A stretch of DNA of 64,000 nucleotides from Adineta vaga. Taxonomy: Eukaryota; Animalia; Rotifera. Numbering within the stretch: position 1 is the first letter of the stretch; the number at the start of each line of letters is the position of its first letter. The stretch spans positions 11,904,001 through 11,968,000 of the forward strand of contig CP075497.1 of NCBI GenBank assembly GCA_021613535.1, in the 5' to 3' direction. A program made the translations under genes and the position numbers. The notes beneath the pieces are model-generated. The model saw nothing but the letters and a program-made list of their open reading frames with translations, was not told the origin of the DNA and did no database searches. Below, one piece after another: positions 1 to 64,000 of the stretch.

Positions 1-137
1 GTAATGGATATCCATATCCTGCTGAACAATGTTTGATGACAAATCAATTTGGACGTGCATCAGGCAATGCTCCAAGATATACATCATGCGACATTCAAAT
101 GATGAATTTTTTCACATCAAATTCTTCCTGTAACTAA
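1..137 (+). CDS. 3' end of a gene truncated by the window edge; possibly an M12B/reprolysin-like metalloprotease C-terminus
   Basis: Frame 3 reads NGYPYPAEQCLMTNQFGRASGNAPRYTSCDIQMMNFFTSNSSCN* (TAA 135-137). 'CLM...YTSC' resembles the Met-turn plus FS.CS segment of reprolysins, but the fragment is too short to be sure. Confidence 0.4.
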   Translation, partial: NGYPYPAEQCLMTNQFGRASGNAPRYTSCDIQMMNFFTSNSSCN

Positions 138-494
138 ATTTTGATCTATTAAACAAACATATGGGATATTTCGGGATTTATTTATTGATATTGGTATATA
201 GGTATTATTTATTCCTCTTTATATATGAAAATAAATTTGGTTGAAAACTGCACGCGAACGGAGTTTAGTTTTCTTGAATGCCATCTCACCTTAGGATATT
301 TTCAATAGATTGAAAAGGAATAATTGATATAAATAGTTTCTTATATTCCTCGTTGATTGTCATTTATAGAACAAATTTGAAATTCATCTGTCGGAAGAAA
401 CTTGTCAAACAGAATTGGTTGCTACGAATTTGATTTTTTCTATTTAAAACTTACTTCATTCTTTTTTTTCTCTTTTTATTCAAAACGATACTTA

Positions 495-1277
495 ATGGCA
501 ACAGAGTTACCATTTGATTTTCTCTTATGTAATTCTCGAAAGAATATTGTACCATCAGTAGATCAAAGATCGCTCAAAGTTCGTTCTCGTAGTGCTGATC
601 AGATATATCAAGATCGAAGAATGATTTATCGAAATCAAGTCGAAACAAATCGTCGAGATCTTTTCGTTTCATTAATGGAAAAAGAACTTCATCAAAAACA
701 AACAACACAACGAATACGTACATTACGTTTCTTAAATAATTTACATCGAAAACATCCCTTAGCCAATGATTTTCTTCCTCAAATATTATCTTCTGATCCC
801 ATTGATCTTCTCGATCAAATAGATATCTATTCTTTTCATATACGAAAAAATCATTCAAATGAATCTCCACTAAAACAAGCAATCTCCAAGCATTCATCTG
901 AAATAACACAGAAGATATCGAGTAAATGAATATTAGATATATCATTACTTGATTATTATCAGATTCTTTCAGATGAAAAAACAGAAGCATTGACATCCAA
1001 AGATCAACAACGTTTTACCAGTCGACGAGAAAATGACCAAAGTCTTTTTCCAAGACGTTATCAACAATTACAATTCGCTCGTCGTACTCATCAAGTAACA
1101 AAATATAAACCAACTACTGAAGAAATTAACAATGTAATACGAAGAACTAAACTCGAACGTGTTCGATCCGCATATCAAGCAGTAACACAAACGAAAATCA
1201 AAGATCTTTATCAAACTCAACAACAAATAAAAAATGCACATCTTTCAACACGTATCGATCGGTTTTTAAAACAATAA
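495..1277 (+). CDS. Uncharacterised basic protein (~243 aa), 2 exons
   Basis: ATG 495 (MATELPFDFLL...). GT-AG intron 922-972 joins ORF 402..929 in frame to ORF 990..1277. Confidence 0.7.
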
Positions 1278-1664
1278 ACAACTATCCAACAGGATATTCT
1301 TTCTTGATGATATAGTATTGATAACAACTCTTAATATAATATAAACCTCTTTAACTGTATTCATATCAAATTTCAAAAATAAGATATACACATATGAGGC
1401 ATGATTGACATATAAATTAATATCTTCCATTCTGAAATCAAATCTCAATGTTGAATAGAAATGTTTGTCATCATATACAAATAAACATATGCTTGTAGTT
1501 TCTTTCTATCTCTTGTCAATCAAAAAGAAGATGATGACTTCCAGCAGAGATATTCTACTCTCTTCTTCTGATTTTCTACTGGTTTCTATAATACATTAAC
1601 GATAGATGTACAACAGATTGAGAGAAGAGGAAGAGAAAAACAAGATACGATGTAAAACGAGAAA

Positions 1665-1684
1665 GTGTGTGTGTGTGTGTGTGT
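1665..1684. repeat. (GT)10 microsatellite
   Basis: Run of GT dinucleotides visible directly. Confidence 0.9.
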
Positions 1685-1895
1685 ATAAGTATAAGACGTG
1701 GGAGGAAATATTGTATTGTTGAATCTATGCATGTAGGCCGATTGAGTTGGAGAAGAGACAACGATGGTAAAAGAATAAAAACCAGATGAGATGAGAGGTG
1801 ATGGAAAGGCGACGAGACAATAATCAAGAACAAAACAACAATCCTATCAACGATAACAAATCAGAACTTCATATTTGTCGTTTTTACTAAACAGA

Positions 1896-2495
1896 ATGGT
1901 CGATGTTATACAACAACAATGTAATAATAATGATCAACAAGAACAAAAACAGTCAACTTCGAATAATAGTAATGATACATCAACATTACTGATGGATCAA
2001 ATACAAGAACAACTAGTATGTTTCGAAATATCTAATTGTTTAGACTATTGCTGGAATGGAGAGTTTATCATATTAAGAATAGATTATTTGTGAGAAACTT
2101 CGAATATTGATTCTTATCAAACATTAACGGAGTTAAAAAATTGTACAATAATCTTTCTAAATATATTATCCATCGAGTAGATAATCTTGTGAATGAAATA
2201 GATACAATTTACGAGACTCATTTGTTTTTAAAATGTTTTTGTATTTCAGATCCTAATGCGTCAAGATGATGATGAGTTGACAGAAAAACTAATGTCTGTT
2301 TACAATGGTCTGTGTCAACTTCGACAATCTATGACAACTCCTCAGCTGAATTCCAATACAGATATTGCAGCAATACCAGCTGGACTCGATTCACCTTCTT
2401 TAAGTCGCTATCCTTCAAAACAACGATCAGATAGTGAACCAAATATTTTATCAGATCGTCAACGAATGATTACAGTGATAGAAGAACTACAGTAG
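1896..2495 (+). CDS. Small coiled-coil protein, weakly FAM167/FAM89/LURAP-like, 2 exons
   Basis: Exon 1896-2015, intron 2016-2249, exon 2250-2495 give ...LMDQIQEQL|ILMRQDDDELTEKLMSVYNGLCQLRQ..., similar to the L..MR..D..L...L helix of these families. Confidence 0.55.
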
Positions 2496-3779
2496 ATAAA
2501 AAGGAGGTAATGATATTGGAATATCTTGTAATTATTAGATAAAAAATAAATTTTTCTATCAATTTCTTCATGATATTACCAAGTCTATTTATGGTAATAA
2601 AAATAATCAATTTATAGACAAGAATTATCACTACGCAAACATTTCTGTGTTTAACCATCGAGAAAGATAATAGCAAAATGCTCGTATGAGAAATGATTAG
2701 CTAACTCAACATATCGATGTTACAGAGTTATATAATGATGGTGACGACAGATATTATGGTATAGCACAGGATATTCTTTAGTTTCTTGCAAGTGCATGAA
2801 ATATATCAAGTTCCTATTCAACAATTGATTATGAGGAAGAAACGAAATTTGATTTGAAATACATTGTTCAATACCTTAGTTGATATGGATATTAATTAGA
2901 ATGTTCATCTGTCTCTAAAAAGTCTTTAACAGAGTATATTTTGAAAACGATAATATTTCAATACGTATACTATGTACTATATACACACAACCAGTACAAG
3001 ACGTCTATGTTCATATGAATTGGCAAGCTTATTTTCAACATCATTATGTATAAAGTAAACAAATAAGAACAGTATGTTCATTCAAGAATGAGTTTAGCTC
3101 ATTTCTTTGAGCCGTTAATACGATATTTATATGTTTCCAACTTCAGTAACTTTTCTCATACTCTAAATATCGAAGAAAATCAGATTCATGTTGCGAATAG
3201 CACATAATACAGTGATTATTCTCGAAAAAAGTATAAAAATCATTAATCGATAGCACGATAATTATTAAATTGTTAATCAGACATGTCGAAGATGTCAATA
3301 TCCATGCGTGTACTAGCATCGCTCTATCCAAACTGGATTAAACTTTTACAATCAAATCCACAAATTCCACTCGAAATAATGCACTAAATTTATATAATCT
3401 CTATATTTTACATCTGAAGTCTTCTATGAAATTTTGCGAAGCTTATTTCAATGCGCACATTTCTTACATTTTTTCATTTGAATTTAAATTTCTGATAAGA
3501 AATCTTTTCTTTTTCTCACATCCGTAGAAAGGAGACATCTATTAATCAAAGTTCATATGAATTTTTTTTTCTTCTAAATCAAAGATATTTCTTTTCTCCT
3601 TATTGTAACAGTTCTCATGTGAGCGAGAAAGCAAGCATCAGCTTTTTTTTACTTTTTTTCTGCTGCTTTCACAGGAGAAGAGAAATTTTACAAGCTGAGT
3701 TAAGCAAAGTAAAGTAAAAGAAAAAAAAAAGAAGAAGAAGAGAAAGAAAACAATAGAGAGTTCTGTGCCATGCAACGTG

Positions 3780-5427
3780 ATGGACGCCGATAGTGACATG
3801 TACGGAGTAGACAGGAGCGGCTTTGTCGAAAGCTCTTATCAAGTTAATGATGATGTTACAATTCCTGTTTATGCAAATGTTCAATTATATCCATGTTCCA
3901 CCTGTGGTCGTTGTTTCAATGCAGAATCTTTGGTAAAGATAGATGAGAAATTTAAACGTAAAATTTAATGATTCATCTTGTTTTTTTTTCTAAATCATCA
4001 GCGTAAACATCAACCAGTATGTAAAAAAGGTACTCAAAAGCAACCGAGAAAAGTATTTGATACTGGTAAACAACGTGCTACCGATTCAGATGTGCCTTAC
4101 GTAGCAACCAAAGAAACAACGCAGGTTTGATAAACATTTTAAAAAAACTAATATTTTTTAAAGTATTTTATTCAAAAACAAAATTTCGTTGATTAATTTT
4201 TAGTTTTATCAAGAAGGTGTCAAACCCAAACAAGATTATCCAAAGAAAAGACCAAACAATTGGAGAGAAGGACATGATGCACTCGTGCGAACAATTCGAG
4301 AAGCACGACAAATAACACGAGCCATAGAAACCGGTGCCCCTTTACCCAAACAAACACCAGCACAAATTCCGACTGATTATGTTCAATGTGATTATTGTCA
4401 ACGTCATTTTAATAAACATTCAGCTGAACGACATATTCCTTTGTAAAATTTCTTCTCTTTTCGTTCACATATTTGGATCTTTCGCTTGTTTTCTCTTTAA
4501 TTCATTTTCAGTTGTGAAACTCAACATAAACGAAAACAAATGCATTCAACAATGAATACAACAGGAGCACCATCATCAGCTAATAATACACGAGCTGGAA
4601 CGGGAAATATTGGTCGTCAAGGACGTGTAAGTCGTATTACGATATTTAAAGAAAATTAGTTTTGATCATTATTTTTCTCTTCAGGGATACCAACAACAAC
4701 ATAGTAAGTAATTAAAAATAAACTAAAAGAAAAAAATTGTTTGATTTTCAGGTTATGAAACACCTGTTGGAAGTGCTAATAAGCACTATCAAATTAATTC
4801 AGCACCTTCAACATATGCAATCAGACGACCACAAAAGTAATAAATATCAATTGATTGATTGATTGAATAAGTAAAGAGAAAACTTTGTTTCTAGAAATAA
4901 TGATGAAAAAGAGTTTCGAAGACCACCTATTAATCCAAATACATTTAAAAAAACAAATTATGGTGAAGTAAAATTATACAAGAAAAAAAATCTCTTTGAA
5001 GATCATTACGGATATTGTTTTTTTTTAGACAGCAACAAATAATACGAATGGTACTCCACCTAAATATGGCAGTTATCGTTCAGCGAAAACACGAAGTGCT
5101 ACGAATAATTATGTACCGGGAATGATGCGTACTGGTCGAACATTGGAAAATGATGATTTGAATGTTTTGGCAGGAACCGGAAGAGGACAACAGAAAGTTG
5201 ATGCTTCACCACAATCACAACGGCGAACTGGAGGAATTAAAACACGATCACCAAGTCCAGCACGGCGACCATCATTGACGAATGGTGTTTCTCAACAACA
5301 ACCACAGAAAGCACGAACGCAAGCAGCATCAGCAGTAGCTAAGCATTGTCATGAATGTGGTGAAGCTTTTCCTGTTGAATGGGCTAAATTTTGTTGTGAG
5401 TGTGGTGAAAAACGTTTAGGCCTTTAG
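3780..5427 (+). CDS. ZC2HC1A: Zinc finger C2HC domain-containing protein 1A/B (FAM164), multi-exon
   Basis: First C2HC finger LYPCSTCGRCFNAESL|RKHQPVCKK..RKVFDTGKQRA (intron 3933-4001); second finger DYVQCDYCQRHFNKHSAERHIP; C-terminal KHCHECGEAFPVEWAKFCCECGEKRL. Confidence 0.92.
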
Positions 5428-5674
5428 TTTTTCTTTTCATATTCGTGTATTCAATCTAATTAAATGCTGTATATAAATGCAATGACATACAAATGATCTC
5501 TGATTGAACGTCAGAAATGTCTATTTCTTTATTTATTATTTATATTAAGAAATGGTCAGAAAGAAATATTCTCTCTTTCATCGAAAATTAAATTAATATT
5601 TTCTTTATACCGCGCTGAATAATTTCGATAGCTTTTTCCGTTTCGTTTTCGTTGTCATTATTTTTAATTAACAT

Positions 5675-6019
5675 ATGTCTTGTCAAAACGGTACGAAGTT
5701 TACTGAAAAGAATTGCTCTGAATCACGAAGTAATAGATTAGATAAATTTATCAAAGATTGTCAAGGTGGAACTGTTATATTACCCGAACGACAATTCAAC
5801 TGTCCATCTTGTGTTCAATCTAAAAAAACTCAGTGTCAAATACCATCATGGGCTAAACCTCCATGCGATGGTCAGCATAGAAATTTGTCAAATATTTGAT
5901 TTGATTTTTCTTTCATAGGCATCAAATGTTTCAATTGTCCTCCGAAATATCTTTGTTTTGATACAAGTTCTTGTCAGTTTGTTAACTTTGACGAAGATAT
6001 AAAACATAAATTGATATGA
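5675..6019 (+). CDS. Small cysteine-rich protein, 5' end uncertain
   Basis: Intron 5871-5918 gives ...DCQGGTVILPERQFNCPSCVQSKKTQCQIPSWAKPPCD|GIKCFNCPPKYLCFDTSSCQFVNFDEDIKHKLI* (TGA 6017-6019); 9 Cys in the core. Confidence 0.55.
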
Positions 6020-6279
6020 AAAACTACCTCTTATCATCAGTAGATAAGAGAATTATATCCAAAAAGATTTGATTGTTTGAATAGATTAAATTAATCTTCT
6101 TCTTTTTTTTTATAAATAATAAGTTAAAATACAAAGATTCCTATTAAACAGTTATAAACAACATACATGCATGTATTTGACGAAAATGATTCGTAATATG
6201 AAAACTTTCGTTACTATTTCGTAAGCACACATACAGTATCTGACACACACACTTTTTACAATCGAAAAACAAAAATATA

Positions 6280-7836
6280 CTAAGCATTGATCAATGTTTG
6301 TTGATATTGTGTTAGTTGACCTAAGAAATTGAAATTTGGATTAATAATACTTCGTCTATCTTTGACAAATTGATGCGCTTGTTCGAATGTTTTAGAATGA
6401 TATTTCATTAAATAACCCATAATAAATGATGGACTACGACTAACACCACCTTGACAATGAACAAGGATATTTTTCTTCGTTGATAATTTTTCCTGAATAT
6501 AATCAAATGTTGATTCAAAATACTGAAGAATATTTTGATTGGAAGAATCATGACAAGGTAATCGATAATAATCGAAAAGTTTGTCATTTTCAAAATAACA
6601 TGGAATTGATGTTGAAATGTTGATTATTGTATGAATATGATTGTTTTGTAAATTAGTAAGATCTTCAGCATCACGAGAACTTCCCAAGAAGAGACCAGGT
6701 AAAATTTCAGACATTGGAAATGTTTCAATATCTAAAGGTTTAACTGTTAATAGTGAAGAAGATGATAATGAAGATGATAGATCTTCATCGGTTGATGTAC
6801 TAATATAACATAGAGTTGGATAATGTTGATAGAATTCATCAAATGTAGATTGAAGAATAAGAATTCGTTTGTTCGAGTCATATCGTTTGATTTCATCATA
6901 AACACATTTCATTGAAGCTGAAAGTTGCGTTGGAATAGATGAATTGTTACATATAGATGATGAACGAAGAAAATCATCGTATAAAATAATGATATCATGA
7001 GTATTAAAACGATTCAATTGATTTGAATCTAAGAAATTTTTCAATCCACGAGTTGTCAAACGTTTTCGGGAAATTTTATCATTGACATTCAATAGAAATG
7101 AATTGGTAATTCGTCGTTCAGTATGTCGAAGTGGTGAACCACAGTCAATAATTAAAATTTGTCCATTTGTTATGTAAGCAGCTAATTCAGCAGACGTCAA
7201 ATGATTCGATCCGACATCATTGTCGATTTCTTTCTCAGTAACAGCGATAGGTTTTTGTGGACACACGAGCATATTTTTTTCTGTTATTGTTGTTGTTGTT
7301 GTTTTTGATGAGAGAGGAAAGTATGAAGTATTCATTTGTGCTGATGAAACGTTTTTTATATAGGTAAACGGAGCATGAGTAAGGCTCTGACGACGAAAAT
7401 GCTCGGGCGGAGAACGACAATGGTGTATGCTCTCGAAAAAACCAACGGTAGATGATTGCATCCCATGATGCTGATATTTATCCTTTGACTCATGGGCTAA
7501 GAAACCTATTGGATAGGAAAAATACTATTTTAATGTAGGTGAAGGAAGAAAGTAAAAGAACAAACGAGAATGTAGTCGAACAAAACAGTCATGAAATTTT
7601 GTTTTTTTATCTAAACTGGTTATCGAATTTTTTTTTATGGTGTAATAATTACCTAGTTTGGTTTTTTTATGATAAGTATTATTGTCATCCGAATATTTCG
7701 TAAAAGAATTTGAATAATCGTTTTGTTCACTTAAAAGACGTTTTCGACCTGACATATTTAATTGATGCTTGTCATTTGAAAGATGAATATTTGATGATAA
7801 TTGATTGGAAGGTTTTGTGATGACAAATGTAAGCAT
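6280..7836 (-). CDS. MAP-kinase phosphatase (rhodanese + dual-specificity phosphatase; DUSP10/MKP-like), 2 exons
   Basis: Catalytic VHCQGGVSRS, INPNFNFLGQL, rhodanese LIIDC and KIM-like ISRKRL. ORF 7525..7836 splices (intron 7506-7652) in frame onto ORF 6280..7461. Confidence 0.93.
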
Positions 7837-8629
7837 AATTTTGTAGATTGAAATCTAAAGAAAATAATCATTCATATATATGTATATATAGAGAGAGAAG
7901 TATCGTAACACACGATTTCTTTTTTCTTTCCTCATAATACAAAAACAAACGGTCGACATGGAACTACACAATTACTCATGTTTTATTTCTTGTTGCTAAT
8001 AAACAATCAAAATCGAAACCTATGAAGGAGGCGTTTTTATTCATCTACTTGACTAATGATCTGTTTAGATTCTAAACAAAAGAAATAGATACAATCATTG
8101 TCGTTTTTGTCTATGACTAATTCTTAACTAGAACAGAGACAAACTAAATCGGTTTATATTCGCATCGACATCATTGTGTGAAATTGACTCATACTCAACA
8201 GATGAAACTACACCTTCTCTTTATTTAATAACGAATAAGTTGCCTCGTTTATATATATATATATATTATGAAGAAAAAGTGCATCGACGGTGGTGATGGA
8301 AGGTCTCTGCCTTGAGTTTACTTTCCGTACCAAAAGAATGTGACCTATAAGACGATGACGAAGCAGAACTCGTTCTTTAATTATGTACTTTTCTTCTGCT
8401 CATGAAAATTTGAGCTTTGATCAGCTTCATGTAATAATTCATTCATAAAAACGAAATAGAAGACAAACAAAATTCGAAAGAAAATATTTATATTTGAAAA
8501 TAAATTGATTTTTATTAGAAACTACTGACACCTTTTGACAAAAGATGCAAGAGCACACAGCAACAATAATAATAGTGTCATGTATTTATTCCCTTAGTAA
8601 CACAATTGTGAAAAACTATTTAGTGATTA

Positions 8630-9333
8630 ATGGCTTCATCTCATGAGCGTCCATCCGCAAAACTTTGTCCAAAAACAATCGATCCATTTTCTAATTCAAC
8701 AAGAAAATCACCTTTTTTAAATGCATTTCTATCCGGACGTATTCCTTGTCGTCTCGTTCATAGTTCTGTACGAAATCGTTTAGCATGGAGTACATCTATT
8801 GACGAACTTAATTACGATCCTTTACTTGTTTTATTAGCAGAAGGTTTACGTGAAACAGATCATCCACTTCCATTTATTAGTCGTCAAGGCTTCACGGAAT
8901 TAATGTTAAATGCCAATGCACCACCAAAAGTTATTCCAATTCTACCGAATTTAATCAATCCTATTAAACTAGCACTAAGTTCAGATAATGATGAAATCTT
9001 TGAAGGTGCTTTGAATGCTTTAACACATTTAAGTACAGTTGTGAAAGCAGAATTAGATAAATATTTAAAAACATATTTAAGTATTGTAAGTAGGAAGATC
9101 AGAGAGAAAACAAATCTTTAAAGAATTTTGTTTTAGTTGGCTAAACGAATGGCAAATCGAAAATTTCGAGATATGGTAACAAATACATTGAATACGTTCG
9201 AAGAAAATGGTGGCAAAGTAAATTGAAATCGAATTCTTTTTCTTATTGAAAGAATATCTTCGTTATGATTTTCTAGGATGTTTTGGTAATTATTAAATCA
9301 AAAATACCAACATATTGTAGTATACATATTTGA
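8630..9333 (+). CDS. PACRGL: PACRG-like protein, 3 exons
   Basis: RPSAKLCPKTIDPF, GRIPCRLVHSSVRNRLAW, YDPLLVLLAEGLRETDHP; ends FEENGGK|...IKSKIPTYCSIHI* (TGA 9331-9333). Confidence 0.92.
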
Positions 9334-9522
9334 AAAAAAAGAGAATTTATGCATTTCGTGATTATCAAGTTGATGTAAAATGTGATGAATTGTTTTTCAA
9401 ATGTATTTTTTCAATAAATTTGATTTGTGAAAGATAAATCATATTTCTTTTGTCATGATCGAACACATCTCAACAAAATAGTTTTATTTTGTCAACAAAA
9501 CAATGAAATTCTAACAAAATGT

Positions 9523-9830
9523 TCATTTCTTTGTTTTTTGTTTCGCCGTTTGATTTTCTTCCTAAAACAAAACAAAATTCAAATCTTAACAAACGATTCT
9601 ACCCTATCCTACTTGTTTCTTCGATTGATCTTCATATAATTTATCAACTTGTTTTACACTATCTCGTACTCGTTCGTTCAACTAAACAAAAATACTTCCA
9701 TGAAAAAATGCCTTGTTTTTCTTCTTTATCTCACTCGTTTCAGATTGGTTTTTACTGCCTTTGGTTTTTTATTCTGCTGTTGTTGTTTAACTTTCGCCTT
9801 TTGTGCAATAGCTCGATTTTGTTTTCCCAT
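9523..9830 (-). CDS. Small basic protein (67 aa) resembling ribosomal biogenesis factor RBIS/C8orf59; not in ORF track
   Basis: Exons 9830-9735, 9681-9613 and 9561-9523 with canonical phase-0 introns: MGKQNRAIAQKAKVKQQQQNKKPKAVKTNLKR|LNERVRDSVKQVDKLYEDQSKKQ|EENQTAKQKTKK*. KPKAVKTNLKR resembles the RBIS KAKPVTTNLKK motif. Confidence 0.7.
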
Positions 9831-10046
9831 TTTTCTTTTTTTTCAAAAATCTAAAATATCTTTTAACATTGATTACTCATCTCTTCTTTTCCTTCATAAT
9901 TCGCCAACAAAAAAAAAACAAAAAAAAGCAAAAGATGTTTTTCTTATATAGAGAATAGACATCCTCAACGTATCGTATTTACAAACATGCAACACACTGT
10001 TCTAATCGGATTGCGCAAAAATATCGTTTTGTTTTTGAATTATTGA

Positions 10047-13000
10047 CTAGAGGGAATCCATTTGTTGCACGTTAAAGATCATCTTATGAATTTGAAGACG
10101 TTGACTTGGATTATCATGATGGGATAATAATGCTGTACGTAAATGAGTTATTAAATCATGACGAATTGATGTTATTAACAATCCGATCAATTCATCTGAG
10201 AATTAAATGAAATTTTCAAAAAATTTTGAACAGAAAACATGCAAATAAAGTTACCGGGAATTTTAAATTGATATTCTTCTAATAATTTACTGAAGATTTC
10301 ATCGTTATTTAACGTGCGTCGATTGAATAATAAGGAAAGTTGAGGATAATTTTGATTCAAAATTAAATTCGAAAGATTTTTTGAAAGATTAACTAAATCA
10401 ATCGAAAATTAAGATTAGAATTCGAATCGATAGGATTTTACTTTGCTCATTTGCTAATTGAATCTCTTTTTCAAGATCTGATCGATCTTTTTTTAGAAGA
10501 AACCAAATTTGAATAAGAGTTATCGATTTTGGACGTGTAAAATTCGTTTGAAATGGAAGGCAACAAAGATTATATAATAAATATTCCGCGACATCTGTAT
10601 AGAAAATCAACATAACAATATTCCAGAAAATAAACGTTTCTACCTTGACTACAATTGAAATATTTCATAATTTCATTCAAACATTGATCAAAAGATAGAA
10701 TTAATTTATCATTCACACGAGAATTCGACCAAAAATCAACAATCGGTTGATCACATTGTGATAATACTAAAACAAAAACAAATGATGAATCGATCGAAAG
10801 ATTCGAAGAAAGAAATGTACCTTGTTGAACATTCTGTATCTGATTTTCACACCATGATAGTGCCATTTTTAATTGATCATATTGATCTTGAAGTCGTTCG
10901 AGAAGAAGATTATCATCAGATTTCGATCGATTTTGAATATACTGAAGATAGATAGAGGAGAAAAGAAATGAAATGATTGGCTAAAGGAAATGATAATTTA
11001 CATGAAGAAGAATTAAAATTCGATGAAGAATATCGACAAACATTCGATTCATGATTTGATTTGTATTTGATTTAATATTTTCATTTTGTTTTACTTGTTG
11101 TTCACCTTCAAAACCTGAATCAATTGTTTTCGATGTATCTTCATCGTCAATAGCATTTAAAAAATTGAAATCACCAAGAATTGTTTCGATTTCTAATGTT
11201 GTTTCTGTTTGTTTACGAATTTGAAGTTTTATCATTTGATCTAAATCATTTATAATCTGTTCAATTCTTTCGAATATCATTGAAAATGATTGATTAATCA
11301 AACGTAAATCATCTAAACATGTTCGAACTTGATCAATAAGTAAATCAAGTTCATACATCGATTCTTCTTCTTCTTCTTCTTCTTCGGCGATTTCTGCTTG
11401 ACAATATTCATTCGATGCGGCAGAAGAGATTTCATCCGAATTCAAACCAGCAGCAAATGAAGAAGATGAATACGATGAAGAACGTGTATCATCATGAACA
11501 AGTATATTTTCCGAAACCTAAAATGAATTTGCAAAATGATTTTTCTTAATAAACAATGAATTACTTCTTCGATTTTATTATCTAAATTAATTTCATCATA
11601 ATGATTCGTTTCATCTGTTAATGGAGTATAGGCTAAATATTCGTGATTATTCTCTTCGGTATTCATTGGATAGAGTGTTGATAAACGATTTGATGAAGAA
11701 GATGATGAGGAAGAAGAAAGTGTATCATTAACAGTTCGAAGTAATGTTGTATTTCCAACAAACATTGACCATGTTCGTGTAACATCATTATAAGTTCGAT
11801 TGGGATTGTAAAATGTGAATTTAGTATCAACTTGATCGTATAAACTAAAAAAAGATTCATATGAAAAGGATTATTCAAGTGAAATTAAACTTTAGCCAAG
11901 GTTATCTTTAAGTAAAAGAAATTGTTCTCCAGGGAATTGACTAACACACCGGAAATTGCGTTGTTTTATTTTTAGAAGAAGAAGAAAAAAAAATGCAATC
12001 TGATGGATGAAGATTATCATGATAATCTGTTTCGAAGGAAAAAGTCAATCGAATGAAATAAATAAACTTACTCCCAATGAATTAAAAACATTAATTTAAT
12101 AGTTCCACTTTGATTGGCATTAACTATCATTCGTTGTGGTTCCATTGAATAGAAATTATTAACTTCGAAACATTTCGTTCCGATAGTTTTCAATGACACA
12201 CCTAATAATTTGACTTCATTGATTTTAATCAATAATAAATCAGCTAATTTAGCTTTTAAATGAAATATTTGTCGTGTCCAGATTTGTTCATTTCTATCAT
12301 GTTTACGTATTCGACCACGTGTTTTCCATTTCTGTTGACCATAACGAATAACAACTTCATATTCATCTCCTGGACATATTCGTGAAAATCCACTTATTTC
12401 TTGTAAATTCAAAACAAATGTTCCTAACATTGCTTCTAATTGAGCTTCAATTGCACATAAAGTCTATACAATCAAAAGAAGATACAGATCTTGTTAACAT
12501 TATTCCTTCTGATAGATAGATATGTAAATAAGAACTAATAACTCTGATAAAGAATTCTTTTGCCTTCGAAATGTCATCGTTAGAAATGATTAGATCATAT
12601 TATTTTTTGCTTATATAAGAAATGAAACTAACTTGAGTGCATTCTTTCAAACCCAATTTGACTTGATCGATTGAATCTCGTTTAGTTGATGTTTGTTGAT
12701 ATGCATTGAACATTGTTCGTGCTCCATCAAGCATATGTGCATAACGATAATAACAGTCTTTTAAACTTTGTAATGAAGCTGTATGTGCTTGGAGTTTTAA
12801 ATAAGCAACTTGAGATTCATGTAATTGCTTTTAATCAAAGAGAAAGAAAAGAATAAGTAGAAGCAAGAAAAAAAAAGAAAGATGAGTAGACTTTACTCGT
12901 GCTAATTGATGATTTTCATTTTCAACAGATTGAATAAGTTGATCAATGTGATATTTAGATTTTCTACTATGTTCTTCTAAAACATTTAAAACACTTTCAA

Positions 13001-13236
13001 GTGTTTTTAATGTTCGTGTTATACGTGGTACTTTTGGAATTGATGTTTGAGTTAATTGTGCTTGTTTTCTTAAGCGTGTTAAATCAATTTGTTCTTGACC
13101 AAGAATTTCAGCTAAATGAAAAAACAAACGAACTTCATTCGAATTATTCCCAAGTTAATTACGTACGTATTGAATGTGTTGTATTATTCATTATTAACGA
13201 ACGTTTATTCAATGGTGTTAGTCGATTACTCGACAT
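10047..13236 (-). CDS. RIPOR: RIPOR/FAM65 family Rho-interacting cell polarization regulator, multi-exon
   Basis: ESQVAYLKLQAH..LQSLKDCYYRYAHMLDGARTM; LCAIEAQLEAMLGTFVLNLQEISGFSRICPGDEYEVVIRYGQQKWKTRGRI (FAM65 N-terminal domain). Stop TAG at 10047-10049. Confidence 0.85.
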
Positions 13237-14173
13237 TGTTGTATTTTGTCTGAAATATGTAGATAGAAAAAGAATGTGTAAACGAACAGATTCCTTTGCT
13301 ATTCTTTTTGCTTCTGTGTGTGTCTATATGTAACTTTCTCGTGTTATATTTTAGCTCAGAATGTATAATCACTTGTCATTGAAAGGCAACTCTCTCTTTT
13401 TTTTTCTTCTTACATCATAAGAGAGTGTAGACAGATGAGATGAAGCCGATGGAAAGTACTATATACTACAGTCAACCACTCGATTCTTCACACTTGTTCT
13501 ATTCTCTATTGACAATGATGAATGATGTCCATGAGCTTATGAATAAGTACGTCATTCAAATATAAAACAAGACATTGAACTTTCAATTTGACTTCTAGGC
13601 TATTATAGAAGAAAAGAAAAGAATGTTATTAACAAATGACCTTAAAAAGAGTTTATTTAAAAATATTTTTATTTATTCCGGTTTCTTCTTCTTCTAAAGT
13701 ATATACCTCTCATAGTTCATATCGACATCATTGAAATATTTCTTTTCTTTTTTTTTACAAATGAAGGACAAAGAAAAAAACACTCCCGACCTTGTACAAT
13801 AAAACACGAAATAGATCAGTTGAAAATGTTTAGTTCCTTAGCCAATGATTACGAACAATTCATTTGTCTTTTTTATGACTTCAAATGACATCTGTTGTAG
13901 AAATTCGTTAGCAAATCATTATTCAGCAATGAAATTTCGATATAAAATCTTCACATCTCCAGAAAATACCATTCTCTTCAAAAGTGATGATGATTCAACG
14001 AAAAAAAAAGGAATTGATGAAGATAAAAGTCGGACGAATGACTTTTCAAAGTCATAGAATTTCTTTTAATCATAAAAAACGAATGTCACATAGAAGATTT
14101 TTATAACAATTAACTTCTTCTTTCTTTCCTATGAACAATAAGTGAATCTTTTTCTTCTAGATCACCGATTGTT

Positions 14174-15989
14174 ATGAGTAGGAGAAATAAAACGAAGAGA
14201 AACTTTTCTATTTAATTTCATTTATTCAGGTACAATAAGTAAAACGCTGCCATTAACTAAATCAATTGTTGATTATACATTATACAAATATTCGGACATA
14301 CAAAATTCATGGATTATTTGTGAAGGACATTTAAATTATCGTTTTGATCAAATAAAATTACTTAATATTTCACAATGTAAAACAAATCTTTTTGTTAGGG
14401 CGATTTATTTATTGTTCTTTTTAATTTAGTTGCGATATTTTTTGTTGTTTTAGCAAAAATTCCGATTGAAAATGCTAAACCAATCAAGGCGATTTATTTG
14501 TATAGAAATCAAAAACATCAACCATCGAATTTCTTTCAATTGAGCGCATATGAAAGGTAATGAGAGAAGTTAAATTGAATTCGATTGTTAGGATTATCAA
14601 ATAGAATATCTGATCAATGTTCGAAGAATATCAAGTCGAAATATTTTCTCTTTCAATTAATTGGAAAAGATTCGAATGATCAAGAAATATTTGGTGCGAA
14701 TGATGTTAATGAACGTGATGTATGTGAAGAAGAAGAATATTCGTTTCGATGGTTTTTGTTTTCTTGATTTAGAAATGGATGAGACATATAAATCAAGCAT
14801 TGAATTGGACAAAGCAAAGTTTAGCACCAAATAAGTGAGTGATTAAATGAATGAAGTAAAACGAAAGTTTTATTATTGTCAATCAGTTCAACGATAGCTC
14901 ATTCAGAGTTAAGATGCAATAAGAAAGGAAATTTACAAACATCTGGTATTTTCAAAGATAAAATCTATGATTGTTATTCTTGCTGCTTTTGTTTTCAAGA
15001 AAAAAAACGAATATTTATTAATTTGAATGTTTCTATACGATTTTAGAACATATTGATGCTGATGTTCATTCACATTACGAACCATTTCAAAAGTAAGTTG
15101 AATATTCTCTGTCATCACTCTCTATCCATTTTAATTCAGTTCAAATCAATCGACGAATAACAATGAATTTCATTCATCTGACGATACATCTCCTCTGGAT
15201 TTAGATCGTTATTTGAGTCCAAATCATCCTTCTATGTTACCTCGTCGACCTGTACCTCCAATTCCTGATGAAACAAATCATTTATCTGCTTGTCCACCAA
15301 CAGAAAATATTTATCTCACGGCAGAAGAAATTCCACCACCAAATTTACAAGTACAAAACAGTACTTCGACTTTAATTGAAGATCAAGTAAATCAATACTA
15401 AACTTTTGTCCGGAAGAAAACATCGAATTTTGTTTAGATATTTGCATGGGATAATATTTACTATCTAAATGAACTCGATGATCATACACGGTAACTATTT
15501 TGTTTTCGAATAAATAGAAAGATTTATTTCTTTTCGAATTGTAATAGTATTCTCAATGATATTGCGGAAATCGGTGCATTTCTTATTCGACCTCAATTGA
15601 AAAAGAATAAATCCAATGATCATGAATATGTAATTCATAAAGGAAAAAATTCTCACAAAAAAAAACACAACTGAATATTTATCTTTAGACATTGAGTATT
15701 TACGCATTCGGTGGAATTATTAAATATAAAATTTTAACGCCAATGGTAAAATTTATTACGAAATAAAAAATTCGATTTTGTTATTTGAAATATTTAGAAT
15801 GGAAATTTTGCATTGACACTTGATCCCAATGAAGCAAGTTTTGATACAATCTCTGATCTTTGTCAGTATTATACAAATCATCCATTACCAAGTTCACACT
15901 CACGCGATGATTCAATAAAAAAACCTGTGGGAAATCTTTGTCTTAAATGGCCTTATAAATATTATTTGTATTGTACAAATCGATTTTAA
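14174..15989 (+). CDS. PH - Pro-rich - SH2 adaptor (SH3BP2-like architecture), paralog A
   Basis: PH C-terminus FLFQLIGKDSNDQEIFGANDVNERD|KWMRHINQAL; LPRRPVPPIP and ENIYL; SH2 IGAFLIRPQ...TLSIYAFGGIIKYKI...FDTISDLCQYYTNHPLP...LKWPY. Confidence 0.75.
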
Positions 15990-16236
15990 ATTCTTGAGAA
16001 GAAGAAAAACGAATATTTACAATAGTTTTATTCATAATTTACTTGATTGAAGATTAAAATAAAAACAAACATTGCATGAAGTTTATATTGACTTTTTTTT
16101 ATTCTAGATTATTGAATTGATTAAGAATTCATATAAGATCATTGACGACGATATAGTCTGTCTGTAAGGAAGAGATCGAAATTTGTTGGTAGTGAGTTCG
16201 AGAAAATTGATTTGATGTTTTATCATTCTAGATCAA

Positions 16237-17891
16237 ATGGGAACATTGAAAGGACTTTTGAATAAAATAGCTGGAGGATCAAAATCTTTGCATGAATATG
16301 AAACATATAAATACGAAGAGATTGATTCGAAATGGATTATTTATGAAGATCAATTACAATATTTATATAATAAAACTCCTCTTGGTGATTCTCTTTGTAT
16401 GTTGAATAGAACAATTTGTTCTTTTCGAAAATTGTATTCATGAATTTTAGTTAAATCATGTTCGGTTGTATGCGCTCGAGTTCCCATTAAAAATGTTGAT
16501 GATACCATTGGATTATATTTGTTTATTGATGAGAAAAAAACCCCTATGACTTTCTTTCCAATCAATGAAAAAATGAAGTAGAGATATTCGAAAAAGGAAA
16601 CTATTTTATTAAACTAATAAACATATTTTTTGTTTTAGAATTAGTGAACAATGTAATCGAAAGATAACACCAATTCCTAAATGTTTTCTATTCGAATTAC
16701 AATTGGTCGATCGTAATGAACCTGTGATATTCGGTGCAAAAGATCATCATACACGAAAGGTAAAAGAAAATATGAAATTTGAATTTTGTTTTCTAAATAA
16801 ATCTTTCTTTTAGATTTGGATAAATCATTTGAAAAATGTTTTTTCACAATCAAAATTAATCAAGCAAGATTCCGAGCCTTCATAGTATGTTTTCAGAATT
16901 TTGTTTTCAGAATTTTTTCCATTGGATTATTTTATCAGTTTATCGCCAACACCTTCGATAGAATCCGATGTTAAACCATCGGCTCCTTTTCAGCAGGGTA
17001 TTGACAAAAAAAACGCTTTCTTTTCTCGCTCGATTCGATTATCAAATTTTATTCGAATTATTCATTCAATTATTTCTCTTGCTTTTTTAGACGCTTGGTA
17101 TCGACCATTTGAACGTAGTAAGTTTTCTTTTGATTTTTACTGTTAAACTAAAAACAGACCTCGATTTATTATTTAGATTAGTAAGTGAAAGAATTTCGAA
17201 GGAAATTTATCGAAAATATATGAGTTTAGTTTACAACTGCAAAGTGAGGGAAATGTGATGCGAAATTCGACAATTGAATCGAGTTCAGTTGAGCAGAATG
17301 AACAAGAAAATACTTCAATTTTACAAGAGAATGTAAAACATCATGAAGATTATTTGTATATTCGATCGATTTTTATGTTTTAGATTATTTTATGGAATGA
17401 TATTTTCTATATGAATGATAAAGATGATTATAGAAGGTAAATAATCTAAATTTCAAATAAGATTTGATCTTTTTTCATTATTTAATTAGTGTTTTAATAA
17501 GAACGGGTGAATCCGGTGCTTTTCTTATTCGTCCACAATCAAAAAAGACAAGTTCAAATGATCATGATTATGTAAGTAGTGAATACGAACATATTTTCAA
17601 GCAGAAAAGAACATATTTTTCTAGACGTTGTGCTTATATCATAAAACGCTTGGCATTCGTTGTTTTGGAATCTTTGAATCACAAACCCGAGTAAATCATC
17701 TATTGAAATATATTTCATTGATTGATAGACACTATGTCTTTTGTTCTAGGGAATTGAATATAGTTTAGTAAAAAGGTCAAGAAACTTTTGTTGATATGAT
17801 TCAACTTTGTCAATATTACATAACAAATCCATTACCAATGACGACACAAAATATTTTTCTGACAAAACCTTATAAAACAATTTTAAATTGA
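16237..17891 (+). CDS. PH-SH2 adaptor paralog B (apparent +1 frameshift in A-run near 17770)
   Basis: Same exon architecture as paralog A: FLFELQLVDRNEPVIFGAKDHHTRK|IWINHL; GESGAFLIRPQ; FVDMIQLCQYYITNPLP...LTKPY. The last exon needs one A removed from GTAAAAAGGT to stay in frame. Confidence 0.7.
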
Positions 17892-17961
17892 ATAAAATTC
17901 AAACAATCTTCTTTTTTATTGCATTTCAAGGGTTTTTTTTTAAATTATAAAATCTTTCAGA

Positions 17962-19464
17962 ATGAACCAAAGTAAACAGATTTATGATCATTTGAAGAAG
18001 GATATTATTTTTGAAGAAAAAATTCAATATAAAAAAGGTAAAATTGATTACGAATCAATTTTTTCGAAGCAAAAATAATAAACGTTTGATTTCAGATCAA
18101 AAACAATATTTTGGATGTTTAGTCAAATTCTTGTATCCCAATGGATCGGAATCGATAAGATTTTATTTACTTGAAAGTAAAACATCGAAAAGTTCGTGTC
18201 TTTATCTCGATTTAATTGAATACGAAAGGTAAAAAAGTTTTGTTTTCCAACGAAATAATTTTGATTTTGATTAGAGTTGAACGATGTATTGAACAGAAGA
18301 AAGATACTGGATGGAGATTTTCACCATTGAATAAAACATTATTTACTTTTGAATTAATGCCAAGACATAAAGAAGAAAAAGAAGTTTTTAGTTGTGAAAC
18401 AGAAGATCAACGAAATGTAAATTGATTTCAATGATTTTCTTAGAGAATTGTTGTTTTTTTGTCTAGAAATGGGTGGAGATTTTGACGGAAAAGATTGCCG
18501 CATGTCGAATTCTTGAAAGTTATGGTCCTGATTCGTATGTATAGAAATAACGAGTTGATTGTGTTTGATATTTTTATCATTGTAGAGAATCGAAAGCAAT
18601 CGATGGTATTGAATATAAACTATTGCTGCTCGCTTTATTTTTTGATTAAAGTTCGTCTCAACAAGATTTGAATGTAATCAATCAATTTATTTAGATGAAG
18701 ATAATACAATTATCATTCAGAGACCCGGACCACCAATTCCATCAAGATCTAAACCGTACGTTACTATCAGTTTTTTTTCTTATTTCAAAATATTGTTCTA
18801 TAAAATAGTGTTATTGATAATCTTAATGAAACTAAGAAAGAACAATTGATGACCAATTCATCAGGAATTGAACCCGAGGCGAATTTAAATTATATTATTC
18901 TTAATCCAAAAGAATCAACAGTAAGAAGAATTTCTTTGTATTAATTTGGGTTAATAAATAATATTTATTTAGTTAAGTGTAAATGATATTTTCTATGCAG
19001 GAACATTCGATGAATTTCATAAGTTAGTATTTCTATTTACTTAGTTGATTTTTCTCAAAATATTTTTTTAGAATTCTTATTCATATCAATAAACCAGGTA
19101 CTTTCGGTGTGAAGATAAAGTCGCACCAAAAGATGATTGTACTTTAGTAAGTAAAGAAACTAAATCTTAAAATAATCTCTTGCTTTTGATTAAATAGGCC
19201 ATACGTGTTTATGAAAATGAACATTCACCTATATTATCATGGAATATCTATCATAATCGTCAAGTATGAAAGAAAATTTATGATTGAATTTGATTGTTAA
19301 TTAATTCGTGTATTTTGTAGATGAACAAATATTATGTGGATGAAAATGGTCCAGTTTTTGGAAATATTGTTGAATTATGTTCATATTATATGAAAAATGA
19401 TTTACCAGGAAAATTAACAAGAATTGATCGTTTAATTGAACCATATAAACTTTATTATCAATAA
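17962..19464 (+). CDS. PH-SH2 adaptor paralog C (1-nt frameshift near 19110; possible pseudogene)
   Basis: LFTFELMPRHKEEKEVFSCETEDQRN|KWVEIL (PH); PPIPSR; degenerate SH2 KPGTFGV...FGNIVELCSYYMKNDLP...LIEPY. Exon 19072-19146 exits in the wrong phase. Confidence 0.65.
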
Positions 19465-19600
19465 TTTTATCTATTTTTTTTTGTTGTGAGAATGATAATC
19501 GAGAATATAATTTTTTTTCAGATTTTCTAAATGTTTTTCTCAATAATTTATCCAATATAAATATTTACTCTTTTATTTTATTGCTTATCTAATAGTAACT

Positions 19601-21164
19601 ATGTCATCATCATCAACTTCACCAAAGGATTCTACAGATGCTTCACCGCAACAAATTGGTAAAGCATTTGTTGTTCAATATTATCGTCTTCTTCATGATC
19701 ATCCCGAATCATTACATCGTTTCTATTCATCGTCATCAACATTTATGCATGATGATCCGAAAAAAACAGCACATGGAATTGAAAATATCTCGAAACGTAT
19801 TGATGAATTATCATTAAAACAACGTCATGTGAAAATTCGTCAAGTTGATTGTCATTCAACTGTCAATTCATCTATTGTTGTACAAGTTTGCGGTGAAATA
19901 TCTGTATCATCTGTACCAGATACTCAAACACCAATTATGAAACGTTTTGTCCAGACATTTATTCTTGCACCGACGGAAAATGCCAAACAAAAATATTATG
20001 TTCATAATGATATTTTCCGATATCAAGATGGAACATTACAAAATTCAACAACAGATAATACCAATACAAAGATTGTAACAACACCAGAAAGTAGAAAAGG
20101 TATGAGAAATTAAAAAAATATGATACTGCGATAAACGTTTTTCTGATTAATCAAGTTACATCATCTGAAAATACTCCACCAAAACCATCTTCAAGTCCAG
20201 CTGTACAAATACCAGTTACACCATTATCATCTGCAATAAAAATCGAATTTTCCGATAATACTATAGCGAAAAATGAAGGTAAAATTTACACAGATGAAAT
20301 TTCCGTGGTTAATTTAATATTACTAGGAACCTCTGTTCATCAACAACAGAAAACACAAGATAAAGAGCAATCATCAAAACCCAAGTCCTATCGAGATGCA
20401 ATTGGAAAGAAAGAAAAAGCAACAGCAGCATCGGCAACAACAACAACAACAACAACGAAGGAAACTCAACCAGCAACAGCACCAGCACCAGCAGCACCAG
20501 CACCAGCAGCAACATCAACAACTGCTACTACAGGAACGAAAGCACCAAAATCAGGTAAACAAAAAGCATCAAAGTCGGGTAGTCGAAGTGCGCGTGGTGC
20601 ACGCGGTCATCCTCAAGATGCGAATGATTATTATGATGATTCATGGTACTATGGGACAAGTGAAGAAGGTTATTTAAATACTGGTTATATAGATGATCAA
20701 GAAGTATTTGTTGGTAATCTCTCCGCTCAAATTACTGAAGAACAAGTAATATAAGAACTTGCTTTTTCATTAATTTAATTTGATATTAAATTTAGATTCA
20801 TGAATTATTTCGACCATACGGTCGTTTACTTCTTGTTCGTATTGGTAATACAGGATCTCAAGTTGGCGCAGCTAATTTTGCTTTTGTCGTTTGTCAATCA
20901 ATTGAAATGGCTAAAGCCGTTGTTGCTGATCACGATAATCTTTTGAAAAATCAACAAATCAATGTCGAAGCAAAAAAACGTCGTCCATTTCCACATACAT
21001 TTCGACCAACGTATCCAACTGCTGCTTCGCCAACAAACTATCAATCAACTGGTTATCCTGCATCTTTCTATGAACATTCAGTATCTACTCCATTTTATGA
21101 TGGAGGAATTCGTGGCCGAGGAGCACGACGTGGTGGTGGTGGTGGTGCAGCCGGAACACATTAG
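19601..21164 (+). CDS. G3BP: G3BP/Rasputin-like stress-granule protein (NTF2 + RRM + RGG), 4 exons
   Basis: IGKAFVVQYY...LHRFY...FVQTFILAP...YYVHNDIFRYQD (NTF2); EVFVGNL and NFAFV (RRM); GGIRGRGARRGGG. Confidence 0.9.
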
Positions 21165-21683
21165 GAAAATGCAAAATAACGTTCTAGGATTATTTTCTTT
21201 AGTTATTATAAGGTTTCTTTTTTTTTGAATAACATGATATTCGTATTATTGATAAAACTCTCAAGCATTTGAAATACAGAAAGAATTGAAGAGTTTTTAT
21301 CTTTCTCATTCTTTGTTATTGTGTTTTTTTGTGAACGTTGATTTTCAACTCGGAATAAACTTCCGCATTATTGCAAAAAGAAGAAAAAAAGCTTTTTTAA
21401 TGTGCATCGTTAACGAATTAAAGATCATACTCACACTTAACATCTGAAAAAGTTATAGAACAGAATAAATAAACATATCCTTAGAACATCAATATCAATA
21501 AAAATTGCTACGTAATGCTAACTATTGATATTAAATTGTTCTTTTAGATTTTTATATACCTATGTCAAAAGATCCAATGCGAAAAGGGATCATTTCTATG
21601 ATATTCCTATGATTTAATGACAACAATATTTCGGATTGACAAATCTTCACTTTTTTTCTGATGTCTTTGAAAAACTCTTGGCA

Positions 21684-21789
21684 AGTTGTAGTCGACTCTG
21701 TTGGTCGGACTTATCATCTTAGCAACAAAACTAACCGCTCCATTTCACTAGTGCAAAATAGTTGCTCGAGATGATAATCAGATACAACT
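21684..21789. repeat. ~105-nt nested inverted repeat (fold-back) between convergent 3' ends
   Basis: TTATCATCTTAGCAAC (21711-21726) pairs with GTTGCTCGAGATGATAA (21761-21777); outer AGTTGTA (21684-21690) pairs with TACAACT (21783-21789). Confidence 0.5.
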
Positions 21790-21930
21790 ATGTGAATCAA
21801 TTTTCAGAATAAAAAGGATTATTTCGATTCTAGTAATTCCGCGTAAGTACTCATTTTTAAATCGAGACATAGAAGTCGTGGAATGACTACTATAGTTTTA
21901 TTGTTCATATTGTAAGTTCAATTCAGTATC

Positions 21931-22968
21931 CTAGTTTCTCATTATCGCTGTATTCCACGGTATAACTTGATTATGATATAAATGTAATCGTCTTCGTATG
22001 TGTTTCCAAATTTTTTTCATTAGAACAAGTTTTACTTGGCGACGATATCGTGCACAAAACATTAAATAAATATAAAAACTTATCTAAATTGAAAACAAAA
22101 CTTATAAAAATGATATGTAGATGATCTTTAGAAAACTTATTTACCGAAGAATTAATGACTGCTAAGGACATACAGATAGTTTCTACAATGGACAATAAAG
22201 ACTCATCTTCTGCATTTATTTCCGAATTGAGCGAATAACATTTGTAAATAACATATGGTAAAGATAAAATAACGAAAAAAATAATTCTTATCCAAACCAT
22301 AGTTGTTAATTGTTTATCAAGTCGACGACGAGCTATCTGCGCTCGTTGTCGAATTATATGACATACATTTCGATAAGCTAAATAACTAAACAGAGATGAA
22401 ATACAAATTGGACAGACACCAAACAATAACGGTATATGAATATATGTAAAATAAAATGAAAATTTTCGATTTTGAATTGTACATTCCATTGTTGAAGAAA
22501 TATCGAAAAAATATATAACTGGAATAGCATTAATAATTGCCAAACAAATCGATACGAATGTTAACGTTCGTGATAATTTTAATGTACTTTTTTGTCTTAA
22601 ATAATAAAGAAAATTTGTTGATAAAAATTGATCTAATGCAGCAAAACATATCATTAACATGGAGATTAAAGCAAAGGAATGTGTAACACTGTTTGTATTT
22701 TACACCAAACAGCTGAACTATTATTTAGAGTTATAGAACATTTCATAAGTAAAATAAATGATGTATGTGCAAGTAAATTTCGACCAATGTTAATAAAAGA
22801 TTCAATTAACAAATAAAATATACATGGATTATGATGAAATATACGAAGATTAAGAAAGATAATAATATTTAATAGATTTCCAATCAAACCAAAGATGGAA
22901 ATAGATGCATCGATATAAATATTCAGATGTACTAGAGAATCATTATGTTTCTCCGTTGTTGGTAACAT
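21931..22968 (-). pseudogene. Rhodopsin-like (class A) orphan GPCR with a 1-nt frameshift near 22683
   Basis: TM1 GLIGNLLNIIIF, NPCIFYL, WCK, ICFAALDQF (DRY-like), LDKQLTTMV, LSLPY; exon 2 (22083-21931) SFYIYLMFCARYRRQV. ORFs 22666..22968 and 21971..22660 are one gene offset by 1 nt. Confidence 0.75.
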
Positions 22969-23304
22969 CTTACTGTAAAGTGTGAAGAAAATTAGTAGGT
23001 CTTCAAAGGAGTATTTTTTTAAGTGGAAAAGTAACTGTTTGAGACTATAAAGAGAAAACTATAGTTTTAGTTCATGCTTTGATAAAGAACGACAGAAAAT
23101 AGAATTGAAATATATACTTCTAGATCTCAATCGATTTCGATAGAAATTTATACGATAATGATAAATTGAAAAAATCGACAAGATGTCACTATATTCTCAT
23201 GATAACTGTTTTAAATAACAAATCATTCGTTGAACATAAAGAACCACACATATACGTCTTAGCAACACACACAAAAAAGTATAAAATTAAATTCATTTAC
23301 AAGA

Positions 23305-24407
23305 ATGTCATCATTAACATCTTTAAGTCCATTTGAATGGTTTGAAATACATAGCAATTCTCGTTCACCTCAGTTACGGGTTGGTCATTCAAGTACATTT
23401 ATTCCTTCATCTTCAACGGTCTATCTTCTTGGTGGTGCAAATCCATCGGAATGTTTTGCAGATATTCATTCACTTTCATTACCATCAAAAACATCAGACA
23501 CATTTCTTTGGACGAAATTAATCGGCGAAGATCCGGCACTCCGACGTTATGAACATTCTACTATTTTTTCCTCTGAAAATAATGATCAGATTGTGTTCTT
23601 TGGTGGTGCAGATACAGAAAATAATCATAATGATATTCATGTATTTAATATTTCAACCAAAACAATCGAAAATTGGACACCGAAAGATAACAAATTAGTT
23701 TCACCTCGAACTCATCATTCAAGTTGTTGTGTTCAAAATGGTTTATATATATTCAGTGGTGGTTTTCAAGGTGTCAAAGCAGTTGATGATGCGGAATTAT
23801 ATCGATTTGATTTAGGTAGAGATTTTTTGAATATAAAAAATACAAAAAAACAAATATTGAATAAAATTCTATCTTTTTTATAGTTTCACGGACATGGTCA
23901 TGTGTACCAGCACATGGTTCACCACCTGAACAACGTCATGGTCATTGTTTATTATCACTTGGAAATTCTCGTCTTTATCTTCATGGTGGAATGGATGGAC
24001 GAACATTCTTTTCATCACTTTATTCAATAGATATGAATGAAAAACCACCACGATGGAATGAACATCGCTCATCATCTTCTTCTCCAATGGCTCGAGCAGC
24101 ACATGGTGGTGTTGCTATTGAAAAGACATCAACATTATTTATATTCGGTGGATTATCACGAAGTGGTCAAGCATTAAATGATACTTGGTCATGGTCAGCT
24201 AAGAATGAACAATGGACAGAAATTATTTGTCGATCAGTACCGAGAGCAAGATTAGATTTTGCTTATTGTCTTGTTGAATGTAAAGATATTGAACAAGATT
24301 CAGAAAAAACTATACCATTCATGTTTATTCATGGTGGAACTGATACACAAGGCGAAGTTTTTGATGATTGTTTTTTATTACGATTAACATTTGATAATGA
24401 TCAATAA
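23305..24407 (+). CDS. RABEPK: Rab9 effector protein with kelch motifs, 2 exons
   Basis: Kelch repeats RVGHS..GGANP, RYEHS, PRTHHS..FSGG, RHGH..HGGMDG, RAAH, RLDFA..IHGGTDTQGEVFDD; intron ~23816-23883. Confidence 0.88.
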
Positions 24408-24613
24408 AAGGAAAAAAATGAAACTTCACCTACAAAATCTTTTTTTTTGTTCTTCAATGTAAAATTCGCAATAAAAGAAATGACATTGCTATGTATACTA
24501 ACGTCATCTATTATTATTTGTTCATATATAGACTTCTGTAACCAATAATTAAATTCGATAGTCAATTCAATGTTTATTTGCATTCATCATATACTGAATT
24601 GTTGCTTTTTACG

Positions 24614-25189
24614 ATGGATGATACAACACGTTTAACAAGCGAACAGTCGATTAAATTATTTATTCAACGTGATTATTCGGAAGGCACAGCTGTGAAATTT
24701 CAAGAACGTTTTCCATCTGAACTTCAAGGAAGAGTAAATATTCATTTTTTCTTTGATTGTTTTTGTCAAATCTTTATCTCAAACGATTTAGATCGATCAA
24801 GGAAAATTCACTGAGATTATTCGTCACATCAATTCCATTTATGATGAAGCGGAAGCATTATCATGTAAAACATTTATGGAGAATTGTTGTTCTTGTTTAA
24901 CAGGTTATTTATTATTATTATGTATGCCAACACATTATGAAAAGGTAAAGATTCGATATGAAATGAAATTTTAAGATTAAACTTTGTGATTATTTAGTGT
25001 GTTAAACGAGCAGCAAGATATATTACAGAAGAGAATGAAAATACACTTAATCCAAAAGGAATATTCATGTTAGATCCCATGGAAAAAGGACTTCGCTGTG
25101 TAAGTAAAGACATTAATTGAAAAACAAAAATCATTCAATCGAATAATTCTATTTAGATTGAAGTATGTATTACAACTAATCGTCGATAG
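24614..25189 (+). CDS. GOLGA7: Golgin A7 / Erf4 (palmitoyltransferase accessory subunit), 4 exons
   Basis: KLFIQRDYSEGTAVKFQERFPSELQGR|ID...YDEAE...CLTGYL..CMPTHYEK|C...DPMEKGLRC|IEV. Confidence 0.93.
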
Positions 25190-26812
25190 ACAAAATCAAA
25201 ACTAGGCAAAAGTATCTTATTTATTCGGTTACAACAGACGTACATGTTCTTCTTTAATGATGAACAGTTTCTATGAACTTTGTTCGATGAATTGTTTTTC
25301 TTTCTTTCGTGTAAATAATAAAATAAAATATATTTCAAGAATAACATGTCAATTGAATTCATGAATCTAAGAATTGTTGAGACATTCTATTTCTTAACAA
25401 TCTTGTTGTTTTAGTTCTTTTAATAGATAAGAAATAGGATATGACTTATTGTTTGTTGACTAAATTTATCATATTTCAAATAGTGATAAGTTTCGTTTAT
25501 AAGTTCTCTGCACGTCATTAATCAATTTGATATTTTCTCACAAATTCAATTAATTGTTCATATTGACATGGTAGAATACTCGAGAGAATAAATAGGAAAA
25601 GAAGAATTATCAAACGATCGAGATAGTTATTATCTTGTAAAACCATTTATTACCATTAGATAATAACAAAATACATTATAAATACTAGTTTTCATTTTCA
25701 GAATTGACATGATGAGAGAAATAGAATCCTAATTGAAATGAAAGGGTAGGAATTAGTAACTAACATCAAGTCATCAGAGAACATTCTATAGAACCGGAAG
25801 TAATTTATTAGTTGAATGTATATCATTATTTCCTTTCTATCTAAATGACCGAATATTTGATATAAAATCCAAGGAGAGAGAGAGAAAAAAAATGAAGAAT
25901 GTACCTCACTCATAAGCACCCCTCGTGTAAGTCAATGTTACCATTGACTGTTTGCATAACTCTGTTTGCAACGATATCACATTCACTAAACACAGATAAA
26001 ACTATCAACTCTGAGAATATTCTCATCTTGGTAAATAATCATATCTATTGTGTTCAGCATATAAACATGATAGATCTTTAATGAAAGATCGGATAGTTGC
26101 TATCCTTGGGTTCGGGGACTTTCCCTCGAGTATCGAGAAATTTGAAAACAAATTTCAATCGATGAAAAGAGTGATCAGTAAAGACACTCGTATGTAACTC
26201 GAACAGCAAACGTGTAAGATACATTGAGTTTATTTGATAAATCTTCATCTATTTATATTGATATATCGATAAGAGAAAAGAAAAACGGTGAATAGAAGTT
26301 AATCAAAGAGAAAGAGCGACATCTGTCGTCCAAAGGATATGTTAATAATAATAATAATAAAATGCACAATGTGATTTCATTAATCATATGACGAAGTCAT
26401 CTGGATAATTTCGATGTCTTCAGATCTCCGAATCAATTTATTCGACGAAGAAAAAGTTTTCTTTTTAATATTTGATGTTTCAACAAGAGCAGGACTGTCA
26501 ATATTTCATCTGTCTGTCTTTAGGCGAAAAGTACCGTAGAACTAAAGATGAACAACAAAAACCATATTTTTCTATCTTCAAAAAAAAGAAGAAGAAGAAA
26601 GCCGAGAAAAAAAGAAAAAGAAAAGCGAGAAAAAAAGAAGACGAATATAAACCGGAAATTGAAAGCTTTCTCTTTCTTACTGTTAGGTTAATGCAATGTA
26701 TTTTAATCGAAGTTGTTGAAGAAAAAAAAAAGAAAAGATTTTATTTCCAGTCTCTTTTGTAGTTTATTTTCATTCAACTAGGTTTTCCTTTGTCCTTTGA
26801 ATAAATATTCAA

Positions 26813-29800
26813 ATGTGTGCATGTTATGTACTCCAAGCATCATCATCTATTCGAAGTACTTATCGTTTTGTAAGTATCTTTTTATTAATTCTTTCGAGTT
26901 TTACACAAAAATTTCATTCTCTAATTCTGTTCATTGAAGAATCAACTCCAATAAGAACCTTTTTTTGTCATTCTCTTCATTAAATGCTTTATTAATATTA
27001 AATCTTTTTTTGCCTGAGTATATGAAAAGAAACTCATTCAACCATGTTTACAAATAAAAAGTAAAACGATGCATTGTCATCATCATCATCTGTATTCCAA
27101 TCGATAAAAGACTTATCATTTTCAAGTAGCTATTTGAATAGATCTTTAGTAAATAAAATCGATTCGTTTGTTAGAAAATAAAACGAACAGATTGAATCAA
27201 TTAATTGTAATTTATACTGAAAAATCATATTGAAGTATTTCCTGTTATGGAATACTCGAACGAGAAAATACCGAAACAAATTCAAGAAGAAAAAGAAGTC
27301 TCGTTTTTGTTATGGATCACAAAGAAACTCATTTATTTAATGCTTGTTTGTGAACAAATGAAAAATGCATAGAATATTGCGAGATGAATTTCGCCTGATT
27401 ATTTCATTTCGGTTCATTATTAAAAAATTGATCTAATTGAAAACGGAATGTAAAATATTGGGAAAGAAATTAGATAAAAGACACGCAGTTGTGCGTGTGT
27501 CTTTATTCGAATAGTTTCTTGGATTGTTCGATCGATAAACATCTATGTGAAGAAGATAGACACACACACACACGTCTCAATGTATCTATGCATACATTAA
27601 TAGACAAAGAAAAAACGGTTATGATCATTCCATTCCGGACGCTTCACGTTCGCCTAGAGAAACCTTTCCTATTGGTGTTAGTGCTTTATATATATATATA
27701 GTTGTTTCCTAGAGAAGAAGAAACTTTTCTTCTCTATATCTGTCTGTAAAGGAATGTCGACGTAATTATTTTTCTTGACTTCATCTATTTTCTATCTCTC
27801 TCTCTCTTTGTCTATCTCTCATACTCCTATCTATCTCTTTATTTCCCTGTTTTTTATGTAGAAATAGTCACTATTGTTAAAAAACCCTACTTGCCGATGT
27901 TAACGAATGCGATGACGCGAGAATATATAACGCTCATGTTCATGACATAACTCATCGAAGCATTTGACACGAGCGCAGGTGTGTTGCTTATATGTTTGAT
28001 AAGCATGCATCATCTAAAAAACTAGTCCTTTAGTAACAACAATTAATTAGTTTCTTCAACACCTCAATCTTCTTGTTATTATTTCAATAAATATTTATTT
28101 CAATATGGAAAAAACGCCTTCATCATCACCTTTATCATCATCAAATACAAAACGTTCATTTCAACGTAAAAAACTGCAATATCAAGAACGTATCACTGAT
28201 CAACCACCATCCTCATCTTTTCCAACAATAACGACCCTAATGCCTACTTATCTAACAGCAGAGAATATTCGAAAAGTACCCTTAAACAATATACCATCAA
28301 ATTTTAAAGATAAACAGGTAGAAAAATAGTTGAACAACTCGATATAGTATTTTTCTATAGTCTCTTTTCTTTTCTTTCTTCTGACTTTTATCAAGAAGAC
28401 ATATTATTTAAACAACTATTCTTTAATTTAAAGAATATAAAAATAGAAGAGAAAGAAGAAAAAAAAGTAATTATTTCAAGTGAATTCTTTAAGAAAGTAA
28501 ATTCGTACTAATCTACATTAACTGGAAGCTTTTCTTTCTCTAATTGACATAAGAGATTTTTCATCTTTTAAAAAAAAGAAAAGAAGAATATTTGAATTTC
28601 TTCATAAACATTAATAGTATTACTTTCCCCTACGACTTTTTTGTTTACAAAAATAGTCAAAAAAATGAACTTCATCTAGTTTTTTTTCTCTTCTTTATCC
28701 AAAAGGTTATCTCAGCTCGAAAGTATGGTATAGTAATATATATAGGAAAAAAATCCGAATGCGAACGAGAGAGAGAGAGATGGAAACAAATTGATTTTAG
28801 TCCACACGATTATTGTACTGTAGAGTAATGCCAATCAAGCAAATGTCATCTTGGGAATTTGCTTTCGTTCTTTGATGATAACAAAAGGCTAGTAAGCGAA
28901 CTAAAAGAAGGAGAGAAAGCAAGTTTCCGGTGGTTTTTTTTTGTTGGCTTTAGTTCTATAGTGAACAATGAGATGAAGAAAGAAAAACAATGAGACGAAT
29001 GAGAAATGGGATAACAACAACAGAACAAATCAGAAGGTTGGGTGTTTTTTAATGATCTCTACTCGTGTGAATAATTATCGTTTTCTGATTTATTGAATAA
29101 ACAGCATTAGATCTTCGTCATTCGATTAATTGAATAAAGATATTGATATATGGTTTTGTTGTTTTAGGAAATGGAATTAAAAGCAGTTGGTAAATTGGGT
29201 ATGGTCAAAAGAAAACAATTTCTTCAAAAACGTGACATTAGTCGATCACATGAGGTAAAAGAAAACTGCAATATTTTTTTTATTATTTATTTGCAATATT
29301 TCCTATCAAATAGAAAGAGAAAAAGAAAAAGAAAAAGAAAACTGTATATTTGATTTGAACGTTTTTCCTCTCTACTCGCAACTCTGTTACTTAAGTTTCT
29401 CTATTGATGATCATGATATAATGATTTTCATCGTTGATCAAATATTTAACTAAGAAAAAGAAAAATTTCTCTTCTTCTTCGTTTTATTCTTCTAACATTT
29501 AACTATGTATCAGTAAGCTTTTAGTCGAAGAAGAAGAAGAAGAAGAAAAAAAAAGGGAAAGATGTGATGCTCATTAATTATGTATGAATTAACAAACGAT
29601 TTTCTTCAGGTATGTGTAGAAAAACAAAACAAACTTAACGAATAGAAACGATTTATCTCGTGTTGTTTTCTTTTTGTGTTCAATACTTTAGAGAATAAAA
29701 ACTCTTCTTTCTTAGATAATAACTTGATTAGTTATTTAATAAAAACTTGTTAGAATAATATTTAATCAAATTCAATAGTATTTCCTGATGATAATCTATT

Positions 29801-32800
29801 GTGATGTGTTTTTATTAATATCAAGTGAAAAATAAAGAGATTTTAAATCGAATGAATAAGGTTTTTTATTGTCTTAGAAAGTAAATTTCATTTCTTGTGT
29901 TATTTTAATCAAACTATTTCTCATTAGAATAACATAAATAGAATCTCTCCTTTTTTTATAATACATACACATATGTGTGTGTGTCGATGAAAGAGTATTT
30001 GTAAACAGATAGAAAGTGTCGGATAATCTATGTTTCATGCCGTTGTTTTTTGTCCATATTGTTCTCCAAGCGGAAGGAGGCGAACAACAATATTCTAATG
30101 TTACTCGTTATATTCCAGCATGTAATTCCTCTGTGTAGAATATCTAAGGAAAAAGTAATCGATTTGTCGGAAGAAGAAGAAAAAAACTGAAGGTCTTTGA
30201 CAATGATCATCACGAAATAATAGTACTTTGAATGACGATAAAACTAATCATATTTTGATAAGACGAAAAAATAGGAAGAGAGAGAGACATGAAGATTTCC
30301 CATTTGTGTATACTTCAATTGCGGAGAAAGATAAGATGCATACTAGTGATTATTCACTGATTGATAAATGATGAGCAGATGACTGTTAGATTATTACTTA
30401 ATGAAGAAAATTTAGTGAAATTATTTCTATAAATTGTTCTTTAGTTTGTTTGCCTTTTGTTTTGTTAAGACATGAACGGCAAAGAAAATATTGCCGAAAT
30501 CTCGTTAATTAAACTAGTAACGATCTAATTCAAGTTGGCATTCAATTGGGAATTATATTTTTGTTTCATCGTTCTTTTTTTCTTTCTCCGAAAACTATTA
30601 ACGAAAAAATGATTGAGATAATGACAATGATGAGAACATGAACAAACGACGATCGTTTCTTGTTGAACGAGAAAAACGAGAAGAAGAGAAACATCCGTGT
30701 TGATAGAATCGTTGGTTTATGCATGGAAAATCGTAGTCTAGAATGCAAACGATGCTCGACACCGGAGGAAGAGAAAGCATATCCTTCCATCATCATCAAT
30801 GATTATTGTATTCGTTTCAATAACGAATTGACAGGCGCAGAAAGTCTTCATTTCTCGCTTTTCTTCTCGCTCTCTCTTTCTCTGATCTTTTTCCGTCGAG
30901 AAACGCACGGACCATTATGTTTTTTCTTCAAAGCAACAATACAAAATAAAATTCCTTCTATCATTCTTATTCTCTTATATGAAAGAACTATCACTTTCCT
31001 TCTCTACTTTTTCTCTCATACGTCTGTCAATCTATCTATCTATAAAATGATGGGTAGTTACCAACAATAATGATATCAATTTATTAAAAAAACGTTCTTC
31101 AATTTGAACATTTAAGCTTTTTTTCCATTTGAATTCCTTTTTCTACGTCTCTTATCAATCTCATCATGTCTTCATTTCGTCTTGATACTGCATTTAATTC
31201 ATTGGCAATCACCTCCACATCATCAATATCTACGACAACAACAACAACAACAAACGCGCCTATTTCTGCTAATCGTTATTTATTAGATGCTGATCCTCGA
31301 CGTTTATCTATCGTCAATACACCAAATACGAATCTATCTGGTGGAAATATTCCTCAACGCCGTACATCTATTGTTAATCATAATCATCAACGTCGAAATT
31401 CTCAATTGCGTAAATCAAGTTTTACTACTTCAACATTGGTATGTGTGACAAAATCTAATTAGTCTGTCTCTTCGTCAATGACATATATAGAAACGGCAAA
31501 AGAAAGAAATCTTGGATATCTTTTCTGCCTAAGAGATATACGTTTGTATGTTTTTTTAAGCAGATGCATAATAATGATGACATCAAATAGAGAAAAGGAT
31601 TTGATATACTTTGGGCAAGTAAAATTTTCCGATGAGAAAAATAATCTTGAAAGAAAATATTCGTTTATATATTTAGTAATCATGTCAATACGATGATTGC
31701 GCAGGAATTTTCTATTTGGAAAGTGATAAATATACATCTAAAGAGATCAATAACACTTCATTATTAGATTTCGTCGTATTTTGTATACTTAAATAATAGA
31801 ATCGTTTCCTTCAATCGATAACAGATGTTGAATGTGTTAAGATCAACTTAGTTGCCGAAGAATCTTTCTCATCTAACGAAGCAAAACATTCGGAAATTAT
31901 ACTAAATGACAAATGCGAGAGTGTAGAAAGAAATATGAGAAATAAACTAAGCAATGGTACTAATAACAGTTAGCCAACATAGATGATGAATCGTTTATTC
32001 CGGTTAATCGCTTTAAGGAAAAAGAACAGAATTAGAAGTCAACGATCGCTATCATCAAATATATCTCGAGAAATCAAAATAATCAGGAGAAACAATTAAT
32101 TTTAATCATTGAATTGTTATCTGTTCAATCACTTATATGATTATCAGAGCAGAAAAGTGCGACAGTTTGTTCCTAGAGAATTTTCTCTCCGATATATTTG
32201 ATTAGTGAGGAAAAGAAAACAGCAATAAGTAAAAGTAATTCTTTTCCGCTGTTAAAACTCTTCATATTTTTATCTTACGGAACAGTTGCCTTTATAAATA
32301 TTTAAGTATGTCATGTTTATAAAACTCTCGTCAACATCATTAAAATACTCATTTATTGATAAAGAACTTGAAGGAAAGAAGATTAATCCATAAATAATGT
32401 TGTCGATGATTAATCGCTTGAAAAAAAAACAAACAACAACGATTCTTATCACTAAACTAGTCGAAGATCGTTTCTTTTCATTGGCAACTTGAAACGAAAT
32501 TTAATAATAAACTTGTTAATTTATTGTCACTTTTTATTGAAGATTTCTTTGAAGAATATTTAATCAAACTAATTCAATTAATTCTAATTGAATTTTGAAA
32601 AAGAAAACCTAACAACGCAAATCATTTCTATCAAGAGAAAAAGAAGAGTTTTCATCAGGAAAGATTTCAAAAACTAGATAAATAGAATTCATTATCGCTC
32701 TAATAGGTAATCCATATTTTTGTTTGGAAAGAATGGTGAATTCGCTCTTTGTTCTCTCCTTCTTCTTTTTTTCCTTAAAAATAGAAAAACGGAAGAAGAA

Positions 32801-35800
32801 GAAGAAAGCCTCTTTTTCTCTTACTTAGAGGTAGTCAATACAAAAAGCCCATATTTATTGATAAGAAAAACATTTTTCTTATTTTTTTGAACTACTTTTT
32901 TTTTACGTTATTAAACTTGAAAGTAAAGAGAGACAGAAATATATCTTTCAAAGAAGATCATTTCTTGTTGACGAGAAAAAGAAATATGATTATGGATTTA
33001 TGAATATTAAATGTCTGAGCATTATCATCAGATTGTTCAATATGTAAGTAAAACATCTTAATCCGTTTTGTTTTCACTTCTTCATTTTTCCAAAGAGAAT
33101 CTCGAATTTCATTTGAAGAAGAAAAAAGGATTTGTTCTCATTATTCTATCTGATCGAATGTGCGCGCGCGCAAGAAACGAATATTGTTTAATGATGAGAA
33201 GAAAGATTTTCTTCATCGATATTTTCTATAGCATGCGTTAGTAATCCGTTTCATGTCTAAAAAAGAAGAAGAAAACGTCTGTCAATCTTCGTTGTTGTCG
33301 CGATGAAATGTGATGATTTGACTATCTGTATCTGTTGTCCGGCCTTTTCTCTCTCTTTCTTTCTTCTTTTTTTTCTAATATGATTTGAATTAATAAGAGA
33401 CTCGTTCACTCTTTTCCGCACAACGTCTGCAACTATCTTAACCGATGTTTCCTCGTTTGTCATCATTTGACATCGGCAATAAACAAAATGTTATTCCAAA
33501 ATCTATGCTCATATATATATATATATATATATGCTTTGACATTCTATGAACATTAACAAAAAATCTCAACTAGAAATCCATGTTTCGACGATTGAGATTA
33601 AATGATCAACATCTTTCCTAACATGTCTATTTCAACAATTAAAAATTTGGGAGAATTTATGGCAGATTGTGCACGGACAACACATCGTCTTTCTTGTTAT
33701 ACACCATTACCAAGTCATGCAACTCAGGTTTGATATCTATCATATTTATTTAATGATGAAGAATTTCGCACATTGAAGGATAAATATGGAATTTTCTTTG
33801 GATTGATCGAAATAAGAAGAATATCTTACAAATGTGAAAATCATATTTTCTCGATGTTTTTCTCCTAATAAGATATTTTGCTTGAATAGCTCTCTTTACT
33901 TCTTTCTTAACAACGATGAATGATTGAAATGTCGTCGTCCTTATCGCTCTTCTTCTTCTTTCTTCTTCTTCTTTTTTTTTACAGTTGAATAAAAACAAAC
34001 AGGAGAAGATAATTCATGATCTTATTAGACAATCGTGACCAGATTTTTTTCTTATTTGTATGATCTAGTAAATAAATCGAGAGAGAAAAAGCAAAAAATA
34101 AGATCCTTAGTATCGTTACTCTTCTCAGAAATGAAATCCAATGGTACTCATCCGATTAGAAGTATGCGTAAGATATATAAATGTTATTAAGAAGATTTGT
34201 ATGTTTGATAAATAATTAAAATGATAACTTCTAGGATTACAACGATTTCAACGAGCTCAGGTATTGATTGTTATTGCTTTTTTCTTCTTCTAAGGAAAAT
34301 CAAATGAAATGAAGCAAAAACAGAAAAAGAAACGGAATTATTTCCGCTCAAGTTTTCTCTCAATTTTTAAATGAGTTTTTCCACTTGTACTTCTTTTTGC
34401 TTCTAAAGCTCAGATAATCAAGGCAATAGAACTGAATAGTTTCGGTGTTTTTTTCTTCTTTTCTTGTTAGTTTGCATGCATGCATATTCAACATCGCATC
34501 ATTTAAAATCGATCACTTCCGAAACAGTACACATGATATAGTAATTCTTCTAGAAATTTGTTCATGTCGATAGATCCTAAATCTTTTCTATTTATGTATA
34601 CATTATTCTACTTGTTATTTTTCTTTTTCGAGGAAAACGAGAATAAATAAATCAATTTCTTTCTTTTAAATAAGAAGAAATTCTCTTGGTATTCAATGAT
34701 ATCTCTCTCGATGCATGTTGGAACATCTAATCGATGTGATCACTAGAGAAAATATTTCAATGAAGTATTGTGTTGTTTTTGCTACTTTCTTTCTTTCTTT
34801 CTTTCTTTTCCTTGAATCCCTATTGTCAATCGAGGAGACTCAATTATTGATTCCATGCGCGCTATCATGCGTCCGTCCTGGCCTTGAATCCATTTATATG
34901 GACTCGTGAAGAGACTTGCGCACACAAACGCAATGGAAAATATTTGTAGCGTACGAATAATACAAGACGAGAACGTATAGAAAGAAGGAAGAAGGGACTC
35001 ATCGTCTTGCCATCGCGTGCCACTGAGCTTTTAAGGATTATAAGAGCAAGGAACTCAGTTAGTCAACAACACATAGTAGCGAATCGAAGACAGAATTACT
35101 TTCTTTCTTCTTCTTCTTTTTTCTTCCTTATTTTTTTTTGCTTCACACTCACACACATCTATATATATATATATGTATGTATTCACAAACAACAATCAAT
35201 CACTATTACTACGACAACAATAATAAAAAAGAACAACGTTGATGATTAGAAAACTTTTTCGAAGATCTTCTTGTTTTCGATGTTTATAAAACAATCATGC
35301 GTAGTCATAGTACGAGTGAAAGTAGAGGAGAACATCATTATCATCAAAATCAACGTCGTTTATTTCTTCGAAATCTTCTTACTGACTTTCGTCGTCAATC
35401 AAGTGTTAATGATTATAAATTTCCAAATACATTGGTATGTTGAAAAGATTCTCCGTAACAGATTAAGATAATACTTTCGACGTGTATTATTTCACTTGGC
35501 CTACATGCAAAGATTTCTTTAGAGATATAAAATATTCTCTAATGTAATAATAATAGAGATTTCGAGAAGAAAATCTCAAAACTTCCTCTGATTAAATCTA
35601 TCTTAAAGTCCCTCTTGAGATCTATCTTTTGTTTTCTTTTCAAGAGATATCAAACAGTTTAAAGAAAATATGTTAGATGAACAAATCCCCAGATATTTGA
35701 GCGAGAAGTTTTTCAACGATAATCATCGTTAATGATCAACTAGAACTTTTCCTTTTATTATTTCATTGAAAAAAGAACATTTAACATCACTGTTGTGATC

Positions 35801-38534
35801 TTTTTCTATTCTTTTCTTTTTTTTTCTTCTATTCATTATGGCATCAGCTGTCTTTGTCTCTCTTCTATTTCGATGTTATTTGACAAAAACGAGACGGAAT
35901 AAATGAAAAGAATAGGCATGCAAAGCAATGATGATCATCGTAATAGTTCTGGCATCCGACTTTCAAATTGTTTCTTTCTGGTTTTTCTTCGACATGCAAT
36001 GTATTATTCTTCTCTTAAATAGACTATCATATCAATAAACGTATGAAGAGAGAAGAACATAGTGTCGATCTCTTGAGAATTTCTTCTTGTTGAAATCTCG
36101 AGGTTACAATTCGAAGGTTAAGAAAGAGATAAGCTTTGAATGTATGAAAAGATCAAAAGAGTAATATAATGATGATGGAATTAAGTGTTGTGATCTGATG
36201 TATAGCTATCTTCTTATGATTGAAAAAACATTTCTCTTTATCAACAAAATGAAAAAAAAAACACATGATGATAGAATCTTTGTTGTGCATGTTTGAATAA
36301 TTCAAACCAATTTCTCTCTTTCTCGTTCTCATTGTGTATGCATGTAGAAAAGGTAATGAAATTGTGTTTCTATCATGAGACTTATCAGAACAAACAAAAG
36401 GTTAGAATCCATTCTTTTTCTCACACCTTTTTTTTTCCTATCTTATCGAAATTTTATCTAAGAGTACAGAGTATCATTATATAACATCAAAACTTTGTAC
36501 TTACAGCCATATCTGGAGTAAAATATGTTTTAAAATCTAATAGATCATAAATAATCGCACTGGTTATTCCATATAAAACATTAGCGCCAACACGCCAACA
36601 GTAACATCGACATTATTCAAATTAAACGGCATTCGTACTCCTTGATGAGCGACTTTTCTCACTTCGGTTATATTTTGTGCCCAAGTTGTAACAATAATTG
36701 CTTGAGGATTATCACGAACAAAATCTCTTAACCAAAAATATGTTCTCGGATCGATAGTATTCTGATCTAATGATTGACTTGATGGTCGATAAGCATATTC
36801 TAATGTTAAATCAATTAATTTCTTCATATTTGAATTTGTTTGACTCCATCGAGAATACAGTGAAGGATATTTATCTTGTAAAAGTTTTAATTGTACACCT
36901 AAACCGATATTTAAATAAGTATCATCAAAATCAGGAGGTATTTCGAAAACATCTTTGAATGATGCACTTCCTGTACGAATTTTATCAATTAATTCAGCGA
37001 TATTTTTTATTCCGAGAACTTTTAAAATATCTTCAATAATTAGAAGATTTCTATCCAGATCCATAATTAGATAACGTAGATTATCAGGTGTGGATTCCCA
37101 TGTATTCGTTGTTTCATTATATGTTTGTGGCCAAAATGTCATCAATGGAACAGATGATTCATTTTGATTATGATCATGAAATTTTTCAATCGCATCAATT
37201 GATAAAGATAAATGTTCAGTATCGATTGTTTGAGGAGCACGACCATACATATTTGCTTCTAATAAAACGGTTGATATCCAACTAGAACAAGAAAACGTAT
37301 TATTATTTCGTAATAGAAAATAAACTTACCCAGTAGCGAACATATTGTTATCGAAAACATAGATAAATTTGTTTTTACGTAGATCAGCTTCGTAAGGTTT
37401 ACCGAAAAAATCGATTCGGATTTCCGAACGATAGAGGCCTAATTGTTTTTCCCAAATCGGAAAATTAAACTTAACAGGTTTTAATATCTAAAACAAAAGA
37501 AACTCCTCCAATGTATATCAATCTACATAAAAAAGCTTCTTTACTTGTTCTTCACTAATTGATTTAATTAATTTTTCCATAACTTGTTCGATTGGTGGAG
37601 TTGCATTTGTATAGTAAACATTGAAACAAATCAACAAAAACAAAAGCTTATGTAATAACATCATAAGAATAACAGCAGTGAAATCTTTATTATTTTCTCG
37701 TTTTATATTCATTTTTTTTGTTATCTTTTTCGCTATGATTATCATCATGTGTAAACTTTGAGTCATTATTTATATCGACATATAATATATGTTCTGTTTC
37801 TTTTAGCAACCAATCGATATTCAAGATACTCTATTAACATTATCTGGAAAAGAAATTCGTGTGGAAATGAGAATTTTAATTCGAATTGATTTTCCAATCA
37901 AAATTTTATGTGTACGTTGTAATCCAAAACGGACACTTTTACAAGTTTTACAACCGATTGTTGACAAATTGAAATTATCGATTGGACAATTTGTTTTTTA
38001 TGTGGTATGAAGAGAGGGAGAAGAAAAACATATTTCGTTCTTTTCTTTTGCTTAGAATGATTCGTTGATACCACTTAATCTCAATGATACAGTTAGTATT
38101 TATGATAATCAACGGATATTTACATTAACAAAGACTGCGTCAGGTGTAGGTTAGTATCGAATCAGAAAAAATTTTCAATGATTTGTTCTTTGTTTTTTTT
38201 TGAAAGATATGTCAAGTAGACAAAGATTTCGACCAACGAATGATATTTTTGAAATGATATCGGAAAATGATGAAGATATTAAATTTGATGAATGTGGAAT
38301 TTTAAAACCAGTCACTGCAACAAAATCAACGATTGTTGTTGTAAGTCAAATAAGATTCTCGATATTCTTTAAATTCATTTTGTTTTATAGTCAAATGATG
38401 ATTATCCTCATTCACCTACACCAGAAAGTACACCAATTAGCGATAGTGATAGTAAGAATGATGAACGTGGTTTTTTGAAATAAAAACTTGTCTTTTCTTT
38501 TTTTTTAGAAATTTACTGCGGTCCCAAACGGTGA
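26813..38534 (+). CDS. RGS12/RGS14/loco-like gene lacking the RGS domain: many alternative phase-0 first exons plus constant exons (end of RBD1, RBD2, degenerate GoLoco)
   Basis: Constant exons start at 37807: QPIDIQDTLLTLSGKEIRVEMRILIRIDFPIKILCVRCNPKRTLLQVLQPIVDKLKL...|NDSLIPLNLNDTVSIYDNQRI, matching the tandem-RBD junction of RGS12. DIFEMISENDEDIKFDECGIL resembles GoLoco. Candidate ATG...GT exons at 26813, 28105, 29171, 29580, 31166, 33011, 33623, 34131 and 35297. Confidence 0.6.
33511..33532. repeat. (AT)11 microsatellite
   Basis: Directly visible, ~90 nt upstream of candidate first exon 33623. Confidence 0.9.
36505..37664 (-). pseudogene. Nested antisense gene for an uncharacterised secreted protein; frameshifted and apparently 3'-truncated
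   Basis: Signal peptide MMLLHKLLFLLICFNVYYTNA; exons give ...VFDNNMFATG|WISTVLLEA...IPPDFDDTYLNIGLG...IDPRTYFW...MPFNLNNVDVTVG. An 8-bp duplication shifts the frame before ANVLYGITSA. The donor at 36504 has no recognisable downstream exon. Confidence 0.7.
36585..36600. repeat. Perfect 8-bp tandem duplication CGCCAACA x2 (possible transposon excision footprint)
   Basis: ttagCGCCAACACGCCAACAgtaac; removing one copy restores the reading frame of the nested gene. Confidence 0.8.
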
Positions 38535-39224
38535 TTAATCTTGTTGTTTTAATATTCGTGATGATTGAATTGAACACTACCCCGGTGTAAAATATTTCAT
38601 GAAAGAAATACTCGATGAAACAACAAAATTTATCAAATCGAAGAAGTGTTTTGGTTCCCTTCTTTCTCTCCTATCTTATCCTACACAATCAATGGTGCTA
38701 TCTCGTATATCCTTGGTGGTGTATCATTGTCTTTGAATGTATGTTCATACCATCAAAGAATTTCCTATTCTTCTATCACTACTACTGTGTTCTCTTTCTT
38801 TCTTTCTTGTCGTATCCATTTCTGTGGTACCAATTTTCTTTTCTTCGTGTTTAATACCTGTATGTCAAGATTTTTCCAGATTTGACATTGTGTCAGTGAG
38901 TGTGTACGTGTGACAATAATGAAACAGTACGAAACTAAATCAGAAAGCAATATATACATATATATATTTATGAAGAAAATGAGAAGATTTTCATTTGAAT
39001 ACAATTATTTCATTCCATATATTTTGTTTTACTTAGATAATGATCATATGCATTCGAGAAAAGTAGATAAAAGAAGGTTCGTGATAGAACAAGGATTAAT
39101 ATTGCTAATGAACTATGACGTCTAATAATCAGCGTATCTTTCAACGAGATAATTTCGTTATCAATGAGCATTAATTCAATGATAATTATGATAATTTAGG
39201 AGGAAATGCGATAGTTATTCTTTC

Positions 39225-39343
39225 GCTTACGGCCATACCACGTTGAATACACCAGTTCTCGTCCGATCACTGAAGTTAAGCAACGTCGGGCTCGGTTAGT
39301 ACTTGGATGGGTGACCGCCTGGGAATACCGAGTGTCGTAAGCT
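39225..39343 (+). rRNA. 5S: 5S rRNA gene (single copy in window)
   Basis: GCTTACGGCCATACCACGTTGAATACACCAGTTCTCGTCCGATCACTGAAGTTAAGCAACGTCGGGCTCGGTTAGTACTTGGATGGGTGACCGCCTGGGAATACCGAGTGTCGTAAGC is a canonical metazoan 5S with terminal stem and Box A/C. Confidence 0.97.
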
Positions 39344-39347
39344 TTTT
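39343..39347 (+). terminator. RNA polymerase III terminator (T5)
   Basis: TTTTT immediately after the 5S 3' end. Confidence 0.85.
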
Positions 39348-39622
39348 ATTTTGTACTAGTTTAATTACCTTCATTAACAAATTTCATTTCGTCGTGTCTT
39401 TTTTTTATTTAAAACAAAATAAAAAATATAATAACTGATAATATCAAGCACGAATAGAAAGTGAAAGGAAGATCAGAAGACAAATGACTATTGAGGAAAA
39501 ACGAATGAATATGTTGCGATTGCTAATCCACATGGATTTATTTAACAAGAAGATGATGAAATATATCATTCAATTGCAATTTTGATTGAATTAATCAATA
39601 AAAATTGAAGAAAAGAAGAATT

Positions 39623-41703
39623 TCATCGATTTCGATTACTACTAAAAGCATATTTATATAATAGAAAAGTTCCAGTCAATACTGTTAATACTCCAATGAA
39701 GAATGGTCGTCGATATTTTGTTGTTAACAATGAAAATAAAGTTGCTTCATTATAAGAAGATTGTCGATGAAATTTAGTTTTTAAATCATTGACTTTTCTT
39801 TCAAGATCTTCATTCCGTACTAAACGTTCTTGACGAAGACGAAGTGATGTTTCAACATCTTGTCTAAAGAAATGATATCGTGTATGTGTTATGTTTTTAA
39901 TGAATAACGAGAAAAAGATATTCCTACGGTGTTATTAATGGTACAGATTGAGAATAATGTTTTAAATCTTCGGATGATACTCGAGATCCTGCCATTGATA
40001 TTAAACGATGTGTTGTCTTTGGTGAAGGATGATAACTACTGGCATTTGAATCTGCTCTTCGCATTAATTCACAGTTTATATCTTCTAATGAATCACTTAA
40101 ACGACCATTTGGCATTATATTATCTTGTCTTCCACATTGTTTTGGATATTTTTTATCCGTTAAAGTTTGTTCTTCAGTATCACTATCACTTTCACTGGAT
40201 AAATTTCCTTCACATTCAATATATAGTCTTTCATTTTGTTCAAGTTCAGCGAGAATTTCCAAGCCAGCAATTATTGCACGATAAGAAAACCTTTTTTGAT
40301 TTTTAATAAATAAATAACGGATAGACGAAATTCGAATTGATTTACCTTAATTGTTCAGCCGTTTGAATAAGTCCAGATCGTTGAGTACGAATATCAGCTA
40401 GTATATGATTAATGATACATCACGAGGATTTTCAGTATGTGCAAGCTAAAAAAGAAATATTCATTTGATTTGATTTTGATTTCGAAGAATTATTTTACCA
40501 TTTTGAGAATTGAATCAACAAAAACAAATGTACCAGATCGACCAATACCTGAAAAAAATTCGAAATCAAAATATTTTATTCATTTTTTCGTTTCTTTTAC
40601 CAGCACTACAGTGAAGAATAGGTGCACCATAACGAAGATCAAATGCACCACAATGACGAACATCACGAAGTAATTGTAAGAATGGTTCGGGATTACTAGG
40701 AGCACCATGATCGGGCCACTCAAAATCTGACCAATGTATTATTACACGAGATTCTCCTGTCTAAAATAAAACAAAACAAATCTTCACATTAAACAGAATT
40801 TCATTTCGAGGTTTTGTTTACTGGAAGATGAATTAATTCGAATTTTCTTTCTGTATAATGGCGATATGGTCTTTCAGATAGAAAGACAACTTTTAAATTG
40901 ACAGAATCATATAGAAGTTCACTTGCATTTTGATAATCAGGATAGTATAACCAACATTTCGGCTAGAATAAACAAAAGAAATTAATTTGAATAGAATGAA
41001 CTTCGTTCATGTCTTTCTCTATATGAATATCTTTGATCAAAGCTGTTCTTTTACTTCTAAATGGTATTTCTGATATTATGTAAACAAATCTCTGCTCTAT
41101 TAGTCTATCATTGATTGAAAATCAGAAGATAGACTAATTAATAGAAACTTCTTTTCAAATCTACTTACAGATCCTTTTTCAAACAATCGAGTTAACATAA
41201 CAATAACTCGACTATTTTGTTCCCAAATCATTTGCCAAAAATGACTTGCTGTTGATTCCAATGGTCCCTATAAGCATTCAAAATTCATCTTCCTTGCAAA
41301 GCAAATCTTCCTCAACAAACTTGTGTTAGAATATACTTCCGATTTGCAGGAGGTACTTCAATATAATTTGCATTGATATAATCATTTGTACCTTTTGTTA
41401 AACAAACACGTGTATCATCATCTATGAAAACAATAGTCCAAATAATTTTTTCTTCAAATCAAACTATTCTTTACAAGGCAAAACATCACGAAAGCGATTT
41501 AATCCTCGATTGATATTTAACAAAGCAATATCCGTCTTTTTATTCGATGTTTTACTCCGATGATCATTCGCAAGTTTCTAAAGAAAAAACAATTCACAAA
41601 TAATAATCAATGAACAGAAAAAAAGAAGAAAACTAACCAGAAAAAAACTATTCCATCTATGTTCTTGTTCGATTTTATGAAATTCTTCCTCTATATGTGA
41701 CAT
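39623..41703 (-). CDS. PTPN1: Non-receptor protein tyrosine phosphatase PTP1B/TC-PTP (PTPN1/2), multi-exon
   Basis: NRFRDVLP|[39 protein letters not shown]|[17 protein letters not shown]; C-terminal hydrophobic tail anchor [16 protein letters not shown]. Confidence 0.92.
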
Positions 41704-41830
41704 ATCTAGAATTAAGAAACATTTTTTTTTGCTAAAAAGAATGGACGGATTCAAACGAAAAATTCTAGGACACACAAGAGAAAAATGGAAATAAAACAAA
41801 TTCAAATGAGATTTTCATTTTGTTCATTTT

Positions 41831-44518
41831 TTAGAATTTCACTTTGAGTGAAATTGCAGGTGGTGCATATGTATTCATTGGCCAATCTTTTCCATTTATT
41901 TTCAAATTCCTTGGAGAATCAACACGTAATGACGGAATAGAAAATTTCTAAACAAAACAAAACTTCGTAGTTTTATCTTTGAAATAACAATGATTTCCAA
42001 CCTCTTTTCGCCATTCGATATCCATTAAACGATAAACTGGTTTGGGAATTTCGATAATATCACCAAGTGAAACCGATGTCGAAATATCAACATAATACAC
42101 AGTAACTAAAACACAACGTTCTTCTGTATCAACTAAGATGAACATTCTAAACGAAATTTAGAATAAAAAATAAAGAATGGAAGAGAAATTTTCATACAAT
42201 TTAACGTCTTGAACACCAAGACTGGCAACAACAGTTCCGCGATATGTTCCATTTTCATTTTCACCTGGATGAAGAAATTGAAGTGGAACAATGTTGTTAC
42301 TAAATGGTGGAGTTTCATTTAGAATTGATATTAATGTTTTGAATTTTTTCGGTTTAATTCGACCCTAAAGAAACTTTATTAGATTTAGTTCTTCAAAAAA
42401 CACGAATCAACAAACTTTGCAAGCAAGCAGATCTGTAATTGTACGTAAATAACTAAGTAATTGATCTTGATTATTTCGTGCATCTTCATTTTCTGAATCG
42501 AGTTCAAGTGCGTGTTCATACGCAGCAAGAGCTTCAGCATAATCCTCATGATATTGAAGAGCCTGAAATGAAAATATATTTATTCATTAGAATGATTCAA
42601 CTTACTGAACGGATCGAGTGAGTTTTATTCATATCTGAAACTTCCGTTTCAATAAAAAGGAAATCCTGTAAAGCTGAATGCTTACTTATTTCAATACAAC
42701 TAACTCTAATATTCCATTTCTAATCTATATTTATCTGAAACGATATGTTTATTTCTTTCGTAATCTGATTACAATTAAGTAATCTTATTCCATCATCGAA
42801 CAAACAAGTCTCACAATTCTGTCAATATCCTATCTCTTTCTATTTGTAACAGCTGATGATTATAGATATTTACAAGGTCATTTTTCTTACCACTCCTCGA
42901 CTATAATGTAAATCACCATCATTTTCCGATGCTGGATCTTTGAGCTAATTAAAAATTCAAATAAGAAAACTTCCATTTGAAATTCATTGTGAAAAAAAAC
43001 TTACAGCGAGATTATAAGCACTAAATGCTTGTTTTAAATTCTTTGGATGATTTTCAACCATAAAATAAAAGCAAACATAAGAATTCGCGAGTGTATCTAA
43101 ACAAACGAAAAAAAATGAAAATAGAGAAGAAATTTATCATTGAGAAGGATCTTTACACCACGACGCGCCATCTTTAACATCAATTTCAACAGCTTGTTTA
43201 GCATATTGAATACTTTCTTCAATCATTCGATTTCTTTCAGCTCGATCTGTAACTTTTGAAGCTAATTGACGAGTAACAATTGATAAATTTCTCAGAACAG
43301 CACGATTTTTTTCCTAGAAGAAAAAACAAACACGAATGAAATTCAATGATAAAAATCTCGTTTTCTTACTTTGCTATTCGCATTTTTGAAACAATTCGCA
43401 GCCATTTCATATTCGCCATTTTTGGCGTAACTTTCTCCAAGTTCATTTAATGTTAAGACATTTGATGGTTGAAGAAGTGCTGCTTTACTTAAATAATCTG
43501 TAGCACGTTTATCATATTCGGGAAAGATATTAAATGCACGACCTTTCCAATAGGAAAATAACGCACGTTGACATGGATCACGAATTTGTTCTAAAATTCA
43601 TTTGAAATTGTGAAAAATTTGAGAAATTATTCATTTTTTGTTTTACCTTCTATTTCATTGTAATTAGAAAGGATTTGTTCGAGTCGTGTTCGAATTAATT
43701 TATAACGATTTTTTGATGATTCAGTTGCTTTAGAATTTGGTTTAAATAATTCATCGCGATATGCATAAAGATTCTCAACATCATTCTAAACAAATGTTTT
43801 ATTCTGTATTTACAATATGAATAAGAAACGATTGATGTTAGGAGAAAGAAAACATACTTACGTACTATTATTCATATAAATATGAGTCAAGATTAGGAAG
43901 AAATATTCTTCTATTCTTAATGAAGATTTTAAGTATCCAATTATTTCTTTTCGAGATGTAGAAACAAAAGGTTGTTCTAATAAACTTACTCATATTTCAC
44001 ATAATTATTGCCATAAATGTCATTTCATAGGGTTATAATGCTTGTTTAATATAATATTCCATAATAGAGGAAATCAATCTGTTCTTAAGAACGAACACAT
44101 CTATGAGTATATTTATTCTACTCAGCAGGTAGTCGCTATATGCAATTCTTATAAGTATGCATCATGAACCAAAAAAAAAACATTTTCTTTTTTGATTAAA
44201 ATCTATATTGTTATTACTTTTTCCTGCACTTCACACTTTCGAGAAAAAATATCATTTCAAACTAATTACAAAAATAACAATTTACTTTTTCTTTTCCAAT
44301 AAAATGATTCAACAAGAAAGTGTAAATTACTATGGCAACCGAAAAAGCAATCACCTTTTGACCTCTGTTCAATTCTATCACTCTTCTTACCGTAAAAGCC
44401 GAAACAGTTTTTGCTTCTTCTGCCTAAAATTATACATAGAATATTTATCTAGTGAAAGATAATTTCTCACGAAATAGTTTACCGTTCTTAATTGTACTTC
44501 ATCAACTAGATCAGTCAT
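41831..44518 (-). CDS. TTC5: Tetratricopeptide repeat protein 5 (TPRs + C-terminal OB fold), multi-exon
   Basis: VENLYAYRD; LNELGESY; LRNLSIVTRQL; AKQAVEIDVKDGASW|YTLANSY; DLHYSRG; GRIKPKK; VSLGDIIEIPKP; SLRVDSP..LKING. Confidence 0.88.
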
Positions 44519-45130
44519 TATAAAAATCACTCTAAAACAAAAATATTAGTCGTTCTCTGTCTCTCACATATGTTCGTTTGTAATACACACAACAATCAAT
44601 GACTTCTACGCTTTTTTTTGTTTTATTTGTCTCAAGAAAAAAATGTTTTTTTTTTGCTCTCCTGTTTTACACACATGCACATAAAGAAACGGGTTAGACA
44701 ACAAAGAATAAGAAAAAAAAGAAAAAGAAAGAAAGAAAGAAAGGAAAGTAAACGATAAAATATCATTGAGATGAATGTGAAAATTGAACGAAAACAATAA
44801 AGAATATGATAATGAACCGACTTTATATAGACGAAAAAACGCTGAATTATATACAAAATAAACTCTTCTTCAAACCCTCTATTTCCCAAACTCTTTTCAT
44901 TGAAATAACAAGAAAAACGCTAACAGTTTTATTCATCTAAGTCGAAAAGAACAATTTTCTATGTAGAATATATTTGTTTTCCTTAAAAAGACACGAACAA
45001 CAACAAAACATAATACAACATCAAAGCATAAATACACACAAACACGCGCGAATTTAAAGAGATGCACAAAGAAACGAAAAAGACAATTGATGCTGTTGCG
45101 ATGATCTGCTTAAAAACTAAACATTTTTCT

Positions 45131-46227
<1,097 letters not shown>

Positions 46228-46658
46228 TCAAAGAGTAAATGATGATTCATGATAAAATGTCGAATGAGACATCAGCTGCTGTGCTACGTCACGTCACCAT
46301 CTTGGATTCATATGATCGACTGACTTCTATCGTATATTTACGTATATTCAAACTAGTGACATCTATTGATCAATTACTTCATAGTTCTTTGAAAGATGGA
46401 GATTTTGAATTTGAACATTAATTCAACGAAATATGGAATAATATTTTCTTTGTTTATCTTGTTCATTTCTGATTATCATCATTTGGAGAGAGAGAGAAAA
46501 AACATAGATGTAAACTATTAATTACACTAAATACAATTAGACATTCCATTTTAACATTTTATGCAACTAAAATATGTAGATGAGAAGTAATGTTTACCAA
46601 TTTATTTCCCGCGTTGAAAGCAGAATTTCTAATCTATGTTATAATTATAAAAAACAAG

Positions 46659-49452
46659 ATGACAGATATATTTGATATTGAAAATCAACCGATTGAACGT
46701 CGAAGTAGTATTCGACTTCGTCATAAAAAAACTGATGACGATGAAAGTACGGTGTGGAGTATTGGAAGTAATGGAGGTCTAAGTCGATCAAGTCAAGATG
46801 ATGGATTAGTTTTTCAAAGTATAAAATATACAATTGATTAAATTAGAAAATAGAGAATTTCAATAGATATTTCTATGCATTCGGATGATCATCAATTTGA
46901 ACAGATGGATCGATTTACTAAGTAAAGAAATTTTGCTTTGAATGAAAATAAAAAAATCTTTAGAAATATTTTAGTGAAAAACTTCATCTAGAAGAATATT
47001 TTTATGATAAAATCGAAGAAATTATTTCGAATTCAGATAATGAACAATTGAATAACAATGAAGATGATGAACGTTTGTTTAGTAATGATGATCGAATGTC
47101 TTTTACTCGTGAACAACTTGTTGAATATCAACAATTAATTAAATTACTTCGATTTGTTAAAGTTTGAAAAGCTTTTCAATGATTTTCTTATTTAGTCATT
47201 TTAATGTAGAGTGCAGGTCGTTGTACAACGATTCTATCATTAGCTTTATTACATGATTATAATCTTCAAGATCAAAGTGCTTTCTTCGCATTTAAAGATA
47301 CTTCAACGATCAATGTTTTATTAAATTTTCTCGAAATGTTTGATCGAGATTTGAAAGTCTGTAAAGAGAAAAATAGATGAGAATTTTGTTAAAAGAATGT
47401 TTTCAAATTTAGTTAAATGCTTTATATGTTTTAAGAAATGCTTGTGAAAATGCTTCATTTGCTTATGAAATCTTTCATCTTGGTGGAATAATAACGATTA
47501 TTGATAGTATGTGTTTAGATCATATTGGAATTGAAGAAAGTTGTATGATTTTAATTCAACTTTTAAAATTTCGTCGAGCGAGAAGAGTTATTCGACGTTG
47601 CGGTGGAATTAGTAAATTAGTAAAGATGTTTAATGGGAAGATTTTTTTGAAATAGAAAACAAAAATGATATTTTAGATAACTTTATTGGATGAATTAAGT
47701 GATCATAATATTTTTCAAGTCTTAATTTTATTATGTCAATCAGAAAAGAATAAATATGTTTGTATTCGATATGGAATTGGGAAAGTTTTATTGAAAATTA
47801 TTTTAAATAATACAAATTATTCAATTATTTCATTATTGGCTATTCTTCTTCAAATTGTAAGAAGAAGAAAAATCTTAATTCACATAGTTAATATGTCTTG
47901 GGAACGAAGTTAAGATATGTTTCTAGGATGAGGGTGGGATCGAACTCTGTGCGACTCAAAATTTCTCGAATTAAAAATTACATTAACTTTCTTTTTAGCC
48001 GGTATTTCGTATGCAGATGATGGAGAAAGATTTGGTAGTTGCGTTAATCAATCGAATTGATGTAACAAAGACTGATTTAACACGTGTTATATGTGAATCT
48101 TTGTATTATTTATCGTATGATATGAATCTTTGTCAGTTTATTTATCAATTTGGTTTTAAAAAATTGAAAGATTTATTAGAACAAACCAATGATTCGTCGA
48201 TATTTTGTTCGATTATTAATATTCTAACTGAATTTATACAAATAAATGAAAATTTTTCGAATAATATTATATTAAATATAATAAAATTTCTAAGAAATTC
48301 TTCGAATTCATCTTATTTATTACGTATTATTCAATCCTTAAATCAACTAAGCAAACATTCTCAAACTATTGAAATATTTAAACAAGAAAATCTTTTTCAA
48401 GATTTCATTTTCTATTTACAAAATAATACCAGTTCAGATATTCTATTAAATATTCTATCCATTCTTCAACAATGTGGAAAAGATAAACAAGCAGTGATGT
48501 AATCCATTCTTTTGATTTATCAATACACAACTCTATTCTCATTTCATAGAATGATTATTGATAATCACGGATTCGAAGAATTATGGACTTTATTTAAATT
48601 ATCTTCATTATCGATTCAAATAGCTGCTGGTTCAACGATTCGAAATTGTCTTTTAGCAATTGCAGTTTGTTTTGATATGAAATCAGATTGTTACTTTTGT
48701 TTATCAATTTGTAGAATCATGGTGAATTAATTCGTTCATTTGATGGAATTTTCTATTTAATTTTGAACACATTATCAACGGATAATATTGATTTACTTTG
48801 TGTGACTTTGTCGCTCATTGCCGAGATTGTAAAAGATGAATACAATCGGGAAATATTTACAGATCTTGGAATTGTTTCGAAACTTTCTCAACTGAATTCT
48901 CTCGTTCGTTTTTGTTTGATTATATTTCTCATAATTCTGAATTTTAATTAGGAAAATCTTCAATTAAGTAAACCATTTTGTGATGCTCTAGCAAATTTAT
49001 TAGATTTATCAAGAAATCAAAAACAATTTGGTAATCGACGTGTTATTGCCGCTTTGAAAAATTATTTTAAACAACAAAATATCGAACTTTCAAGACCATT
49101 GACAAAAACTATTTATGATCTTTCTCTTATTCCATCAAATTGTGTTATTCTACATGATGTTGGAATAGCATCGGTAAATGAATAACTTTGATCAATAATT
49201 AGTTTCAATGATAATATTAGGATTTACTTCAATTGATTGCTAATGATGATCCGATCGTTCAAGAGAAAGCAGCAAATGCATTACGAAATATGCGACAATT
49301 ACTTGATGATAATAGACAAGTAGAACGAACTTTGAATAAAAATATAAGTCAAAGTAAGATTCATTGAATAGAATTATTTCAATTTATCACAACTTCTAGT
49401 ACCAATACAAAAGATAGTCGATAAACGAGACAAATGCATTTTTGCAAATTAA
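46659..49452 (+). CDS. Divergent armadillo-repeat protein, ARMC4/ODAD2-like, multi-exon
   Basis: EYQQLIKLLRFVK|SAGRCTTILSLALLHDYNL...LLKFRRARRVIRRCGGISKL parallels ARMC4 YWQIQKLVKYLKGG...KFKRARRVVR.HGGI.KL; further ARM repeats up to VQEKAANALRNMR. Confidence 0.75.
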
Positions 49453-49622
49453 TTCAATTTAAGTGTCTCATGTTTACAACTACAAACTCATTTGAATTCG
49501 AATATGTCAACTATTAAGATGATTTCTTTATACTTGTAACGCAATGTCTGGAGATTTTTATTGAAATTTCTCGTTTAAAATATTGATAAAAGTTGATCAG
49601 TTTAATTTCAAATCAGAATGAT

Positions 49623-50393
49623 TTAATTATTCATTCGAGTCAATTCTTTTAATTCATAAAGTTTCATTTTCTCTGCCTTTGAAAAATTCCCTGTATCAAT
49701 CACCCTCCAATCATATTCTACCGGTAAAACTCGTACATAACCTAGCGCACATAAGAATGCACCTAATTTGACATGTGATACTGGATGTAATCGATATTTA
49801 TCATATGAATTTGTCATCCATTTCCATCCATCTTTCGTCTTTCCATTAGGCCAATAACCTTCATATGATCTTGTCGCGGCAAGATTATCTGCAATCATTT
49901 CTAAAATTGCATCATCAGGCATCTCATGTATAACTAAATTTTTCAATTGATCATTTCCCCAAAGAATCTTAGACACTGCTGGATAATCTTCAATAAAATG
50001 TTCCCAATGATGATCATTATGTTTTACATGATGTAACCAGGCACGATGAAATTCATCATCATTGTTTTTCTCTCCGAAAAAATGTTCTGCATAAGGCCAA
50101 AATTCACTTCGACTGAATTTCGATAAATCATGTAAGAAAAGACGTTTGTATGACACCCGATATGGTGTTGATTGAAGAACTCGATTTACATGAATACCCG
50201 CTAATAAAATACAAATTTTATGGAAAATAATTGCCGAAAAATAACGTAAAAATAAGATGATCATCTGATTGTTTTTCTCATAAATGTGAAGATTAAATCG
50301 AGTCCACAAAGTACCGTTGACATTAAATACAATCGATGGATTATCTGTAGAGGTCCTTTTTTTCATCAAGCCTATTGGAAATAATCGTTGCAT
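49623..50393 (-). CDS. Intronless DUF5662-like HD-type putative metal-dependent hydrolase (HGT candidate)
   Basis: 256-aa single-exon ORF with Y...I..HK...AG, LHDLSKFS.SEF.PY, AWLHHVKHNDHHWEHF and EMPDDAILEMIAD, the pattern of bacterial/phage DUF5662 proteins (recognised from memory). Confidence 0.75.
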   Translation of the reverse strand: MQRLFPIGLMKKRTSTDNPSIVFNVNGTLWTRFNLHIYEKNNQMIILFLRYFSAIIFHKICILLAGIHVNRVLQSTPYRVSYKRLFLHDLSKFSRSEFWPYAEHFFGEKNNDDEFHRAWLHHVKHNDHHWEHFIEDYPAVSKILWGNDQLKNLVIHEMPDDAILEMIADNLAATRSYEGYWPNGKTKDGWKWMTNSYDKYRLHPVSHVKLGAFLCALGYVRVLPVEYDWRVIDTGNFSKAEKMKLYELKELTRMNN

Positions 50394-50450
50394 TTATTGA
50401 AAAAACTAATTTACATGATAAAGAAAAAAAAAGAAGTTTTTCTTTTAGTT

Positions 50451-53400
50451 TTATTGATTTTCTGTTTCTCGTCGGCGTCGAACGAATTCCATTGCTGTTT
50501 TATCCGCAAGACGCATTTCTAATATTTCAATAATACGACTTCGAACAGCTAAAACAAAAACCATGATCAAATTTATCAAAGAAATATTCACGTTTTATTT
50601 ACCTTTTGGATGTGTTAAAGCCAGTTCAATCTGTTTTAATTCATCCAATGGTCGATTTTCGCTATTTGATTCATGTGGAATACCAAAAACTTTCGACATA
50701 TCAAGAAAAGCTTCACCTTCAAAATCATTCGACCACATTAAATCATGATCCATAACAGTAAAATGAATGACACCACCGGATAAATTAGATTCTTTCTCAG
50801 TTAAACGACTAAAATCCAAATAGAAACAACAAATTCAATTAATTCATTTTTGTTTATATACGTACAATTCAAATTTCTCATTGAATAATGGATTTAATGT
50901 TTTCTTAACAATCACTGTTTGTTGTTTTTCAATATGAGGATACAAAAATTTCGGACATAATTGTATTTCAACATATGGATCACTAAAATGAAACTTATTA
51001 CTTTTCCAATCGATCGAAATTAACATTTCTTTTTCCTACCTTAAACCATTTGGATCACAAGGTTTAAGATTCTTACAAGAAAGAACTACAAAACCAACAT
51101 ATTATCATTGTACAGAAATTGTTTTCTTACTTTCGATGTATAAAGTTTCTTCTTTTAAATGATAATACGCTCGACAATAAAGTTTTCCTAGATCCGTTGA
51201 ATATGCTGGTTGATTGCTAAGATTAGCACGTTCTTGTTCTTGAACTTTTTCCTTTCAAACAAAATCTTATTAAAAGAATTCATCAATTTGTTTTTTACTT
51301 ACTTGATAATATAATTTAATTAATGAATACGTATCTGTCGAATGATATTTCAATAGTTTTTTGATTAACTAAATGAGAAAATTAACGAATGAAAATATTG
51401 TTGAAATTTGATTTTACTTTATATTTATCAGTTTTAAGTAATTCTCTTGATAAACATTGTTCATCGGAATTGAAATAATCAACAATTGAATCCAATGCTC
51501 TCGTTAAACGTGTATACGATAATGTAGATCGCTAGAAATGAATCCTTTTTGTTTCAAAAGATAATTGATTAGAAATGAAAGTCTTACTGGTGTTGAAACT
51601 TTTTCGATTTCAGATAAAAGTTGATCAACAAGAACCGACCAGATAAGTTCCAATAATCTAAATGATATTTTTATTAAAATATTTCATAGAAATATCGATT
51701 TACCTGGTAAAATTTTGTTTAATAAGAAAATCTCGATAAGGTAAAGTTCGTGTATCAAGAAAAGTAAAAAGTGGTTGAACTGTTTCTTGATACGAAATCA
51801 ATTCTGGTGCTTCGATAATATGAAATAAATATTGTTTGAAATCCATTTCCATATTTGTTACAACTTTACTCAAAATTTGATAAATTCGATCGGTTATTTC
51901 TTGACTACACATAGCGACTGTTGTTTCAATTTTCTTTCGATATTCATCGACAACTGCAATCGGATGAAATTTCTCTGCAGCAACTAATAATTTATCATAA
52001 GATAATTCAATTGGTAAAGTTTTAAATGATTCACGAATTCGTTCAATATCATTAACAGTCAGAGAAAGCTAAATTAAACGAGTTTTCATAGGAAATTTCG
52101 AAGGAAAAAGAACGAAAATCGAAATTTACTTCTTGTGTGTAATAAGTTAAGTCATTTGTTTCGTAAAATTTTCGTGTATTTAATTTTCCTTCGACTAATG
52201 TGGCATATAAACGTGTTGCATTCGCCATATCTTCGGTTATTTTAATCAAATATGTTATTGAACTAATGATATCTGGCCAAGCTAAATGACAAAGAAGAGA
52301 AATTGAAAGGAGATAGATAAGAATGAATTTTCTTTTACCTAATCTTCGCCAAAATTGTGAGATTTGACTGAAACAATTGGAAACATCTAATGATGAAGGA
52401 GTGAATTTTGTATTATGAGTTATTGTTACGATTCCTTCTGCTTTATCTTTTTCTATTGAACGTTCAATTCGATGAAGAATTTTATTTCGAGCAACGGACA
52501 ACCATTTTTTGACAGCTGCACCGAAATACATTTGATATTGAGTGATTTTTAAATTGACTCGATCACTAAAACGAAATTTTGTTTCTTTTTTAGAAAAAAA
52601 AAGAAAAGTTTATGACGAACGTTTCATTAACATAAATTTTATATTTTGCTAATTCATGAAGTGAAAGATAAAGTTCAAATAAAGCTAAACTAATCTGTTC
52701 AGCTGATGCTGCAAATGTAGGTGTATCAATTGAATCGAGCTCTTTGCTTTCTAATAATTTCGATGGAGATTGATGAATTTGATCACCAAGCTATAATGAT
52801 TCGAATTAAAATCGAAATTAGTTCGAAGAAAATAAAACAAACTTACTTCTTCTTCAAGTGCTTTTATAACAATATCCATTAACTTGAAATTTTGAATAAA
52901 AAAATGAAAGAAAATTAGAACATTTTTGAAGGGAAATTCTTTTTTTTACCTTTTCATCAATTTTCTTGAATGATATATTATAAAATGCCATTTTAATCGT
53001 TCTTAAAACAACAGAAAATTTGATAAAATCGAATTGAATTTAATGGTATAAACTTACGATTCAAATACTGGATTATAATATTTAACAGCTGAATAAGCTA
53101 AATAGAATAAACTCGATAGTTAGAATCTACTTTCAAACCTTTTCTTATCAAATTAAGTTTATATTCAATGAAATTGACAGATTAGACAAAGCACATGAAT
53201 AGATTATTAGTCTATGTCAATAGCAATGACGTCAAATTTATTCAACGAAACGAAATAAACTGAAAGACAAAACATTTTGTCAATCATATCATTTATGATG
53301 TACTCGATAGTTGTCACGTTGCAAAGTATTGAAATCTTATAAAAAGAAATGTATTGAAAGAAGATTATTGAACTTACCATCAGCAATAATAACATAAACT

Positions 53401-56400
53401 AATTCACTTGTATTTCTTAAAATATCTTCATCAGACTAAGAAGATATAATTGAAAACGAAACTATTTCTCGTTTAAATTGATTTTTCTACTTACTCTTAA
53501 TCTTGGTTTTGTTATTTGTGAAACCATTCGATCAAACCATTCAATTGTTCCTGTCTTAAGAACGAAAAAAAAAAAGAAGAAATTTTTTTTAATCTTCTTC
53601 TTCTCTTTCCTTCCGTACTTTAATTATTGATGTTAATTCATATTGAAGATTATTTTGAAACGGACAACAATAATGAAATACTTCCATACTATATAATTTA
53701 CCGATAATTCTTCAAAAAAAGAAAGAAAAAGAATAAATTCATCATTAAATAGGTTTTTTTTTCAAATTACGTTAACAGTTGTTCAAGTTTTTCAATGGCA
53801 ATTTTATTATTAGCTGGAAAGATTTCTCGAATTTTAGTTAATTGATTAAAACAATGATTAAGAAATAATGTAAATGCTTCAGTTAACATATCACTTTCAT
53901 CTCGACTTAATGCTGTAGATTTCCATGTTTGTTCTAATTGAGTTGTAATATTTAATAATAATTTATGTGTTAAAGGACGTTCGAGATGTTTTTTCGAATA
54001 GGAAATCCATCGACACATTGAACGTTGAATATCAGTAATATCACCTTGAATTGCATGTTGATGTAAAATTGTTTCAGCATCACGCGATAATTCTCCTGTC
54101 CAAAGATTTTTTTCACCCTAGAATAAAATTTGATTTTAAAGAAAATAACGGATGTTTTTTTTACCTTGAATTTATTTAATTCATGATCGATAAATATTTG
54201 TAATAGTTCAACATGTTGTTTAATATCTGTCCAATTATCTTCTTCACGTATTCCTCGATCTTCTCGTGTTGTTAATTTTGCACGAATATGAATTTGTCCG
54301 CGAACTTTCGAATTTTCACTTCGACCTTCTAATGAAAACCATTTATCGATTCCCGTCGATGGAATTTCCTTTTAAAACAAAAGATAATTCTTGATAAGCA
54401 AACTTTTTATTTCAACATACACTGATTTTCAGATTAACTGAACCTAAAAAATCATCAATATGTGAACCTTCAGTTGAACAATTTGTTCGTGCTGATTGAG
54501 CAATTTGTTTAAAATATCGATTAAGTCCTTTAAAACCTTGTACTTGATTTAATTTCTTTGCTGCTTCAAACACAGAAAATTCATCATCATGATCCCAAAT
54601 ATCCAAATGAAATGTTTCTGTTTTTCCACTTTCAATATCACTTAACAGAGAAAGTAGAAACATCAAAATCAAATAAAAAATCATTATAACAAACATACAA
54701 ACGAAATTTTTCTATCCAGGTTGGATTTAATGTCGCTTTCTTAACATCAGTTGTTTGAATATATTTTGCAGGAAGTTTATCTTTTAAAACATTATAAGGA
54801 CTTGTACCTGATGTTGATGTTGTCTTTTCACGTCCTTGTGCACGACGAATTGTTGATTTTCGAAAACTTTTCAAACGTTTCATAAAGCCAAGTTTATGAT
54901 CATTTGAAGAATTGACATTCGCTCCTTCTTCATCCGAAGACACGCCACTATTTACTTGTTGTGGAATGACAAATTTACGAATTTCAGGTACAATACCCAA
55001 CATACAATATGGATCGGAAAATCCTAATTTCAAAAGCAGAAAATTTTAAAAAATCAAATTCAAACTCTTAGTTGATTTACCATTTGCATCTTTTGCTTCG
55101 AGATCTTTCGCTTCGACAATTTCAACATTTAAAATCAATATAGGTGGCTAAAAGAAATGATCATTAAAAAAAACAACTATTTGTTCAAAAGAAAAACAAA
55201 CTTTTTCTTCATTAGCTTTGGCCAATAGACGTTGATGATCTTCATTTGATAATCCAAATGCTTCTTGTGCATAAGCATATAAATCATTTTCTCCTACACT
55301 ATATTTCGATGCTGTCGTTCCAATCTTATGTTTAATTGTATATAACGTTTCAATATAAAGTAATTCATATTCATTCTGTGTTAAACCTTGAGGTTTTTCA
55401 CCGAATGTTAATCGATATTCTAACGGACTTTTTTCAATTTCATTTTCTCCCTTTGGATACAAAGACTATTTAGATGATGTCTGGTAAAATATGAATGTTT
55501 TACTTCTTTTTTGATTTTTTGTCGTCGTTGTTCATGTTTTTGTGCAACAGCTTCGAAATTTTCCAAAAATGAATGAACACCTTCATTTTCGAATCTAAAT
55601 TTCATCATAGAAATTCATTGTAAAGAAAAATATATCTACCGTTTCGAAAGTGCTGCAGAAAATTTTGATTCTTGTTGAGGCGATACGAGCATTCAAGAGA
55701 GAAAAACTTTGTTTATACTTCTATTTTATGCGTTAGAACAAGTCAATATATGAAGAAAGAATTCTCTTCTACGTTTTTTTTTCTCTACCATTCGTCAGTT
55801 TTTTTCTCTCTTACATCTCGAAGTATCATAATATAGATATGCTTTTTGCCTGATTACTATTGAAGAGAAAAGAGAAGAAAAAAAAAGGAGTATGTCTCTC
55901 AATAAGAGAACATCAAGTTCTGATGTTCGTCATGATCTTTTTCTTTCTTTTTTATCAAACAGATTTCATGTTAAACTATCGTTTATAAAATTTGAATTGT
56001 ACCGAAAAAGAACGTCACTGAGTTTTTCTGACTAATTTTGATGAAAGTTCATAGAAAATTCTGTTTCATCGTATTTATTTTGTTAGACATTGATGGTTAA
56101 CATCACACATGATCAAGAGGATTTTATAAAGCTTTCAAGTGTGCGTGTGTTTTAGTAACGCCTTCGAGCAATTATATATATTTAGAGAAGTAATTATAGT
56201 GTGAGAGTTAATCTTAATTCCATGAGAAAAAGATGAACAACTCGTTGGAAAACTATGATGATAAATCTATCTGAAGATCAGGCAACGAATGACGTTGTTT
56301 CTTTCTTTCTTTCTCGTATTCCGCTTTAAAACGGAAATGTATTTTTACCCGCCTTTTTTTTCACTCTCTTCAAGAATTATATAACAATCATTTCACTGCT

Positions 56401-58092
56401 TTTTTACAGTTCATCTTTTTCCGTTCGAATGAAAAAAAGGAAACGGATGATGTGTCTTTCCGTAGATGTCTGATTTCTTCTACTTCTTACACCGAATCAT
56501 TTCAAAAAAAGCGCACATTCATAAAAGATTTTTCTTCTCAAGTATATCATCTTGACTTGAGATTTTCTTCAGAAACAAAACGTATCAAAAACACTTAATC
56601 TTATTCCAATGACAAAAGAGAATAAATATTCTATTTTTATCGATTTTAATAAAACAAGATCTCATTGACAATCTTGTGCTATTCTCTTGATTAATAGGAC
56701 TCATTGTGTATTCACATGCTAACATTTGAATTATCTATCATTTATAAATGAATATTTCGAAATTTATTCTCATTTGATGAGAGAAACATGAACATTGAAA
56801 TAACATATTCAATGTTTTATTTTATTTTTCATGATAATTATCATCATGGTTAGAGAATTAACATGTTTTTGTTACTATTTATATAAATTTAATGTGAATA
56901 ATCTTTAGGAACGATAGACTAGACTGTCTAGTCAACTGAATGAGCGAAAATATATATTAAGAAAAAGATAAAAATAGAAACATTTATTAAACCCTCGATT
57001 GAAGGTTCTTTTAAATCAACAAGTAACATCATCAAGTTATTTAAAACAAAATCTTCACACTTTGTTATCTCTCATTAATGGATAAACTAATCAAAAATAT
57101 TGTCGTCAGTTTACAAGAAAAAAACTCCAGTGAAAATGTTAATATAACAAATCAATCTAAAGGAATTTTTTTATACAAATAACACTCAACGTGATTGTAA
57201 ATTAGATAAATCTGACAAAATCTTCATTTGAACATGCAAAGTAAACCTTAGTTGTCTTATTAATTACAACCCAATCTCGATTTTACAGACAATTTAATGA
57301 ATCGAAAACATTTCCGATAGTCAAAATCTATAATTAATGAGTTATTTAAAGATAAAAATAACTTCTCTGATCTCTCAAAATCAATGAATAAATATTTCGA
57401 AAAGAAAGTATATCTTTCGTATCAGTCTTCACTAAAAATAGTCATTGACTCATGAATATCTACTTAATTCAATTCTTAAATAGACTTAAGTCAAAAAGAA
57501 CTTCTTTTAATACATATTTATAATTCTATATGAGAATACAAAACATCTGCTTTTCATTAAAAGTCATAATAATATGTTAATTGATATGATTTAAAACTAA
57601 TTCTTTTACATTTATACTTCACAATTGTTAAGTGCTCTTCGTAAGATTAATAGAAGAGAGCTACTTTTTTTCATGAATAAGAATGAAAAACATGCGAAGA
57701 AAAATGTTGAAAATTATCTACATATGTTAACAAAGAGAGATTAGTCTTTCCACCATCAACATATAAAACTTAACCTCTGGGACTTTTAACTACGCATTTT
57801 GTTCTGTCAAAGATAATTATCTTAATGGAGAAGCCGAAAAAAAGGATATTTTTCAAACTTTAATTCGATCATCAAAGAAGATTTCTTTTTCTGGAAAAAT
57901 TTATTTAGTCAACCGGAGAAAATTTGTCGTTTATTCTTCATTGAATGAACTTTAAGTATCATTTGAAAATCTCAAGACTTGATTAATATATCGATTGATA
58001 TAATGGCATGAACTTTCTAATGATATGTAATTAACTTACTTAGCAACTAAAGCATCAGACCAACGTCGACCACGCATATGGATTCGTTCCAT
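50451..58092 (-). CDS. BAIAP3: BAIAP3 / Munc13-4 family C2-MUN-C2 protein; alternative first exons 55640-55692 and 58040-58092
   Basis: C2[16 protein letters not shown]|[11 protein letters not shown]...[10 protein letters not shown]...[14 protein letters not shown]; MUN region; C2B CDPNG|SDPYVEIQL...[18 protein letters not shown]. Both first exons are 53 nt and phase 2, matching the acceptor of the FENEG exon. Confidence 0.9.
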
Positions 58093-59207
58093 ATATTTAG
58101 ATAGAAAAAAATGTATCGAGTTTTCCAATGAATGTTAATGATAAATGTCAATGACGAGAGATGAGTGTATAAGAACGTGTCTTCTGAATGTCGGTGTTGT
58201 GTCTTATAGTTTGTTCTTCTTCTTCGTCTTCTTTTTCATTGAAATACATTGTCGTTCTTCGTTTTTTTTTGTAGATTGGATGTTTTCTCTTCACGCTTGT
58301 TTGTGAGGATCTTTATCTTTGTTGAGCAACGCTACTTTGCCGTCGTTCTTAACTAAAGAAATGGCGTACTGACTGACAAAACCGACAGCAAGCGGAAAAA
58401 AAGAAAATGAATAACAAATAATGCAAGATTTTTCTGTTGTTATCGTTCAAAATAATATGAAGTTCGAAATTCGAGAGACCTGTTTCTTTTAATCAATTAT
58501 TTATCATTGTTTCCGTTTAAAAGTCTATTGACTTCTCGATGTTTTACAACTGTTTGTTTTTTTTTAATATATTTTGCATTAATTATTGATGATTAAAAAA
58601 CATGTTTGATCATCATTTTCATATTCTCTATTCCGAATAGACAATATGTCAATGATGAAAAATTAACGAGATCGTGAGTAAAATCTGGAACAATTCGATT
58701 ACAAATCTTTCGAACGTGATCTCTTTTTTCCCTCATTGATCAAATAAAATTAGGTTTTATCATCGTTTGTTGATTTTTCGATGAATGTCGGCTTGAAAAT
58801 ATACGAAGAGTCTTACGGAAGTGACTAATTAGTAAGCATGTTTGTCAAAAAGAATGCTTCATTGATAAGAAAAAAAGACACGAAAGCGACATTCTTTGTT
58901 AAGAGTGTGCGCAGTGAAAAAAGAATCTAGCTATTAGCGTTTTCTTTTTTGAATGATCGTAATAATAATTCGGTCAACAGACATGAATGTCAGTGGCGAA
59001 AGAACGAACTTACTACAAATGAAAAAACACATCAATGTTTATATTAGCTGTTAGGAAAACGATTAGTGTTTTTCCATTGGGATTTACACTTGAAGATGAC
59101 GCGTTTTTCTTTTTTCGTTGACAATAGAAAATTTATTTTTGACTCGGATTGATTGATATTTTATTTAAGAAAAATACACGCCATCGAGCGAGAATGAAAC
59201 AAATCTT

Positions 59208-60299
59208 CTAACGCCATTGATAATAATAAACCCAATCGATTTCCATTCGGCGAGGGAAAATATTTTCATCTAAACCTTGTGCACCACCCCTAAACAACGA
59301 TAGAATTCGTTCGAATGATTTTAGACATAAAAAAAACGAATCAATGGATACTTACCAAGAACCACCAACAGCAATATTAAGTAAAACGAAGAATGGTTTA
59401 TCGAATGGCCTAAAAGAAAATTTTAGTTGATTTATAATCATAAATGAAATTACCATGTTGTCCAATCTCCATGTTTATTCCAAATGAAGATTCTTGTTTG
59501 AAATGGATTACCCTCATCACCAACAAACATTTCAATTTTATCAACATTCCAATCAAGTGTATAGATTTTAAAATTTGATGTCGCATCACCAACAATAACG
59601 GAATTACTTGGATGATTACCGAGCATGTGATTATTCGCTTTTGTATGAACTGTTGAATGAATACGTAAAGGATCATAACCAACTTGTTCCATTAAATCAA
59701 TTTCACCGTTATCAGGCCAATAAGCATTACTATATGTTTGTCGTTCGGGTAACTAATTGTTTTGTTAGTATTATTCAAAGAAGTTTTTCTTAAGAAAAGA
59801 GAGACTTACCATCCAAAGAGCAGGCCATAAACCACGACCAGTTGGAAGTAGAGCACGAATTTGTAAACGACCATAGGTCCATTTAGCTTTACTCTTCATA
59901 CGAGCTGATGTAAATCGACGATTATCAAAATTTTCCTATAAAAATAGTTTCGTTTTTATTCTTCCCGAAAAAGAGAATCGTGTCTTCTCAATTTCTTACT
60001 TTACGTGCTTCGATAATCAAACGACCATTTCCACTTCCAGGAAAAAGTTCACAACGAGCATTTTCCTGTCGATTCTGTGTATAATATTGTTCTTCATTAT
60101 TACCTACATTTTCAAATACAAATAACCGTCATCATCATTCATTTCTCTTACCCCAGCCGTGTCCACCTACATCAAATTCCCATTTATTTAAATCAACACC
60201 ACCATTCCAATCGAAATTATCTTCCCAGACACGCACCCATGCTGCTTCACTAAATTTCACGACACACCACACACAAATCAATAATTGATAACTTTTCAT
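59208..60299 (-). CDS. Secreted GH16 beta-1,3-glucanase (laminarinase-like), 6 exons; HGT candidate
   Basis: Signal peptide; WEDNF, GGHGWG|NNEEQYYT, FTSAR, WTYGR.QIRA.LP.GRGLWPALWM|LP, catalytic WPDNGEIDLMEQVG, PFDKPFFVLLNIAVGGSW|GG, MEIDWVYYYQ. Confidence 0.93.
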
Positions 60300-60659
60300 T
60301 TTTGATCTCAATACGAATTGAAAATTGATCCTGATTTTATAGGATGAATTTCAATGAAGAAAAACAATATCAAATCTCATAATACCAATACGATAATTGA
60401 AAATATTTCATCAAAACATTGCACACGTTGAAAAAAATTTGATTTTTTTACGTTTCTTTTCTGTTGATGATCAAGTTTCTTTTTACTAATCATCGTCTCA
60501 ATGAAACTTAGTTTTCTTTTTTAAATAATCTTTGATCTAATCAAATACAAATATACTTTTGAGTCTTCAAATTGCACTTTATAGTCAACCGATTGATTAC
60601 GACTATTCAAATTGATTTCAATCTACTTGAAAATACAATCAATAGACAAGTAGAGGCAT

Positions 60660-60820
60660 TTCGAGGACCGAAATTCGGGGGAGAATAGGGTCTTCGATAT
60701 CTTCAACAAGTTTTTTAAAATCTACAGAAATCTACAGAAATCGTCGAGCGAAAAAAAAATTCCAAAGCTCGGGGGACGTGGTGGCCCCGTCAACTACCTC
60801 CCCCCATCGGAACACCCTTG
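60660..60820. mobile_element. GC-rich island, possible terminal remnant of a DNA transposon/MITE
   Basis: Abrupt GC rise in AT-rich intergenic DNA; internal 10-bp tandem AAATCTACAG x2; right end reads CAAGGGTGTTCCGATGGGGGGAGG on the minus strand. No partner terminus or TSD found. Confidence 0.3.
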
Positions 60821-61407
60821 CGGGCAAGTTGACATTTGGCTGGTAATATGATAGAAAAAGAAACACTTTTTCCATCGTTTATTTCTCAGTTCGATAACTA
60901 TATTAATGATTAATTTCCCTCGAGCTTCAATTAAAAGTTTATCAACATCTGTGTAACCAAAAATGAGAATATTAATTTCGAAACAATTAACATTTGGATA
61001 AAAAAAACATGTTATATTTCTCAATTAATTGAATAGAACCTCTTGAAATCTTGAAAGAAAAATTTCTAACTTAATGACATTTTTTCTCTCGATTCGTTCT
61101 TTTCTATTTCCGCTGATTGTTAATAACATAACACTTGTTATTCATTATCGACAGTCCTCTTGCATACAGAAATGAATTCTTGACGTCGGAAGAAAAACAC
61201 GTCATTCAACTTGTTTTATTAGAACATGCTGATGAGAAAAACTTTCAGCTGTTAAATTCCGTAATCTATTTGATAATTCTCGGAGAGATAAGAATCTTGT
61301 CCTTTTATTGCACTGTTAATTTATTAATGTTATTGTTTTATATGAATTCAGATCAATGATATTTCAAAGAAAATAAATAGAATTAAATCATTTTCGTAAT
61401 TTTCATT

Positions 61408-63286
61408 TTAAAAGACATATTGTCGACGGTTTTGCCGGCGATGTGGTTTAGTTTTATGTTGCATCATCATATGATGACCACCTTGAATTGGTTCACCAGG
61501 AGCTGGACCATTCGGTGGTGGTGGAATACGAAATGCATCAGATGGAATTTTATCGATATTTAAGCTCTAAAAACAATTCAATAGAATGAAAGATTTTGTA
61601 CAAATAAATTTTACTCGATCATGTGCAAAATAATACGAAGGAGGACCAGGACTTGTACAAACATCATCTTCTAATAAATGATCTCCATCAACCCAATACA
61701 TCATATAGAAATTACACATTTCATCATTTCCAGTTGAACCAATTTTCACTGTATGTGATTGAGAATTGAACATAGTACAAACAGCAGCAACACGATCACC
61801 TTGTTTAATAGTTACATCACGTTCAGTTGGATAAAACATTTGAGGTAATTGTGGTGAACGACGACCAATTTCTGTCCATTCTTGATTATCGTCATCACCT
61901 CGGACTCGATATCCCGAATTCACAAGACCTTTATACATTCATTTTATCATATTGGAGAGAAAAAAAACACGAAATTTTCTTACCAAGTTTATGAGCATGA
62001 GTACGAAAAGCAAATGGATGCATGACAATATCTTGTTCAATTTCACAAGCAACTTCGAATACTTCTAAAAGAATCAAAAATTTCTCGGTAAAATCATGAA
62101 AAAAAACCAACAACGTCCATTGATCATGTGCAAAAGCAAAAAGAGAGTAACTATAGGTGAATTTACCTTCAGTGTGCATTTTGACATAACCACCGGTTAA
62201 AAGAAGAAGAACGCCAGCCGTTTTAGGTGTACTACACAAACATATAGACAACGGACAAAATGCAAATAATAACAAAACATATAGACACACACAAAGCAGA
62301 GACATCTTCTGACATCAAATCAGTTACCAAGTGAATGAGGTTCCATATCACCATCAGTTGCTAATAACATTACACCTGCTGTTTTCGGTAATCTTTTACA
62401 AGAGAATAAAACTCCTTAGTTTGCCCCAAATAATAATAATCATAGCGAAAGAAGATTGTTGAAAAAACGAACTCATTTTACTTACGGTTTAGGTGATGTG
62501 GTTAAAATTAAACCTGAACGATCAGTTTCACCAGCTAGAAAAACATAGATTCTAATATAAAGAAAAACTATTCTTTGAAAATAAATTACCTTCAAATTTT
62601 TCCATATTGGCATAATGAACTTGTAAAACAAGATATTTGACTGATGTTGATCCACCAACTTTGAAAGCAACATCTAGAGAGAAAAAATAACACATCAATT
62701 CATTTTCCTAAAGAGAAATTTCATACCTTTTGGTAATTCAGTTTTGTCAGCATCTAAAGCCCATGCATAAACAATTGTTGAGCCTGATTTACATGTTGGT
62801 CCTGTTTCATAACGTTGTTTGGAATGACCATTTGAATGAGACATTTCACCACAATTCCTAATAGAAAAAAACTAATTTTCAATACTTTTCAATGCTTTAG
62901 TTGATATTCTACCAGATTTTTTCATCACTGCCTGGTTCTGTACATCCAAAAAGTAAAATATGATGTGCATCTTTTGATGTTGCTGACGGATTAAAAGCCG
63001 CTAAATAATTCAACAACAACAAAAAAAAACAATATTTAATCAACTTAAAAATCAATACGAACTTATATAAGTCGGTTGATTTTCATCCATTGTATATGCT
63101 GTACATAAATAATCGTCAACCTAAAAGATTTGTCTCGAATTACTTGTAATGCCATACAAAAAATTAACTTACATGTTCAGCACGAGCATCAGGCATAAGG
63201 ATATTCAATGTATTTGCTGTGTCTTCGGCTGTTATCAATAAAATTAGTGAGGACAAACTAATGATGATGGATAAAAGATTAGCCAT
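61408..63286 (-). CDS. PHM: Monofunctional peptidylglycine alpha-hydroxylating monooxygenase with two mutually exclusive exons
   Basis: Signal peptide; DDYLCT; AHHILLFGC (CuH); YAWALDA; LQVHYA; FAFRTHAHKLG (CuM); GRRSPQLPQMFYP; DEMCNFYMMY; no PAL domain before the stop at 61408. Confidence 0.95.
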
Positions 63287-64000
63287 TTTTAACTCTTAAA
63301 CGAAGAAGAAGAAGAAAAAACAATCAAATGAGAAGAGTATTTTTAAACAAAACAAAACAAGAAAATATGAGTAATGCGCCACCATCAATCGAGTACTTCC
63401 AGAACGATCCTCATCAACATCATGGTTATTTCCCATTCGATAATAATTCCATTGCACTAGTATCGTGTTCCACTATAGTTGTCGTTACAAACACATCGTC
63501 GAAAGAAAAAGAACAGAAAAAATAGCTCGAAGCCAATTATTTCCTTTTTTTGTATAGTTGTCCTCAAAAGATAAAACTTAGATAAACTTTTCTTCTCATG
63601 TATTGTATCCATATCTATTCAATATAAGTAATTAAAGGCGAAGGACTAAGTACAATTAGTTTTCCATCAATTAGATATTTAGTAAAATAAATCGCATGTT
63701 GGTGAATCGTTTTTCAAAAGATTTAATTAAAAACTAGTAAATACATATAATATTTTTTTATAAAAAACCGTTTACCTACAATGGAAGTTTATTATTTTGA
63801 ATTTTTATCTATTTATCCCCAAGTATTGAACGTTAATATTCGGCCAATTAATAATAACAAAAGTAAAAGTTGTTTCAATAGAAATAGATTTACTTCAGTC
63901 ATTAGTAGTCAATCAGTATGTATATATTCATTGAATAAATTTGATTCTCAATGTCTTTTCCTCCCTTGAATAAATAATAAAACAAAATGTCAAAATTATG

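Follow-up and report, generated by a model that had tools for sequence, protein, structure and literature searches.

Conserved alternative 5' exons in a loco/RGS12-type gene of the rotifer Adineta vaga probably lead to an RGS exon missing from the assembled locus

Introduction

RGS12 occurs in multiple N- and C-terminal isoforms, and mammalian RGS12 and RGS14 share with the rotifer family described here the succession of an RGS domain, Raf-like Ras-binding domains (RBDs), apparently in tandem, and the position of a C-terminal Gα-binding motif. In Drosophila loco, alternative 5' exons are combined with three common 3' exons, giving five transcripts, c1 to c5 (PMC2324087). The clustered protocadherins and UGT1A also splice a choice of first exons, every one of which brings a start codon and a donor, to shared constant exons.

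Here the positions 26813-38534 of a 64,000 nt stretch of the Adineta vaga genome (the window) were analyzed. A sequence-only reading had proposed about nine short N-terminal modules, each spliced in phase 0 onto a constant cassette starting at 37807, and a resulting family of RGS-less Ras adaptors. We consider it likely that the locus is instead one of two ohnologous copies of a bdelloid loco/RGS12-type gene, in which conserved alternative 5' exons lead to an RGS exon that is lost here through a gap of ~4.3 kb. An array of alternative 5' exons on a loco/RGS12-type gene is a design already known from Drosophila loco, to which the rotifer gene is related by its domain order (RGS, RBD, RBD, GoLoco position) and with which it shares several alternative 5' exons joined to common 3' exons, yielding isoforms with different N-termini. 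In contrast to loco, the rotifer 5' exons are more numerous (seven to nine) and of very small size (10-91 codons), the window copy revealed no 5' exon with a PDZ domain, the GoLoco motif is degenerate, and in Adineta the RBD1 intron harbors an antisense gene. Compared with RGS12 and RGS14, the rotifer RBD2 lies below detection by Pfam, and GoLoco (PF02188), which is annotated in RGS12 proteins, is undetected in bdelloid homologs; in the rotifer its place reads ...EMISENDEDIKFDECGILK. Whereas the variable exons of protocadherins and UGT1A are large paralogous domains, those of the rotifer are short peptides without demonstrable paralogy. A PDZ-named gene with an RGS domain of its own lies upstream in the ohnolog on contig C3 and in the Rotaria (L016) and Adineta steineri (L020) loci only.

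Results

The 3' constant part comprises five plus-strand exons (37807-38004, 38056-38149, 38207-38340, 38391-38451 and 38509-38534, with the stop codon at 38532-38534) that encode the end of RBD1, a putative RBD2, the GoLoco-position motif and the C-terminus. RNA contigs from three runs confirmed all four predicted introns (38005-38055, 38150-38206, 38341-38390 and 38452-38508), each as a GT..AG joint, and the frame was checked. Introns in the window are only about 50 nt long. The encoded protein shares 62-82% identity with bdelloid RGS/RBD proteins. As had been proposed, 37807 is a genuine phase-0 acceptor, and RNA shows it in use, but it does not open the first constant exon, as the exon begins inside RBD1. 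Over the first 20 residues from 37807, the Pfam RBD profile is matched at its C-terminal end (positions 51-69 of 69; E 0.016, short of the cut-off), and therefore an upstream RBD exon is required. In the homologs P0002 and P0023, a full RBD1 (PF02196, 30-32 bits) spans the exon junction and accompanies an RGS domain of 113-119 bits. RBD2 was not detected by Pfam in the window or in any bdelloid homolog. The 37807 exon matched the region of RBD1 end and RBD2 start of the invertebrate homolog P0009 (E 8.9e-5); positions 64-141 of a tandem-RBD profile (A5), which includes non-rotifer sequences, matched the RGS14 RBD structure 1WFY (E 2.5e-11), and the profile matched Raf RBDs with an E of about 1e-4. 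GoLoco (PF02188) gave 26.5 bits in P0009 and no Pfam hit in the window exon 38209-38340, in P0002, P0023 and P0030 or in any bdelloid homolog; its expected place in the rotifer reads NDIFEMISENDEDIKFDECGILK, without the Q-R of the D/E-Q-R triad.

For the proposed nine modules (ten segments), coordinates, ATG, open frame and phase-0 GT were confirmed for every segment. Since 85 ATG-to-GT phase-0 segments of at least 10 codons were counted on the plus strand of 26400-35600, this pattern by itself does not exceed chance; conservation sets the proposed modules apart. Segments were scored as conserved if ATG, GT and open frame were kept in at least two of four other loci, namely the C3 ohnolog, Rotaria L016, A. 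steineri L020 and A. ricciae L024. All 13 candidates that passed lie within seven of the nine modules (26813, 28105, 29171, 29580, 31166, 33623 and 35297), while the module at 33011 was kept in A. ricciae only and the two-piece module 34131+34235 was not conserved. In every conserved module, conservation fades a few bases past the phase-0 GT. A conserved acceptor AG was found at 29168 only, the other conserved modules having none. Seven or eight modules, spread over the 9 kb upstream, are common to Adineta and Rotaria and to both ohnologs.

All modules lie on the plus strand. The first (26813-26869; 19 codons, MCACYVLQASSSIRSTYRF; GTAAGTA donor, phase 0) retains ATG, length, open frame and donor in all four loci (C3, L016, L020 and L024), its conserved block opening at the ATG and closing past the donor; no gene model uses it. 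Exon A1 (28105-28317, 71 codons, conserved CAG/GTAGAAA donor) keeps donor and frame in 4/4 loci and the ATG in 2/4, the frame in Rotaria and C3 having an ATG a few codons farther upstream. Its homolog forms the N-terminus of P0019 from Rotaria sp. Silwood1, a model in which a 29168-type exon follows, with the junctions ...KKGQ/EMELKNIGKVGMVKRKQFLQKRDISRSHE/SLAVTDEE (A1, A2 and common exon). Exon A2 (29168-29254) is the second exon of the A isoform or has its own start at 29171; its conserved acceptor (TTTTAG/GAA ATG) places the AG 3 nt ahead of the ATG in 5/5 loci, and its DNA is 84-85% identical to C3, L016 and L020. In A. vaga, 28105 is probably spliced to 29168 ahead of the common exon. The 10-codon module at 29580-29609 (MYELTNDFLQ) keeps ATG, frame and donor in three loci (A. 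ricciae, C3 and Rotaria) but not in that of A. steineri; it is used by no gene model and is the weakest among the conserved modules.

Exon B (31166-31438, 91 codons) ends in the conserved ...HQRRTSIVN..QRRNSQLRKxSFTTSTL/gtatgt and heads P0020 (R. sordida) and P0022 (R. socialis), joined straight to SLAVTDEE. It recurs in 48 protein clusters, drawn from genomes of bdelloids and from unlabelled metagenome contigs, and its upstream open frame (31133-31165) holds no AG. The 11-codon exon at 33011-33043 (MSEHYHQIVQY), retained in L024 and not found in the C3, Rotaria or A. steineri loci, is of the type that opens the A. ricciae model P0030 (MSEHCQQIFQY/SLAVTDEE). Exon C (33623-33727, 35 codons) is conserved from the ATG to just past its CAG/GTT donor and forms the N-terminus of P0023 from A. 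steineri; an in-frame TAA at 33599-33601 and the lack of an AG before the ATG rule out that it serves as an internal coding exon in its frame. No RNA contig among the four runs covers it. The two-piece module at 34131-34260 (34131-34161 and 34235-34260) found no support, ATG, frame and donors being kept in 0/4 loci and its second donor alone aligning, in two loci. Exon D (35297-35434, 46 codons, ...FRRQSSVNDYKFPNTL/gtatgt) is kept in 4/4 loci and heads P0002, P0017, P0018 and P0021, each of which continues with SLAVTDEE. One low-depth RNA contig is colinear on 35209-35393 and thus unspliced for 88 nt upstream of the 35297 ATG, which is the sole expression evidence for a module.

The gene models of other bdelloids are BRAKER predictions that drew on RNA-seq hints (PMC7943196). 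They attach five kinds of N-terminus to one exon, SLAVTDEE...: type D (35297), type B (31166), type A (28105+29168), a type corresponding to 33011, and the proximal type E (P0024). The R. socialis models P0021 (D) and P0022 (B) differ in the first exon, the remaining 578 residues being identical. Judged from these predicted proteins, the common acceptor is the RGS-opening exon SLAVTDEE, not 37807. The idea of a first-exon array feeding a shared downstream part is thus borne out by conserved phase-0 donors and by the models of the relatives, but with a different acceptor and with 28105 in series with 29168 in P0019, the single model that contains it. The A. vaga RNA contigs (four runs, 32600-38599) showed no junction between a 5' exon and the common exon, because the common exon is missing from the assembly and the contigs were compared over one 6-kb stretch.

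The conserved modules might instead be small independent ORF genes, upstream ORFs within 5'-UTR exons or consecutive exons of a single long 5' region, which we regard as unlikely. Gene callers make separate small genes of 28105-, 29171- and 31166-type ORFs (L015-L020, L024), some modules are serial in P0019, P0023 (where C and D are joined in series) and P0101, the shortest modules (10, 11 and 19 codons) might represent upstream ORFs or exons of a 5'-UTR and not coding starts, and the missing A. vaga junctions would agree with such an arrangement. Against it, conservation in each case ends just past a phase-0 GT, in-frame stops without an AG lie upstream of 31166 and 33623, and RNA-hinted models link five different N-termini to one acceptor.

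Next to the array, alignment with the A. ricciae ortholog L024 revealed a gap of ~4.3 kb with its junction at 36196-36435. Window 34415-36196 aligns with L024 11119-12916 and window 36435-38991 with L024 17384-19915; L024 12916-17384, which has no counterpart in the window, contains the RGS exons (13771-14714), the linker (15720-16097), the exon for the RBD1 N-terminus (16144-16333) and, from an antisense gene, the last exon (16371-17213). In the window no RGS domain (Pfam PF00615) was matched, and neither the copy-specific RGS exon nor the RBD1 N-terminal exon was found anywhere in the assembly. The RNA was examined as assembled contigs of four runs over 32600-38599, a form in which rare isoforms are dropped. 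In contigs of X1 and X2, 37807 is spliced to the end of an RBD1 N-terminal exon that is absent from the assembly: the 28 nt directly upstream of 37807 in RNA encode ELYHTSSNDQ, where the A. ricciae ortholog has ELYLTSSNDQ (L024 16306-16333, 89% identical in DNA) and C3 has ELYSADQ.

A second gene is cut by the same gap. On the minus strand, 36505-37712 holds the 5' two-thirds of a spliced, expressed antisense gene, represented by 1.9 kb RNA contigs in X1, X2 and X6, with CT..AC introns at 37282-37329 and 37488-37544 and a GTAAG donor at 36505, past which a further 893 nt of mRNA have no counterpart in the assembly. In Adineta this gene is nested within the intron splitting RBD1; A. ricciae has a minus-strand gene of 630 aa at the corresponding place, and the gene belongs to no recognizable family, with no match in Pfam, NCBIfam or PDB. 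Both missing pieces, the end of the RBD1 N-terminal exon and the antisense 3' exon, are therefore present in RNA of the species. Two further differences from RNA were noted: an 8-nt tandem duplication at 36585-36600 of the assembly (CGCCAACA twice) is missing from all RNA contigs, and position 37921 is A in the assembly and G in all RNA contigs.

In relatives, the domain order is an RGS domain opened by the SLAVTDEE exon, then linker, RBD1, RBD2 and the degenerate GoLoco-position motif. The C3 ohnolog has its RGS domain at C3:4573424-4573823 (PF00615, 58 and 46 bits for its two exons), flanked by a D-exon homolog and RBD exons, and remoter homologs bear the names RGS12/loco. Since RGS is present in the C3 ohnolog and in orthologs, and the neighboring missing exon is found in the RNA of the species, the gene belongs to the R12 subfamily (RGS12/RGS14/Loco) and its assembled copy is incomplete. 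Its RGS-less appearance stems either from a haplotype that carries a deletion or from a gap in the assembly.

That the gap is a real hemizygous deletion whose allele is also expressed, yielding in-frame RGS-less products beside the normal ones of the intact allele, appears quite improbable. Such products would be in frame because all 5' exon donors and the 37807 acceptor are in phase 0, and both the 8-nt duplication, which would suit a decaying allele, and the G/A difference at 37921 fit this explanation. Against it, no RNA contig has a 35434-to-37807 joint or an A at 37921, assembly error explains the gap equally well, and an X2 contig with no substituted letters relative to the assembly over 36505-37655 nevertheless runs into the missing exon. 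That transcription of the allele with the deletion starts at the same promoter set, giving the same N-terminal tags without RGS and most of RBD1, is somewhat less probable still. If true, it would be a naturally domain-deleted, possibly dominant-interfering R12-type RGS scaffold beside an intact allele in an asexual diploid. The originally proposed splicing of modules directly to 37807, with RGS-less RBD2/GoLoco adaptors as normal products, is largely refuted and very improbable: although all donors and the 37807 acceptor are in phase 0 and the assembled interval between them lacks an RGS exon, none of the donors 33043, 33727, 34161, 34260 and 35434 is joined to 37807 in the contigs of the four runs (32600-38599), X1 and X2 contigs link 37807 to the RBD1 N-terminal exon end, the 37807 exon begins within RBD1, and RGS, linker and RBD1 occupy the corresponding interval in orthologs.

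Discussion

For the loco/RGS12-type gene with alternative 5' exons, the layout suggests that each 5' exon has a promoter of its own and that promoter choice would equip the same RGS-RBD-RBD scaffold with tags of 10-91 residues that differ at the N-terminus. Indirect hints of such promoters come from conserved upstream blocks of non-coding sequence at 27928-27982, 28825-28859 (with CCAAT), 30788-30959 and 35012-35160, and from an RNA contig that begins at least 88 nt before the 35297 ATG. Tags B and D have an RRxSxVN motif in common, which may be a kinase site; hhalign of the B-exon against the D-exon profile gave a probability of 1% and an E of 0.053 over this 12-column motif only, and no sign of paralogy among these variable exons.

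The chromosome-level assembly lacks 4.3 kb at this place, whereby essential exons of two expressed genes are lost, and annotation from the assembly alone would invent a truncated 'RGS-less' gene. The loco/RGS12 design, many alternative 5' exons on one signaling scaffold, is old and strongly conserved in these rotifers, being present in both ohnologs and in at least Adineta and Rotaria. Its eight or nine N-terminal tags provide a defined set for questions of localization or regulation.

Conservation of the 5' exons

Nine short segments, named here by their start coordinates, had been picked as alternative N-terminal modules, and ATG, open frame and phase-0 GT are present in every one of them. 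By itself this pattern is not special, since 85 ATG-to-GT phase-0 segments of at least 10 codons lie on the + strand of 26400-35600. The region was therefore read against four aligned loci, the ohnologous locus on contig C3 and the homologous loci of Rotaria sp. Silwood2 (L016), A. steineri (L020) and A. ricciae (L024), and a segment was counted as conserved when ATG, GT and open frame were retained in two or more of these loci. Thirteen candidates were conserved, all of them within seven of the picked modules (26813, 28105, 29171, 29580, 31166, 33623 and 35297), in which conservation starts at or near the ATG and ends a few bases past the donor. Among the four loci, module 33011 is retained in A. 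ricciae only, and module 34131+34235 is not conserved. It is conservation that sets the picks apart from the remaining ATG-to-GT segments; eight of the nine stand, and the array of alternative 5' exons proposed by the sequence-only reading is real.

Module 29171 is the only one with a conserved acceptor, a TTTTAG located 3 nt ahead of its ATG. Modules 31166 and 33623 have an in-frame stop upstream and no AG before the ATG, and thus are not internal coding exons in that frame. Modules of 10 to 19 codons could be untranslated exons. Pfam searches with single modules returned no families, and paralogy of the exons at 31166 (B) and 35297 (D) was not supported. Upstream of the 5' exons, comparison with the ohnolog and Rotaria revealed conserved non-coding blocks at 27928-27982, 28825-28859, 30788-30959 and 35012-35160. 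One of them shares 87.5% identity with Rotaria across 55 nt, and another, of 35 nt, is identical in C3 and contains CCAAT. The blocks may represent promoter elements.

Identity of the gene and its common RGS exon

An exhaustive protein search with exon 37807-38004 led to P0002, a 597-aa Rotaria protein with Pfam scores of 119 bits for RGS and 30 bits for RBD. A word search with P0002 yielded a family in Rotaria, Adineta and Didymodactylos, and remoter matches in molluscs and vertebrates are named RGS12 or loco. All searches were run per exon or with homolog proteins, and window exons were joined only for a local check of the reading frame. Exon 37807 opens with the C-terminal 19 positions of a Raf-like RBD in Pfam. 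In the bdelloid proteins, Pfam detected neither RBD2 nor GoLoco. A whole-genome search with the Pfam RBD (PF02196) was too weak and did not recover this locus. The RGS14 RBD structure 1WFY is matched by a profile of the tandem-RBD region, and the GoLoco position reads NDIFEMISENDEDIKFDECGILK, with the Q-R of the motif missing.

Since exon 37807 starts with the end of an RBD, an upstream RBD exon must exist, and 37807 cannot be the first constant exon as had been assumed. In C3, an RGS domain (C3:4573424-4573823), a Ser/Thr-rich linker and the N-terminal part of RBD1 lie between the homologs of 35434 and 37807. The deposited models of relatives, which are predictions and not isoform counts, have different starts and all continue into the common SLAVTDEE exon that opens the RGS domain. 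Models P0002, P0017, P0018 and P0021 start with type D (window 35297), P0020 and P0022 with type B (31166), P0019 with A1 and A2 in series (28105 and 29168), P0023 with C (33623) followed by D (35297), and P0030 with the 33011 type. P0024 starts with a proximal type of 19 residues, located at C3:4573144-4573200, that has no module in the window. In R. socialis, P0021 and P0022 share 578 identical residues, the first exon being their sole difference. BRAKER models of A. ricciae, R. socialis, R. sordida and R. magnacalcarata were built with same-species RNA-seq hints, those of A. steineri and the two Silwood Rotaria with RNA-seq from a related species (PMC7943196). These predicted gene models show that each donor fits a single common phase-0 acceptor. 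A word search with exon B for spliced transcript fragments returned 48 matches, all of them unspliced read-through ORFs from genomic contigs. P0042 had been considered as an RGS-less isoform and was dismissed, as its Logan contig, L025, holds the last part of the RGS region upstream, in a frame that runs on into a retained intron. Taken together, the gene is an ordinary RGS-RBD-RBD gene of the loco/RGS12 type, and the array probably feeds its RGS exon.

RNA evidence and the missing 4.3 kb

Four runs were placed on 32600-38599, and they represent RNA because their contigs are spliced. RNA contigs confirmed the 3' exons 37807-38004, 38056-38149, 38207-38340, 38391-38451 and 38509 to the stop codon at 38532-38534, with the frame checked. 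Within 32600-38599, none of the four runs contained the proposed joint from a module donor to 37807. Instead, the contig reaching 37807 extends upstream by 28 nt that were found neither in the window nor elsewhere in the assembly; searches with the loose ends of RNA contigs as 28/30-mers and 20/21-mers likewise gave no match in the window or the whole assembly. The orientation of these ends was verified against C3. Together with two bases overlapping the acceptor, the 28 nt encode ELYHTSSNDQ, the end of the RBD1 N-terminal exon, with the counterparts ELYLTSSNDQ in A. ricciae (89% DNA identity, L024 16306-16333) and ELYSADQ in C3. This coding content and the match to the A. ricciae exon rule out a spliced leader as their source. 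A loose end at 35353 and a deep 18-nt match at 35859-35876 were discounted as short matches of unrelated contigs. Modules 33011, 33623 and 34131 were covered by no RNA contig in the four runs. One low-depth, unspliced RNA contig spans 35209-35393, consistent with a separate 5' UTR for exon D.

The alignment of A. ricciae L024 with the window is near-continuous, segments being 68-88% identical (mostly 74-78%), and it is broken at one place. Window 34415-36196 corresponds to L024 11119-12916 and window 36435-38991 to L024 17384-19915. The unmatched 4.5 kb of L024 harbors the SLAVTDEE/RGS exons, the linker, the RBD1 N-terminal exon and the terminal exon of a minus-strand gene encoding 630 aa. The missing RGS and RBD1 exons have no other copy in the assembly, so that a single gap explains both truncated genes, the loco-type gene and the antisense gene. 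The family of RGS-less Ras-effector adaptors suggested earlier is an effect of the 4.3 kb missing from the assembled copy. At 37921 the assembly has A and all RNA contigs have G, and an 8-nt tandem duplication at 36585-36600 (CGCCAACA twice), which causes a frameshift in the antisense gene, is missing from all RNA contigs, those of three runs having a single copy. Either decay of a hemizygous allele or faulty assembly may account for the gap.

A nested antisense gene and the surrounding locus

A spliced, expressed gene with a signal-peptide-like N-terminus (36505-37712, - strand) is nested in the intron splitting RBD1, its start and the 37807 acceptor being about 95 nt apart. Only its 5' two-thirds are retained in the window: its RNA contigs show a GTAAG donor at 36505, followed by 893 nt that the assembly lacks; the initial 27 nt of this stretch match L024 17184-17210. 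The A. ricciae ortholog (630 aa) occupies the equivalent position and fills the RBD1 intron. The C3 ohnolog lacks the gene, and the equivalent place in Rotaria showed no similarity. It has no relative in Pfam, NCBIfam or PDB and no paralog, and the protein atlas gave weak terpene-cyclase-like leads only (score 0.85).

The genome comprises 100.8 Mb in six contigs; the window has a G+C content of about 30% and introns of about 50 nt. On the + strand the region is flanked by genes resembling G3BP (19.5-21.2 kb) and ERF4/GOLGA7 (24.5-25.2 kb). Between these two (21974-24404), reading of the translations by eye indicated a 7TM-receptor-like open frame (-) and a Kelch-repeat-like open frame (+), neither of which is matched in the ohnologous block of C3. 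Colinearity of the C3 ohnolog with the window extends from 28.8 to 38.5 kb. Directly downstream of the loco-type gene lies a 5S rRNA gene (39225-39343, +; Rfam 115.8 bits), and a second copy is present at the equivalent place in C3 (C3:4577659-4577827). Just upstream of the loco-type gene, C3 (4561327-4563887, locus L011), L016 and L020 (1-3540) harbor a second gene with an N-terminus named PDZ-domain-containing by a source and an RGS domain of its own; it is absent from the window and from A. ricciae L024. The R. sordida model P0031 joins the PDZ-named N-terminus to the linker and RBD exons, skipping both RGS domains.

Putative function of the alternative N-termini

The first exons B and D have a conserved R-R-x-S-x-V-N motif in common (31350-31420 and 35385-35410), and B contains a second RRNS. 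These sequences look like basophilic-kinase sites, which may be what the N-terminal tags contribute. Alternative 5' exons would putatively be selected by promoter choice. Drosophila loco has alternative 5' exons and three common 3' exons, giving five transcripts (PMC2324087), and the rotifer gene follows the same design.
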